Shown here one piece after another: positions 1 through 37,322 of a stretch of 37,322 nucleotides of DNA; position 1 is the stretch's first letter, and each line of letters opens with the position of its first letter. A model generated the notes under the pieces. That model ran no database searches. It was not told where the DNA came from and saw only the letters and a program-made list of their open reading frames with translations. The DNA is taken from the IMG/VR virus record IMGVR_UViG_2908567220_000001, positions 1 through 37,322 of that record; one strand, written 5' to 3'. The stretch comes from a virus (taxonomy: Duplodnaviria > Heunggongvirae > Uroviricota > Caudoviricetes). The translations under genes and the position numbers were made by a program.

Positions 1-582
1 GTCATATTCATCCGCGACAGCCGGACCGCTATAACCGCACTCGTCACCGCGATAGGTCCAGGTGCAGGTGTTGGCCAGCATGATACGTCCCGGAAAAACA
101 GCGCCATCCGTTTCCGTCGGCGTGGACAGTACAAAGGAGGCACTCACCGCGCTCAGTTCGCTGCACTGCTCAATGCGCCAGCGGCTGATCACCTCCTGCT
201 CCGGATCGGCGTCACTGTTTCCGTTGACGAAGTTCACCGCATCCAGAAAACGGGCGTAAACCTTACGCCGGACCACCGTTCCGCCGACCAGACTCTGCAT
301 ATCTTCCGCCATCCCGGTGACCATACCGTACAGGTTAGAAACCGTCAGCGTGGGGCGCGTACTGGTGCCTTTGCCATTCAGTTCAAAACCGCTCCCCTGA
401 ATGGGATACGGCTGATACTGTCGCCCCTGCCAGGTGACCGGCTCACCTTTTTCGTTCTGCTCATTACAGAAAAAATAACGTTCTCCACCGACCTCTGTCA
501 GGTCGATTTCCCAGAGCACCACGCTGGCCGACTGCTCCGCACGGGTGCATTCATTCAGTGTTTCCTGCCGGATATCCTGCAT
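1..582 (-). CDS. L: minor tail protein L (5' part only; 3' end lies beyond window start)
   Basis: Minus-strand frame starts ATG at 582 (MQDIRQETLNECTR...), start overlaps M stop (TGATG); position in L-M-H order; open to base 1. Confidence 0.85.
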   Translation of the reverse strand, partial: MQDIRQETLNECTRAEQSASVVLWEIDLTEVGGERYFFCNEQNEKGEPVTWQGRQYQPYPIQGSGFELNGKGTSTRPTLTVSNLYGMVTGMAEDMQSLVGGTVVRRKVYARFLDAVNFVNGNSDADPEQEVISRWRIEQCSELSAVSASFVLSTPTETDGAVFPGRIMLANTCTWTYRGDECGYSGPAVADEYD

Positions 583-911
583 CAGTTCACCACCTGTTTA
601 AACTCTGCGCTGAACCCAACACGCAACATACTGACCTGCGACGACCATTTTGCGCAGGTCACCTTTATCTGCCTGTAACCATAAGGCGGCGTCCACAGAA
701 AGGCCTTCCAGCCCCCGTGCTCAGCCAGAAACGACTCCAGCGCCGTGGCCTCCTCACGGGAGACAGACAGCGTCACGCTGTACGTTTTCAGGTCAGCGTT
801 CAGCCCGGCAGGCGCACGCTGGGAATAGCCATCACCAAAGCGCACCTCCCTGACGGAAGGAGCCGATGTCACATCCATCCCGGGTTTCACTTTCCAGCGG
901 AAGGTTTTCAT
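582..911 (-). CDS. M: minor tail protein M
   Basis: 109-aa ORF, same length and near-identical to recalled lambda gpM; 4-nt overlap with H. Confidence 0.9.
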   Translation of the reverse strand: MKTFRWKVKPGMDVTSAPSVREVRFGDGYSQRAPAGLNADLKTYSVTLSVSREEATALESFLAEHGGWKAFLWTPPYGYRQIKVTCAKWSSQVSMLRVGFSAEFKQVVN

Positions 912-3469
912 CGTCCACCTCCGGAGAACAGACCACCATCGCGCATCTGTGCCTGGATTTCATCACGGGCACCCTTGCGGGCCATGTCATACACCGCCTT
1001 CATCATCTGTGGACCTGGCAGACCATTCGTACCGTCGTTCTGAATCACCACGTTGTTGTTCTGCTCAAACCTGATACCCTCTGAACGCCGCATTTGCGCC
1101 GGACTTCCGGTGCCACCGACATAACCGCCGGTGGCATAGCCGCGCATCAGCCGGTAGAGATTTCCCACGCCAATCCGGCTGGTTGCCTCCTTCGTGAAGA
1201 CAAATTCACCACGGTGAACAATCCCCGCTGGCTCATATTTGCCGCCGGTTCCCGTAAATCCTCCGGTTGCAAAATGGAGTTTCGCCGCAGCGGCCTGAAT
1301 GGCTGTACCGCCTGACGCGGATGCGCCGCCACCAACAGCCCCGCCAATAGCGCTGCCGATACTCCCGACAATCCCCACCATTGCCTGCTTAAGCAGAATT
1401 TCTGTCATCATGGACAGCACGGAACGGGTGAAGCTGCGCCAGTTCTGTTCACTGCCGGTCAGCATCGCCGCCATATTCTGCGCAATACCATCAAAGGTCT
1501 GCGTGGCAGCACTTTTAACCTGCGACATACTGTCCGTGGCACTCTCTTCCCACTCACTCCAGCCTGACCTGAGGCCTGCCATCCAGCTCCCGCGAAGCTG
1601 GTCTTCAGCCGCCCAGGTCTTTTTCTGCTCTGACATGACGCTATTCAGCGCCAGCGGATTATCGCCATACTGTTCCTTCAGGCGCTGTTCCGTGGCGTCC
1701 CGCGCTGCCTGCCGGTCAGTCAGCCCCCGGTTTTTCGCCTCAATGGCTGCCCGTTTTGCCCGTTGCTGCTGTGCGAATTTATCCGCCTGCTGCGCCAGCG
1801 CGTTCAGGTGCTCCTGATACGTGACCTTATCGCCAAGTGCAGCCAGCTGGCGTTTGTACTCCAGCGTCTCATCTTTATGCGCCAGCAGGGATTTCTCCTG
1901 TGCGGACAGCTGGCGACGTTGCGCCGCCTCCTCCAGTACCGCGAACTGACTTTCTGCCTTCCACAAATCCCGGCGCTGCTGGCTGATTTTCTCATTCGCT
2001 CCGGCATGCTTCTCCAGCGTCCGGAGTTCTGCCTGAAGCGTCAGCAGGGCAGCATGAGCACTGTCTTCCTGACGATCGCCCGCAGACACCTTCACGCCGG
2101 ACTGTTTCGGCTTTTTCAGCGTCGCTTCATAATCCTTTTTCGCCGCCGCCATCAGCGTGTTGTAATCCGCCTGCAGGATTTTCCCGTCTTTCAGTGCCTT
2201 GTTCAGTTCTTCCTGACGGGCGGTATATTTCTCCAGCGGCGTCTGCAGCCGTTCGTAAGCCTTCTGCGCCTCTTCGGTATATTTCAGCCGTGACGCTTCG
2301 GTATCGCTCTGCTGCTGCGCATTTTTGTCCTGTTGAGTCTGCTGCTCAGCCTTCTTTCGGGCGGCTTCAAGCGCAAGACGGGCCTTTTCACGATCATCCC
2401 AGTAACGCGCCCGCGCTTCATCGTTAACAAAATAATCATCCTTGCGCAGATTCCAGATGTCGTCTGCTTTCTTAAACGCAGCCTCTGCCTTAATCAGCAT
2501 CTCCTGCGCGGTATCAGGACGACCAATATCCAGCACCGCATCCCACATGGATTTGAATGCCCGCGCAGTCCTGTCTGCCCAGGTCTCCAGCGTGCCCATG
2601 TTCTCTTTCAGGCGGCGGGTCTGGTCATCAAACCCTTTCGTTGCGGCCTCGTTCGCCGCCTGCAATGCCCCGGCTTCATCGCCGGAACGCTGCAACTGAG
2701 CAACATACGCAATCTGCTCCGCCGTCACGTTATGGAACTGGCGTGCCATCGCCGTCAGCCCCGACGTCGGGTCTGTGGTCAGCTTCCCGAAGGCTTCAGC
2801 GACCTTGTCCACCTCCACGCCGGATGCAGAGGAGAAACGCGCCACACTCTGGCTGATGGACGCAATCTGAGCCTCACCGCTTACCCCCGCCTTAACCAGT
2901 GCGCTGAGTGACTCGCTGGTCTGGTTAAACGTCAGCCCTGCCGCCTGCCCGGCTCTGGACAGGACCAGCATACGATCTGCCGTCAGTCCCGCCTGATTGC
3001 CGGAAAGGACCAGCGTTTTATTGAAATTGGACAGGGTTGAGTCACCCTGATACCAGGCATACGCCAGCGCACCGGTCGCCACCGCCAGCGAAGTGATACC
3101 AACCATCGGCAGGGTGATCGCACCGGTAAGCCCCCTGAACATGGGGATCATCCCGCCGAAGGAGTCCTTCACCTGACCACCCTGTTGCAGCAGGATGAGC
3201 CACGGATTCTGCCCCCCTGCAAGCTGCGTGGCCACGTCGGTGAACTGCGCAGGCAGCATACGCATGGCAGCTTTATACTGCCCGACGGAAATCCCCGCTT
3301 TCTGTGCAGCCAGCGCCTGCCGGTTCATTGACTGTTCAACGACTGCCGCTGTTTTTTTCGCATCACTTTCCGTACCGGAAAAATGACGCCTGACTCTGGC
3401 CATCTGCTCGTCAAATCTGGCCGCATCCAGACTTAAATCAACGACCAGATCGCCTACCGGTTCAGCCAT
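908..3469 (-). CDS. H: tail tape measure protein H
   Basis: 853-aa ORF (lambda gpH length), Ala/Gln/Lys-rich coiled-coil core, Gly-rich C-terminus; lies between G/T and M. Confidence 0.9.
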   Translation of the reverse strand: MAEPVGDLVVDLSLDAARFDEQMARVRRHFSGTESDAKKTAAVVEQSMNRQALAAQKAGISVGQYKAAMRMLPAQFTDVATQLAGGQNPWLILLQQGGQVKDSFGGMIPMFRGLTGAITLPMVGITSLAVATGALAYAWYQGDSTLSNFNKTLVLSGNQAGLTADRMLVLSRAGQAAGLTFNQTSESLSALVKAGVSGEAQIASISQSVARFSSASGVEVDKVAEAFGKLTTDPTSGLTAMARQFHNVTAEQIAYVAQLQRSGDEAGALQAANEAATKGFDDQTRRLKENMGTLETWADRTARAFKSMWDAVLDIGRPDTAQEMLIKAEAAFKKADDIWNLRKDDYFVNDEARARYWDDREKARLALEAARKKAEQQTQQDKNAQQQSDTEASRLKYTEEAQKAYERLQTPLEKYTARQEELNKALKDGKILQADYNTLMAAAKKDYEATLKKPKQSGVKVSAGDRQEDSAHAALLTLQAELRTLEKHAGANEKISQQRRDLWKAESQFAVLEEAAQRRQLSAQEKSLLAHKDETLEYKRQLAALGDKVTYQEHLNALAQQADKFAQQQRAKRAAIEAKNRGLTDRQAARDATEQRLKEQYGDNPLALNSVMSEQKKTWAAEDQLRGSWMAGLRSGWSEWEESATDSMSQVKSAATQTFDGIAQNMAAMLTGSEQNWRSFTRSVLSMMTEILLKQAMVGIVGSIGSAIGGAVGGGASASGGTAIQAAAAKLHFATGGFTGTGGKYEPAGIVHRGEFVFTKEATSRIGVGNLYRLMRGYATGGYVGGTGSPAQMRRSEGIRFEQNNNVVIQNDGTNGLPGPQMMKAVYDMARKGARDEIQAQMRDGGLFSGGGR

Positions 3470-3896
3470 ACCGGACTCCTCCTGCGATCCCTTCTGATAC
3501 TGTCATCAGCATTACGTCATCCTCCGTCATGCCCGCCACATCCGGGGAAGCGGGGATAACTTCATTCCCGTCCGGGTCAAAGCGGACGCCTCCGGCAAGC
3601 CCTGCCGCTTTCTGCATCAGCACATCATCTTCAGGCTCTTCGTCAGCCTCACACCGGTTCAGCAGACTGAAATCCAGCGGATGCATATCCGGATCGCTGA
3701 AAAACAGGCTGAGTACGGTGTACGTCAGCCCGGAAAAGTGCATATCCAGCAGAACATCATGAAAATAATGGGTACTGTAAAAGCGGTGCCAGTCGGCATA
3801 CTCCGTGGATGACATCCCGGCAAGCATGGCGCGCCAGTCGGGTCGCCCCATCTCACGCGCCAGTTTCAGGGCAAAACTCAGCTCACCGTCGAACAC
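3462..3896 (-). CDS. T: tail assembly chaperone T segment, expressed as G-T fusion by -1 frameshift
   Basis: 144-aa frame entered from the end of G at the GGGAAAG slippery heptamer; begins VFDGELSF... with no independent ATG or RBS. Confidence 0.8.
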   Translation of the reverse strand: MFDGELSFALKLAREMGRPDWRAMLAGMSSTEYADWHRFYSTHYFHDVLLDMHFSGLTYTVLSLFFSDPDMHPLDFSLLNRCEADEEPEDDVLMQKAAGLAGGVRFDPDGNEVIPASPDVAGMTEDDVMLMTVSEGIAGGVRYG

Positions 3897-4300
3897 TTTC
3901 CCGCAGAAACAGGCTCTGCTGGCCCGGCGTCATCTGCCTGTTCAGGTGCATCATTCACAACAAACTCAGACATACCGGACAGACGCATTACCACGTTTTC
4001 AGCCTGAGCAATTGCCTCCGTGGGCCAGGTGGTAAGCACTTCCTGCTCAATCTGCGTAATGGCTTCATTCATGGACGGCAGCTTTGTCTTCTGCGGATGG
4101 CTATGCCACAGGGACATCGCCACCAGAAACGCCCCGCCTCTGATAAGATCCTCTACAGACACCTGCAGGTTGCCGCTGGATTCAGCCTTTTTTTCCTGCT
4201 CTTTCAACCAGGCAAGATGCTCAATACGCTGCAGGGCTGACAGTTCAGAAAGCGTGACGGTCACGCCGTTATGTTCAAATGATTCGGTTTTCAGGAACAT
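3878..4300 (-). CDS. G: tail assembly chaperone G
   Basis: 140-aa ORF (lambda gpG length) ending ...AGKCSTVS, slippery site GCG GGA AAG near its 3' end. Confidence 0.9.
   Translation of the reverse strand: MFLKTESFEHNGVTVTLSELSALQRIEHLAWLKEQEKKAESSGNLQVSVEDLIRGGAFLVAMSLWHSHPQKTKLPSMNEAITQIEQEVLTTWPTEAIAQAENVVMRLSGMSEFVVNDAPEQADDAGPAEPVSAGKCSTVS
3896..3902 (-). other. programmed -1 ribosomal frameshift slippery heptamer GGGAAAG (G to G-T)
   Basis: Plus strand reads ctttccc at 3896-3902, i.e. GGGAAAG on the coding strand, exactly at the G/T frame junction. Confidence 0.8.
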
Positions 4301-4315
4301 CGCTGACTCTCCGGA

Positions 4316-5056
4316 TTAACTGTCGGTGACGGTGATTCCTGCAACCACAGCAAGTTCACCATTACCGGATACAACCGGAATGTTGACCTTGCCTGCAGCA
4401 ACACCTTTCACGGTGATGGTCATACCACTGACCGACACGGTGGCTTTTGTTTTATCCGCAGACACCGCACGGAAGCTCTTGTCGGTTGCGCCTTCCGGCT
4501 GGAATGCCACGGTCAGCGTGATGCTCCGCCCTTTCACCACCGAGGAGCTGGCAGGCGTAACGGTCATGCCGGTTGCCGCCGTCACCGTACTGCGATCTTC
4601 TGCCATTGACGGACGGCCCACATTGGTGACCTTCACCGTACGGGTGATCACTTCCTTCGCCGTCACCGCCTTACCGATACTGCTGACCCAGCCACGGAAC
4701 ACATCGACCGTGCCGTTCGGGAAGCGGATTTTATAGGCACGGGTATCACCTTCATTAAACCACGCCAGCAGCGCCTGCTGCCCCTGCTCTCCGGGCATCC
4801 ACGCCAGCGTGAAGCTGGTATCTCCGGCGGATTTCTGCCCCTGCCCGGTCGCGGTCCAGTCCGCATCTTCATCATCGAGATAACTGTCGTCATAGGACTC
4901 AGCGGTCAGTTCGCCGGGCGTCAGGTCTTTAACTTTTGCCAGACGCGACCAGTCAACGTCTGAAAGCGGGTTCGCATAAGGGTCACCGCTCCCCTTATAA
5001 ACCCACAGGGTGGTCCCGGCACCTTTCACCGGCATTACAGGATTTGGTACAGGCAT
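4316..5056 (-). CDS. V: major tail tube protein V with C-terminal Ig-like domain
   Basis: ATG at 5056 ([22 protein letters not shown]...) gives 246 aa like lambda gpV; the track ORF runs 10 codons further upstream. Confidence 0.85.
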
Positions 5057-5063
5057 AGCGTCC

Positions 5064-5459
5064 TCACATTTCATAGGTAATGACATAAGTCAGATCGGCT
5101 GAACTCCACAGGCCCGCATCATCGTCGCGCCGGTAGTCATAGCCACTGGCCACCATACTGGTGATCAAATCTGACAGTGCCGGGATATCGCTCATCACCG
5201 GATAAATCCGGGACTCCATCCACGAATCCAGCTCTGAATCCGGCACCTGAGCAGGCAGGAAAACTTCAATATGCAGCTCCGCCTGCCAGGTATCGCTGTC
5301 CAGCTCTTCGCCCGTGTATTCAGCGCCGGTGAGATAAACGGCAATTGCCGGAAAATCTTCCTCATCAAAAACAGCGGGGCGACCATCAAAAAGCGTCGCC
5401 CCGGCGTCATGCTTCTCCAGTGCATCCAGTACGGCTGCACGGAGTTCAGTATGTTTCAT
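5064..5459 (-). CDS. U: tail terminator protein U
   Basis: 131-aa ORF, lambda gpU length and order; overlaps Z stop by 4 nt. Confidence 0.9.
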
Positions 5460-6034
5460 CGCTTTATTACCATTCTCAGTTGATGCTGCAGCGCATAGCC
5501 CAGCTCTTTCGGAAGACGCTCACGCCGTATCCGCTCAATATTCTGTTTAAACGCCGTGGTAAGCGGCACCGCCATCGGGATTTTCACCACATCAATGGGG
5601 TAACGGTTTTTCCCGGCCACACGCTGCATGACATGCCACCGGCCATTTTTCAGTTGCTGAATAAACGCGCCGGGAATACGACGGTTACCCACCACAAGCA
5701 CGCTGCCGCCACCTTTCAGGGATGAACGCTGCCCCTTTTTACGACGCCTGCGGCGGGACAGGACAACCCGCGCATTACCCAGCCTGATTACGGGCAAATC
5801 CCCCCGGTTAACTTTGATTCTGGCCTGCGGATTTTTGACCGTGGCCCTTTTCAGCCTGGCCCTTTCCTTTACCAGTTTCCGGCGTACCTTTGTCTCACGG
5901 GCAACCTGTGACGCAGACTGCGATATCGCGGATGACGCAACGCGGTTAATGGCTATTGCGGCGGCACCAGGCACCGCCGTTTTGCTGATACGGCTGAGGT
6001 TTTCAACGGCCTGCTCAAGACCTTTTATGGCCAT
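5456..6034 (-). CDS. Z: tail completion protein Z
   Basis: 192-aa ORF, lambda gpZ length and synteny. Confidence 0.9.
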   Translation of the reverse strand: MAIKGLEQAVENLSRISKTAVPGAAAIAINRVASSAISQSASQVARETKVRRKLVKERARLKRATVKNPQARIKVNRGDLPVIRLGNARVVLSRRRRRKKGQRSSLKGGGSVLVVGNRRIPGAFIQQLKNGRWHVMQRVAGKNRYPIDVVKIPMAVPLTTAFKQNIERIRRERLPKELGYALQHQLRMVIKR

Positions 6035-6045
6035 ACATCCCCCTT

Positions 6046-6399
6046 TCAGCGGCGACGGTTAACGGCAGGCGGTACGCCCCGTCCAAGCCAGAGATGACAA
6101 CTTCCGCCATCATCCGGCGTAACCCGATCTACCCAGAAATTTTCCTCACCGATGGTCAGCGTGTCTCCACGCCGCAGCTGCCGCACCTCATCAGTCCGGA
6201 CAAACAGGGACGGGCTGGAGCCTTCAACGCGCACGCCCTGTCCGGCATAGCTGATATTTTCAGGGTCATCAAAAACACCACGTATCACAGCACCGGACTG
6301 CTCACCGGATGTCATGGTGGCTGACGTTCCCATGTACCCGCGTATCGTTTCATCAGCGCGAGCAATGGCAGCATCGAACAGGTTATCGAAATCAGCCAC
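6046..6399 (-). CDS. FII: head-tail connector protein FII
   Basis: 117-aa ORF, lambda gpFII length and synteny. Confidence 0.9.
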   Translation of the reverse strand: MADFDNLFDAAIARADETIRGYMGTSATMTSGEQSGAVIRGVFDDPENISYAGQGVRVEGSSPSLFVRTDEVRQLRRGDTLTIGEENFWVDRVTPDDGGSCHLWLGRGVPPAVNRRR

Positions 6400-6410
6400 A
6401 GCGCCTCCCG

Positions 6411-6809
6411 TTATTGCATTCTGGCCAGGCCACGTTCTGTCATTTCGGCTGCCACACCGGCAGAGACACGAAACGCCGTTCCCGGCAGCACAAATGCCAC
6501 AGGTTTATCCCGCGTGGCGTGAAGTGCATCAGTATGCAGCGTCACCAGTGCCACGACCGTGACCAGTTCAGCCGTATCCTGAATCACGGTATCCGGCTGC
6601 GCTGATACCACCTCATTTTCATGCCCGGTCAGCACATTTTCCCGGCTGAGAGGGGTGTCCTGACCGGCAGTTTCATCCGTGTCATCAAGCTCTTCTTCCA
6701 GCTCTGCCACACGAAGCGCCAGTTCTTCTTTCGTTCCCGTCAAACTGACATCGCGGTTCAGTTGCTCACCCAGCTCCTGAAGACGGGCAATCAGTTCATC
6801 TTTCGTCAT
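6411..6809 (-). CDS. FI: DNA packaging protein FI
   Basis: ATG at 6809 (MTKDELIARLQ...) preceded by GGAGGAG; 132 aa like lambda gpFI; track ORF has a 13-codon upstream extension. Confidence 0.85.
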   Translation of the reverse strand: MTKDELIARLQELGEQLNRDVSLTGTKEELALRVAELEEELDDTDETAGQDTPLSRENVLTGHENEVVSAQPDTVIQDTAELVTVVALVTLHTDALHATRDKPVAFVLPGTAFRVSAGVAAEMTERGLARMQ

Positions 6810-6850
6810 GAACTCCTCCACAGAGAGAAAATGGCCCCGAAGGGCCATGA

Positions 6851-7876
6851 TTACGCCAGTTGTACAGACACGAACTCATCAGGATCAGCCAGCAGCATCA
6901 GCGGTGCTGACTGAATCATGGTGAACTCACGCGCCGGATCGCCGGTGGTCACCCAGTTTTTCGGGTAACGGGCAGAGGCGTTAATGCCTTCGCGCTGTGC
7001 GTCCGCATCCTGAATGCAGCCATAGGTGCGCAGACCGCGTGCCTGAGTGTTCCCCAGCACCATCGTGTTGTCCGGCAGGAAGTTCTTTTTGACGCCGTTT
7101 TCCACGTACTGTCCGGAATACACGACGATGGCCACATCGCCATACATCCCCTTGTAGGACACCGCTTTGCCCAGGTCTTTCACCGCTGTCTCCAGCTCGG
7201 AATGAGAGCCGCGACGAGTATCCAGCTTCTCCTTGACGGCTTTGAAGGAACGGAACAGCGCCCAGCCTTTCGGATCAAACACGATGATATTCACCACTCC
7301 GCTGGCGTTCAGCGCGTAGGCTTCGATATCGTCGGTCGGGTCATACGTGGACTTGTCACGCTTGCTCCACTCCGTGCTGCCGGACTGCGTGATGTTGTTG
7401 GCCGCACTGCGGCCCATATCCACCTCAACCGGATCGAAGGCTTCACCGGTCATGGTGTATTTGCCCTTAAGCACGGCAGAAACTGCCTGCATCTCTTCCA
7501 CCTGGGCAATGGCCAGCTCTTCGTCACGCATGTTCTGCATGATGATGCGACGGCGACGGTAAGCCGGGTCCGCCAGATTCTGCGGATCTTCATCCGGCAG
7601 GCGACGCAGGGTCATCTGCGGATTCACTTCATGCTTGGGTTTGACATATCCCGGCGTAAATTCAGAGGTGGAGCCGCCACGGGAGCGGATAACCTCACCG
7701 GAAACAATCGGCGAAACGTACAGCGCCATGTTTACCAGTCCCGGAATTTGTGAGAGATAGACTTTTTCCGTGGTGAAGGGATAGCTCTCACGGAAAAAGA
7801 GACGCAGAAACAGCGGATCAAACTTAAATTTCTGCTCATTTGCCGCCAGCAGCTGGGCGGTTGTGTACATCGACAT
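6851..7876 (-). CDS. E: major capsid protein E
   Basis: ATG at 7876 (MSMYTTAQLLAANEQKF...) gives 341 aa, near-identical to recalled lambda gpE. Confidence 0.9.
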   Translation of the reverse strand: MSMYTTAQLLAANEQKFKFDPLFLRLFFRESYPFTTEKVYLSQIPGLVNMALYVSPIVSGEVIRSRGGSTSEFTPGYVKPKHEVNPQMTLRRLPDEDPQNLADPAYRRRRIIMQNMRDEELAIAQVEEMQAVSAVLKGKYTMTGEAFDPVEVDMGRSAANNITQSGSTEWSKRDKSTYDPTDDIEAYALNASGVVNIIVFDPKGWALFRSFKAVKEKLDTRRGSHSELETAVKDLGKAVSYKGMYGDVAIVVYSGQYVENGVKKNFLPDNTMVLGNTQARGLRTYGCIQDADAQREGINASARYPKNWVTTGDPAREFTMIQSAPLMLLADPDEFVSVQLA

Positions 7877-7931
7877 AAAAAAATCCCGTAAAAAAAGCCG
7901 CACAGGCGGCCTTTAGTGATGAAGGGTCAGG

Positions 7932-8264
7932 TTAAACGATGCTGATTGCCGTTCCGGCAAACGCGGTCCGTTTTTTCGTCTCATCGCTGGCAGCCTCCGG
8001 CCAGAGCACATCCTCATAACGGAACGTGCCGGACTTGTAGAACGTCAGCGTGGTGCTGGTCTGGTCAGCAGCAACAGCAAGAATGCCGACAGCAGCACCG
8101 TCGGTGGTGCCATCCCACGCAACCAGCTTACGGGTGGAGGTGTCCAGCATCAGCGGGGTCATTGCAGGCGCTTTCGCACTCAATCCGCCTGGCGCGGTTG
8201 CGGTATGAGCCGGGTCACTGTTGCCCAGCGGCTGGTAATGGGTAAAGGTTTCTTTGCTCGTCAT
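7932..8264 (-). CDS. D: head decoration protein D
   Basis: ATG at 8264 ([12 protein letters not shown]...) gives 110 aa like lambda gpD. Confidence 0.9.
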
Positions 8265-8273
8265 AAACATCCC

Positions 8274-9573
8274 TTACACTGGTGTGTTCAGCAAATCGTT
8301 AACGGCATCAGATGCCGGGTTACCTGCAGCCAGCGGTGCCGGTGCCCCCTGCATCAGACGATCCAGCGCAGTGTCACTGCGCGCCTGTGCACTCTGTGGT
8401 GCTGCGGCCAGAATGCGGCGGGCCGTTTCCACGGTCATACCGGGGGTTTCTGCCAGCACGCGGGCCTGTTCTTCGCGTCCGTGAGCCTCCTCACAGTTGA
8501 GGATCCCCATAATGCGGCTGTTTTCTGCCGCAACCGCTGCGGTGATCTGCGCGTTCGCGTCCGGCTGCGCCGCGCTGGCGTTCTCGCCCTCCGTCGCTGG
8601 CACCACGTCAGTAACGTCAGCCTGCGAAGCAGTGGCTGAAACAGTTGTTGATTGAGTCTCTTTGGTCATTCGCCCTCCTGAGAGACGGGATTTACGTGCA
8701 TCCAGTGCATCACGCATGACGGTGATCGCATCGGTACTGTTAACAAGTTCATCAGCCAGTCCGGCATCAATGGCCTCCTGACCGCTGTACACTGCAGCCT
8801 CGGTATCCAGCACAGCCTGCACGGACAGGCCGGTATATGCCGACACCTTCTGTGCAAACATCCGGCGGGTTGCATCCATCCGGGACTGCAGTGTTTCCCG
8901 GACATCATCCGGTAGATGGCTGTAGGGGTTGCCATCCACCTTATGGCTGCCGCTGTAAATCAGCGTGATTTCCACGCCCTGTTTCTCCAGCGCAGCACCG
9001 TAATTACTGTGAGCCATCATGACGCCGATGGAGCCTGTCCGGGCGGTCTGCGTGACCAGACGCCGGGAGGCGGCACTGGCAAGCAGCTGACCTGCGCTGC
9101 AGTTCATGTCATTGGCCAGCGCCCATACCGGCTTTATGTCACGCACACGGGCGATGATGTCAGCGCAGTCAAATGCCCCTGCCACCATTCCGCCGGGCGT
9201 GTCCATATCCAGCAGAATGCCGTCCACCATCGGGTCGCTGGCAGCCTGTTGCAGACGGGCGATAATGCCGTTGTAACCGGTCATCCCCGAATACGGCTGC
9301 AGCGCCCGCGTCCGGCTGACCAGCGTGCCGGAAACCGGCAGCACGGCGATGCCGTTCATGACCTGATAACTGCGGGCCTGTCGTGGTCCGTCATCATCAC
9401 CGGATAACGCCAGCGTCGCGGGTGCCTCTCCGGCAGTCAGGCTGTCGCCGGACACCGCATCCGTCAGGCGACTGATCCCAAGCTGGCCTGCAAGCGCACA
9501 AAAGAAAACCCGCGCATAGGCGGGTTCAAGCATCAGCGGCTCATTAAAAGCCATGCTGGCAATATGCGGGAGA

Positions 9574-9593
<20 letters not shown>
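8274..9593 (-). CDS. C: capsid maturation protease C (S49/ClpP-like), with scaffold Nu3 nested in frame in its C-terminal part
   Basis: GTG at 9593 gives 439 aa (VTAELRNLPHIASMAFNEPL...) like lambda gpC; the 484-aa track ORF would overlap B by about 155 nt; an in-frame internal Met (MTKETQSTTV...) marks the putative Nu3 start. Confidence 0.85.
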
Positions 9594-13274
<3,681 letters not shown>

Positions 13275-13300
<26 letters not shown>

Positions 13301-13820
13301 TCAGCAACCCCGGTATCAGTTCATCCAGCGCGGCTGCTTTGTTCATGGCTTTGATGATATCCCGTTTCAGGAAATCAACATGTCGGTTTTCCAGTTCCGG
13401 AAAACGCCGCTGTACCGAGAGAGGGATCCCGTCAAGAATACTGGCAATTTCACCTGCGATCCGTGACAGCACGAAAGTACAGAATGCGGTTTCCACCACC
13501 TCTGCGGAGTCTCTGGCATTCTTCAGCTCCTGTGCGTCGGCCTGCGCACGCGTAAGTCGATGGCGTTCGTACTCAATAGTCCCAGGCTGGAGATCTGCCT
13601 CACTGGCAGCCCTGTAATCCACAACCTCTTTACGGAGTTTTTCATTTTCGATATCAGCTTCCCTCTGCGCATACCACTGAATTGCCATGGCGGTATCAAA
13701 TACAGATTCAACGCCCTTACCACCTCCGGAGACGCAAGGGAGTCCCTGAGACTGCCAGCGTTCAATCGTTCGCGGATCCACGTTGAAAATTTCGGCAAGT
13801 TTCTTTTTATTAACCTTCAT
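13275..13820 (-). CDS. Nu1: terminase small subunit Nu1
   Basis: 181-aa ORF; C-terminal two thirds near-identical to recalled lambda gpNu1, N-terminal DNA-binding domain diverged; adjacent to cos. Confidence 0.9.
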
Positions 13821-13847
13821 GAAACAGTCTCACAATAAATACAGGGG

Positions 13848-13957
13848 CCGACATGAAAGTGCCCGAAAATGACTTTTTTAGGCGTTTTCATGTCGGACCT
13901 TTTACGGATTCGATATTAGAAAAAACAAATAGTTATGTTCGAGAAGTACCGACATGA
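13848..13957. promoter_or_regulatory. cosB-like region with three copies of CCGACATGA (two direct, one inverted)
   Basis: CCGACATGA at 13848-13856 and 13949-13957, inverted copy TCATGTCGG at 13888-13896, between Nu1 start and cosN. Confidence 0.5.
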
Positions 13958-13996
13958 TTTTCCCCGGAAAATTTTCATAAATAGCGAAAACCCGCG

Positions 13997-14008
13997 AGGT
14001 CGCCGCCC
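13997..14008. other. cosN cohesive-end site
   Basis: Minus strand from 14008 reads GGGCGGCGACCTCGCGGGTTTTCGCTATTTATGAAAATTTTCCGG, matching the recalled lambda left end; the other flank matches the lambda right-end terminus. Confidence 0.8.
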
Positions 14009-14214
14009 CGTAACCGGTCGGATCGCCGGAAAGGACCCACGAAATGATAATGATTATCATCTATATAAGGTTTATCACAACATGTGAGTACGCCATCAAA
14101 CCACGAGAAATAATCAATTATGACGCAGGTATCGTATTAATTGATCTGCGTCAAATTAACGTAAAAGCAACTTCAGATAATACAAATCAGCAACACTGAA
14201 TATGGGGAAACATT

Positions 14215-14400
14215 ATGTCATCAAAGAACAGAACCCGCAGAACAACAACCCGCAACATCCGATTTCCAAACCAGATGATTGAACAAATTAACATCGCTCT
14301 TGATCTGAAAGGTTCAGGAAACTTTTCAGCGTGGGTTATTGAAGCCTGCAGAAGAAGGCTGTCAACAGAGAGTTCGGGTATGAATTACATAATTAAGTAA
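14215..14400 (+). CDS. small putative DNA-binding protein, ribbon-helix-helix-like
   Basis: 61-aa ORF with GGGGAAA RBS 6 nt upstream of ATG; basic N-terminus then predicted strand-helix-helix (RNIRFPNQMIEQINIALDLKG...NFSAWVIEACRRRL); fold assignment is inference. Confidence 0.6.
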   Translation: MSSKNRTRRTTTRNIRFPNQMIEQINIALDLKGSGNFSAWVIEACRRRLSTESSGMNYIIK

Positions 14401-15023
14401 CATGGTGTTCACAGAACACGCAGTTACCGGACACATCAGTTTTCCATTCGCTCCCCGGCAGTACAGGCTTCCCCTCTGACGGGATAGCCTGAAAAAATAA
14501 CACAGAAAATTATTTGTTATAATTAATATAACTTACTCAAAAAAAAGCGACGAGAAAATCAGCATCAACGAACAATAAGCGCCAATACGTGATAACAAAT
14601 GGCAGCCATATTTATCTGCAGTATAAGCAATGGACAGGATAACCACACCAGAAACCGTCAGCATAAAATCCATTTGAACTTCCCCGAACAAAATCGACTC
14701 ATCTAAAGATTTACAGCTCTTTTTATTATCAATATGTTAAAAGTAAAATAAACAGATGTTCAATAACACGAATACAAAAACGTGCTGAAATTCAATGAAT
14801 CCATTTCTGTGTCATCAATTAATAGTGATAAACATCCGGCTTCTTCCACCATCGCACCGGACAGGCGACTATGAGGGGACAACGCCGCGCTCCGTTAACG
14901 CGGTAAACCCCGGTGTGTATCGTTTTTGATTATCCCCGCACACTCGCGCAGAGGAGTCTCCCTGTCGGGCTGCGGTCTCTGTTAATGAGGGAATACAGCG
15001 ACGATACGGCGCATCAACAAAAC

Positions 15024-15482
15024 TTATTTCAGGCACTGAGTGCGGATATAGTCCTGTGCCCCTTCCAGTTGCTTGTGCATCGTCATCAGCCGCTCTCTGA
15101 GGGTGAAATAATCCCGTGTAACGGTGTCTGCCAGTTGGGGGCCGGTTGCATTATCCACGCCGGAGGTGGTGGGGGCTTCACGCACGGAGCCTGGACAGGT
15201 GGCGTTGATCCGCAGGCGCTTACGACCAGCGGCAACATCAGCGCGCAGAGTTTCATTTTCAGCTCTCGCATCGGATAATTCCCTCGAGTATTTTGCATCG
15301 AGCGCAGCAACATCGCGCTGGCGCACCTGCATATCAGTAATGGTTGCGTTCGCCAGCTTCAGTTCACTGGCTTTGTTATCACGCTGCGCTTTGTAGGTAA
15401 TCGCGTTATCACGGTAATGGTCTGTTGCCATCCACAGCGCACCACAGGCCACCAGCAGAATAACGATAAACGCGGAAAGCAT
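15024..15482 (-). CDS. Rz: i-spanin Rz
   Basis: N-terminal TM segment then coiled-coil ([14 protein letters not shown]...), lambda Rz-like; ATG at 15482 gives 152 aa; alternative GTG at 15497 overlaps the upstream ORF stop. Confidence 0.8.
15086..15271 (-). CDS. Rz1: o-spanin Rz1 lipoprotein, embedded in the +1 frame of Rz
   Basis: [22 protein letters not shown]... lipobox Cys, Pro-rich (PPPPPAW); entirely inside Rz. Confidence 0.75.
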
Positions 15483-15493
15483 TCGGTTTATGT

Positions 15494-15625
15494 TCACCCC
15501 AGCAACCCCGACGAAGACAACATCATCCAGGCCATGGAAAGAAAAAGAGCAACCAGCATTAGTGAAAATGAAATGCCGACAATTACACAGAGGATCTTCG
15601 CCAGCGTTATGAGTTTGTCTGACAT
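15494..15625 (-). CDS. small hydrophobic membrane protein (43 aa), function unknown
   Basis: ATG at 15625 with [45 protein letters not shown]...; stop overlaps the Rz GTG. Confidence 0.5.
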
Positions 15626-15639
15626 GCTTAATCCTCCCT

Positions 15640-15822
15640 TCACGATTTCAACGCAATGACCAGTTTTGCCAGCCCATACAGCATCGGGGACACAGCAACA
15701 CCGACCGCCACCCACTTAATGGCAAAAGCCAGTGCTCTGCTGATGTCATCAGTTACAGGCGCTTTCAGTTCAAGGCCATTTTTCATAGTCAACCTCAACA
15801 GAATTCGTTTATACTTCGCCAT
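15640..15822 (-). CDS. small tail-anchored membrane protein (60 aa), function unknown
   Basis: ATG at 15822 with AGGGAG RBS; basic N-terminus ([11 protein letters not shown]) and C-terminal hydrophobic segment ([22 protein letters not shown]). Confidence 0.5.
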
Positions 15823-15855
15823 GTTCTCCCTTGCCTTACTCAAGGTCAGAAACAC

Positions 15856-15888
15856 AAAACCCCGCTTGGTGCCAACAAACGGGGTTTT
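15856..15888. terminator. hairpin with 9-bp stem (AAAACCCCG / CGGGGTTTT), candidate bidirectional intrinsic terminator or attenuator
   Basis: Perfect 9-bp inverted repeat with 15-nt loop, T-rich tract on the plus side; sits between the endolysin stop and the small membrane genes. Confidence 0.4.
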
Positions 15889-15978
15889 TACTTTTATTCA
15901 CTTACGTTTCGCCAGTTCGCAGGATTTCGTGTTATCCGCCCGCGTGGCCATACCTTATTTTTCAGCAAAATATTCTGC

Positions 15979-16512
15979 TTATCTGTCGATACCCCAGCAC
16001 GCCAGCGCGCTCTCCTGGTCACGACGGGATACCTGACCGTAGCAGTTGTTTGAACGAATACGGCAGTCTCTGCCACCGTCCTTAATCCACCAGCGAATCG
16101 CCTCACACGCTCCCCTGCGATCACCTGCATTAATTCGTTTATAAAACGTCGACGGAAAACACTTACCGGGGCCAATGTTGTACGGACAGAATGACGCGAT
16201 CCCCGCTTTCTGGGGTTCACTCAATGGCACTCTGATGTTTTTCTCCACCCATGCCAGCGCCTTATCACGCTCAATGGCGTTAACCCGGTCGCATTTTTCC
16301 TTCGACAACTTCATGCCCGGAACGACAGGTTTGCCATCCACCAGGATGGCACCGCGGCAGATGGTCCAGATACCCGCGCCATCACGGTATGCCGTGGTGT
16401 GGTTACCTTCCTTTTCATCCAGAAACTGGTCGAGAATGTCAGGCGCAGGCGCACCAGCGGCAATCAGCGCCAGAACGGCAGCCGACAGGCCGTATCTGAT
16501 TTTTGCGTTCAT
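15979..16512 (-). CDS. SAR endolysin (T4-lysozyme-like GH24 muramidase)
   Basis: 177-aa ORF; Ala/Gly-rich N-terminal signal-anchor-release segment (LSAAVLALIAAGAPAP); E...D...T catalytic spacing (KEG, RDG, WTI); downstream of a pinholin. Confidence 0.85.
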   Translation of the reverse strand: MNAKIRYGLSAAVLALIAAGAPAPDILDQFLDEKEGNHTTAYRDGAGIWTICRGAILVDGKPVVPGMKLSKEKCDRVNAIERDKALAWVEKNIRVPLSEPQKAGIASFCPYNIGPGKCFPSTFYKRINAGDRRGACEAIRWWIKDGGRDCRIRSNNCYGQVSRRDQESALACWGIDR

Positions 16513-16617
16513 GGATATTTATCAGGATTTATCGGTTTCTGAGCCCTGGATATGTTTATCAGTTCCAGCCTGTTGCCTCAGGCTGCTAACAGGTCAATAC
16601 AATCATGAGGATTATTT

Positions 16618-16890
16618 ATGGACAATAACACCATTTCTCTACAGGAGTTGCTCGACAGCATTTCCAGGCTTCGGGAAGACGTGAATACCCTTACCGTCGC
16701 CTTCTCATATCTGGCATTCTCAATTCCAAGGGAACAGATGCAATCAACGCTGGCATCAATCCAGTTTGAATCATGCAATCCCAAATGGTCTCAGAAACAA
16801 CAAGACTCTTTCAGGCGGCTTGCTGTATTACTGGATGAAAAATATGCTGGTAAAATTACCATTTCGGCGGACTCTTCAGAGAACCCGTAA
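16618..16890 (+). CDS. hypothetical protein (90 aa), opposite strand inside the lysis cassette
   Basis: ATG at 16618 with GAGG RBS about 7 nt upstream; weak hairpin plus T-run after the stop; no recognised motif. Confidence 0.45.
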   Translation: MDNNTISLQELLDSISRLREDVNTLTVAFSYLAFSIPREQMQSTLASIQFESCNPKWSQKQQDSFRRLAVLLDEKYAGKITISADSSENP

Positions 16891-17200
16891 TTATTCCCGG
16901 TAGTTTTCCTCTGTAGGTTATCAACACATCCTGCGCCTCTAAAATTACGGGGCGCTTTTCCGGCGACTGCTCATCCCCTTCACATAACCCGGCAGCAACA
17001 TCCAGGAAGACCTGTCTGATGCTCCTTCTGGCTGCTGCCTCATAAAACTCCAGCGCGGCACCTTCAACACGGTCCAGCGAGATGTCCAGGTCAAAAATTT
17101 CACCGTCAAAGCGTTTTTTGTCCCGTAACGCTAAAGTTACCGTAACTTTATTCTCAAAATTGCGGATCCCTTTCACAATCAGTTCATAGTTTTGAGTCAT
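16856..17200 (-). CDS. DUF1327-like lysis-cassette protein (YdfR-like)
   Basis: 114-aa ORF directly downstream of the holin; N-terminus MTQNYELIVKGIRNFENKVTV... resembles recalled YdfR-family proteins; C-terminus may be altered. Confidence 0.65.
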   Translation of the reverse strand: MTQNYELIVKGIRNFENKVTVTLALRDKKRFDGEIFDLDISLDRVEGAALEFYEAAARRSIRQVFLDVAAGLCEGDEQSPEKRPVILEAQDVLITYRGKLPGIITGSLKSPPKW

Positions 17201-17204
17201 TGAA

Positions 17205-17420
17205 TTACTCTCCCCGTGCAGCCTTACGCTTGTCTTCTCTGATTTTGAAGTACAGATTTGTCAGATAAGTCAGGAAGCCCAGAACCAGACTCCCCAGCAC
17301 ACCAATCGCAGCCCACTGTGACGGACTGACCTGATCAAGCCACTGTAAAAACCAGTAGCCAGCACTGCCTGCGGAGGTGCCATAGGCAATGCCCGTTGAA
17401 ATTTTGTCCATGGATTTCAT
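17205..17420 (-). CDS. S: pinholin, phage-21 S21 type, dual-start motif
   Basis: 71-aa [66 protein letters not shown]...; matches recalled S21; Met1/Met4 dual start; GGAGG RBS. Confidence 0.9.
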
Positions 17421-17489
17421 AGCCTCACCTCCGCAAATAACGGATGGCGTAGTTTTACACTGAGAAATGAAAGGGATTTGAAAAGAAAA

Positions 17490-17505
17490 GCCCGCAAAAG
17501 CGGGC
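17490..17505 (-). terminator. rho-independent terminator hairpin (GCCCGC-TTTT-GCGGGC plus U-tract on minus strand)
   Basis: Perfect 6-bp GC stem, 4-nt loop, followed on the minus strand by TTTTCTTTTC; between tRNA-Gly and the holin. Confidence 0.6.
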
Positions 17506-17712
17506 GAAACAATATATACAGTAAGGAAAGCACTCTATCCAACAAACCACCCACAGTTAATCGGAATAAAAGCAGAGTGCTTATGAATGATCGCCTGCCC
17601 GAAGGTTAGTATTTCTGCACAGCAATTTTGCTAAAAAAAGCGATCATTCATAACTTAAACGTCTTTCAGTCACTCCGGGATTTCCCATCATCGCAGACTG
17701 AAAGACTCTAAC

Positions 17713-17787
<75 letters not shown>

Positions 17788-17790
17788 ATA

Positions 17791-17866
<76 letters not shown>

Positions 17867-18113
17867 ATTGGTTCTTCAGGGGAGCGATATCACCGAGCAA
17901 AGAAGAGTTCCCCCTCAGAACCGTTTTCGATGATACAATTTAATATTCCAATCGCAACAACACTTTGCGTCAAGCTATGTAAATTTATTTATGTATTTTT
18001 ATTTTATGTGAACATTTCACCTTCACTTAAAATATACGCGACAATATATAAACAAATTTATTTTGAAGGCAATATTAAATGTCGTTTCTTATATCACACC
18101 ACAATAACAACAA

Positions 18114-18133
18114 AACCCGCTTGATGGCGGGTT
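18114..18133 (-). terminator. tR'-like hairpin downstream of the putative late promoter
   Basis: AACCCGC/GCGGGTT 7-bp stem with 6-nt loop, followed on the minus strand by TTGTTGTT; between Q stop and the tRNAs. Confidence 0.45.
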
Positions 18134-18218
18134 CTATTAAAGTTTAATTGCGCTTGATTCGCCTCGCGATACAGCTTTGCGAAGCGTAGCAAAATTGAAG
18201 CAGTTTATGCGTAAAAAA

Positions 18219-18761
18219 TCAAGCCGTTTTTTGAGCGAATGATTCTCGCATGGGAATGTATAGCGCATACTCAGCAACGGCCAACCAATTAGCAATTCGC
18301 TTTTCGCATGTGCTAAAACACCACTCTGGGTGTGCATCATTTAGCAATTCAGCCATTTTGCGTTTGGTCATCCCCCGCCCCTCATACCGTTGCCGAAGGA
18401 CGCTAATCAATCCTGGATGCTCTGCCAGCACCTCACTTATGACTCGATCAATACATAACGCCTCTGCATCAGTACAATGCGCCAGCCAGCTCTTTTGCTT
18501 GCCGTTGATCATCTCTCGCAAAAACGCTTCCAGCTCAGCTTTCTCTATTCCCGCTTTTTTCATTCTGCGCAGGGCTTCATTGATGGCTGTTTTCGTCAAT
18601 TTTTTGGATGCCAACAACTGATTGAACATATTTCCTGACCTGCCACCGCCAATATACGACCAGCGCCCCCACATACGCAGTTTGCCCTGAATCCAGACAC
18701 TTTCCAGCGTGGCGAGACGAAGGTGTTCTCCGCTTTTTCCTGTATTCGTTGGGTAAATCAC
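18219..18761 (-). CDS. late-gene antiterminator, Q-like
   Basis: GTG at 18761 with AGGAGG RBS, coupled to the upstream stop (GTGA); RMWGRWSY motif resembles the W-G-A-W motif of Q-family proteins; sits just upstream of the late region. Confidence 0.6.
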   Translation of the reverse strand: MIYPTNTGKSGEHLRLATLESVWIQGKLRMWGRWSYIGGGRSGNMFNQLLASKKLTKTAINEALRRMKKAGIEKAELEAFLREMINGKQKSWLAHCTDAEALCIDRVISEVLAEHPGLISVLRQRYEGRGMTKRKMAELLNDAHPEWCFSTCEKRIANWLAVAEYALYIPMRESFAQKTA

Positions 18762-19048
18762 AAATATCCCTCCTTTCTCCAGATTTCTTGTGTGCGAAAA
18801 ACACCTTCTGCATGCATCAGGCGTAATTCTTCTTTGGTGTAATCGCTGGTTTTTACCCGCCCGTCGATTAGATCGTGGCATGAGCTACAGGCAATCGCCG
18901 CCTGCATATCGTGTGGTTTTGTCGCTGTTCCGCACGTTCCCGCCAGTCGGTAATGCGCCAGCACAGACGTTTCCGGATCGTGATTGCAGTAGCCAGGAAT
19001 TCTGACGGCGCACATCTGCCCCCGCGCCGCTTTACGTAAATCCACCAT
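18758..19048 (-). CDS. nin-region zinc-binding protein (YbcO/DUF1364-like)
   Basis: 96-aa ORF with Cys pairs (CAVRIPGYC ... CSSCH); coupled to neighbours on both sides (TAATG, GTGA). Confidence 0.7.
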   Translation of the reverse strand: MVDLRKAARGQMCAVRIPGYCNHDPETSVLAHYRLAGTCGTATKPHDMQAAIACSSCHDLIDGRVKTSDYTKEELRLMHAEGVFRTQEIWRKEGYL

Positions 19049-19647
19049 TACGCAAACTCCAGCAGCTGCGCGGCCACATTTTCGACTTGTTCCGGAGAGG
19101 AAAATTTACGGAACAGAATCCAGTTCCACAGCACATTCAGAACAGATTTATAAACCTGCTGAAACTCGGTTTCATCCATATTCGCAAAAGCGATGGATTT
19201 CGCCCGACGCCCATGGCTACCGTCCGGATAAAAATGTTCGGTGTAAAATCCAGCCTGAATGGTTACCCACTCGCGGAAAGCCTCAAACGACTTTAGCAAC
19301 GCCGTATCCCGGGTTCTACGAGTCGCAACGGTGTTAAGGTATTGCTCTGCGGCATCACTCAGGGCTGGCGTGTGTTCCCGACCAACTGATTCGCACAGGT
19401 AATCAACGAAACCAGACAGCAGTTCTCGTTCGCGAGGCGTGATCGCCCCACCGACCGGAGTCCAGTAATCGAATCCCAGTTGCAGGAGTTTGAAAAAACG
19501 CTTGTGGAATGCGTAGTTACGCACACGCTTAAAGTCTGCGTGTATCCACTCACCTATTTTGATTTGATGCAGAAAATCGCAACTCTCCGGCGTCGCCGGG
19601 AGAAGTAAACCAGAAGAAGTTTGTTTGACCAGTTGTATATGCGCCAT
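19048..19647 (-). CDS. nin-region hypothetical protein (199 aa)
   Basis: Complete ORF, coupled to the downstream gene; function not assigned from sequence. Confidence 0.7.
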   Translation of the reverse strand: MAHIQLVKQTSSGLLLPATPESCDFLHQIKIGEWIHADFKRVRNYAFHKRFFKLLQLGFDYWTPVGGAITPRERELLSGFVDYLCESVGREHTPALSDAAEQYLNTVATRRTRDTALLKSFEAFREWVTIQAGFYTEHFYPDGSHGRRAKSIAFANMDETEFQQVYKSVLNVLWNWILFRKFSSPEQVENVAAQLLEFA

Positions 19648-19920
19648 TTCTCAATCTCTCGATGGCGCAGTGCAGCAGATGCCAGTTGTTCAGGCTGACG
19701 TATAAAGTATAAATAAACTGGTTCCAGTGTAAAGCCCCCACCTTAATGGAATAAAAACCAAACAACAGATTGCTGGGATACAAACAACGCTTATTATTAA
19801 AAGCGGTTAAACAAATTAAATTTTAATGTTATGCAAATTTGTCAGATCACCATAATATCTCATTTGAAAACCGCTGAAATAACAACCCTATCAGGGTTAA
19901 TCATATTAAGGTGAGTAAAT

Positions 19921-20007
19921 ATGGAAAACAACAAATCTGCACATTACGTTCCTTTTTTATCTGTAATACTTTTTGTTTTATGCTGTGCGTGGGCATTATT
20001 TTTATAA
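19921..20007 (+). CDS. possible small hydrophobic peptide (28 aa)
   Basis: AAGGTGA RBS 7 nt upstream of ATG; MENNKSAHYVPFLSVILFVLCCAWALFL; in the AT-rich region upstream of the IS5-split gene. Confidence 0.3.
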   Translation: MENNKSAHYVPFLSVILFVLCCAWALFL

Positions 20008-20301
20008 AAATATTCACAGATAAAATATACCCGCCAAACCTGGTTAAGTGCGGGTGCGTTGAGGAGGCCTGACACATCAGAGGTGGCGAGGGATTCTTCA
20101 TCATCTAACCAGCAACCTTAACTTTGGGATTCACTAATTTAAGTACGCTAAAGGTGTTAAAACCCCGAGCCACCCAGGGACTGCTTGAAAAGTATATAAA
20201 AATCAATATCAACTATCGATTTTACCTAAATGTTATGATATAAAAAGTTAGCGTATCATTACGCATCCACAATATTCGAAGGTTTCCATATTCAATGTAA
20301 G

Positions 20302-21152
20302 ATGTCGACAAAGGCCTATTATTCTATGGATATCATAACAAAAATCATTGAAGACGCTCAAAAATTACAGTTATCCTCTGCAAATGAAGCTGAAACACGC
20401 CTTAAGATCATAGATCAAATACTCTTTGAAGTATTGAAATGGACTAGGGATGATGTATCGGTAGAAACTCGAGTTAGCGAAGATGGCGAGACTACTTTTG
20501 CTGATTATGTCATTAAAACAGCAAGTACTGCGTTTATAATTGAAGCCAAAAAAATTGGTCAGGCATTCGACACAAAACAATTCGATAGGAGACTGAAACT
20601 CAACAACAATAATCTTTCCGGTCCTTTTGGAGATGCCATAATTCAAGCAAGAGATTATTGTAGAAAACTGAGCATTCAATTTGCTGTTGTAACTAATGGT
20701 GAACAATGGGTTATATTCCCAGCAAATAGAACGGATCAAGTTGCATTCAACTCATCTTACGCAATTGTATTTAACAATTTACAAAGTGCACTTAAAGATG
20801 ACTATACAGAATTTTATGACTTATTATCAAGAAAAGCAGTTATAAACTCTAGCCTTGAAGTTACTTTATTAGGCAACAGGGAAGATCAAATAGAAGAAAG
20901 ACGCTTAAAAAATACAGTCCGTAAAAGTATCTCTTATGATGCAAAGAATCCAATATACCCATTAGTCGAAGAAGCAATTATCACTTCATTTTCAGATACA
21001 ATAACAGAAATCGACAATGATCTTTTTGAAAGATGTTATGTAAATACTCCTGACAGGATGAAATTTGATAGGCGTATTAATATGCACATCTCAAAAAGTC
21101 AACACCTCTTTAGTACGGCGCCTATAAGACCGATGCAAAAAAGAGATGCTAA
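20302..21152 (+). pseudogene. 5' fragment of IS5-disrupted gene: HsdR-N-like PD-(D/E)xK nuclease domain
   Basis: AT-rich ORF; motifs ETRLKIIDQILFEVLKW, FADYVIKT, FIIEAKK, QFAVVTNGEQWVIF; frame runs into IS5 and stops 9 codons inside it. Confidence 0.75.
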
Positions 21153-22347
<1,195 letters not shown>

Positions 22348-22351
22348 CTAA

Positions 22352-23975
22352 TGCTTTTAAAGAATCATTATTACGAGCAAAAAAGAATTCAAAACCTTTA
22401 GCTATTGTTATATTAGGAACTGTTGGCGCAGGTAAAACCACATTTTTACATTACACACGAAATATATCTGCCGCATCGTATTTCGAAAAATCAAATAATA
22501 AACCCTATCCTCATTGGATAAAGGTGGATTTTTTACAATACACGAATGACGAGTCCCCTATAGACTACATTTATAATATAATAAAAAACTATATTATAAG
22601 TGATCCATTTTTTTGCAATTATGAGCTATGCATACAGAACGCATACAAAGATGAGATAACTTCTATAAAAAAAGGACCTGCATTTCTTATTGCGAAGGAT
22701 GAAGAAAAAATCAATCAACTAATTACAAACAAGCTACAAGCTGATTTTGACAAAGTTAAGCCATATGCTGATACTTTAATCAGCTATGCAACGAAAAACA
22801 CACCTGTTTTTCTTGTTGTGGATAACGTTGATCAACTCAGCGAAGAAGTCCAATCTCAAATTTTCACTGATTGTGTAGCATTTTCCCAGAGACTCAAATG
22901 TAATCTTGTTATATCATTACGTAATTCTACATATGTTGAACACCGTAACTCCCCAGCGTTTAACGCATTTGATTTCGATCCTATTCTTATTGAACCACCA
23001 AAAGTAGAGGCTGTTTTATCTAAACGTTTTTTCTTAGCCAAAAATATGCTTGAAGGAGAAGAAGGTGATTTTCTTTCAGATAATGGGATAAGATTTCACG
23101 TTGATAACAAAGCCGATTTAATAAGCTTATTACAAAGCTCTGTTTTAGGAACAGAAATCGGCAATTTACTTGAAGTACTTGCTGCCGGAGACATCAGAAA
23201 TGCACTAAGAATGACAAGAGAATTTATTGAACATGGTTATACAAATCCAGGTAAAGCTATGCGAATATATAGTGAAGGTGGCAACTATATATTGCCTAAG
23301 CATGAGGCTCTCAGAGCGATACTGCTAGGGAACCAAGCTGTATATTCAGAGGCTTATTCATTGGTTGGCAACCCATTTGATTCAAGACTGGGAAGGACCA
23401 ACTTCCAACTTTTGAGACTATTCGTTTTAGCAGCATTAGTCCAATATAGTGCTGATCCTGCATTTCAATATATCGACGGAATTGACATCCGAAAACAACT
23501 TAGAAAAATTGGTGTCGGTGATGATGACTCAATTGCCATACTGCGTGATTTATGTAAATTACGCTTTATAAGCACGGCTGGTCATGATGTACCAGAATTC
23601 AAATCAAGTTTTTATCCTACAAGACTTGGGGGATATATTACTAAGGAGCTAATCAGTAATTTTACATTTGTTGAATGTACTATGATGGACTCATTCATTG
23701 CGAACGAAAAAGTTTGGGAAGATCTAAAAGGATTTGAACGTTTAATTATAAACTCCTCCAGCGATGTAATCAAAAGACTAGAATATAGAAAGGAACGAGC
23801 ACAAATATTTTTTGATTATATGCTAGAACTATATAGTTCGCTGCTTGAGGAAGCCAATAAACGTGTATTACCTAAAGAATGGCGCACCAATCCTTTGCAG
23901 GAAGCTAGATATTCCTTCATTGAAAATCTAAACAAAGCCCTGCAATCAGCACAGAGAAATTACGGGGAAAAATAA
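22352..23975 (+). pseudogene. 3' fragment of IS5-disrupted gene: P-loop NTPase plus C-terminal helical domain
   Basis: In frame with the 5' fragment once IS5 and one CTAA copy are removed; Walker A GTVGAGKTT (22416-22442); Walker B-like VFLVVDNVDQ; AT-rich; terminator follows the stop. Confidence 0.75.
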
Positions 23976-23980
23976 AAAAA

Positions 23981-24002
23981 AGCCACACCTTACGGTGTGG
24001 CT
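23981..24002. terminator. bidirectional intrinsic terminator hairpin (AGCCACACC-TTAC-GGTGTGGCT)
   Basis: Perfect 9-bp stem flanked by an A-run upstream and T-rich tract downstream; between convergent genes. Confidence 0.6.
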
Positions 24003-24074
24003 CCTCTGTTGGTTTTATAGGATCATTCCTTTTTGAGGTGGTCATTATATTCCCTATCTATTTTCCTGGCAATA

Positions 24075-24479
24075 CTAATTTCCTTGATAAAACGCCAGCA
24101 CTCGCTGCATAGCTTCGCTTTTCCGGCACTCGCGACAGATTATGTTCAGACGCCTGTCGTAGCGGCGTATTTCTCCGTCTGGTAATGACCAGATAAGGTC
24201 CGGATCAACCACAGATAGTTTCTTCACCTTTGCCCTAGATAGTTTTTTGCGGGCATTTTGCCAATCCTTACGAGCCTGTTCAGACGGGAATAACCCGTAA
24301 CCAGAGTTGTATACATCGCCACTGGCAACCAGCTCTCTGGCGAGAACGCTCATCAGATATCTTGTCGCACCTGTCTTGACTTCCAGTTGCCGTAACGTCT
24401 CACGCCCACTCTGGCGTACGAGTTCAACAACCTGTCCTTTAATTTTTTCTCGCTCTTCTGGTGTAAATACTTTTGCCAT
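24075..24479 (-). CDS. hypothetical phage protein (134 aa)
   Basis: ATG at 24479 (MAKVFTPEEREK...) with GGAGG RBS; C-terminal Cys pair (CRECRK). Confidence 0.7.
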   Translation of the reverse strand: MAKVFTPEEREKIKGQVVELVRQSGRETLRQLEVKTGATRYLMSVLARELVASGDVYNSGYGLFPSEQARKDWQNARKKLSRAKVKKLSVVDPDLIWSLPDGEIRRYDRRLNIICRECRKSEAMQRVLAFYQGN

Positions 24480-24494
24480 AGGTGCCTCCGGCAA

Positions 24495-35393: not shown

Positions 35394-35588
35394 ATGAGAT
35401 ATGACAATATTAAACCATGTCCATTTTGTGGTTGCCCATCAGTAACGGTGAAAGCCATTTCAGGATATTACCGAGCGAAGTGTAACGGATGCGAATCCCG
35501 AACCGGTTATGGTGGAAGTGAAAAAGAAGCACTCGAAAGATGGAATAAACGAACCACTGGAAATAATAATGGAGGTGTTCATGTATAA
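35394..35588 (+). CDS. ralR: restriction-alleviation protein (Lar/RalR-like), Cys4 zinc ribbon
   Basis: ATG at 35394 gives 64 aa; CPFCG...CNGC motif; position after recT. Confidence 0.65.
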   Translation: MRYDNIKPCPFCGCPSVTVKAISGYYRAKCNGCESRTGYGGSEKEALERWNKRTTGNNNGGVHV

Positions 35589-35745
35589 AATTACCGCCAC
35601 TATTGAAAAGGAAGGTGGCACTCCTACTAACTGGACAAGATATTCAAAATCTAAACTAACGAAATCAGAATGCGAAAAAATGCTCTCAGGTAAAAAAAGA
35701 AGCAGGCGTTTCCAGAGAGCAGAAAGTAAAACTGATAAATTTTAA
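35581..35745 (+). CDS. small basic hypothetical protein (54 aa)
   Basis: ATG at 35581 with GGAGG RBS, overlaps the ralR stop; MYKITATIEKEGGTPTNWTRYSKSKLTKSECEKML... Confidence 0.55.
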   Translation: MYKITATIEKEGGTPTNWTRYSKSKLTKSECEKMLSGKKRSRRFQRAESKTDKF

Positions 35746-35869
35746 TTGCGAGAAACTTCAGTCCTCGAGAATTGCATTGTATTCAAATTAAAACTTCATA
35801 GCTGATTATTAATAATCAACATCGGGCGTCAATTTCAGTCTAACATTGGCGCCTGCCAGAGGTGATGCG

Positions 35870-36085
35870 ATGGCACAAGTAATCTTTAATGAAGAGTGGA
35901 TGGTTGAATACGGCCTGATGCTTCGCACTGGTCTGGGGGCCAGACAAATTGAAGCATACCGCCAGAACTGTTGGGTGGAGGGCTTCCACTTCAAACGAGT
36001 ATCTCCTTTAGGTAAGCCAGACAGCAAACGAGGGATTATCTGGTACAACTATCCAAAGATAAATCAGTTTATCAAAGACTCATGA
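35870..36085 (+). CDS. xisR: excisionase
   Basis: ATG at 35870 with AGAGGTGA RBS; 71 aa; immediately upstream of the integrase. Confidence 0.75.
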
Positions 36086-36086
36086 T

Positions 36087-37322
36087 ATGTCTAAATTACC
36101 AACAGGTGTCGAGATTAGAGGTAGATACATTCGCATCTGGTTCATGTTTCGAGGAAAACGATGTCGGGAAACATTAAAAGGCTGGGAGATTACAAACAGT
36201 AATATTAAAAAGGCCGGAAATTTAAGAGCGCTGATAGTTCATGAAATAAACTCCGGTGAATTTGAGTATTTAAGACGTTTTCCCCAGTCCAGCACTGGGG
36301 CAAAAATGGTGACAACGAGAGTCATAAAAACGTTCGGAGAGCTTTGTGATATCTGGACAAAAATTAAAGAGACAGAGTTAACAACAAACACAATGAAGAA
36401 AACGAAATCACAATTAAAAACACTCAGAATAATAATTTGTGAAAGTACCCCGATATCACATATTCGTTATAGCGATATCTTAAACTACCGGAATGAACTG
36501 CTGCATGGAGAAACGCTTTACCTGGATAATCCAAGATCCAACAAAAAAGGAAGAACCGTGCGCACAGTTGATAACTATATCGCCCTGCTCTGTTCGCTGT
36601 TGCGTTTTGCGTATCAGTCGGGATTTATATCAACCAAACCATTTGAAGGAGTAAAAAAATTACAGCGAAACAGAATAAAGCCTGATCCGTTATCTAAAAC
36701 AGAATTCAATGCATTAATGGAAAGTGAAAAAGGACAGAGCCAGAACTTGTGGAAATTTGCCGTTTACTCAGGACTTCGTCACGGGGAACTGGCAGCTCTG
36801 GCGTGGGAGGATGTGGATCTCGAAAAGGGAATAGTGAATGTCAGAAGAAACCTGACGATACTTGATATGTTCGGCCCCCCAAAAACAAATGCCGGGATCC
36901 GAACAGTAACACTACTGCAGCCTGCTCTTGAAGCACTGAAGGAGCAATACAAACTGACCGGGCATCATCGCAAAAGCGAAATCACCTTTTATCATCGGGA
37001 GTACGGCAGAACCGAAAAGCAAAAACTGCATTTTGTTTTCATGCCCAGGGTGTGTAACGGAAAACAAAAACCTTATTACTCGGTAAGCAGTTTGGGGGCA
37101 AGGTGGAATGCAGCAGTAAAACGTGCTGGTATTCGCCGCCGTAATCCGTACCATACGCGGCATACTTTTGCCTGCTGGCTGTTGACGGCAGGAGCGAACC
37201 CGGCATTTATAGCCAGCCAAATGGGGCATGAAACTGCGCAGATGGTGTATGAAATTTACGGTATGTGGATTGATGACATGAACGACGAACAGATAGCCAT
37301 GTTGAATGCGCGGTTATCGTAG
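36087..37322 (+). CDS. intR: tyrosine site-specific integrase
   Basis: 411-aa ORF; catalytic-domain residues (R...H..R...HTRHT...Y) near the C-terminus; stop codon is the last 3 bases of the window. Confidence 0.9.
   Translation: MSKLPTGVEIRGRYIRIWFMFRGKRCRETLKGWEITNSNIKKAGNLRALIVHEINSGEFEYLRRFPQSSTGAKMVTTRVIKTFGELCDIWTKIKETELTTNTMKKTKSQLKTLRIIICESTPISHIRYSDILNYRNELLHGETLYLDNPRSNKKGRTVRTVDNYIALLCSLLRFAYQSGFISTKPFEGVKKLQRNRIKPDPLSKTEFNALMESEKGQSQNLWKFAVYSGLRHGELAALAWEDVDLEKGIVNVRRNLTILDMFGPPKTNAGIRTVTLLQPALEALKEQYKLTGHHRKSEITFYHREYGRTEKQKLHFVFMPRVCNGKQKPYYSVSSLGARWNAAVKRAGIRRRNPYHTRHTFACWLLTAGANPAFIASQMGHETAQMVYEIYGMWIDDMNDEQIAMLNARLS

Follow-up and report, generated by a model that had tools for sequence, protein, structure and literature searches.

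A candidate phage 21-type cosB site and a chimeric small terminase in a lambda-like prophage

Work by Feiss and colleagues has traced the difference in packaging specificity between phages lambda and 21 to the R sequences and to the recognition helix of the small terminase subunit, TerS (PMC4669245, PMC9026076). As summarised in these two reports, bp 56 and bp 59 of the R3 site and residues 20 and 24 of TerS constitute the genetically defined contacts and clashes which set the lambda/21 discrimination, and the same positions are described in the former as critical for recognition (PMC4669245). Together, the differences in the R boxes and in the helix give a more than 10^3-fold discrimination in packaging between the two phages (PMC4669245). 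It has also been described that a DNA bend introduced by IHF at the I1 site enables the DNA-binding domains of TerS to dock as a dimer on R3 and R2, and that the C-terminal part of TerS binds the large subunit, TerL, so placing it to nick cosN (PMC4669245, PMC9026076). A chimeric TerS whose N-terminal half is 21-type and whose C-terminal half is lambda-type has been reported to have 21 specificity and to function with lambda TerL, and the same was reported of hy51, a viable lambda-21 hybrid (PMC9026076, PMC4669245). In both phage 21 records (M81255, OL657228) the terminase boxes R3, R2 (in opposite orientation) and R1 are annotated, with I1, a site for IHF, separating R3 from R2.

The stretch of DNA analysed here, referred to as the window, comprises the 37,322 nucleotides of the IMG/VR record IMGVR_UViG_2908567220_000001. 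Its segment 13821-14038, on the minus strand, is very probably (at a probability of about 0.9) the cos site of a lambda-like prophage, with a cosB subsite of the phage 21 specificity type. All features of the cos/terminase region read on the minus strand and, in map orientation (reverse complement of 14060→13800), they follow one another as cosQ, cosN, 188 bp of non-coding DNA, the TerS ATG and an overlapping TerL ORF. The packaging termination subsite cosQ is assigned to the heptamer GGGTCCT at 14032-14038 (minus strand), which equals the cosQ annotated in phage 21 (OL657228) in both sequence and offset (-24 to -30 from the nick), and which is present in the lambda right end too. The 12-nt cohesive end of cosN, GGGCGGCGACCT, corresponds to bp 1-12 of the mature left end (13997-14008, minus strand) and matches bp 1-12 of both lambda and phage 21 exactly, in keeping with the preliminary description of this DNA, in which cosN had been called identical to that of lambda. 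All informative sites in the cosN flank, from the cohesive end up to and including bp 44, are lambda-type.

Further toward TerS, the resemblance is to phage 21 in subsite order, orientation, cosN-to-R3 spacing, R core (TCATGTCGG) and the positions of I1 and of the TerS start codon. R3, the critical TerS site adjoining cosN, is represented by the box AATCATGTCGGTACTT (bp 50-65; 13944-13959, minus strand), which agrees at 15 of 16 positions with the annotated phage 21 R3, AATCGTGTCGGTACTT, likewise at bp 50-65. The core of this box starts at bp 55 in the window and in phage 21 alike, so that its distance from the nick is unchanged. Both carry G at bp 56 and at bp 59, where lambda has T and C, and they differ at bp 54, which is A in the window and G in phage 21. 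A putative IHF binding and bending site, I1, is found at bp 74-86 (13923-13935; AAACAAATAGTTA on the plus strand), with one mismatch to the consensus WATCAANNNNTTR and 12 of 13 positions shared with the I1 of phage 21; it is the sole match to the consensus with at most one mismatch in the cosB of the window, and it lies between R3 and R2, precisely at the place given for I1 in the phage 21 annotation. The R2 box, TTTCATGTCGGACCTT (bp 108-123; 13886-13901, plus strand), is inverted with respect to R3 and R1 and identical at all 16 positions to the R2 of phage 21 (AAGGTCCGACATGAAA on the map strand), with a 1-bp shift. The R1 box, TTTCATGTCGGCCCCTG (bp 151-167; 13842-13858, minus strand), has the orientation of R3 and matches the R1 of phage 21, TTTCATGTCGGGCCTTG, at 15 of 17 positions, again with a 1-bp shift, the two differences lying in its flank. 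The cores of the boxes are located at bp 55, 113 (inverted) and 156, in the order R3-I1-R2-R1 of the annotated phage 21 boxes, and the TerS ATG, at 13820, is bp 189 in the window as well as in phage 21. Because R2 and R1 are oppositely oriented, the two boxes with their flanks also make up a 30-nt imperfect inverted repeat (77% complementary, with a 5-nt spacer; 13840-13904) just upstream of the TerS start.

The 9-mer CCGACATGA, which is the R core on the opposite strand, occurs exactly three times in the window, always between cosN and the ATG (13848-13856, plus; 13888-13896, minus; 13949-13957, plus) and inside 13821-14008. Three cosB repeats of a non-lambda kind had been noticed in the preliminary description, which missed the inversion of the middle copy; they are exact cores and, when the cos and gp1/Nu1 sequences are aligned to those of phage 21 and lambda, they fall on the annotated R boxes of phage 21. 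A chance cluster was rejected, since the three copies lie within 110 bp and only 0.36 exact copies per window are expected on average; among 100 dinucleotide-preserving shuffles of the 37-kb window, one reached three copies anywhere in it. The lambda-type R core (GTTTCC/GGAAAC; CGTTTCC) is absent from the 188 bp that separate cosN from the ATG, and the alignment to lambda falls to 45-60% identity across 13950-13630.

The small terminase gene (13275-13820, minus strand) encodes a 181-residue TerS/Nu1 homologue (Pfam Phage_Nu1, E=6.5e-90), which combines a phage 21-type winged-HTH DNA-binding domain with lambda-type oligomerisation and TerL-binding domains. Residues 1-66 are identical to phage 21 gp1 at 59 positions and to lambda Nu1 at 40, and for residues 72-181 the relation is reversed (108/110 to lambda Nu1, 55/110 to phage 21), as it is for residues 101-181 considered separately (79/81 and 31/81, respectively). 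The earlier impression of a nearly lambda-identical C-terminal region preceded by a diverged DNA-binding domain is thereby borne out. The recognition helix, RTIERWQS (residues 17-24), is the same as that of phage 21 in eight of eight residues and shares five of eight with that of lambda (RTIQNWQE); residues 20 and 24 are the phage 21-type E20 and S24, where lambda has Q20 and E24. The sequence of PDB entry 7LWR is identical to residues 1-54 of phage 21 gp1, and this entry was therefore taken as the phage 21 DNA-binding domain; 49 of its 54 residues are shared with the TerS of the window, and three of the five differences are situated in the wing (residues 31-39). Wing residues 32-34 (13719-13727) are GGG, as in lambda, and KGS in phage 21, with lambda-type nucleotides at three informative sites in the wing codons, within an otherwise 21-type domain. 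This could represent a micro-patch of lambda sequence or variation within the lineage. K35, for which a minor-groove contact has been proposed (PMC9026076), is conserved in the window.

The large subunit (11375-13300, minus strand; 641 residues; Pfam GpA_ATPase and GpA_nuclease) is a TerL/gpA homologue of lambda type, with 98% identity to lambda gpA and 66% to phage 21 gp2, and 41 of its first 48 residues are identical to lambda. All three Pfam matches are full-length and score above the curated cut-offs (Phage_Nu1 299.5 bits against a cut-off of 30, GpA_nuclease 251.6, GpA_ATPase 173.1), so that on homology the two proteins are the subunits of a lambda-family cos terminase. Given that TerL is lambda-type, as is the C-terminal domain with which TerS binds it, the enzyme is a lambda/21 chimera and does not correspond to the phage 21 holoenzyme (gp1 + gp2).

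The extent of the mosaic segments was determined from sliding-window identity and from informative sites, in both cases against lambda and phage 21. From 14349 to bp 44 the DNA is lambda-like, from bp 46 to approximately bp 380-400 it is 21-like, and further on, starting at about bp 404 and continuing past the end of TerL, its identity to lambda is 95-100%. Informative-site analysis assigns to 13606-13963 (minus strand) a 21-type specificity cassette that consists of cosB and TerS codons 1 to ~66-71 and is lambda-type on both flanks. This cassette (13963 to ~13610) is 75-95% identical to phage 21 and 45-60% to lambda, with cosB ~75-90% identical to phage 21 across R2-R1. The 21-type insert measures ~340-360 bp and ends at the cosN/cosB boundary and at codons 65-72, near the end of the DNA-binding domain; the TerS gene is a natural chimera. 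When compared to phage 21, the locus is thus distinguished by a TerS which is lambda-type past residue ~71, by a lambda-type TerL and by the lambda-like character of the DNA left of cosB, in the cosN flank and the right chromosome end, in addition to the wing and the R3 base already described. Its similarities to lambda comprise the cohesive end, cosQ, the tripartite cosB architecture, TerS residues 72-181 and TerL, whereas the R core (CGTTTCC in lambda) and the recognition helix are different.

The closest counterparts in arrangement are the lambda-21 hybrids such as hy51, in which a 21-type cosB and the 5' part of TerS, helix-turn-helix included, are likewise joined to the remainder of a lambda-type TerS and to lambda TerL (PMC4669245, PMC9026076). 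It was with such hybrids that the functional domains had first been mapped. The cassette of the window is nonetheless shorter than that of the laboratory hybrids (~340-360 bp vs ~600 bp), begins at bp 46 where theirs begins at the chromosome end, and is natural and widespread. The cosB of N15/Monarch belongs to the same terminase family and has R3 in the same cosN-proximal position (PMC4669245), but N15 has a single R site and another recognition helix, in contrast to the three 21-type R boxes found here, and its TerS is 50% identical to that of the window.

Database comparisons have provided further information on the distribution of this arrangement. BLAST of phage records showed that phage 21 (M81255, X02501, OL657228) spans the full cos region at ~85% nucleotide identity, whereas lambda-type phages match its first half, on the cosN side, only. 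Among 160 related IMG/VR loci, which constituted the linkage sample, 33 are hybrid as here, 80 belong entirely to the 21 type and 47 to the lambda type. All 113 loci with the helix RTIERWQS carry at least two TGTCGG cores upstream (at least three in 111 of them), and 112 are devoid of the lambda core; the 47 loci with RTIQNWQE all have two to three lambda cores and none of the 21-type. Helix type and repeat type therefore go together, nearly without exception, in these 160 loci. The determinants are adjacent and the haplotypes few, for which reason the association is to be read as linkage and not as many independent events of co-variation. In a MAFFT alignment, all IMG/VR hybrids share a right junction near lambda bp 401-406, and their left junction is located at bp 44/46, at bp 24/42 or at cosN, or is absent. 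A cos-proximal recombination hot spot has been measured by De Paepe et al. (PMC3945230), and the variable left junctions agree with it. The hybrid lineage consistently has CATGTCGG in R3, where canonical phage 21 has CGTGTCGG.

Variation was also seen at the cohesive end. In about 15 of the IMG/VR relatives (L010-L169), GGGCGGAAGGCG takes the place of GGGCGGCGACCT, ~188 bp upstream of the TerS ATG and with five of the 12 bases different, and these loci include both 21-type and lambda-type TerS helices; a few other relatives have GGGCGGCAGCGG or single-base variants. The cohesive-end sequence in this terminase lineage varies independently of cosB type.

In complete E. coli genomes the arrangement is common. 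A 501-bp segment, comprising cos and the 5' part of TerS, is 99.8% identical in E. coli SF-088 and is covered to at least 80% in 1,131 of 5,426 complete genomes. A 181-bp probe across the 21/lambda junction in TerS is covered to at least 80% in 735 of the 5,426, O157:H7 strains included, a figure that is an upper bound for the hybrid, one sampled match at 88% coverage being just 81.5% identical. The cryptic K-12 prophage genes nohD/nohA (DLP12/Qin) were considered as 21-type and rejected, as the junction search matches their lambda-like part only; the nu1/cos of DLP12 has been treated as lambda-homologous in the literature (PMC3945230). In the isolated phage IdasGreatGrand (PP925829), the cos DNA is 98.8% and TerS 99.4% identical to the window. 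Considering this near-identity, together with head and tail ORFs downstream which are intact, lambda-type and lambda-sized, the cos site and terminase of the window are likely to be functional.

If the established lambda/21 model is carried over to this locus, a bend made by IHF at I1 would bring R3 and R2 to face each other, and TerS bound to the R boxes would anchor the lambda-type TerL on cosN via its lambda-type C-terminal domain. TerL would then introduce nicks 12 nt apart and translocate the DNA into the prohead. All four specificity determinants (G at bp 56, G at bp 59, E20 and S24) are 21-type in the window. Since the recognition helix and the R boxes are both of this type, the enzyme is expected to accept 21-specific DNA for packaging and to discriminate against that of lambda specificity, and since the TerL-binding part of TerS and TerL are both lambda-type, the subunits should match each other. 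The terminase is accordingly predicted to recognise a 21-type cosB and to cut and package with lambda-type machinery, and the same predictive standing applies to the activity of this particular copy. Sequence, arrangement, homology, mosaicism and linkage derive from the present analysis, and the roles of the determinants from the literature. The phage 21-like packaging specificity proposed in the preliminary description is consequently supported by the aligned R3, R2 and R1 boxes, the position of I1, the helix and the four determinants.

Other readings of the locus have to be considered. That the repeats might be transcription-factor operators, or a chance cluster, unrelated to a terminase which keeps lambda specificity would find some encouragement in the R2/R1 inverted repeat, whose location just upstream of the TerS start makes it look operator-like in isolation. 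This is already contradicted by the alignments and has next to no probability, considering that the lambda-type R core is missing, that the TerS helix differs from that of lambda, that the repeats map onto the boxes annotated for terminase in phage 21 and that 0.36 copies would be expected in 37 kb. A more serious, though still improbable, proposal is that the prophage is defective and the site has become an inactive relic, with inherited repeats no longer serving packaging; the window does represent a prophage in integrated form, its early region is Rac-like, and defective examples are numerous among E. coli prophages of this kind. The fact that both terminase genes and the head and tail ORFs, which are of lambda size, are open, the intactness of every cos subsite at correct spacing, and the existence of a phage isolated as such (IdasGreatGrand) with virtually the same cos and TerS all speak against it.

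A specificity for packaging that is related to that of phage 21 but distinct from it, and hence a third one, might be conferred by bp 54 of R3, the R1 flank and the GGG of the TerS wing. Such a view could draw on the incomplete identity of cosB to phage 21 across R2-R1 (~75-90%), on the 49 of 54 N-terminal TerS residues shared, with three of the changes in the wing, and on the consistent use of CATGTCGG by the hybrid lineage where canonical 21 has CGTGTCGG. It is rendered quite improbable, more so than a relic, by the identity to phage 21 of the whole recognition helix and of the contact positions bp 56 and 59, as these are defined in PMC4669245, by the R3 change itself, which brings this box closer to the core of phage 21's own R2 and R1, and by the retention of the minor-groove contact K35 (PMC9026076). 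Slight differences in affinity from phage 21, through bp 54 of R3, the R1 flank and the TerS wing, are conceivable. A cosB of the phage 21 specificity type, served by a chimeric TerS and a lambda-type TerL, is therefore retained as the preferred reading.

Mosaicism extends to the remainder of the prophage. The early region (17900-37322) resembles that of Rac-type prophages, with exodeoxyribonuclease VIII/RecE, RecT and an integrase, and is 92-97% identical to phages vB_EcoS-683R6 and Rac-SA53; its combination with lambda-type head and tail genes makes the prophage a Rac/lambda/21 mosaic. The lysis cassette (15024-17420, minus strand) is itself mosaic. It contains a class II pinholin (17420->17205) identical to S21 in 70 of 71 residues, a 114-residue ORF (17200->16856), at whose place a YdfR-family gene is found in the near-identical prophage of E. 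coli SF-088, a lysozyme (16512->15979) with 30% identity to the SAR endolysin of phage 21 (R21), and an Rz-like gene with ~84% nucleotide identity to lambda and 21 alike. The S21-type holin invoked in the preliminary description is confirmed in its identity, yet as support for the cosB type it is weak, as it belongs to a separate mosaic module. A contiguous 21-derived block from holin to cosB was rejected, the intervening DNA being lambda-like or unrelated to 21. Given an endolysin with only 30% identity to R21 and lambda-like DNA between 14349 and cosN, the holin and the cosB cassette are regarded as independent modules which provide no evidence for each other. Between the lysis genes and cos, a YlcI/YnfO-family ORF of 61 residues (Pfam DUF3950, E=9e-19; 14215-14400, plus strand) is transcribed against the late genes and lies partly inside a stretch homologous to the right end of lambda (48169 and beyond). 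Genes for tRNA-Gly(UCC) and tRNA-Thr(UGU) are present immediately upstream of the holin (17713-17866, minus strand), in the position occupied by tRNA-Asn and tRNA-Thr in phage 21 and by tRNA-Ile, Arg and Arg in E. coli SF-088.

It may be speculated that cosB and the DNA-binding-domain sequence form a naturally exchangeable module of packaging specificity, with boundaries held by selection where cosN adjoins cosB and toward the end of the DNA-binding domain, and with swapping among lambda-type prophages favoured as it stops cross-packaging among co-resident lambda-like prophages or terminase-hijacking islands. The single right junction, near codon 71, in all hybrids and the several left junctions beside cosN are compatible with this idea, as is the number of lambda-like cos regions per E. 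coli genome, which is typically several (median 2, up to 8). We nevertheless regard it as doubtful, if somewhat less so than the relic explanation. A 21-type cosB, a 21-type TerS domain and a chimeric terminase are already known, being textbook lambdoid-phage biology and abundant in public genomes, and the present assignment matters little beyond correct annotation. Within that scope, it marks the point at which the prophage DNA would be cut for packaging, predicts a terminase specificity of phage 21 rather than lambda, and bears on predicting which co-resident prophages, cosmids and hijacking islands this terminase can package. The locus is also a clean natural case of a modular small terminase, in which the DNA-recognition domain and its DNA site have been exchanged as one unit, a design that had earlier been established with laboratory lambda-21 hybrids.

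Follow-up and report, generated by a model that had tools for sequence, protein, structure and literature searches.

The 37,322-nucleotide stretch of viral DNA analysed here (the whole of IMG/VR record IMGVR_UViG_2908567220_000001, positions 1 to 37,322, referred to below as the window) is a lambdoid prophage of E. coli. Beside the packaging-termination subsite of its cos region lies a perfect 8-1-8 palindrome which, judged by its sequence, is a real Fur site, far beyond chance and already known. The site itself was described between 1994 and 2007 as the nohA and nohB Fur box. Our survey adds that this Fur box is not peculiar to the two cryptic prophages of K-12: lambda itself has it, and it is conserved as part of the flank of lambda-type cos sites. 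We think that the palindrome is probably a high-affinity Fe2+-Fur operator that dampens transcription toward both sides of the cos junction, and not the promoter region of the 61-aa gene that lies nearby.

The features of the locus are as follows.

11375-13300, minus strand: terminase large subunit gene (gpA homologue), a 641-aa gpA-like ORF that is so annotated in the E. coli SF-088 locus
13275-13820, minus strand: terminase small subunit gene (Nu1/NohA/NohD homologue), matching Pfam Phage_Nu1 over its full length (E 6.5e-90)
13821-13996, minus strand: cosB-equivalent interval, from cosN to the Nu1 start, with repeated and inverted CCGACATGA-type sequences
13997-14008, minus strand: cosN, the 12-nt cohesive-end sequence, exact reverse complement of GGGCGGCGACCT
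14032-14038, minus strand: cosQ, the packaging-termination subsite, reverse complement of GGGTCCT at lambda-like spacing from cosN
14044-14060, no strand: Fur box, perfect 8-1-8 palindrome ATGATAAT-G-ATTATCAT, orthologous to the K-12 Qin, DLP12 and lambda sites
14051-14065, no strand: likely second, overlapping and weaker Fur half-site at a +6 shift (TGATTATCATCTATA), suggested by the profile of 42 cos-linked sites and by the second site of Chen et al.
14113-14153, no strand: interleaved 8-bp inverted repeats, ATCAATTA/TAATTGAT (14113-14120 and 14138-14145) and TGACGCAG/CTGCGTCA (14121-14128 and 14146-14153)
14215-14400, plus strand: 61-aa gene of the YlcI/YnfO family (DUF3950, Pfam PF13132), divergent from the terminase genes

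The window has what defines a lambda-type cos, namely cosN, the spacing of cosQ and Nu1/A-type terminase genes beyond cosB. Its cosN aligns with the position of the annotated cos site in the DE3 record, and its cosQ aligns with the annotated cosQ of phage 434 and with the GGGTCCT at lambda 48473-48479. These coordinates bear out a sequence-only reading of the window, which had placed the region next to cos. The genes for Rz/Rz1 and lysozyme are further to the right on the minus strand. Identity with the right end of lambda, 434 and DE3 is 87-89% over 13960-14400, and 13821-14214 can be aligned with these three phages and with the nohA-ynfO and nohD-ylcI intergenic regions of K-12. Across 13800-15100, E. 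coli SF-088 is 99.8% identical to the window, and related sequence is present in 4639 of 5426 complete E. coli genomes, in up to 14 places per genome.

The cosB region also contains a 30-nt imperfect inverted repeat (13840-13904) with CCGACATGAAAG-type arms, probably binding sites for the terminase small subunit. A search against Rfam returned only sub-threshold miRNA-type matches on the cosB inverted repeats, and these are spurious.

The palindrome contains a perfect 7-1-7 Fur motif (TGATAATnATTATCA, 14045-14059; core TGATAATGATTATCA). When up to two mismatches are allowed, this is the sole 7-1-7 site in 37 kb, where shuffled sequences would be expected to give 0.17 at the same threshold; the next-best sites have three mismatches. 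The best match to the 19-bp Fur consensus GATAATGATAATCATTATC is 15 of 19 positions, and it occurs in two registers, 14040-14058 on the plus strand and 14046-14064 on the minus strand. A 19-mer scan of the window at three or fewer mismatches gave no match; the 7-1-7 formulation is the informative one. The sequence-only reading had reported a Fur-like 16-mer at 14044-14059 that matched 14 of the 19 consensus positions. The 16-mer is present, as GATAATGATTATCATC, and it lies at 14046-14061, the best count against the 19-mer being 15 rather than 14; the stronger feature, the perfect 8-1-8 palindrome with its 7-1-7 motif, was absent from that account. The palindrome lies 6 nt from cosQ, on the flank that faces away from cosN. 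It is about 230 bp upstream of the gene for the small terminase subunit and at least 155 nt upstream of the start codon of the 61-aa ORF.

That the site is genuinely of the Fur type, as the sequence-only reading had proposed, follows from work on K-12 and CFT073. The orthologous palindromes are at 1636593-1636607 (Qin) and 580594-580608 (DLP12) in K-12 and at 48452-48466 in lambda. The 15-bp core in the window is exactly that of Qin, and the free centre base is all that separates it from the DLP12 core. Chen et al. (2007; PMC2189734) reported strong Fur-site clusters at nohB (25.3 bits, 579824) and nohA (22.3 bits, 1634624), with a second nohA site at 1634630, 6 bp from the first; the cluster coordinates convert to 580601 (nohB) and 1636600 (nohA) in NC_000913.3, the exact centres of the two palindromes. 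In the same study a nohA oligonucleotide was gel-shifted by 150 nM Fur. By the account given there, a nohA fragment had also been selected in vivo (Vassinova and Kozyrev 2000), and the reference that it gives for nohB is the Fur titration paper of Stojiljkovic et al. (1994). A ChIP-seq summit at 1634625 appears as "nohA" among the Fur-repressed sites of Myers et al. (2013). In CFT073, a Fur ChIP-exo peak (P53, 1424699-1424711) was found in iron-replete cells only (Gao et al. 2023). This peak falls on GTGATAATTATTCTCG, directly adjoining the cosQ of a CFT073 prophage, and is thus a positional orthologue of the site in the window. Taken together, the K-12 orthology, the Fur binding, and the peak and derepression in CFT073 (see below) indicate that the window carries another copy of a known Fur box with experimental support. 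The MG1655 Fur ChIP-exo table has no peak at either the Qin or the DLP12 site; if one assumes that reads from two near-identical copies map to both, multi-mapping may be the cause.

Lambda-type cos sites were gathered from viral contigs by means of the conserved half of cosN, and they resolve into 81 distinct types. The palindrome, with 0-3 mismatches, is present in 61 of them (48 with 0-1 mismatches and 13 with 2-3), always 3-7 nt beyond cosQ. The other 20 types lack it and have cosQ and cosN intact. The copy in phage phi80 is perfect; that in N15, CGATAAC-T-ATTATCG, has three mismatches. The perfect motif occurs once per locus, and only at cos. Neighbouring genes were scored for 58 of the palindrome-bearing types, three being too short. 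A DUF3950 gene adjoins cos in 34 types and every one of these 34 has the palindrome; the remaining 24 of the 58 have the palindrome and no adjacent DUF3950 gene, and what lies past the palindrome in these 24 is unrelated sequence. The gene that adjoins cos in N15 and phi80 points toward it, which leaves the palindrome without a divergent gene to control. Conversely, no Fur-like site lies within 500 nt of the DUF3950 genes of an Stx2a phage or of islands in Proteus, Salmonella and Klebsiella. The palindrome is therefore kept with or without the DUF3950 gene and is absent beside DUF3950 genes elsewhere, which indicates that it is part of the cos flank and that the gene is a separate module.

Among the collected loci, IMGVR_UViG_2698536428_000001 (locus segment 4150-4760) has two inverted lambda-type cos sites, each with cosQ and cosN, about 480 bp apart with their cosB sides facing. 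The pair adjoins capsid-like genes, nine further loci are arranged alike, and neither cos copy has a Fur palindrome. Such a locus may be a capsid-forming satellite (PICI).

A rival reading gives the palindrome a role in packaging itself. Terminase on its way to the downstream cos would reach the palindrome shortly before cosQ. With Fur tightly bound, the palindrome might be a functional accessory of cos that slows or pauses the motor or shapes the DNA ahead of cosQ, thereby aiding termination (cosQ recognition and cosN nicking), or it might mark or protect the right chromosome end. The palindrome does adjoin cosQ in lambda, 434, phi80, N15 and most cos types, whatever the neighbouring gene, including N15 and phi80 with no divergent gene for it to regulate. 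Furthermore, the "complete cos" inserts used by the Feiss laboratory start at lambda 48442 or 48446 and so include the palindrome (48452-48466), which means that it was never separated from cosQ in those constructs. However, a spacer that ranges from 3 to 7 nt does not keep helical phasing, and this variability, together with the roughly 20 of 81 types that have cosQ and cosN and no palindrome, argues against a strict packaging requirement. Lambda-type terminase packages PICI elements that carry lambda-like cosQ and cosN, a fact that may also count against the role, cosQ is described as a 7-bp site (Feiss 2015), and we found no publication that ties Fur to packaging or to cos function. We consider a packaging role quite unlikely. 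A broader proposal is that Fur is an unrecognised host factor of lambda-type cos that couples iron status either to packaging termination, as a pause or roadblock ahead of cosQ, or to the silencing of terminase in lysogens, so that iron starvation would change phage yield or prophage stability; this we regard as a distinctly long shot.

Two assignments were considered and rejected. The palindrome is not part of cosQ: it starts 6 nt beyond the 7-bp cosQ in the window, the spacer varies among cos types as described above, and in the annotation of phage 434 it falls outside the 7-bp cosQ. Nor is it an operator for the DUF3950 protein, because it is conserved in phages that lack the gene. The sequence-only reading had allowed that the site could belong to cosQ or to IHF recognition. 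The site is indeed linked to cos, but it lies outside the 7-bp cosQ, and the IHF consensus WATCARnnnnTTR has no match in 14041-14400, the nearest being at 14727. Even so, this alternative is closer to the truth than the link to the small gene.

The pattern of constraint bears on whether Fur is the protein for which the site is kept. Over 42 distinct cos-linked sites the constant positions read AAATGATAAT-(G/A)-ATTATCAT-(T/C)-T-(A/G)-CA. This is the profile of a 7-1-7 site with a free centre base, followed by a conserved CA that falls at the expected end of a second 7-1-7 displaced by +6 bp, and the conserved cos-distal flank (T-n-T-n-CA) fits two overlapping Fur sites. It is conceivable that the palindrome is kept for something other than Fur, whether a phage protein or another host protein that binds there or a structural element in the DNA of the cos flank, and that Fur binds merely through the resemblance to a Fur box, without physiological effect. 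The K-12 loci, which show no Fur-dependent change, would agree with this, as would the missing ChIP-exo peaks in MG1655; in addition, an FNR ChIP-seq peak maps to the same spot as the "nohA" Fur summit, so that other factors or artefacts can map there. On the other hand, the constrained positions are exactly those of the Fur consensus, including the variable centre and the second-site flank, Fur binds orthologous sites both in vitro and in vivo, and in CFT073 the occupancy depends on iron and both flanks are derepressed without fur. Comparison of the neighbouring genes also gave no candidate phage protein common to lambda, N15 and phi80. An incidental site of this kind is, in our view, unlikely.

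The expression data come from published Fur regulon tables. In CFT073 the genes on both flanks of P53 are derepressed in the absence of fur, with log2 ratios (fur deletion over wild type) of +2.95 for C_RS26755, +2.33 for C_RS07340 and +1.34 for the terminase large subunit gene C_RS07355. These results favour a Fur operator that lowers transcription both ways when iron is plentiful, and the derepression could also be indirect, for example through partial prophage induction in the fur mutant. In K-12 W3110, ynfO, ylcI and nohD are not derepressed by the fur deletion, their counts being very low and falling, and in MG1655 nohD is essentially silent in both the wild type and the fur deletion.

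We therefore prefer the two-way Fur operator, which would work as follows. In an iron-replete prophage, Fur would occupy the cos-flank site, probably as two overlapping dimers. The bound Fur would damp down transcription arising at the junction of the late and accessory genes with cos or running through it, both toward the terminase operon and toward whichever accessory gene adjoins cos. Low iron or the loss of Fur would relieve the dampening. Two parts of this scheme, occupancy of the copy in the window and direct transcriptional repression, are ones that we infer.

The mechanism is not founded on a promoter. Scans of the window, lambda and CFT073 gave no consistent overlap of a sigma-70-like promoter with the palindrome, and the promoter-like site that overlaps it in the window has no equivalent in lambda or CFT073, so that the overlap is confined to the window variant. 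That site arises from a 7-bp insertion at 14062-14068 (within TATAAGGTTTA), just beyond the Fur box, relative to lambda, 434 and K-12; the insertion creates a minus-strand promoter-like TTGTGA-16-GATAAT with its -10 hexamer inside the palindrome.

Some other observations on these prophages may be recorded here. In the W3110 fur deletion, the DLP12/Qin block ybcV, ybcW, ylcI, nohD, appY, ynfO and ydfO goes down and not up, appY being about 17-fold lower (PMC10164565 Dataset 3); nohD in MG1655 shows no such fall. About 700 bp from the cos-adjacent Fur site of the CFT073 prophage is a gene (1423654-1423980) for a 108-aa protein that has a TonB C-terminal domain; it could be an accessory gene with a link to iron that lies close to a Fur operator.

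The sequence-only reading had joined the Fur box and the TGACGCAG/CTGCGTCA repeat into a control region that would make the 61-aa gene iron-regulated. In favour of this, both elements lie upstream of the ORF, to one side of cos, and the palindrome is present in each of the 34 cos types that have a DUF3950 gene alongside. In CFT073, loss of fur derepresses the unit that diverges from terminase, which means that cos-distal genes can be under the control of the site. The distance of at least 155 nt to the start codon, with no plus-strand consensus promoter in a promoter scan, speaks against such control. So do the 24 of 58 scorable types, and N15 and phi80, in which the palindrome is present without the gene, the DUF3950 genes of the Stx phage and of Proteus, Salmonella and Klebsiella that have no Fur-like site nearby, and the failure of a fur deletion to derepress ynfO and ylcI. 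The palindrome is passed on together with cos regardless of DUF3950, and we judge it very unlikely that the Fur box is the regulatory region of this gene.

The repeat adds little to the case. Its arms are where the sequence-only reading had put them, at 14121-14128 and 14146-14153, but the perfect TGACGCAG/CTGCGTCA pair occurs in only 7 of 40 related loci; the right arm CTGCATCA is present in 28 of the 40. The ATCAATTA/TAATTGAT pair is better conserved (33 of 40). The two pairs are interleaved in the order X Y ... rc(X) rc(Y), the arms within each pair being 25 bp apart from centre to centre, and they form no simple 16-bp palindrome. A single 8-bp inverted repeat is near chance, with 0.27 expected per 360 nt, and three perfect ones are found in these 360 nt. 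The interval is too similar among relatives, however, for this excess to single out an operator.

The 61-aa plus-strand ORF, for its part, is real, as the sequence-only reading had held. It scores above the curated cutoffs of PF13132 (E 9e-19; 67.5 bits, cutoff 25) and NCBIfam NF041551 (35.2 bits, cutoff 30), and it matches phrog_949 (E 9e-32). The family forms 106 clusters at 50% identity among 1.8 billion proteins and is confined to mobile elements of the Enterobacterales; no published function for it was found. The ORF is best seen as an independent YlcI/YnfO module that happens to fill the cos-adjacent slot, and its product is probably a small DNA-binding protein. The label "RHH-like" given to it earlier is a plausible inference: the invariant core of the family (I-R-F ... 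F-S..V...C) and the two predicted helices would fit a ribbon-helix-helix fold. Two AlphaFold monomer models (pLDDT 63-66) place helices at 19-32 and 36/39-53, with a low-confidence N-terminal segment that is extended in the first model and a short helix (8-13) in the second. Foldseek searches of the PDB with both models gave no match, and neither did sequence and profile searches of the PDB. In hhalign the alignment with Arc was in the correct register at 9% probability, and CopG and NikR were below 1%. In the phrog comparison a HicB-like family reached E 0.012. The best 120 matches of a profile search of a large database were all DUF3950 members, with no other family among them.

Related genes occur in other settings. 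Lambda (NC_001416) has a 64-aa DUF3950 ORF at 48109-48303 on the complement strand, 87% identical to the window protein in the aligned core and not annotated in RefSeq; "lambdap79" is a different ORF on the other strand (47738-47944). Stx2a phage WGPS8 (locus segment 2094-2728) has a DUF3950 gene in the same slot, between the lysis and packaging genes and divergent from them; there it lies beside an HNH/HK97-type terminase, with 41 bp between the two start codons.

If Fur occupancy at cos is functional, terminase expression or DNA packaging would be tied to the iron status of the host in the best-studied family of phages, and polylysogenic strains would gain many strong sites that titrate Fur. 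Should the occupancy have no function, the palindrome would be a good example of a strong, conserved transcription-factor site without regulatory output. Either way, the DUF3950 gene is not to be annotated as iron-regulated on present evidence, and it is of some interest why a consensus Fur site should be retained next to cosQ in lambda-type phages.

Several known systems invite comparison. The 61-aa protein resembles the Arc, Mnt and CopG repressors in its small size, in an N-I-R-F-P segment like the N-L-R-W-P strand of Arc and in two predicted helices with an N-F-S cap motif after that segment, but no sequence, profile or fold match to them was significant. The palindrome resembles IHF site I1 of lambda cosB in that both are sites for a host DNA-binding protein conserved within the cos region. 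IHF has a demonstrated role in packaging initiation, whereas we know of none for Fur in packaging; moreover, the palindrome is on the cosQ side, in an interval without an IHF consensus.

The fhuA, fepA-fes and cirA promoters have the same kind of operator, a consensus 19-bp or 7-1-7 element with overlapping sites, and they share with the CFT073 orthologue iron-replete occupancy and flank derepression without fur. They differ from the cos flank in that no clear promoter underlies the cos-flank operator, its neighbours are packaging and accessory genes rather than iron uptake genes, and no regulatory output is seen from its K-12 copies.

The K-12 nohA (Qin) and nohB/nohD (DLP12) boxes are the same element as that in the window, located between cosQ and ynfO or ylcI and about 230 bp upstream of a Nu1-like gene. 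The window differs in having an A instead of a G before the core, which extends the palindrome to 8-1-8, in the 7-bp insertion just beyond the site and in its intact terminase genes, the K-12 prophages being cryptic. We found no studies of Fur at lambda cos, and the lambda RefSeq record annotates neither the palindrome nor the DUF3950 ORF. The right end of lambda has the same order, cosB-cosN-cosQ-palindrome, as do 434, phi80 and N15.

Follow-up and report, generated by a model that had tools for sequence, protein, structure and literature searches.

Two optional small genes between the endolysin and Rz genes of a phage lysis cassette, with a predicted antisense unit at one of them

What role could two short genes play between the endolysin and spanin genes of a phage lysis cassette? 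The question arises from a 37,322-nucleotide stretch of DNA from a virus of the Caudoviricetes (IMG/VR record IMGVR_UViG_2908567220_000001, positions 1 to 37,322; hereafter the window), in which two open reading frames, ORF-A and ORF-B, lie between the gene for a SAR endolysin and Rz. The Qin prophage of K-12 has no insert at this position, where the endolysin gene and Rz share 4 nt; lambda has the same overlap. A search of K-12 Qin for an equivalent of ORF-A or ORF-B found none. An earlier reading of the window from its letters (the sequence-only reading) had held that canonical cassettes contain no genes in this gap; Qin agrees with this, but the generalization is too simple because ant and DNA methyltransferase genes use the same gap in other phages. 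The features of the lysis region are listed below, from the pinholin gene to the spanin genes.

17205-17420, minus strand: S21-type pinholin (PF04971, E 1e-35), which opens the cassette
16856-17200, minus strand: DUF1327/YdfR gene
16618-16890, plus strand: ORF on the opposite strand (phrog_2411)
15979-16512, minus strand: endolysin, an RrrQ-type phage lysozyme that has a SAR-like segment at its N-terminus (PF00959)
15889-15978, minus strand: conserved linker of about 90 bp, 3' of the endolysin stop codon (alignment A3)
15640-15822, minus strand: ORF-A, 60 aa (PHROG 1115/4493, dN/dS, AF2)
15494-15625, minus strand: ORF-B, 43 aa (PHROG, tree-based ratio, AF2)
15024-15497, minus strand: Rz, the i-spanin (PF03245, E 7e-47), with a likely GTG start at 15497
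15086-15271, minus strand: Rz1, the o-spanin lipoprotein, inside Rz in the +1 frame (PF06085, E 7e-20)

The holin-endolysin interval of the window also holds two genes. The endolysin and ORF-A genes are separated by 156 bp, within which lies a terminator-like hairpin; the linker is common to the ant-carrying Stx phages and is partially present in Salmonella (alignment A3). The Rz1 equivalent in the Sakai annotation is a 61-aa product.

Coding evidence, predicted peptides and gene junctions

Both ORFs are already known as hypothetical proteins. PGAP/RefSeq calls them WP_001151822.1 and WP_001280932.1 (for example, in O104:H4 2011C-3493), the annotation of Sakai prophage Sp14 contains both as ECs_2740 and ECs_5740, and each matches a PHROG family to which no function is assigned (ORF-A, phrog_1115, E 3e-42; ORF-B, phrog_4906, E 2e-23). 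Their positions and description agree with the sequence-only reading, as do the good ribosome-binding sites that it reported: as read from the sequence, a GGGAG Shine-Dalgarno (SD) motif lies 3 bases 5' of the ORF-A start codon, and GGGAGG lies 7 bases 5' of the ORF-B start codon, which is itself 14 nt past the ORF-A stop.

The pooled Nei-Gojobori dN/dS of ORF-A was 0.18, whereas its two alternative frames gave 1.0-8.4, and that of its core (codons 23-60, including the Salmonella and tail-associated homologues) was 0.11. ORF-A is thus under strong purifying selection (dN/dS of approximately 0.1-0.2), and on this conservation it is a genuine gene. The AF2 model (pLDDT 79) contains a basic helix (residues 2-15), a Gly/Pro hinge and a long helix (residues 22-59). 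The peptide has a net charge of +7 with a basic N-terminus, and its C-terminal helix is marginally hydrophobic; a simple Hessa-scale sum of +3.9 places it nearer to the SAR segment of the endolysin (+5.4) than to a classical transmembrane domain. The family motif consists of an optional Y-(K/R)-x-h-h-R-h-R-h leader, MKNGLE-x-DAP, and a helix that starts with AFAI(K/R) and ends with ALKS or IRWW, in this order.

ORF-A also contains an internal start, M13 (ATG at 15786-15784), which has its own SD motif, GAGG, and would yield a 48-aa form. This motif, (G)GAGG six bases before the ATG, keeps its nucleotides even though the residues encoded there differ (LRLT versus VEAN/VEVN), and the 48-aa form is therefore probably made. 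We considered whether the N-terminal 12 residues are a mere misannotation; an SD motif and a start codon are present there in most homologues, which argues against this. Both the M1 and the M13 forms are thus possible, the M13 SD motif being even better conserved.

For ORF-B, 36 of 43 distinct nucleotide variants were kept as intact 43-codon ORFs with a common stop. Changes counted by parsimony on a neighbour-joining tree built from these 36 variants (49.5 synonymous and 67.5 non-synonymous) gave a ratio of 0.51 in frame versus 0.96 and 1.11 off-frame. Nine residues are invariant among the 28 distinct proteins (K4, I6, K10, C13, V14, F20, V25, W33 and L36), and the substitutions elsewhere are conservative. 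In the Stx phages, a block of approximately 80% nucleotide identity spans precisely the 132 bp of ORF-B. There is no third-position bias (21/17/21 variable columns by codon position), and a few variants are frameshifted. Purifying selection on ORF-B is thus modest, with a weaker signal than for ORF-A, and from these data ORF-B is very probably a gene.

The AF2 model of ORF-B is a single helix (residues 2-38, pLDDT 89), and residues 11-29 form a strongly hydrophobic transmembrane segment (Hessa-scale sum, -3.8 kcal/mol). ORF-B is predicted to be a single-pass inner-membrane peptide, probably with its N-terminus inside. As to whether it could be left over from the N-terminal transmembrane domain of an Rz, its likeness to that domain is only a generic hydrophobic one. 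The dN/dS values, PHROG matches and AF2 helices support the proposal that these are small membrane-protein genes.

Searches for relatives with a known function or a solved structure found none for either peptide. A Pfam hmmscan with E up to 1 returned no holin, toxin or spanin family, and within the cassette only the downstream genes match the spanin families PF03245 and PF06085. NCBIfam and PADLOC, including their defence and Sie models, gave no match, and neither PDB sequence profiles nor Foldseek against BFVD returned anything informative. A match of ORF-B to DUF3930 (E 0.08) was under the cutoff and was set aside. Searches of the literature turned up no paper on either ORF.

The junctions of ORF-B were surveyed separately. 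In the window, its stop codon lies within GGGGTGA, and the GTG in this sequence opens the Rz frame, giving a GTGA overlap; GGGGTGA closes ORF-B in every locus surveyed. In seven related loci, the alternative downstream ATG of Rz is mutated to ATT, and the Rz start there must therefore be the GTG that overlaps the ORF-B stop. A GTG start gives Rz an N-terminal Arg, which is expected of a membrane anchor with its N-terminus inside, to judge by lambda Rz. Other Rz variants have an ATG start seven bases past the ORF-B stop, for which the G-rich end of ORF-B can act as the SD motif. Upstream, the ORF-B start overlaps the stop of ant by 1 nt or follows D or ORF-A by 2-14 nt. As judged from these overlaps and spacings, the upstream gene, ORF-B and Rz form a translationally coupled chain, and the coupling of ORF-B to the Rz start that had been proposed for the window is upheld.

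Distribution of the two genes and the endolysin-Rz gap

Among 5426 complete E. coli genomes, ORF-B occurs in 1750, about a third of the set (4658 places, up to 11 per genome), and ORF-A in 1598 (1913 places). The RrrQ-type endolysin was found at 11153 places in 4429 E. coli genomes, so that both genes are common yet optional. The two occur together in the plaque-forming phages PhiR5_2 and PhiR12_x. The carriers of ORF-A include O104:H4, O157 Sakai Sp14 and ATCC 25922. In the Stx phages (VT2-Sakai, P13374, phi24B and many more), the order is ant, ORF-B and Rz, and ORF-A is absent; ORF-B was present in nearly every sequenced Stx phage that matched. A scan of genome contigs for ORF-B matched a single 328-bp contig labelled Xanthomonas, which is probably contamination.

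The occupants of the gap vary. ST131 and E2348/69 carry ORF-B, a truncated ORF-A, a 28-aa relative C (MSAELIRAMAFAIRIVAIAVLVWAIRWW) and then Rz; the GTG start of the truncated ORF-A, which begins MTVTDD, overlaps the ORF-B stop. Other occupants of the gap are the 47-aa relative termed D, a gene of 231 aa and DNA methyltransferase genes, and ORF-B is retained even in loci where a gene for a methyltransferase or a further peptide intervenes before Rz. We recovered 51 distinct A-B, 40 ant-B and 12 D-B slot sequences, the remainder being mixtures; the sample was fetched via ORF-A or ORF-B and is biased towards both. Natural cassettes without ORF-A, without ORF-B or with a frameshifted ORF-B also occur. 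Since A-B, ant-B, D-B and methyltransferase genes all occupy a gap that holds no insert in Qin, the gap is a hotspot for cargo.

Homologues of ORF-A are also found beyond this cassette. In Salmonella, ORF-A lies without ORF-B between an R21-like SAR endolysin and Rz, in a cassette with an HP1-type holin. In Salmonella and E. coli, other homologues come after genes for tail-fibre assembly, and some of these are tandem paralogues. One homologue lies among the tail and baseplate genes of a Klebsiella myovirus prophage, just upstream of those for the sheath initiator and baseplate J, and another separates the tail tube gene from that of the tail assembly chaperone in a P2-like Enterobacter prophage. 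In Yersinia enterocolitica, a prophage remnant retains only an ORF-A-type peptide gene and Rz, and the index of the collection lists this exact protein in over 1600 blocks. In all eight contexts (lysis, tail tube/tail assembly chaperone, baseplate and tail-fibre assembly), the homologues point in the same direction as the late genes on either side. A profile search of 1.84 billion representatives yielded only 22 clusters of this small family at 50% identity; its members are confined to Enterobacterales.

From this distribution, ORF-A and ORF-B are separate, independent mobile accessory modules that are not part of the core lysis machinery. Their existence as two independent modules, the cargo slot between endolysin and Rz, and the predicted antisense lock on ORF-A described below appear to be new.

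A predicted antisense unit at ORF-A

Three further features surround the ORF-A start.

15856-15888: GC-rich hairpin with A-run and T-run flanks, terminator-like in both directions, 33 nt upstream of the ORF-A start
15786-15815, plus strand: predicted antisense sigma-70-like promoter, TAGTCA-18-TATACT, within ORF-A codons 3-13
15822 to approximately 15898, plus strand: predicted cis-antisense RNA of approximately 75 nt that spans the ORF-A start codon, SD motif and 5' leader and ends at the hairpin and U-run

An A-run, GC-rich hairpin and T-run were present approximately 20-70 nt upstream of the ORF-A-type start in seven of eight contexts (the window and six others). The stem is maintained by compensatory changes (two of the nine pairs in alignment A7), and in the antisense direction a long U-run follows the hairpin in all seven. 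In the tail-fibre contexts, the upstream gene already has a separate terminator, so that a second hairpin is redundant for sense termination there. Two loci, L166 and L339, have a terminator downstream of the ORF-A homologue as well.

The antisense promoter was flagged at the equivalent aligned position in all six regions scanned, namely the window and five loci (L163, TAGTCA-18-TATACT; L166, TTGGCC-16-TATACT; L337, TAGTCA-18-TATAAT, 10/12; L338, TGGTCA-18-TATAAT, 10/12; L339, TTTACC-16-TATACT), these calls being consensus matches at 9-10 of 12 positions. The -10 element is TATACT or TATAAT in seven of the eight contexts. The residues encoded over it vary (K/N before a Tyr and K/N/T/S after it), whereas the TAnnnT bases are fixed: the Tyr codon is always TAT, and the first base of the variable codon that follows stays A. 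The 40-nt block in which these elements lie also holds the internal SD motif and coding sequence, so that its nucleotide conservation may have several causes.

In the sense direction, the scan of the window found no promoter on the minus strand from 14900 to 17700, and none was found upstream of the ORF-A homologues in the five other scanned contexts (seven contexts when inspection by eye and the scan are taken together). The predicted antisense RNA would begin near the ORF-A start codon, pass through the anti-SD sequence CUCCC and measure 73-105 nt across contexts. It matched no Rfam family; the only match in the window was a sub-threshold rimP leader at 15824-15898. A sub-threshold rimP leader match also overlaps the antisense-strand region in L163.

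The promoter and terminator calls thus predict that ORF-A carries a portable unit, an upstream hairpin with an antisense promoter, in seven of eight contexts. The truncated ORF-A copies that follow ORF-B in loci of the ST131 and E2348/69 type do not carry this unit, and nothing like it was seen at ORF-B. Small RNAs are known from the prophages of EHEC, where the Pas sRNAs are placed upstream of the holin gene, that is, not at the endolysin-Rz gap. No lysis-gene terms turned up in Tree et al. (2014), which therefore did not locate the genes for AgvB and AsxR.

Possible roles and comparison with known systems

Our preferred explanation, to which we assign a probability of approximately 40%, is that ORF-A and ORF-B encode late-operon inner-membrane peptides that tune lysis and that ORF-A is silenced in lysogens. 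In a lysogen, the hairpin and the cis-antisense RNA of approximately 75 nt over the ORF-A ribosome-binding site would keep ORF-A off. Upon induction, Q-modified polymerase would read through from pR', and the peptides would be produced at the same time as the pinholin, the tethered endolysin and Rz/Rz1. Both would act in the inner membrane on the timing or efficiency of lysis, ORF-A as a membrane-active and probably toxic peptide and ORF-B as a transmembrane peptide with the added role of passing translation on to Rz; lysis as such would require neither. If ORF-A is silenced in lysogens, its product may well be harmful to the cell.

Expression of the proteins in lysogens is disfavoured on four counts: no sense promoter was detected, a terminator lies upstream, a predicted promoter points in the antisense direction, and the late genes alongside run strictly in the same orientation. 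The gene organisation thus favours a late, probably toxic or lysis-related role over exclusion by lysogen-expressed proteins. Also in line with lysis tuning are the coding evidence, the coupling, the location on the same strand, the accessory distribution and the plaque-forming carriers. On the other side, the unit lies inside an essential tail operon in the P2-like prophage, where an efficient sense terminator would be harmful; selection on ORF-B is modest; truncated ORF-A copies have no antisense unit; and the homologues outside lysis cassettes weaken the case for a strictly lysis-specific role of ORF-A.

A bolder extension, possible though doubtful, is that ORF-A and its antisense RNA represent a new family of antisense-locked membrane toxins, released only by late read-through and dispersed in portable form among the lysis and tail operons of enterobacterial prophages, that ORF-B is an unrecognised spanin-coupled component of the cassette in Stx and related phages, and that the two jointly set the timing of lysis and Shiga-toxin release.

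Alternatively, ORF-A and its antisense RNA could constitute a type I toxin-antitoxin system for prophage stabilisation or abortive infection, the site in the lysis cassette being incidental; we regard this as unlikely. An unstable antisense RNA would then restrain a stable toxin mRNA in the lysogen until host transcription was shut off. ORF-A is small, basic and hydrophobic, and a conserved antisense promoter and terminator span its SD motif and start codon, as in SymE/SymR. The unit is promiscuous and self-contained across phage types, tandem paralogues exist, and Yersinia enterocolitica retains the gene in a decayed prophage on the scale given above. However, none of the six contexts scanned yielded a sense promoter, the ORF-A SD motif is immediately preceded by a terminator, and truncated copies occur without the RNA unit. 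Pfam (E up to 1) and NCBIfam likewise linked ORF-A to none of the known toxin families, such as Hok, Ldr, Ibs, TisB, ShoB and Zor, and the accessible part of the survey by Fozo et al. (PMC2887945) does not name the ORF-A family among its toxin families.

It is less likely still that the two peptides are lysogenic-conversion or superinfection-exclusion factors that block DNA entry or receptor function, for which HK97 gp15, T4 Imm and P22 SieA provide precedents. Both are predicted inner-membrane peptides, they share the slot with such typical conflict genes as ant and those for DNA methyltransferases, and ORF-A homologues adjoin tail-fibre genes, a classical moron site; moreover, a late-operon antisense RNA of BTP1, STnc6030, can exclude related phages (PMC7067206). 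However, no promoter for expression in lysogens was found, the upstream terminator and antisense promoter suggest that the protein is off in that state, PADLOC, Pfam and NCBIfam gave no match, and ORF-B is chain-coupled between late genes.

An improbable alternative concerns ORF-B only: it may be a relay reading frame that restored coupling into Rz after cargo broke the endolysin-Rz overlap, its hydrophobicity being tolerated and its peptide functionless. The 4-nt overlap in Qin, the GGGGTGA end, which offers the following gene an SD-like run with a GTG or an ATG close by, the coupling of the ORF-B start to any upstream gene (ant, D or ORF-A), the weak selection (0.51) and the frameshifted variants fit such a relay, but the nine invariant residues with conservative substitutions, an in-frame ratio half that of the other frames, the fixed length of 43 codons and the retention of ORF-B where a methyltransferase or peptide gene intervenes before Rz do not. 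The toxin pair that had been suggested for the window is rejected, as is an obligate two-component system, since ORF-B occurs without ORF-A in the Stx phages and ORF-A without ORF-B in Salmonella and in tail clusters.

These genes are very common in pathogenic E. coli and in Stx phages. If, as we prefer, the peptides tune the pinholin/SAR-endolysin/spanin pathway, they would affect burst timing and, in Stx phages, toxin release. The predicted antisense lock, if it operates, would be a compact and portable means of limiting a toxic peptide to the lytic phase. If the genes are instead inert cargo, the endolysin-Rz gap is still documented as a hotspot for recombination and cargo.

The nearest known kinds of element are accessory lysis regulators, type I toxin-antitoxin systems and morons, and the locus departs from each in at least one defining respect. 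The S107 and S21-71 antiholins, T4 RI, P2 LysA and the Mu gp25 'releasin' (PMC9239132) are accessory membrane regulators of lysis. Their genes lie within or next to the lysis cassette, as do ORF-A and ORF-B, and their products are small proteins of the inner membrane, as is predicted for both ORFs; the regulators are co-expressed late and set the timing of lysis, which can proceed without them. Both ORFs are small proteins with at least one predicted transmembrane domain within a lysis cassette, as holins and antiholins are, and the cassette combines a pinholin with a SAR endolysin, an arrangement in which the release of endolysin is governed by events in the membrane. Unlike the regulators, neither has a holin or antiholin match in Pfam, and ORF-A also occurs in tail clusters; the likeness to Mu gp25 is one of description.

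ORF-A resembles the toxin genes of SymE/SymR and Hok/Sok in its small hydrophobic or basic product. The antisense RNA predicted for it would also cover the SD motif and start codon and would have its own intrinsic terminator and a promoter within the first part of the ORF-A coding sequence, much as the antitoxin promoter of SymE/SymR is situated within the 5' coding region of the toxin gene. The lengths of ORF-A (60 or 48 aa) and ORF-B (43 aa), with their predicted helices, are those of type I toxins, which are hydrophobic and under approximately 60 aa. Unlike such toxins, ORF-A has no detectable promoter of its own in the window or the five other contexts, is preceded by a terminator 20-70 nt upstream and is co-oriented within phage late operons.

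The resemblance to morons such as lambda bor, lambda lom and HK97 gp15 lies in the optional presence of ORF-A between conserved neighbours, which are adjacent in related phages such as Qin, in its movement as a unit across unrelated phage backbones, in its terminator hairpin and in the location of its homologues at classical moron sites. Classical morons possess a promoter of their own, and the prophage expresses them; in contrast, ORF-A has a terminator and no sense promoter that we could find, and its organisation suggests silence in lysogens. Finally, STnc6030 of the Salmonella prophage BTP1 is an experimentally detected antisense RNA of approximately 500-790 nt that targets injection and tailspike genes (PMC7067206). 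Like the RNA predicted here, it is a prophage antisense RNA that originates inside a late operon (PMC7067206), whereas the ORF-A antisense RNA is predicted only, measures approximately 75 nt and would be aimed at the very ORF in which it arises.

Peptide genes and cargo between the endolysin and Rz genes

ORF-A (60 aa) and ORF-B (43 aa) encode small membrane proteins in the gap between the endolysin and Rz genes, and the C-type gene encodes a 28-aa relative with an IRWW tail. Several fusion or hybrid ORFs (P0093; loci L118, L069, and L004) joined the 5' part or an alternate frame of ORF-B to the C-terminal helix of ORF-A, while the P0117 hybrids combined the N-terminus of ORF-A with the C-type IRWW tail. 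These peptide genes thus recombine among themselves. In some relatives, DNA methyltransferase genes were found between ORF-B and Rz (L138, 3337-4272; L284, 1376-2143); the products are 311 aa and 255 aa long as read from the sequences, and the 311-aa product carries a DPPY motif. Because of these genes, the gap is home to conflict-type cargo in addition to small peptides.

Two further features of the window lie in or near this gap:
15889-15978: conserved linker of approximately 90 bp, directly after the endolysin stop codon
14533-14673, minus strand: third small hydrophobic ORF, MDFMLTVSGVVILSIAYTADKYGCHLLSRIGAYCSLMLIFSSLFFE, 46 aa counted from ATG, approximately 350 bp downstream of Rz

The linker is kept in Stx phages that carry ant in place of ORF-A and is partly kept in Salmonella, where it follows a different endolysin. 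It contains GGCGGATAACAC(G/A)AAATCC, which is hairpin-forming in Salmonella, and could serve either as a linker for recombination or in regulation. The 46-aa ORF corresponds to the hypothetical protein WP_000347013.1 in the O104:H4 relative.

Homologues beyond the lysis cassette

On the Yersinia enterocolitica chromosome (L334-L336, 3001-3601), a decayed prophage has been reduced to an ORF-A homologue, encoding 49 aa with the C-terminus RWW, and the Rz gene directly after it; host genes as well as an IS110 element border this remnant. The identical homologue protein has index entries in over 1600 collection blocks, which may reflect domestication. At L339, a second double hairpin plus predicted antisense promoter (3233-3374; TTCACA-16-TAAAAT, 10/12) directly follows the ORF-A homologue associated with tail-fibre genes, on its downstream side, suggesting that the whole unit was duplicated in tandem. 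For ORF-B, the only match in a search of one genome per species was L173, a contig of just 328 bp that carries the label Xanthomonas pisi. This very short piece of a Xanthomonas assembly most likely represents contamination from E. coli or a phage.

Features around the holin gene

Cargo is also present in the holin-endolysin gap of the window, where two genes overlap at their 3' ends, and additional features lie upstream of the holin (S) gene:
16618-16890, plus strand: convergent 90-aa ORF (phrog_2411, E 2e-58), labelled hypothetical in RefSeq relatives
16856-17200, minus strand: DUF1327/YdfR gene
17490-17508: strong terminator-like hairpin between the two tRNA genes and S
17716-17866, minus strand: two tRNA genes (73.8 and 63.4 bits)

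In the window, the hairpin at 17490-17508 looks like a tR'-type late leader. In a Salmonella prophage, the interval between the Q-like antiterminator and the holin contains a stretch (2653-2860 of L163) that matches Rfam STnc100 at 67.8 bits, above the gathering score.

Follow-up and report, generated by a model that had tools for sequence, protein, structure and literature searches.

ORF90, a predicted protein-coding gene antisense to the lysis operon of a lambdoid prophage, and its convergent partner

What a small open reading frame is doing on the strand opposite to the lysis genes of a prophage is the question raised by the locus described here. The window, as we call the whole stretch of DNA that was analyzed (37,322 nt), has the overall character of a lambdoid prophage of the E. 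coli type. A sequence-only reading had drawn attention to a 90-codon plus-strand frame (ORF90) lying between the DUF1327-like gene and the endolysin gene, had credited it with a good ribosome-binding site and an AT-rich setting, and had suggested that its overlap with the DUF1327-like gene marked an insertion that remodelled the C-terminus of that gene. We found the frame as described, with an ATG start preceded at 6 nt by a GAGGA box (Table 1), and the corresponding AAGGA/GAGGA box was situated at an equal distance from the start in all relatives compared. The holin, YdfR, lysozyme, and Rz/Rz1 genes are all on the minus strand, so that ORF90 does lie antisense within the lysis operon, and its end overlaps the 3′ end of the DUF1327-like gene by 35 nt (16856-16890). 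The segment is indeed richer in AT (GC of 0.437 at 16600-16899 vs 0.47-0.55 in the flanks); the difference is modest, and the composition is unlike that of the neighboring genes, as is the case for morons. The inverted repeat CCTGTT/AACAGG that had been noted upstream was present but was not conserved in diverged copies; it is one of seven comparable short repeats within 511 nt and, to judge from these comparisons, is probably not a feature in itself. The better repeat CAGCCTG/CAGGCTG (16566-16572 and 16579-16585) overlaps it. Inspection of the CTGT..ACAG repeat as a possible LexA box led to rejection of that assignment, the spacing being 15 nt and not 8.

The minus-strand gene order begins with a gene for a Q-like antiterminator and closes, after Rz/Rz1, with the terminase genes (Nu1/gpA). 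The product of the convergent ydfR gene scored 145 bits against PF07041, for which the gathering cut-off is 25, and thus belongs to the DUF1327 family. Two tRNA genes, tRNA-Gly(tcc) at 17713-17787 (−) and tRNA-Thr(tgt) at 17791-17866 (−), separate the Q-like antiterminator gene from the holin gene, and related prophages carry Arg, Ile, or Met tRNAs at this site. The lysozyme gene is followed by a terminator-like hairpin (15856-15888, −), and directly behind it, between lysozyme and Rz, is a 71-aa ORF (15640-15855, −) with one hydrophobic segment and a match to PHROG 1115 (E = 1e-46), which looks like a second small insert of the lysis cassette. The lysis region is flanked by two AT-rich stretches (14500-14800, GC 0.32; 17800-18250, GC 0.34-0.36), neither of which holds a convincing long ORF. 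Past the nin-like genes lies a plus-strand island (20302-23975) that encodes an HSDR_N-like protein (20302-21180), an IS5-type DDE transposase (21221-22201), and a 483-aa ORF product (22524-23975) for which no Pfam match was found.

Table 1. Positions of ORF90, its candidate signals, and the neighboring late genes in the window
Feature	Position	Strand	Remarks
Conserved block CCCTGGATATGTT with −10-like TATGTT (16551-16556)	16544-16556	+	candidate ORF90 promoter element
5′ stem-loop CAGCCTG-N6-CAGGCTG	16566-16585	+	probably at the 5′ end of the ORF90 mRNA; folding and covariation
Inverted repeat CCTGTT/AACAGG	16569-16574 and 16588-16593		1-2 uncompensated mismatches in L003, L004, L005, and L008
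Shine-Dalgarno GAGGA	16607-16611	+	6 nt 5′ of the ATG
ORF90 coding sequence	16618-16890	+	90 aa, ATG start; PHROG 2411; "Ybl58"/hypothetical protein
Terminator-like hairpin GCGCCTC-N9-GGGGCGC plus TTTT	16933-16959	+	43-69 nt past the ORF90 stop, inside the ydfR tail
Apparent extent of the cassette moving as a unit (ORF90 upstream block, ORF90, partner tail with terminator-like hairpin)	16513-16990		both homology edges
Rz/Rz1	15024-15497 and 15086-15313	−	downstream of lysozyme
SAR-type phage lysozyme	15979-16512	−	PF00959; SAR-like hydrophobic stretch at the N-terminus
YdfR/DUF1327, 114 aa	16856-17200	−	PF07041, E = 7e-43
YdfR114 tail, residues ~70-114 (..EKRPVILEAQDVLITYRGKLPGIITGSLKSPPKW)	16856-16990	−	homology to the convergent partner family
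YdfR N-domain, residues 1-~70	16991-17200	−	homologous to K-12 YdfR
S21-type class II holin	17205-17420	−	PF04971
tRNA-Thr and tRNA-Gly	17713-17866	−	next after the Q-like gene
Q-like antiterminator gene (DUF1133/Phage_antitermQ)	18219-18881	−	first in transcription order

Coding evidence, family, and predicted protein

The translated frame matched PHROG 2411 over its whole length (E = 2.1e-58; residues 1-90 on profile positions 1-90 of 90). Its exact sequence is found in public records, one of which names it "Ybl58" (UniProt A0A2H4TLL4), and RefSeq annotates it as a hypothetical protein (WP_000369850.1, strain CE10); PHROG 2411, Ybl58, and WP_000369850.1 are the same protein family as ORF90, with no difference. 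The databases already list ORF90 as a hypothetical protein and in a PHROG that has no assigned function, and it is not a new kind of system. Searches of the literature library used here returned no paper on it. Scans of ORF90 and of its convergent partner against Pfam, NCBIfam, and PADLOC gave no match, and the PHROGs scan of both gave only function-less families.

Of 5,426 complete E. coli genomes, 1,117 (roughly a fifth) carried the 388-nt segment almost in its entirety, and these copies fell into two main classes of identity (≥99% and 80-90%). Across five copies whose proteins are 71-87% identical (the diverged copies with an intact ORF90 include L003, L004, L005, and L008), the start, stop, and length of the plus-strand frame were constant. 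In the antisense frame with which ORF90 has wobble positions in common (68 codons in the window), stops occurred at varying places among the diverged copies. Pairwise dN/dS values for ORF90 were 0.17-0.38, but neither these values nor counts by codon position can separate the plus-strand frame from the wobble-sharing one, and we therefore relied on the integrity of the ORF and on its distant homologs as evidence for coding. The shared wobble and the resulting ambiguity of periodicity and dN/dS between the strands are what speak for a chance, noncoding antisense frame; set against this, only the plus-strand frame is open in all variants, its PHROG match is full-length, and the family keeps its length and motifs across genera and contexts, so that we consider such a reading to have almost no chance of being correct. 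The comparisons show purifying selection acting on the plus-strand frame, and by the same sequence evidence ORF90 is a genuine conserved protein-coding gene.

The homology search that had been proposed for the 90-aa protein was productive. It recovered 60 close and 62 distant homologs, and a profile search of 1.8 billion representatives detected full-length relatives. The profile searches as a whole gave relatives of ~90 aa with identities of 24-60%. These occur across the Enterobacterales, in Citrobacter, Atlantibacter, Yersinia, many Serratia species, Sodalis, Chania, Gibbsiella, and Acerihabitans, and they have in common the motif ELL..I..LR.(D/E)VN.L..AF.YL.F ... ES.N. The prospect that the ORF might prove not to be conserved was thus not borne out, the frame being kept in diverged copies and having distant homologs. 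A scan of viral contigs yielded near-identical copies only, and an apparent distant homolog, "P0059 ybl58" (44% identity), was set aside because it is actually a frameshifted copy. Many ORF90 alleles are truncated or frameshifted, as expected for decaying prophages, which implies that the gene is dispensable.

The AlphaFold2 model of ORF90 is a three-helix bundle (pLDDT of 81). The structure search suggested at the outset gave a model but no informative match: fold searches with it returned nothing specific and a profile search of PDB sequences with ORF90 retrieved nothing at E ≤ 10. Neither a signal peptide nor a hydrophobic stretch of transmembrane length is present in the sequence; the product is small, slightly acidic, and cytoplasmic. 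No enzymatic or DNA-binding signature was detected in it. Most likely ORF90 acts by binding another protein, a guess from the size and shape of the modelled product.

The indel, the convergent partner, and the mobile cassette

The segment is not colinear with Qin-type lysis cassettes, in keeping with the insertion that had been suspected. The ydfR gene of K-12 Qin (103 aa) overlaps the rrrQ start codon directly and ORF90 is absent there; homology between the window and Qin stops at ~17000 (YdfR residue ~67) and restarts a few bases before the lysozyme ATG. Another arrangement common in E. coli, that of the YdfR116 variant, has 21 nt in place of window positions 16567-16860, and the distance between YdfR116 and lysozyme is 63 nt in L110-L113. 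These alignments show that the ORF90 segment is an indel relative to related lysis cassettes, and the genes on its two sides are adjacent in K-12 Qin and in L110-L113, which is the position expected of a moron. The forms that lack ORF90 look like deletions, because L110 retains the upstream block of the cassette and a Salmonella locus (L120) retains a fragment of ORF90. In this Salmonella enterica prophage (L120, 3158-3421) the leader and the final ~25 codons of ORF90 (..QQNSFKHLAKELEERLGSSITIL) are fused; the internally deleted ORF90 adjoins an intact partner gene of 63 aa, and a different 83-aa gene comes next, before the holin.

The YdfR C-terminus is indeed altered by the segment, but the altered part is the tail of a conserved family and not insertion debris. 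The C-terminal 45 residues of YdfR114 are unlike those of K-12 YdfR. In the prophage loci examined, from E. coli, Citrobacter, Yersinia, Atlantibacter, unassigned contigs, and Serratia ficaria, ORF90 is convergent with a gene on the operon strand, with a 3′ overlap of 7-47 nt, and the product of this partner ends in ..[ST]xKGx..I[TF]G[SD]L..P.. (conserved tail ..KLPGIITGSLKSPPKW). The match to this motif is doubtful for the convergent 59-aa ORF of Serratia ficaria. The partners of Citrobacter, Atlantibacter, Yersinia, and two unassigned contigs stand alone as proteins of 61-71 aa and in most cases have a coiled coil at the N-terminus; the tail forms the end of a 238-aa protein in C. meridianamericanus and the last ~40-45 residues of the 114-aa YdfR in E. 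coli (LITYRGKLPGIITGSLKSPPKW). The ITGSL codons of E. coli and Citrobacter differ synonymously (ACG/ACC, TCT/TCG, and CTG/TTA), which argues that the tail is selected as a peptide and not only as DNA. By these homologies ORF90 and the ITGSL tail are one older cassette, which in E. coli is fused to the YdfR N-domain, and this fusion would explain the altered YdfR C-terminus.

The ITGSL module lies at 16856-16990 (−) in the window, 4239-4430 in L106, 5261-5476 in L099, 4206-4421 in L014, and 4239-4955 in L013; its C-terminal ..KGx..ITGSL..P.. tail is preceded in most copies by a short coiled coil, and it occurs alone (61-71 aa) or fused to YdfR or to a 160-aa domain lacking annotation. No Pfam or PHROG family was found for it. 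SlyX was considered as an identity for the 71-aa partners on account of similar length, coiled coil, and PP.Y ending (SlyX also binds RNase E) and was dropped, since there was no Pfam SlyX match. The window protein shares its first ~70 residues with the YdfR/DUF1327 protein of the cryptic prophage Qin but has a different C-terminus of ~45 residues (the ITGSL..P tail), and ORF90 itself is unrelated to YdfR. Residues 1-72 of K-12 YdfR bind the N-terminal (catalytic) half of RNase E and may bind RNA (PMC13232886). By analogy, a connection to RNA turnover through YdfR and RNase E is conceivable.

Each of the two genes also occurs alone. The tail is kept in YdfR116 without ORF90, ORF90 is intact beside a truncated ydfR in L008-L011, and no partner accompanies the chromosomal ORF90 homologs of Serratia, Sodalis, and an environmental lineage. 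Such persistence argues against an addictive toxin-antitoxin relationship, and a type II toxin-antitoxin pair was rejected on the further grounds that the genes are convergent rather than co-directional and that no toxin-antitoxin or defense profile was matched. The prophage of L008-L010, which lacks most of ydfR, carries a ParD-like/ParE-like pair and a Rha/ORF11CD3 gene directly downstream of lysozyme (L008 2589-3123 and 1845-2393).

The two edges of homology delimit what appears to move as a unit. The start codon of the following late gene marks the left edge (junction in L005), and the break in homology to K-12 ydfR at ~17000 marks the right one. In phiSTEC1575-Stx2k a different module, made up of two holins and an M15 peptidase, comes after the YdfR114-ORF90 pair, with the junction exactly at the position of the window's lysozyme start codon. 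E. coli loci carry the cassette between holin/YdfR and endolysin, and Citrobacter loci carry it upstream of the holin. In Atlantibacter it separates tail genes M and L, in Yersinia it follows tail gene I, an unassigned contig has it next to the terminase genes, and Serratia ficaria has it in a prophage early region. The homolog of several Serratia species belongs to the core chromosome (gene order pyrC-dinI-ORF92-bssS-solA), and in Sodalis it is a stand-alone chromosomal gene. The Serratia chromosomal copies at 5001-5279 of L095-L097 lie between dinI and bssS, are preceded by the dinI terminator, and have no convergent partner. Because the cassette also resides in tail operons and at other sites, its placement in the lysis operon of the window is incidental, and on this distribution the role of ORF90 is not specific to lysis.

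Candidate transcription signals

A block of the form CCCTGG(A/T)TATG(T/A)T upstream of ORF90 is common to the E. coli, Citrobacter, and Atlantibacter loci despite their different neighboring genes, and its −10-like box reads CAGGTT in L110, which lacks ORF90. No convincing −35 element was seen upstream of ORF90, where a consensus promoter scan was silent. A sigma-28-like CCGATAA upstream of lysozyme was rejected upon inspection, there being no matching −35 at the right spacing. A hairpin a few bases past the −10-like block was predicted in all 10 loci that were folded. The sequences of these leader hairpins are nearly all different and the pairing is kept (for example, CGCCAGTG/CACTGGCG, CGACTGTG/CACAGTCG, and ATCCATG/CATGGAT). 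In an alignment of 13 sequences, 90% of the cells were paired and seven of the eight pairs had changes on both sides, counts that are inflated by the manual registration of the alignment on the hairpins, with the E. coli register the least certain; the covariation score was reached by none of 500 shuffles. Four G·U vs two A·C cells weakly favor the plus-strand RNA. The loci outside E. coli have a second leader hairpin with GGCUGAUWA in its loop. Two-hairpin leaders were located at 173-255 of L006, 3924-4006 of L106, 3927-4006 of L013, 4929-5006 of L099, 1197-1274 of L116, 3923-4006 of L108, and 3912-3994 of L014, with strong covariation of the first hairpin, and even the Serratia chromosomal copy is preceded by traces of the leader (AACCCGCCA ... 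GCTGGAATAAAAAC). A search of 15500-18000 with Rfam 15 brought only the two tRNAs to the gathering score, with no match over 16513-16960; three other matches (E ≤ 1) were sub-threshold and were located at 15824-15898 or antisense to the tRNAs.

The terminator-like hairpin downstream of ORF90 lies within the ydfR tail codons for EKRPVILEAQ. With its upstream context it has a predicted ΔG of −12 to −15 kcal/mol in the window, L003, L004, and L012, and plus-strand hairpins of this type follow ORF90 in E. coli, Citrobacter, and Yersinia loci. The homologous site of Citrobacter L106 (4347-4374) passed the terminator scan; a strict scan of the window left the hairpin unflagged (9-nt loop and a T-run of four), and no comparable hairpin was found in L005, L007, L099, L101, L108, or the chromosomal copies. 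If this hairpin is the ORF90 terminator, then the 3′ end of the unit would lie within the last ~40 codons of the partner, and the two would be inherited jointly.

Explanations of the cassette and their meaning

On the anatomy described above, we consider it reasonably probable that ORF90 is a self-contained, moron-like transcription unit directed against late transcription in a lambdoid prophage. Transcription would start at ~16563, a few bases after the −10-like TATGTT, the mRNA would open with a stabilizing 5′ stem-loop, and the transcript would end at the hairpin and T-run within the ydfR tail. The orientation of the unit against the late operon suggests probable expression in the lysogen, where the prophage is repressed, and a shut-off by convergent Q-dependent late transcription in lytic growth; the predicted mRNA would be complementary over ~100 nt to the 3′ end of ydfR and would also lie antisense to the junction of ydfR and lysozyme. 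From anatomy only, we infer a lysogen-expressed protein binder. Morons of lambdoid phages were reportedly defined by Hendrix and colleagues for HK97 and lambda, and examples are HK97 gp15 and lambda bor and lom. Like these, ORF90 is one small gene flanked by late genes that adjoin each other in related phages, its GC content is below that of its neighbors, it has its own candidate promoter and a terminator-like hairpin, it resides at different places in different phages, and, by analogy, it is likely expressed from the prophage. It differs from them in that the promoter and terminator are weakly supported and the unit is antisense to the operon, in that its 3′ end lies inside the coding tail of a convergent gene so that it moves as a two-part cassette, and in that related copies are core chromosomal genes in Serratia.

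The main rival to the moron-like unit holds that ORF90 and the ITGSL-tail protein form a two-protein module in which ORF90, made in the lysogen, binds or neutralizes its late partner, the overlap rendering their expression mutually exclusive. We regard this as rather unlikely. The recurrence of a convergent partner with a short 3′ overlap in prophage loci of at least four genera, the preservation of the tail motif as protein through synonymous changes, and the fusion of the partner to different N-domains with its position relative to ORF90 unchanged are all consistent with such a module, but YdfR116 does without ORF90, the Salmonella partner stands beside an internally deleted ORF90, L008 has an intact ORF90 next to a ydfR remnant, the chromosomal homologs are partnerless, and an ORF90 terminator inside the tail would also account for the linkage. 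Another explanation makes the RNA the important product and the ORF secondary: through transcriptional interference or through cleavage by RNase III, the antisense transcript would damp leaky expression of late or lysis genes in the lysogen. The inferred transcript (~16563-16959) would be complementary to a stretch of late mRNA that begins at ydfR codon ~80 and ends 50 nt before the lysozyme start, the unit is always antisense to the surrounding late operon, and its structured 5′ end is conserved; the protein, however, is conserved down to ~25% identity with constant length, even in chromosomal copies that have no antisense target, and dN/dS is well below 1, and we judge this explanation to be quite improbable. 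Lambda OOP, a 77-nt noncoding RNA that acts on the 3′ end of cII, offers a comparison. It too is a short convergent unit overlapping the 3′ end of a phage gene, so that antisense control is possible, but the ORF90 transcript encodes a conserved protein and an RNA-level effect here is only hypothetical. An antisense role could exist in addition to the ORF90 protein, and the two-protein and antisense-RNA explanations are not mutually exclusive.

A function of ORF90 as a lysis regulator of the holin-endolysin cassette, either antiholin-like or as a lysis-timing factor, would agree with its location inside or beside lysis cassettes in E. coli and Citrobacter. It lies on the strand opposite to the lysis genes, however, its product has no membrane-spanning stretch or signal peptide and is modelled as an all-helical bundle, the cassette also occurs within tail operons, close to terminase, in a prophage early region, and on core chromosomes, and common related cassettes lack ORF90; we view this function as very improbable and, on sequence distribution, as largely refuted. 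A holin/antiholin-type regulator was rejected for the same lack of a membrane segment, opposite strand, and occurrence outside lysis cassettes. A long shot that joins several of these elements is a conserved convergent module of two genes in temperate phages, in which a small late effector, in E. coli fused to the RNase E-binding N-domain of YdfR, would be antagonized at the protein and/or antisense-RNA level by a lysogeny-expressed three-helix protein whose mRNA would have a conserved structured leader (the covarying 5′ hairpin and the second hairpin with the GGCUGAUWA loop); if true, this would be an undescribed lysogeny/lysis toggle linked to RNA turnover.

In the moron-like unit that we favor, nothing is unusual apart from the convergent partner, which recurs, and the leader, which covaries. 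The finding settles a hypothetical protein of roughly a fifth of complete E. coli genomes as a real, selected gene, and it explains the differing YdfR C-termini, which adds little on its own. The pairing with the ITGSL tail, the covarying structured leader, and the orthologs beside dinI in the Serratia core chromosome provide handles on its function.

What the first reader, a model, noticed from the sequence alone, without database searches (positions are those of the whole stretch)
17581..17706. Long perfect inverted repeats in the tRNA-to-holin spacer
A perfect 14-bp inverted repeat (TTATGAATGATCGC ... GCGATCATTCATAA, 17581-17594 and 17640-17653, 45-nt spacer) and a perfect 11-bp inverted repeat (GTCTTTCAGTC ... 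GACTGAAAGAC, 17661-17706, 24-nt loop) lie just 3' of tRNA-Gly. Repeats this long are unlikely by chance; they may form RNA processing structures, a small RNA or a protein-binding palindrome.
Basis: seen in the sequence. Interest (0 to 1): 0.35.

Follow-up and report, generated by a model that had tools for sequence, protein, structure and literature searches.

The report
Structured RNA trailer of prophage tRNAs
The two perfect inverted repeats are real and belong to a conserved, about 215-base, three-hairpin RNA that is transcribed together with a prophage's own tRNA genes and ends at a terminator just before the lysis genes; it matches no catalogued RNA family, occurs in about one in ten complete E. 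coli genomes, and its function is unknown.

Summary
They are RNA-level structures on the minus strand, the strand that encodes the tRNAs and the holin.

Together with a third hairpin, they form a structured trailer: tRNA-Thr, tRNA-Gly, hairpin A, hairpin B (a three-way junction), hairpin C, an AU-rich linker, then an intrinsic terminator.

Across 57 distinct variants, 98.5% of pair cells are standard pairs, against 41-48% when the partners are slid. Fourteen pairs show compensatory double changes. G·U outnumbers A·C by 346 to 24, which points to the transcribed strand.

Hairpins keep 65-85% identity between clades, while the spacers between them are near random (32-43%).

The internal loop of hairpin A fits a box C/D-like kink-turn.

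The trailer is the 3' end of an autonomous tRNA unit: in the common array form, a conserved promoter sits directly before the first tRNA.

It is found in 536 of 5426 complete E. coli genomes and in phage HK639.

It matches no Rfam family and is not a Pas sRNA, STnc100 or a relative of T4 rnaC/rnaD, although it occupies the same kind of slot.

My best reading, which is an inference, is a stable noncoding RNA released by tRNA processing that acts in trans. A cis role in processing or stability is the main rival.

The parts
17930..17957 (-). Promoter-like site TTGCGA-16 nt-TATCAT upstream of tRNA-Thr; putative start of the tRNA unit in this window
   Evidence: Consensus scan. Relatives with Met-X-Thr-Gly arrays have a conserved TTGNNN-17-TA(T/C)(T/C)AT-9 nt G+C-rich element directly before the first tRNA in 39 of 39 distinct variants. 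Promoter function is inferred, not shown.
17870..17922 (-). Leader hairpin directly 5' of tRNA-Thr
   Evidence: Fold at -20.4 kcal/mol, z = -2.0. The outer stem GGUUCU/AGAACC becomes GGUUCC/GGAACC in other Thr-Gly arrays (sequences), which is a compensatory change.
17791..17866 (-). tRNA-Thr (anticodon UGU)
   Evidence: ARAGORN; Rfam tRNA 73.8 bits.
17713..17787 (-). tRNA-Gly (anticodon UCC), with CCA encoded
   Evidence: ARAGORN; Rfam tRNA 63.4 bits.
17661..17706 (-).
   Evidence: helices 1 and 2: 99.5-100% of cells paired, 3 pairs with double changes. Model R1 scores 79.1 bits on the minus strand.
17672..17694 (-). Kink-turn-like core of hairpin A. In RNA coordinates: C17693-G17673 and G17694·U17672 (C stem); bulge G17692 A17691 U17690; G17689·A17674 and A17688·G17675; U17687·G17676; then GGG:CCC
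   Evidence: Read from the sequence against the kink-turn consensus (my own knowledge). The weak Rfam hit to a C/D snoRNA model at 17627-17696 fits this reading. In variant L165, CGGA becomes CUGA, an exact D box. The three-dimensional fold was not tested.
17581..17653 (-).
   Evidence: helix 3: 5 pairs with double changes; helix 4: U-A / U·G / C-G series at columns 89/105.
17530..17580 (-). Hairpin C: a 7-bp basal stem, an asymmetric internal loop and a nearly invariant G/U-rich apical part (GGGUGGUUUGUUGG)
   Evidence: I6; helix 6: 4 of 5 pairs with double changes.
17506..17529 (-). AU-rich, poorly conserved linker between hairpin C and the terminator
   Evidence: Identity to HK639-type copies is 0.32-0.36, against 0.65-0.85 for the hairpins.
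17476..17505 (-). Intrinsic terminator GCCCGCUUUUGCGGGC followed by UUUUCUUUUC; 3' end of the tRNA unit
   Evidence: Terminator scan. Other clades carry unrelated terminator hairpins at the same place.
17205..17420 (-). Context: P21-type holin S, first gene of the lysis cassette downstream of the terminator
   Evidence: Pfam Phage_holin_2_1, E = 1.4e-35.
18108..18139 (-). Context: terminator-like hairpin just downstream of the Q-like antiterminator gene (18881-18219), upstream of the tRNA unit
   Evidence: Pfam DUF1133 and Phage_antitermQ for 18219-18881.

Best explanation
The two inverted repeats are stems of a structured, noncoding RNA trailer of about 215 nt that belongs to a self-contained tRNA transcription unit. 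This unit is inserted between the Q antiterminator gene and the lysis cassette of a lambdoid (Rac-like) prophage. Its order on the minus strand is promoter, leader hairpin, tRNA-Thr, tRNA-Gly, hairpin A, hairpin B, hairpin C, AU-rich linker, intrinsic terminator.

Shown here: the hairpins are RNA-level structures kept by selection on the transcribed strand, and they are conserved while the spacers between them are not. The three hairpins are separable modules, and the unit has a conserved promoter-like element and a terminator.

Inferred: the unit is transcribed from its own promoter in lysogens, and as part of the Q-dependent late transcript after induction. RNase P and RNase E cut out the tRNAs, which releases the trailer a few bases after the CCA of tRNA-Gly. 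The stable hairpins and the terminator stem let it accumulate as one or several stable RNAs that act in trans.

The kink-turn-like loop of A and the conserved junction and loops of B would be recognition surfaces for a protein or for RNA tertiary contacts. Hairpin C plus the AU-rich linker, terminator and U tail has the build of an Hfq-type small RNA, and its conserved G/U-rich apical segment would be the pairing region.

In short, it is noncoding cargo of the tRNA unit. That is the same logic as the stable species 1 and 2 RNAs at the end of the T4 tRNA cluster, and as the sRNA genes (STnc100, Pas) that sit before the holin in other lambdoid prophages.
For: - **Structure.** Fifty-three consensus pairs; 98.5% of 3019 cells are standard pairs, against 41-48% with partners slid by 1-3 columns. 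Fourteen pairs show changes on both sides, against 2-6 in the slid controls.
- **Strand.** 346 G·U cells against 24 A·C cells; 98.5% paired on the transcribed strand against 87.9% on the other. Model R1 scores 79.1 bits sense and 22.6 bits antisense.
- **Constraint.** Identity to HK639-type copies is 0.65-0.85 for A, B and C, but 0.32-0.43 for the spacer and linker. The terminator is replaced by unrelated terminators in other clades.
- **Autonomous unit.** All 39 distinct sequences upstream of the first tRNA carry TTGNNN-17-TA(T/C)(T/C)AT followed by 9 G+C-rich bases. Mean identity is 0.62 in -40..-1 and 0.34 further upstream. A terminator ends the unit.
- **Cargo-like behaviour.** The same phage tRNA-Gly is followed by A-B-C in 109 of 155 sampled cases. 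In others it is followed by a different RNA that also covaries, and in one case by a terminator alone.
- **STnc100 replaces C.** In the NCTC13148 type, hairpin C and its terminator are replaced by the Rfam sRNA STnc100 (69.9 bits).
- **Separable modules.** B-C occurs without A, A-B without C, and A occurs with another hairpin.
- **Kept after tRNA decay.** The trailer is retained where tRNA-Gly has decayed to a 3' remnant.
- **Prevalence and copy number.** It is present in 536 of 5426 complete E. coli genomes, at a median of one copy.
Against: - No expression data were available: no transcript ends, no abundance, and no Hfq or other protein binding.
- The promoter is a conserved consensus-like element, not a mapped start site. 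In this window the array is the short Thr-Gly form, with a weaker promoter match (9 of 12).
- Most double changes separate only two main clades, so the number of independent events is much smaller than the number of cells.
- Variation in unpaired columns (0.104) is about the same as in paired columns (0.091). Only some loops are notably conserved, and the loop of A was the search anchor for most sequences.
- The kink-turn is read from the sequence only. One divergent lineage (L190) has lost its G·A signature.
- The element always sits directly after a tRNA 3' end or a remnant of one, and before a terminator. That would also fit a purely cis role.
- E. coli has no known L7Ae-type kink-turn protein (my own knowledge).
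Confidence: 0.5

Rival explanations
1. Cis-acting processing, stability and insulation module. The hairpins would guide or limit RNase E, RNase III and exonuclease action around the tRNA-Gly 3' end. After the tRNAs are excised from the long late transcript, hairpin A would cap the new 5' end of the downstream lysis and structural mRNA and protect it from 5'-end-dependent RNase E decay. In the lysogen the structured block plus the terminator would keep the constitutive tRNA promoter from reading into the lethal holin gene.
For: The element is always placed immediately 3' of a tRNA CCA end or its remnant; the bases CUCCAGU are invariant in all 57 variants. It is always followed by a terminator upstream of a lysis cassette. 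Hairpin A starts 6 nt after the CCA. The long perfect stems are very stable. The build of A, with lower stem, internal loop and upper stem, resembles phage RNase III sites (my own knowledge).
Against: Any stable hairpin would serve these roles, yet specific internal-loop and junction sequences are kept across clades while the stems change. The tRNA-Gly can be followed by a terminator alone (L150) or by unrelated structured RNAs. The modules persist where the tRNA has decayed. In one clade hairpin C is swapped for a known sRNA family. No stem reaches the roughly 20 uninterrupted base pairs typical of RNase III substrates.
Confidence: 0.3
2. Cis-regulatory leader of the lysis cassette. The hairpins would sense a ligand, protein or temperature and set how much transcription passes the terminator into the holin gene, as an attenuator or riboswitch-like element.
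For: A structured RNA lies directly upstream of an intrinsic terminator and the lysis genes. A three-way junction and a kink-turn are common in riboswitch aptamers (my own knowledge).
Against: The terminator and linker are replaced by unrelated sequences between clades while A-C stay the same, so no conserved alternative pairing links the hairpins to the terminator. The downstream holin type varies. The element follows the tRNA array, not a particular lysis cassette. Q-modified polymerase reads through terminators anyway (established knowledge of lambdoid late control).
Confidence: 0.05
3. Evolutionary debris. The hairpins would be rearranged or decayed pieces of former tRNA genes in the array, retained by linkage and recent common descent without a function of their own.
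For: Hairpin A shares short words with tRNA-Gly (UCAGYC, GAUGAUG, GGG...CCCG). One variant (L009) is a deletion joining the tRNA-Gly anticodon stem to the loop of A. Hairpin B is tRNA-sized at 73 nt. The arrays visibly gain, lose and fuse tRNAs.
Against: No tRNA model match anywhere in the trailer, even at E up to 10. Compensatory changes and the contrast between hairpins (0.65-0.85 identity) and spacers (0.32-0.43) show purifying selection on structure. Debris would not keep 98.5% pairing across lineages that differ by 25%.
Confidence: 0.07
4. DNA-level palindromes: binding sites for a dimeric protein, cruciforms, recombination boundaries, or a small mobile repeat of the MITE or REP kind.
For: The copy in this window has perfect palindromic arms. 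The late-region junctions of lambdoid phages are recombination hot spots (my own knowledge).
Against: There are 346 G·U cells against 24 A·C cells, so the pairing holds only on one strand. The arms change in sequence while the pairing is kept. Copy number is a median of one per genome, always in prophage late regions and never dispersed. There are no target-site duplications and no transposase.
Confidence: 0.03

Closest known systems
T4 species 1 and species 2 stable RNAs (rnaC, rnaD)
   Same: They are small stable noncoding RNAs at the very 3' end of a phage tRNA cluster, on the same strand. A homing-endonuclease gene sits inside the cluster: segB in T4, and an HNH gene in the NCTC13148-type prophage. 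The tRNA repertoire is similar (Ile-CAU type, Arg-UCU, Leu-UAA, Thr-UGU, Gly-UCC). Their function is still unknown (my own knowledge).
   Different: There is no homology. The one local resemblance (CUGAUGGUUCCCUGAGU) is not kept in T-even relatives. The consensus structure of rnaD differs. The model of hairpin A finds nothing in seven T4-like loci. T4 is a lytic phage, whereas this is a prophage unit with its own promoter-like element and terminator.
Prophage sRNAs upstream of the holin: PasA/PasC/PasD and STnc100 (RF02076)
   Same: They occupy the same slot, between the Q gene and the holin-lysozyme operon of lambdoid prophages, and end in an intrinsic terminator (bioRxiv 10.64898/2026.05.13.724894; PMC8550237). 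In one clade STnc100 takes the place of hairpin C and its terminator, directly after A-B.
   Different: No sequence similarity to the PasA, PasC or PasD loci of E2348/69. No STnc100 match in the window even at E up to 10. The Pas sRNAs are not reported as tRNA trailers. Hfq binding is shown for them and is untested here.
Functional trailers of stable-RNA operons: 3'ETS-leuZ, and the rrA/rrB/rrF sRNAs of rRNA operons
   Same: These are noncoding RNAs made as the 3' trailer of a tRNA or rRNA operon and released by processing. They end at the operon terminator and act in trans. 3'ETS-leuZ is cited from my own knowledge; rrA/rrB/rrF from the abstract of PMC8144298.
   Different: Those are short, chromosomal, core-genome RNAs with little structure beyond the terminator. 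This one is about 215 nt with three elaborate hairpins, is prophage-borne, and has no known partner.
Phage-associated ornate or structured ncRNAs found next to tRNA genes (GOLLD, ROOL, Drum)
   Same: They are structured noncoding RNAs of unknown function carried by phages and prophages near tRNA genes (my own knowledge; PMC12286853 for GOLLD/ROOL structures).
   Different: GOLLD and ROOL are several times larger and form multimeric cages. None of these Rfam models matches here. The host range also differs: this element was found in E. coli and Shigella only.
Box C/D-type kink-turn
   Same: The internal loop of hairpin A has the defining layout: a Watson-Crick stem, a 3-nt bulge, tandem G·A/A·G, a non-Watson-Crick third pair, then a second stem. 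The two sides read AUGAUGG and CGGA (CUGA in variant L165), close to box C (RUGAUGA) and box D (CUGA).
   Different: There is a single motif in a simple hairpin, with no C'/D' boxes and no guide region. The host has no fibrillarin/Nop5/L7Ae machinery. The fold is inferred from sequence only.

Membership tests
Rfam families (all 4227 models, release 15) | Covariance-model score at or above the family's gathering score anywhere in 17470-17712 | tested here: not met
   only the two tRNAs reach threshold. The best match in the trailer is a C/D snoRNA model at 15.2 bits, E = 9.
tRNA or pseudo-tRNA | Cloverleaf recognised by ARAGORN or by the Rfam tRNA model | tested here: not met
   no tRNA call and no RF00005 hit in 17470-17712, even at E up to 10.
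Pas sRNAs (PasA, PasC, PasD) | Sequence homology to the E2348/69 pas genes | tested here: not met
   blastn with word size 7 against the three E2348/69 loci gives only chance matches of 10-16 nt (E of 0.7 or higher).
Pas sRNAs (PasA, PasC, PasD) | Intergenic position next to the holin-lysozyme operon of a lambdoid prophage, with a 3' intrinsic terminator | tested here: met
   family description in 10.64898/2026.05.13.724894.
Pas sRNAs and Hfq-dependent sRNAs in general | Hfq binding and Hfq-dependent stability | not testable with these tools
   This needs RIL-seq, CLIP or Northern blots in an hfq mutant.
STnc100 (RF02076) | Model score of at least 47 bits | tested here: not met
   No hit in the window. 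The family is present at L005 1117-925, downstream of A-B in another clade (69.9 bits).
T4 rnaC/rnaD stable RNAs | Location at the 3' end of a phage tRNA cluster, on the same strand | tested here: met
T4 rnaC/rnaD stable RNAs | Sequence or structure homology | tested here: not met
Kink-turn motif | Canonical stem, 3-nt bulge, tandem sheared G·A/A·G, non-canonical stem | tested here: met
   Read from the sequence at 17672-17694. Natural variants change only tolerated positions: U·G to U·U in L165, plus the length and sequence of the apical loop.
Kink-turn motif | Conservation of the G·A pairs in an unbiased sample | tested here: inconclusive
   In the sample anchored on the loop of B, 107 of 129 copies have the exact loop of A. 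Lineage L190 has G to U at one G·A position. Most of the other sequences were found with the loop of A as the search pattern.
Kink-turn motif | Kinked three-dimensional fold, or binding by a kink-turn protein | not testable with these tools
   This needs FRET, crystallography, SHAPE or pull-down experiments.
Box C/D guide RNA | C and D plus C' and D' boxes, a guide sequence, and the fibrillarin/Nop5/L7Ae partners | tested here: not met
   There is only one C/D-like pair of boxes and no second set. The Rfam snoRNA hit is far below threshold. The absence of the partner proteins from E. coli is stated from my own knowledge.
Intrinsic (Rho-independent) terminator | G+C-rich hairpin followed by a U tract on the transcribed strand | tested here: met
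   stem 17505-17490 with 6 G-C pairs, tail TTTTCTTTTC. It is functionally replaced in other clades.
Dispersed repeats (REP/BIME, ERIC, MITE) | Many copies per genome at unrelated sites | tested here: not met
   median of 1 and maximum of 3 places per genome, all chromosomal. All inspected copies lie in prophage late regions.
RNase III processing site | About two helical turns of (coaxial) duplex, and cleavage by RNase III | tested here: inconclusive
   Hairpin A has 13 + 4 bp interrupted by the internal loop; B has 14-16 bp plus an 8-bp helix at a junction. Cleavage cannot be tested here.

The most novel reading that the evidence does not exclude
The trailer would be a previously undescribed family of stable, kink-turn-containing noncoding RNA that temperate coliphages express from their own tRNA operons. 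It would work in trans, either as a protein-binding RNA (for example a decoy or antidote linked to the tRNA-targeting defences that the neighbouring hypervariable tRNA seems to answer) or as a regulator of host mRNAs. It would be the temperate-phage counterpart of the unexplained T4 species 1 and 2 RNAs, in a system that is easy to manipulate genetically.
Probability: 0.3. Interest if true: 0.65.

Novelty: new member of a known kind. Interest (0 to 1): 0.45.

Why it matters
A three-domain RNA with clear covariation is present in about a tenth of complete E. coli genomes, yet it is absent from Rfam and not annotated in the RefSeq or GenBank records inspected here. That gap is easy to fill.

If it is a released, functional RNA, it adds a new class to the small set of noncoding cargo genes that prophages place in front of their lysis genes. 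It also offers a tractable model for an old open question: why phage tRNA clusters carry extra stable RNAs, unanswered for T4 species 1 and 2 for decades.

A kink-turn in an enterobacterial phage RNA would also raise the question of what recognises it in a host without L7Ae-type proteins.

If it turns out to be only a processing or insulation module, it is still a useful annotation. It marks the 3' boundary of an autonomous tRNA unit that has its own promoter-like element and terminator.

Tried and rejected
- **Rfam.** I searched at permissive thresholds over 17000-18400 and at gathering thresholds over the whole window and ten related loci. Nothing matched in the trailer.
- **Literature by sequence.** A full-text search for six sequence words from the stems and loops found nothing relevant.
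- **Pas sRNAs.** I fetched the PasA, PasC, PasD1 and PasD2 loci of E2348/69 and compared them by blastn. There was no similarity.
- **P22 sncRNA paper.** Not relevant to this locus.
- **T4 rnaC/rnaD.** They share the architecture, but the local resemblance to hairpin A does not survive comparison with six T-even relatives.
- **Model of hairpin A.** I searched it over 70 loci, including other trailers, T4-like phages and the Pas loci. It found no further members beyond close variants.
- **Genome-contig scan.** The exact hairpin A loop pattern matched only the E. coli and Shigella species representatives, plus one apparent chance hit in a marine MAG. That shows a narrow host range and added no diversity.
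- **Self-cleaving ribozyme after a tRNA (HDV-like, hatchet).** Considered by eye. The order of helices does not fit, and there is no Rfam hit.
- **Alternative register for the kink-turn.** A bulge of UGC with the first GA fails, because the opposite strand has GU, not GA, next to the stem.
- **Loop-to-arm pairing.** Pairing between the loop of A and the 5' arm of B is not kept in the HK639 type.
- **Coding potential.** The only minus-strand ORF (17745-17644, 33 aa) starts inside tRNA-Gly, and the apical loop of A varies by 3-4 nt, so I rejected it.
- **HK022/HK639 put-type antiterminator RNA.** Considered from memory only. I did not test it, and the location differs (late region, not downstream of the early promoters).
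- **Promoter scan.** The automated scan did not flag the conserved element upstream of tRNA-Met in L001, because its -35 hexamer matches only 3-4 of 6 positions. The case for that promoter rests on conservation.

Full report
**1. The observation.** The 14-nt arms lie at 17581-17594 and 17640-17653 (45 nt apart), and the 11-nt arms at 17661-17671 and 17696-17706 (24 nt apart). Both pairs are 100% complementary.

In 100 dinucleotide-preserving shuffles of the 37-kb window, a perfect hairpin-type repeat of at least 14 bp appeared 0.01 times on average (1 observed). One of at least 11 bp appeared 0.59 times (5 observed).

The tRNAs are on the minus strand: tRNA-Thr(UGU) at 17866-17791 and tRNA-Gly(UCC) at 17787-17713. 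The repeats therefore lie 3' of tRNA-Gly on the transcribed strand.

**2. Surroundings.** Pfam identifies the following, all on the minus strand:
- a Q-like antiterminator (18881-18219);
- a P21-type holin (17420-17205);
- DUF1327, a lysozyme and Rz;
- further on, Nu1 and the large terminase.

This is the late region of a lambdoid prophage. The window also holds RalA, the Rac-type antitoxin RNA.

One is a third hairpin (17530-17580). The other is a strong intrinsic terminator, GCCCGCUUUUGCGGGC plus a U tract, at 17505-17476.

The RNA from 17715 to 17470 folds into three hairpins plus the terminator at -84.4 kcal/mol, z = -5.27. Each hairpin alone has a z-score of about -4.3 to -4.5.

**3. Relatives.** The 246-bp stretch is present in 536 of 5426 complete E. 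coli genomes. Copy number is a median of one per genome, always chromosomal. The only features annotated under the listed matches were tRNA-Gly or nothing. It also occurs in four E. coli phages at 97-98% identity and in phage HK639 at 75%.

A pattern built from the loop of hairpin A returned more than 120 viral contigs. Among one-per-species genomes it returned only E. coli and Shigella, plus one apparent chance hit.

Fifty-seven distinct variants were aligned. They fall into two main clades, the window type and the HK639 type, which are about 75% identical, with sub-variants.

**4. The pairing is RNA-level, on the sense strand.** RNAalifold predicts 53 pairs. Counting them gives 98.5% standard pairs, against 41-48% when the 3' partners are slid by 1-3 columns. 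Fourteen pairs show changes on both sides, against 2-6 in the slid controls.

Examples of compensatory change:
- In hairpin A, U-A becomes C-G and C-G becomes U-A at neighbouring positions.
- In hairpin B, A-U becomes U-A, U-A becomes G-C, and one position runs through U-A, U·G and C-G.
- In hairpin C, four of the five basal pairs are exchanged.

G·U cells number 346 and A·C cells only 24. The same pairs read on the plus strand would drop to 87.9% paired. A covariance model of hairpin A scores 79.1 bits on the minus strand and 22.6 bits on the plus strand.

Between clades the hairpins keep 65-85% identity. The 7-nt A-B spacer and the linker after C keep 32-43%, which is close to random. The terminator is replaced by unrelated terminator hairpins.

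A DNA palindrome, a dispersed repeat and neutral debris are therefore poor explanations.

One caveat applies. Most double changes separate two clades, so independent events are far fewer than cells.

**5. Anatomy.**
- *Hairpin A (17706-17661)* has an 11-bp stem, a bulged U, two more pairs, an asymmetric 5-nt/2-nt internal loop, a U·G plus three G-C pairs, and an apical loop that varies in length and sequence.
- *The internal loop of A* fits the kink-turn consensus: stem, bulge GAU, G·A, A·G, U·G, stem. Its two sides read AUGAUGG and CGGA, close to boxes C and D. In variant L165 the second side is CUGA. This accounts for the weak Rfam hit to a C/D snoRNA model. It is a reading of the sequence, not a tested fold, and one divergent lineage has lost it.
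- *Hairpin B (17653-17581)* is not a simple hairpin. The junction carries an 8-bp helix with a nearly invariant 9-nt loop and a small CC-UUCG-GG hairpin.
- *Hairpin C* has a covarying base and a nearly invariant G/U-rich apical part.

**6. The unit it belongs to.** In relatives the element is almost always the 3' trailer of an array tRNA-Met(CAU)-X-Thr-Gly, in which X is highly variable.

All 39 distinct sequences upstream of the first tRNA carry TTGNNN, exactly 17 nt, TA(T/C)(T/C)AT, and then 9 G+C-rich bases before the tRNA. Identity falls to background further upstream. This looks like a promoter of the stable-RNA type. Its function is inferred.

The window has the shorter Thr-Gly form. This has its own promoter-like site (17957-17930) and a leader hairpin.

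With the terminator at the other end, the unit is a self-contained insert between the Q gene and the lysis cassette. The downstream holin type varies, so the trailer travels with the tRNAs and not with the lysis genes.

**7. Modularity and alternatives.**
- Of 155 sampled copies of the same phage tRNA-Gly 3' half, 109 are followed by A-B-C. The rest include close variants. They also include a second, unrelated trailer family with clear covariation of its own and no Rfam match, and one case (L150) with the terminator directly after the tRNA.
- Some lineages have B-C without A, A with another hairpin, or a truncated B.
- In the NCTC13148 type, an HNH endonuclease gene and a tRNA 3' remnant precede A-B. 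Hairpin C and its terminator are replaced there by the Rfam sRNA STnc100.
- In strain KC-Dl-1 the tRNA-Gly is a hybrid remnant, but the trailer is intact.

This is how cargo behaves, not how an obligatory processing signal behaves.

**8. How it most likely works.** *Shown:* it is a conserved, structured RNA domain on the sense strand, bounded by a tRNA 3' end and a terminator, inside a unit with a conserved promoter-like element.

*Inferred:*
- The unit is transcribed in lysogens, and also within the Q-dependent late transcript.
- Excision of the tRNAs by RNase P and RNase E frees the trailer.
- Its hairpins make it stable.
- It acts in trans. The kink-turn of A and the junction of B would be recognition surfaces. 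Hairpin C with its linker, terminator and U tail has the layout of an Hfq-type sRNA.

I put this at about 0.5.

The main rival (0.3) is a cis role: defining processing sites, capping the 5' end of the downstream late mRNA after tRNA excision, and insulating the holin from the tRNA promoter. Against it stand the conservation of specific loops and junctions, and the existence of arrays with no trailer or with unrelated structured trailers.

An attenuator of the lysis genes (0.05), tRNA debris (0.07) and DNA palindromes (0.03) fit the data poorly.

**9. Comparison with what is known.**
- *Rfam.* No family matches.
- *Pas sRNAs and STnc100.* It is not a Pas sRNA and not STnc100. It does share their slot in front of the holin (10.64898/2026.05.13.724894; PMC8550237).
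- *T4.* The closest parallel in architecture is the T4 tRNA cluster, which ends in the stable RNAs rnaD and rnaC and contains a homing-endonuclease gene. There is no homology.
- *Other trailers.* Functional trailers of stable-RNA operons, such as 3'ETS-leuZ (my own knowledge) and rrA/rrB/rrF (PMC8144298), are the nearest mechanistic precedents.

**10. Verdict.** The RNA reading is right and the palindrome reading is wrong.

It is a new family within a known kind: noncoding RNA cargo of prophage late regions, and stable RNAs linked to phage tRNA clusters. It is common in E. coli and has no known function. Interest is moderate (0.45). It would rise if a discrete stable RNA and a partner were found.

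Noticed in passing
Related loci L001-L125, position X of the array tRNA-Met-X-Thr-Gly upstream of the trailer (absent from this window, which has only Thr-Gly): The second tRNA of the array is hypervariable in its anticodon. ARAGORN calls include Lys(ttt), Arg(tct), Phe(aaa), Leu(taa), Leu(cag), Ile(tat), a 'Stop'(tta) suppressor-like call and odd two-base anticodons. Its neighbours Met(cat), Thr(tgt) and Gly(tcc) are constant. This might reflect an arms race with anticodon nucleases, or decay of that gene.
   Followed up: no
L001 about 2123-2165 and the equivalent place in 39 distinct variants; window 17930-17957 for the Thr-Gly form: A conserved promoter-like element lies immediately before the first tRNA: TTGNNN, an invariant 17-nt spacer, TA(T/C)(T/C)AT, then 9 G+C-rich bases. 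This is reminiscent of stringently controlled stable-RNA promoters. It is often preceded by a terminator that closes the Q-proximal transcript.
   Followed up: partly
L136, L139, L140, L141, L143, L152, L163, L164, L172: about 260 nt after the same tRNA-Gly: A second, unrelated trailer family occupies the same slot. It has a long hairpin that covaries (for example ACCAGAAUGGUGCAU/AUGCAUCAUUCUGGU against AUCGGAAUAGUGCAU/AUGCACUAUCCCGAU) and a conserved GGCAGGGG-CUGAU segment. It has no Rfam match.
   Followed up: partly
L005 (E. coli NCTC 13148): 925-1117 and 1373-1798, minus strand: In this clade the order is Q, tRNA-Asn, HNH endonuclease gene, tRNA 3' remnant, hairpin A, hairpin B, STnc100 (RF02076, 69.9 bits), holin. 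The homing-endonuclease-in-tRNA-cluster arrangement recalls segB in T4.
   Followed up: partly
window 17870-17922, minus strand: A leader hairpin lies directly 5' of tRNA-Thr (-20.4 kcal/mol). Its outer stem changes from GGUUCU/AGAACC to GGUUCC/GGAACC in other Thr-Gly arrays.
   Followed up: partly
window 17370-17379 and 17426-17435 (fold of 17445-17360, minus strand): A 10-bp perfect repeat pairs the Shine-Dalgarno region (GGAGG) of the P21-type holin with codons about 14-17 of its own reading frame. It encloses the two start codons Met1 and Met4. This is probably the dual-start control structure known for lambda- and 21-type holins (my own knowledge).
   Followed up: no
window 17632 (RNA position in the 8-bp helix of hairpin B): The copy in this window has an A where the other 56 variants have U or C. 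This creates an A·A mismatch in the otherwise covarying helix.
   Followed up: no
L009 1907-1960: A deletion variant joins the anticodon stem of tRNA-Gly (…CUCAGCC) directly to the loop of hairpin A (UGCGAUGAUGGG…). It apparently arose by slippage between the short shared word UCAGYC. Hairpin A also shares GAUGAUG and GGG…CCCG with the variable and T-arm region of tRNA-Gly.
   Followed up: no
L182, L184, L189, L192, L194, L197, L200 (B-C copies without tRNAs): In one lineage the tRNAs, hairpin A and part of the 5' arm of B are replaced by sequence that reads as an ORF on the opposite strand, starting about 10 nt from B. B keeps an 8-bp stem, and C and the terminator remain.
   Followed up: no
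window 35587-35766 (-) and 28020-28136 (-): Rfam finds the RalA antitoxin RNA (219 bits) and an ALIL pseudoknot (119 bits; an IS3-type frameshift signal) elsewhere in the window. This is consistent with a Rac-like prophage carrying an insertion sequence.
   Followed up: no
L202 (T4) 2054-2172, minus strand: T4 rnaD contains CUGAUGGUUCCCUGAGU, which resembles the kink-turn hairpin of A. The six T-even relatives examined lack one G of it, and the consensus fold pairs this segment long-range instead. The resemblance is probably chance.
   Followed up: yes

Follow-up and report, generated by a model that had tools for sequence, protein, structure and literature searches.

A 28-codon open reading frame in a portable cassette of lambdoid prophages: a probable gene for a small membrane peptide

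The interval and its three segments

The window analysed here, a stretch of viral DNA of 37,322 nucleotides, is a Rac-like lambdoid prophage of E. coli adjoining trkG. The interval under study (positions 19648–20301) is bounded on the left by a minus-strand gene for a DUF1367 protein (19048–19647), identified by its Pfam match (DUF1367, E = 1.8e-96) and by the annotation of identical and related genomes, and on the right by a defence-like gene on the plus strand (20302–23975). The DUF1367 gene is the first of a nin-like block that comprises DUF1367, DUF1364, a DUF1133/Q-like gene, two tRNAs and the lysis genes. The GC content of the interval is 0.362, compared with 0.499 for the whole window, which bears out the description of this region as AT-rich in an earlier sequence-only reading; that of the core (19782–20010) is 0.284. 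Within 19648–20301, none of the open reading frames (ORFs) that reach 60 aa is conserved elsewhere.

The sequence-only reading had treated these 650 bp as a leader upstream of the defence-like gene. The physical position is as described, but the interval does not form a single unit; it is a mosaic in which each of three segments has its own history. The first of these (19648–20010) is conserved backbone of the Rac-like prophage. When 5426 complete E. coli genomes were searched with BLAST, the entire interval (at least 80% coverage) was found in only eight; the part from 19648 to approximately 20095 is common to hundreds of genomes, and 20029–20095 alone is matched by 3475 genomes as well as by many lambdoid phages.

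This short second segment (20029–20095, minus strand) is what remains of a hok mRNA at its 3′ end. It shares 92.5% identity with the sequence directly past the stop codon of hokD in K-12 and 94.8% identity with ATCC 8739, in which Hok/Gef comes directly after, and it retains the terminator hairpin (20029–20055). An intact hok/sok locus at this position was considered and rejected, since only the 67 bp 3′ untranslated end is left and no Hok-like translation or coding sequence was found in the window.

The third segment (20096–20301, plus strand) is the 5′ flank of the defence-like cargo gene itself and is found only in the few genomes that have the same cargo, while the other matches stop at approximately 20095. 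The cargo gene was characterized from its ORFs, from Pfam and PADLOC searches and from comparison with an intact copy (locus L001). When intact it encodes 816 aa, with an HSDR_N-type nuclease domain and a KAP P-loop NTPase domain (Pfam, PADLOC). In the window it is interrupted by a copy of IS5 (21153–22347), as indicated by the L001 comparison and by the ORF of the IS5 transposase. The same slot holds an ATP-dependent nuclease and Dcm in ATCC 8739, an S8 peptidase and an FtsH-like ATPase in phage 683R6, and KilA-N and DUF1971 genes in lineage B, one of the five lineages (A, A′, B, C and D) of the small ORF described below. The genome comparisons indicate that the juxtaposition of this ORF and the cargo gene arose by replacement of the hok locus by the cargo, and that 20096–20301 came in at the same time.

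The 28-codon open reading frame and its predicted product

The first segment contains an ORF of 28 codons with an ATG start (19921–20007, plus strand), the translation of which is the hydrophobic peptide MENNKSAHYVPFLSVILFVLCCAWALFL. A Shine–Dalgarno sequence, AAGGTGA (19908–19914, plus strand), lies 6 nt 5′ of the ATG. Both the ORF of 28 aa and its ribosome-binding site are thus located where the sequence-only reading had placed them. Homologous loci were assembled in three sets. The first used the DUF1367 protein as anchor and comprised 39 species genomes together with 80 viral contigs; the second and third were retrieved with a degenerate motif from viral contigs and from metagenome contigs, respectively.

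Start, frame and stop are intact in every one of the 246 copies fetched, which represent 23 nucleotide alleles and 18 peptide variants. The loci anchored on DUF1367, which are unbiased as to the ORF, give the same result (54 of 54 copies intact). The Shine–Dalgarno sequence varies among AAGGTG, AAAGTG and AAGGTA, and its distance to the ATG is fixed in all lineages. Indels are absent from the ORF and from the gap between the Shine–Dalgarno sequence and the ATG, and several are present in the adjacent 5′ UTR. Conservation of the peptide in homologous regions had been named beforehand as a check on the reading of this ORF, and the 246 intact copies and the retained Shine–Dalgarno sequence provide it.

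At least 39 substitution events lie behind the observed alleles. With 11.5% of the possible substitutions being disruptive, the probability that none of these events would be so under neutrality is approximately 0.009. Comparison of the deep lineages by the Nei–Gojobori method gave pS values of 0.24–0.62, pN values of 0.06–0.19 and pS/pN ratios of 2.9–8.0, and Fisher p values for the synonymous excess in pairs of deep lineages ranged from 0.01 to 8.5e-6; these tests draw on only four or five deep lineages with few independent substitutions, and the pairwise values are mutually non-independent. The variable sites number 6, 9 and 17 at the first, second and third codon positions. The synonymous excess is confined to the frame of the ORF, save for the antisense frame that shares its wobble positions and which carries stops, and the frame of the ORF is the only one that is open in all lineages. 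Two longer ORFs that overlap it, one of 67 aa on the minus strand (19901–20104) and one of 53 aa with a GTG start (19911–20072), were rejected as candidate genes because their frames have stops in other lineages.

A chance ORF had been one of the possibilities raised at the outset, and it is excluded by the conservation, by the integrity of all 246 copies and by the synonymous excess. As judged from these substitution patterns, the ORF is very probably a translated gene under purifying selection at the protein level. We do note that the A/T-rich block upstream (19790–19837) is at least as conserved as the ORF, with approximately 87% identity between lineages whose ORFs share approximately 80%. 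Since this is the case, overlapping non-coding functions could explain part of the conservation.

The peptide consists of nine polar N-terminal residues followed by 19 hydrophobic residues which reach the C-terminus. The mean Kyte–Doolittle values are −1.8 for residues 1–9 and 2.6 for residues 10–28, the latter ranging from 2.3 to 2.7 across all variants, and the replacements are of hydrophobic residues for other hydrophobic residues. The consensus is M-E-N-N-[KN]-x-A-H-[YL]-[VA]-P-F-L-S-[VI]-I-L-F-x-x-C-[CF]-x-W-A-[LV]-F-L. This composition predicts a single-span inner-membrane peptide and agrees with the earlier suggestion of a small membrane peptide. Searches of Pfam, NCBIfam and PHROGs gave no family match to the peptide at E values of 0.1 or better, and no homologue with a known function was found. 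An exact look-up of four peptide variants among 15 billion proteins was also negative, which is explained by the length of the ORF, as it falls under the limits applied by gene callers. In the literature, the peptide strings occur in no paper, and a recent survey of Hok proteins and the literature on type I toxin–antitoxin systems mention nothing alike. The peptide was not found in the supplementary tables of the Sakai ribosome-profiling work, a result that is informative only if Sakai carries the cassette.

The portable cassette and its candidate signals

The ORF forms part of a block of approximately 230 bp with a GC content of 28% (approximately 19782–20010, plus strand) which occurs as the same unit beside different left and right neighbours. 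This cassette consists of an A/T-rich upstream block, promoter-like hexamers, a 5′ UTR, the Shine–Dalgarno sequence and the 28-codon ORF. It is carried by 1177 of the 5426 complete E. coli genomes (22%), in 1246 copies, and the annotated feature there is always 'none'; KK19-02 is among the carriers with 100% identity. It is absent from K-12, so that K-12 small-protein data sets cannot help, and it is also absent from true plasmids. When the motif was altered to specify proline codons other than CCT, so as to reach alleles of greater divergence, the viral contigs gave zero matches. The A/T-rich upstream block and the ORF occur together in 240 of 242 cases, the two exceptions being a copy split by IS5 and one allele that was missed by the ORF filter.

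The limits of the cassette are indicated by the more distant lineages. In lineage B (approximately 80% identity), homology to the window stops exactly at the stop codon, at position 20008. In lineage C the homology spans only the region from approximately 138 nt 5′ of the ATG to 5 nt past the stop codon; the matching segment, positions 641–870 of locus L200, corresponds to approximately 19783–20012 of the window. The host of this locus is not E. coli, and the cassette there adjoins a tail-fibre region. The left neighbour in the window prophage is the DUF1367 gene, and two further loci (L129 and L244) have the cassette beside a Rem-like/DUF968/RusA/Q (nin) block in its place. On the right, the cassette is followed by a convergent hok gene in ATCC 8739 and Ecol_545, by the convergent S8 peptidase gene in phage 683R6 and by unrelated sequence in lineage B. 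Other Rac-like prophages with a near-identical DUF1367 gene have an unrelated minus-strand gene of approximately 80 aa in the slot. Insertion sequences are found close to two copies: an IS2 lies just outside the cassette in L106, and an IS5 sits between the promoter-like region and the ORF in L246. By comparison of these loci the cassette is shown to be portable between contexts.

The inferred promoter of the small gene (19806–19858, plus strand) comprises an A/T-rich UP-like block, a −35-like hexamer TATGCA (19830–19835), a 17-nt spacer and a −10-like hexamer TAATAT (19853–19858). The hexamers (TATGCA or ATGAAA at −35 and TA[AG][TC]AT at −10) and the exact length of the spacer are kept in all five lineages, and the sequence of the spacer diverges between them. 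This region also contains an invariant 8-bp inverted repeat, ATGTTATG at 19826–19833 and CATAATAT at 19851–19858. The hexamers are weak and a promoter scan placed the plus-strand site under the threshold of the tool; the pattern of conservation is nevertheless that which a promoter with an UP-like element would be expected to leave. The putative 5′ UTR is approximately 55 nt in length, and in the predicted fold of the mRNA the Shine–Dalgarno sequence is exposed and not sequestered. Downstream, a 15-bp plus-strand terminator hairpin is located directly 3′ of the ORF in lineage D; the ORF of lineages A and A′ instead leads into the terminator of the convergent hok gene. A long hairpin (19955–20025) is found only in the lineages adjacent to hok. 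The small gene is oriented against the early/late operon of the phage, an orientation that is typical of accessory genes (morons) expressed from the prophage.

An inverted repeat just upstream of the ribosome-binding site, AACCCT-ATC-AGGGTT (T1), had been singled out in the sequence-only reading. It is present in the putative 5′ UTR at 19884–19898, with arms at 19884–19889 and 19893–19898, but a repeat of 6 bp is not in itself beyond chance, as the 750 nt of this AT-rich stretch contain 27 inverted pairs that are at least 6 nt long. Lineages A′, B and C have either no such repeat or a non-homologous sequence in its place; in lineages A and D, T1 shows changes from C–G through U·G to U–A and has a terminator-like score on the minus strand. 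We therefore rejected T1 as a general conserved regulatory hairpin. A different element, CGCTT-N8-AAGCG (T2; 19788–19805), lies at the left-hand end of the cassette. All lineages retain it, and 98.6% of cells are paired. In two of the five pairs both partners have changed (G–C through G·U to A–U, and C–G through U·G to U–A), and it is predicted independently by RNAalifold. Read on the minus strand, T2 is a hairpin followed by UUGUUUGU; it has a terminator-like score on this strand, where the tail is U-rich in lineages A, A′, B and D; lineage C has no such tail. An attempt to assign T1 and T2 to one strand from their G·U intermediates proved unreliable, as different sublineages favour different strands. 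On the minus strand, these hairpins could be nin-type terminators of the phage early operon.

The minus strand also contains a σ70-like site, TTTCCA-16 nt-TATGAT (19900–19927), which overlaps the start codon and the region just 5′ of the Shine–Dalgarno sequence. Its score is 9 of 12 for the window sequence and likewise for lineages A′, C and D, and lineage B has an equivalent. The site may drive transcription of an antisense or divergent RNA. The evidence for this is weak, because the −35 element is fixed by the codons ATG-GAA-A and because −10-like hexamers are frequent in such an A/T-rich region. The folding energy of the hypothetical small RNA is not significant (z-scores of −0.1 to −1.7). 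Rfam searches at both gathering and permissive thresholds found nothing in the region, the matches to miRNA, snoRNA and Phe_leader models being noise.

Interpretation and comparison with known systems

In our view, the ORF is likely to be a genuine, unannotated gene for a single-span membrane peptide of 28 residues, carried in a moron-like cassette of approximately 230 bp. The cassette would be an accessory unit of promoter plus gene that is inserted between backbone genes. Since transcription runs opposite to the early/late operon of the prophage, expression would be expected from the resident, and often defective, prophage, and the peptide would act in the inner membrane of the lysogen. The promoter, the expression in the lysogen, the membrane insertion and an effect of the peptide on the host are what we infer from these patterns. 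As to the nature of that effect, a non-lethal modulator or an exclusion factor is a tentative suggestion to which we would give rather less than even weight, and a type I-like toxin would appear to be somewhat improbable. The comparisons further indicate that the small gene is not functionally tied to the defence-like gene downstream.

The toxin reading can be taken further without departing from the interpretation above, which it would refine: the cassette may be a new type I toxin–antitoxin-like module, in which a membrane toxin is repressed by a small RNA from the minus strand. This RNA could be a divergent transcript of approximately 110 nt, running from approximately 19893 to T2 (19805–19788) and overlapping the first approximately 27 nt of the mRNA, or an antisense RNA across the start of the ORF. 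The size and hydrophobicity of the peptide fit those of known type I toxins, the cassette resides in prophage accessory slots beside hok loci, and the minus-strand promoter-like site is at the same position in all five lineages. T2, with its two compensated pairs, its G·U intermediates and its minus-strand U-rich tail in lineages A, A′, B and D, would suit the end of such a transcript. The upstream non-coding block, whose conservation equals or exceeds that of the ORF and which is never found in its absence, also speaks for the module. However, T2 has only 5 bp and in lineage C lacks the U-tail; T1 and T2 are ambiguous as to strand, with single transitions favouring either strand depending on the sublineage; the minus-strand −35 element is dictated by ATG-GAA-A in DNA where −10-like hexamers are common; and the folding of the putative RNA is not significant by the z-scores given above. 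Furthermore, the Shine–Dalgarno sequence is strong and unsequestered, which sets it apart from that of most mRNAs for type I toxins; similarity to toxin families or to Rfam antitoxins was not found, and no inactivated copies were seen. On balance we regard such a module as possible but doubtful. The broader proposal is that of a new type I toxin–antitoxin family, with toxin and small RNA contained within 230 bp. It would move among lambdoid prophages, those of Escherichia and of one or more further enterobacterial hosts, and would be kept in a fifth of E. coli genomes by stabilizing or protecting a prophage region that holds anti-phage cargo. This appears to us a little less probable still.

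Two other explanations were considered. The region could be purely regulatory or non-coding, acting as a promoter, an operator or a set of nin-type terminators like λ tR2–tR4 ahead of the Q-like gene, and the ORF would then be fortuitous. This is consistent with T1 and T2, which separate the replication genes from the Q-like block and are terminator-like on the minus strand, the sense strand of the phage, and with the invariance of the upstream block and of the 8-bp inverted repeat. Such a region does not predict a third-position synonymous excess in the one open frame, nor does it predict the hydrophobic replacements, the fixed distance of the Shine–Dalgarno sequence or a block of homology that ends at the stop codon; moreover, the cassette is also found outside the nin region. 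We consider this explanation improbable. Far more improbable is a leader peptide, one of the options raised in the sequence-only reading, or an upstream regulatory ORF that would control the defence-like gene through attenuation or translational coupling. The ORF and the cargo gene are on the same strand, and as no plus-strand terminator was found between them read-through is possible in the window. But the cargo gene begins 295 nt downstream, past the hok remnant, and is itself broken by IS5 in the window, and this arrangement is present in eight genomes as opposed to the 1177 that have the cassette. The next gene elsewhere is unrelated or often convergent, and homology in lineage B ends at the stop codon. 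Alternative terminator and antiterminator structures and runs of regulatory codons were not found in the region, and the Rfam Phe_leader match, at 19 bits (E = 1.7), falls far short of the threshold of 55. The leader claim is accordingly abandoned.

If the peptide is made, approximately 22% of sequenced E. coli, among them the reference strain ATCC 8739, hold a membrane-protein gene that is not annotated, and a new sequence family is added to the catalogue of small proteins and prophage morons. The cassette lies at the edge of a prophage hotspot that swaps its cargo among KAP-NTPase nucleases, an OLD-like nuclease with Dcm, an S8 peptidase with an ATPase, and hok. It is also a compact candidate for a new type I toxin or for a membrane factor that protects the lysogen. 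Since the apparent 'leader' of the defence-like gene is an accidental product of cargo replacement, it is no guide to the regulation of that gene.

Among known systems, the predicted peptide resembles a group of small enterobacterial membrane proteins with a single span, such as KdpF, CydX, CydH, PmrR, MgtS and AcrZ, which bind to larger complexes in the membrane. It is similar to these in length and in architecture, with a single hydrophobic helix and a short polar end. The genes for such small membrane proteins are routinely overlooked by annotation pipelines. Those named are, however, encoded in the core genome, usually in or near the operon of the partner, whereas the cassette is carried by prophages and has no conserved neighbour that would suggest a partner.

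Several type I loci of E. coli have divergently encoded small RNAs, namely shoB/ohsC, zorO/orzO, tisB/istR-1 and dinQ/agrB (PMC3919570, PMC2887945, PMC5066626). The cassette shares with them a hydrophobic peptide, here of fewer than 30 residues (the limit of the class being approximately 60 aa), a short conserved upstream region with a promoter-like site on the opposite strand, the transcript of which would overlap the 5′ end of the mRNA, and a location in horizontally acquired DNA. It differs from them in that the peptide has no similarity to Hok, Ldr, Ibs, ShoB, TisB, DinQ, ZorO or other toxin families, that a 5′ UTR of approximately 55 nt with an exposed Shine–Dalgarno sequence takes the place of a long, translationally inert leader, that the small RNA is hypothetical and that the cassette is without tandem duplications. 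The lambdoid prophages also carry hok/sok loci, examples of which are hokD of Qin and hokW of Sp5 (PMC8621323; bioRxiv 10.1101/2025.08.07.668861). The association with these is one of position, as hok is immediately downstream of the cassette and convergent with it in lineages A and A′ and the window keeps the 67 bp 3′ end. In contrast, the 28-aa ORF is outside the hok/mok/sok architecture, its product has no similarity to Hok, and lineages B, C and D have the ORF with no hok alongside.

In its organization the cassette is closest in kind to the system after which we have described it, although we note that its 230 bp and 28 codons make it far smaller than the morons described to date, that its promoter is a predicted one and that the terminator is outside the conserved block. 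Phage morons, in the concept of Hendrix and Juhala, are autonomous cassettes of promoter, gene and terminator located between conserved lambdoid genes, as exemplified by gp15 of HK97 and by bor and lom of λ. Like these, the cassette is present or absent between the same backbone genes, as seen in prophages with near-identical DUF1367 genes, and is distinct in composition, with 28% GC compared with approximately 50% in the flanking genes and in the window. It has a terminator of its own in lineage D, the only lineage in which a strong plus-strand terminator is found. The cassette is also oriented against the phage operon, has promoter-like elements of its own and is retained in defective prophages.

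Inverted repeats of the cassette

Two inverted repeats were noted in and around the cassette, the roughly 230 bp portable unit that carries the 28-codon ORF. The shorter of these is an invariant 8 bp repeat, ATGTTATG / CATAAYAT, at window positions 19826–19833 and 19851–19858, which flanks a variable spacer of 17 nt. Its arms overlap the -35-like and -10-like hexamers, and the repeat could act as an operator or form an RNA stem, either instead of or in addition to providing promoter elements. The longer repeat is perfect over 10 bp (TTTTATCTGT / ACAGATAAAA) and pairs the middle of the ORF (19955–19964) with its 3' flank (20016–20025). In the predicted mRNA this pairing forms a long hairpin (z = -2.2). 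This 10 bp repeat is restricted to those lineages of the cassette that abut a hok terminator.

The hok remnant and prophages lacking the cassette

The 67 bp segment at 20029–20095 is a remnant of the 3' end of a hok mRNA, which includes the terminator hairpin and from which the Hok coding sequence is absent. This remnant alone accounts for the matches found in 3475 Escherichia coli genomes and in many lambdoid and Stx phages. Among the loci L005–L123, the classes without a cassette (for example L048, L071 and L015) are Rac-like prophages whose DUF1367 genes are near-identical; a minus-strand gene of about 80 amino acids, which occurs in at least three unrelated versions, takes the place of the cassette between DUF1367 and hok. 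We note that one prophage without the cassette, L111, has a series of short, imperfect tandem repeats (ACAAACAATACAA...) some 330–460 nt upstream of its DUF1367 gene, with the small minus-strand gene on one side of the repeats and the hok terminator on the other.

Elsewhere in the window, Rfam matches at the gathering level were obtained in three places. The match at 35587–35766 (-) is to RalA, the antitoxin sRNA in the type I system ralR/ralA (219 bits), and that at 28020–28136 (-) is to an ALIL frameshift pseudoknot, which belongs to an IS3-family element. At 17716–17866 (-), upstream of the lysis cassette, the matches are two tRNA genes of the prophage.

Insertion sequences and the cargo slot

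Insertion sequences are found at the cassette in two other loci, which belong to different lineages. In L246, at 2966–3889 (E. coli strain 3PT; one genome), an IS5 lies between the promoter-like region and the ORF, and in L106, at 1092–2365, an IS2 lies just beyond the left edge of the cassette; the 28-codon ORF is unbroken in both. In the window an IS5 copy (21153–22347; transposase of 326 amino acids) splits the defence-like cargo gene (20302–23975), which encodes an HSDR_N nuclease domain and a KAP P-loop NTPase and is probably non-functional in this genome. The intact version, from strain KK19-02, comprises 816 amino acids.

The cargo slot (approximately 20096–24000 in the window; also present in L002, L003, L004 and L245) is a cargo-exchange hotspot, bounded on one side by the DUF977/DUF1627 replication genes and on the other by nin genes (DUF1367 or DUF968). 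In related prophages it holds a KAP-NTPase nuclease, an ATP-dependent (OLD-like) nuclease with a Dcm methylase, an S8 peptidase with an FtsH-like ATPase, KilA-N, DUF1971 or hok loci.
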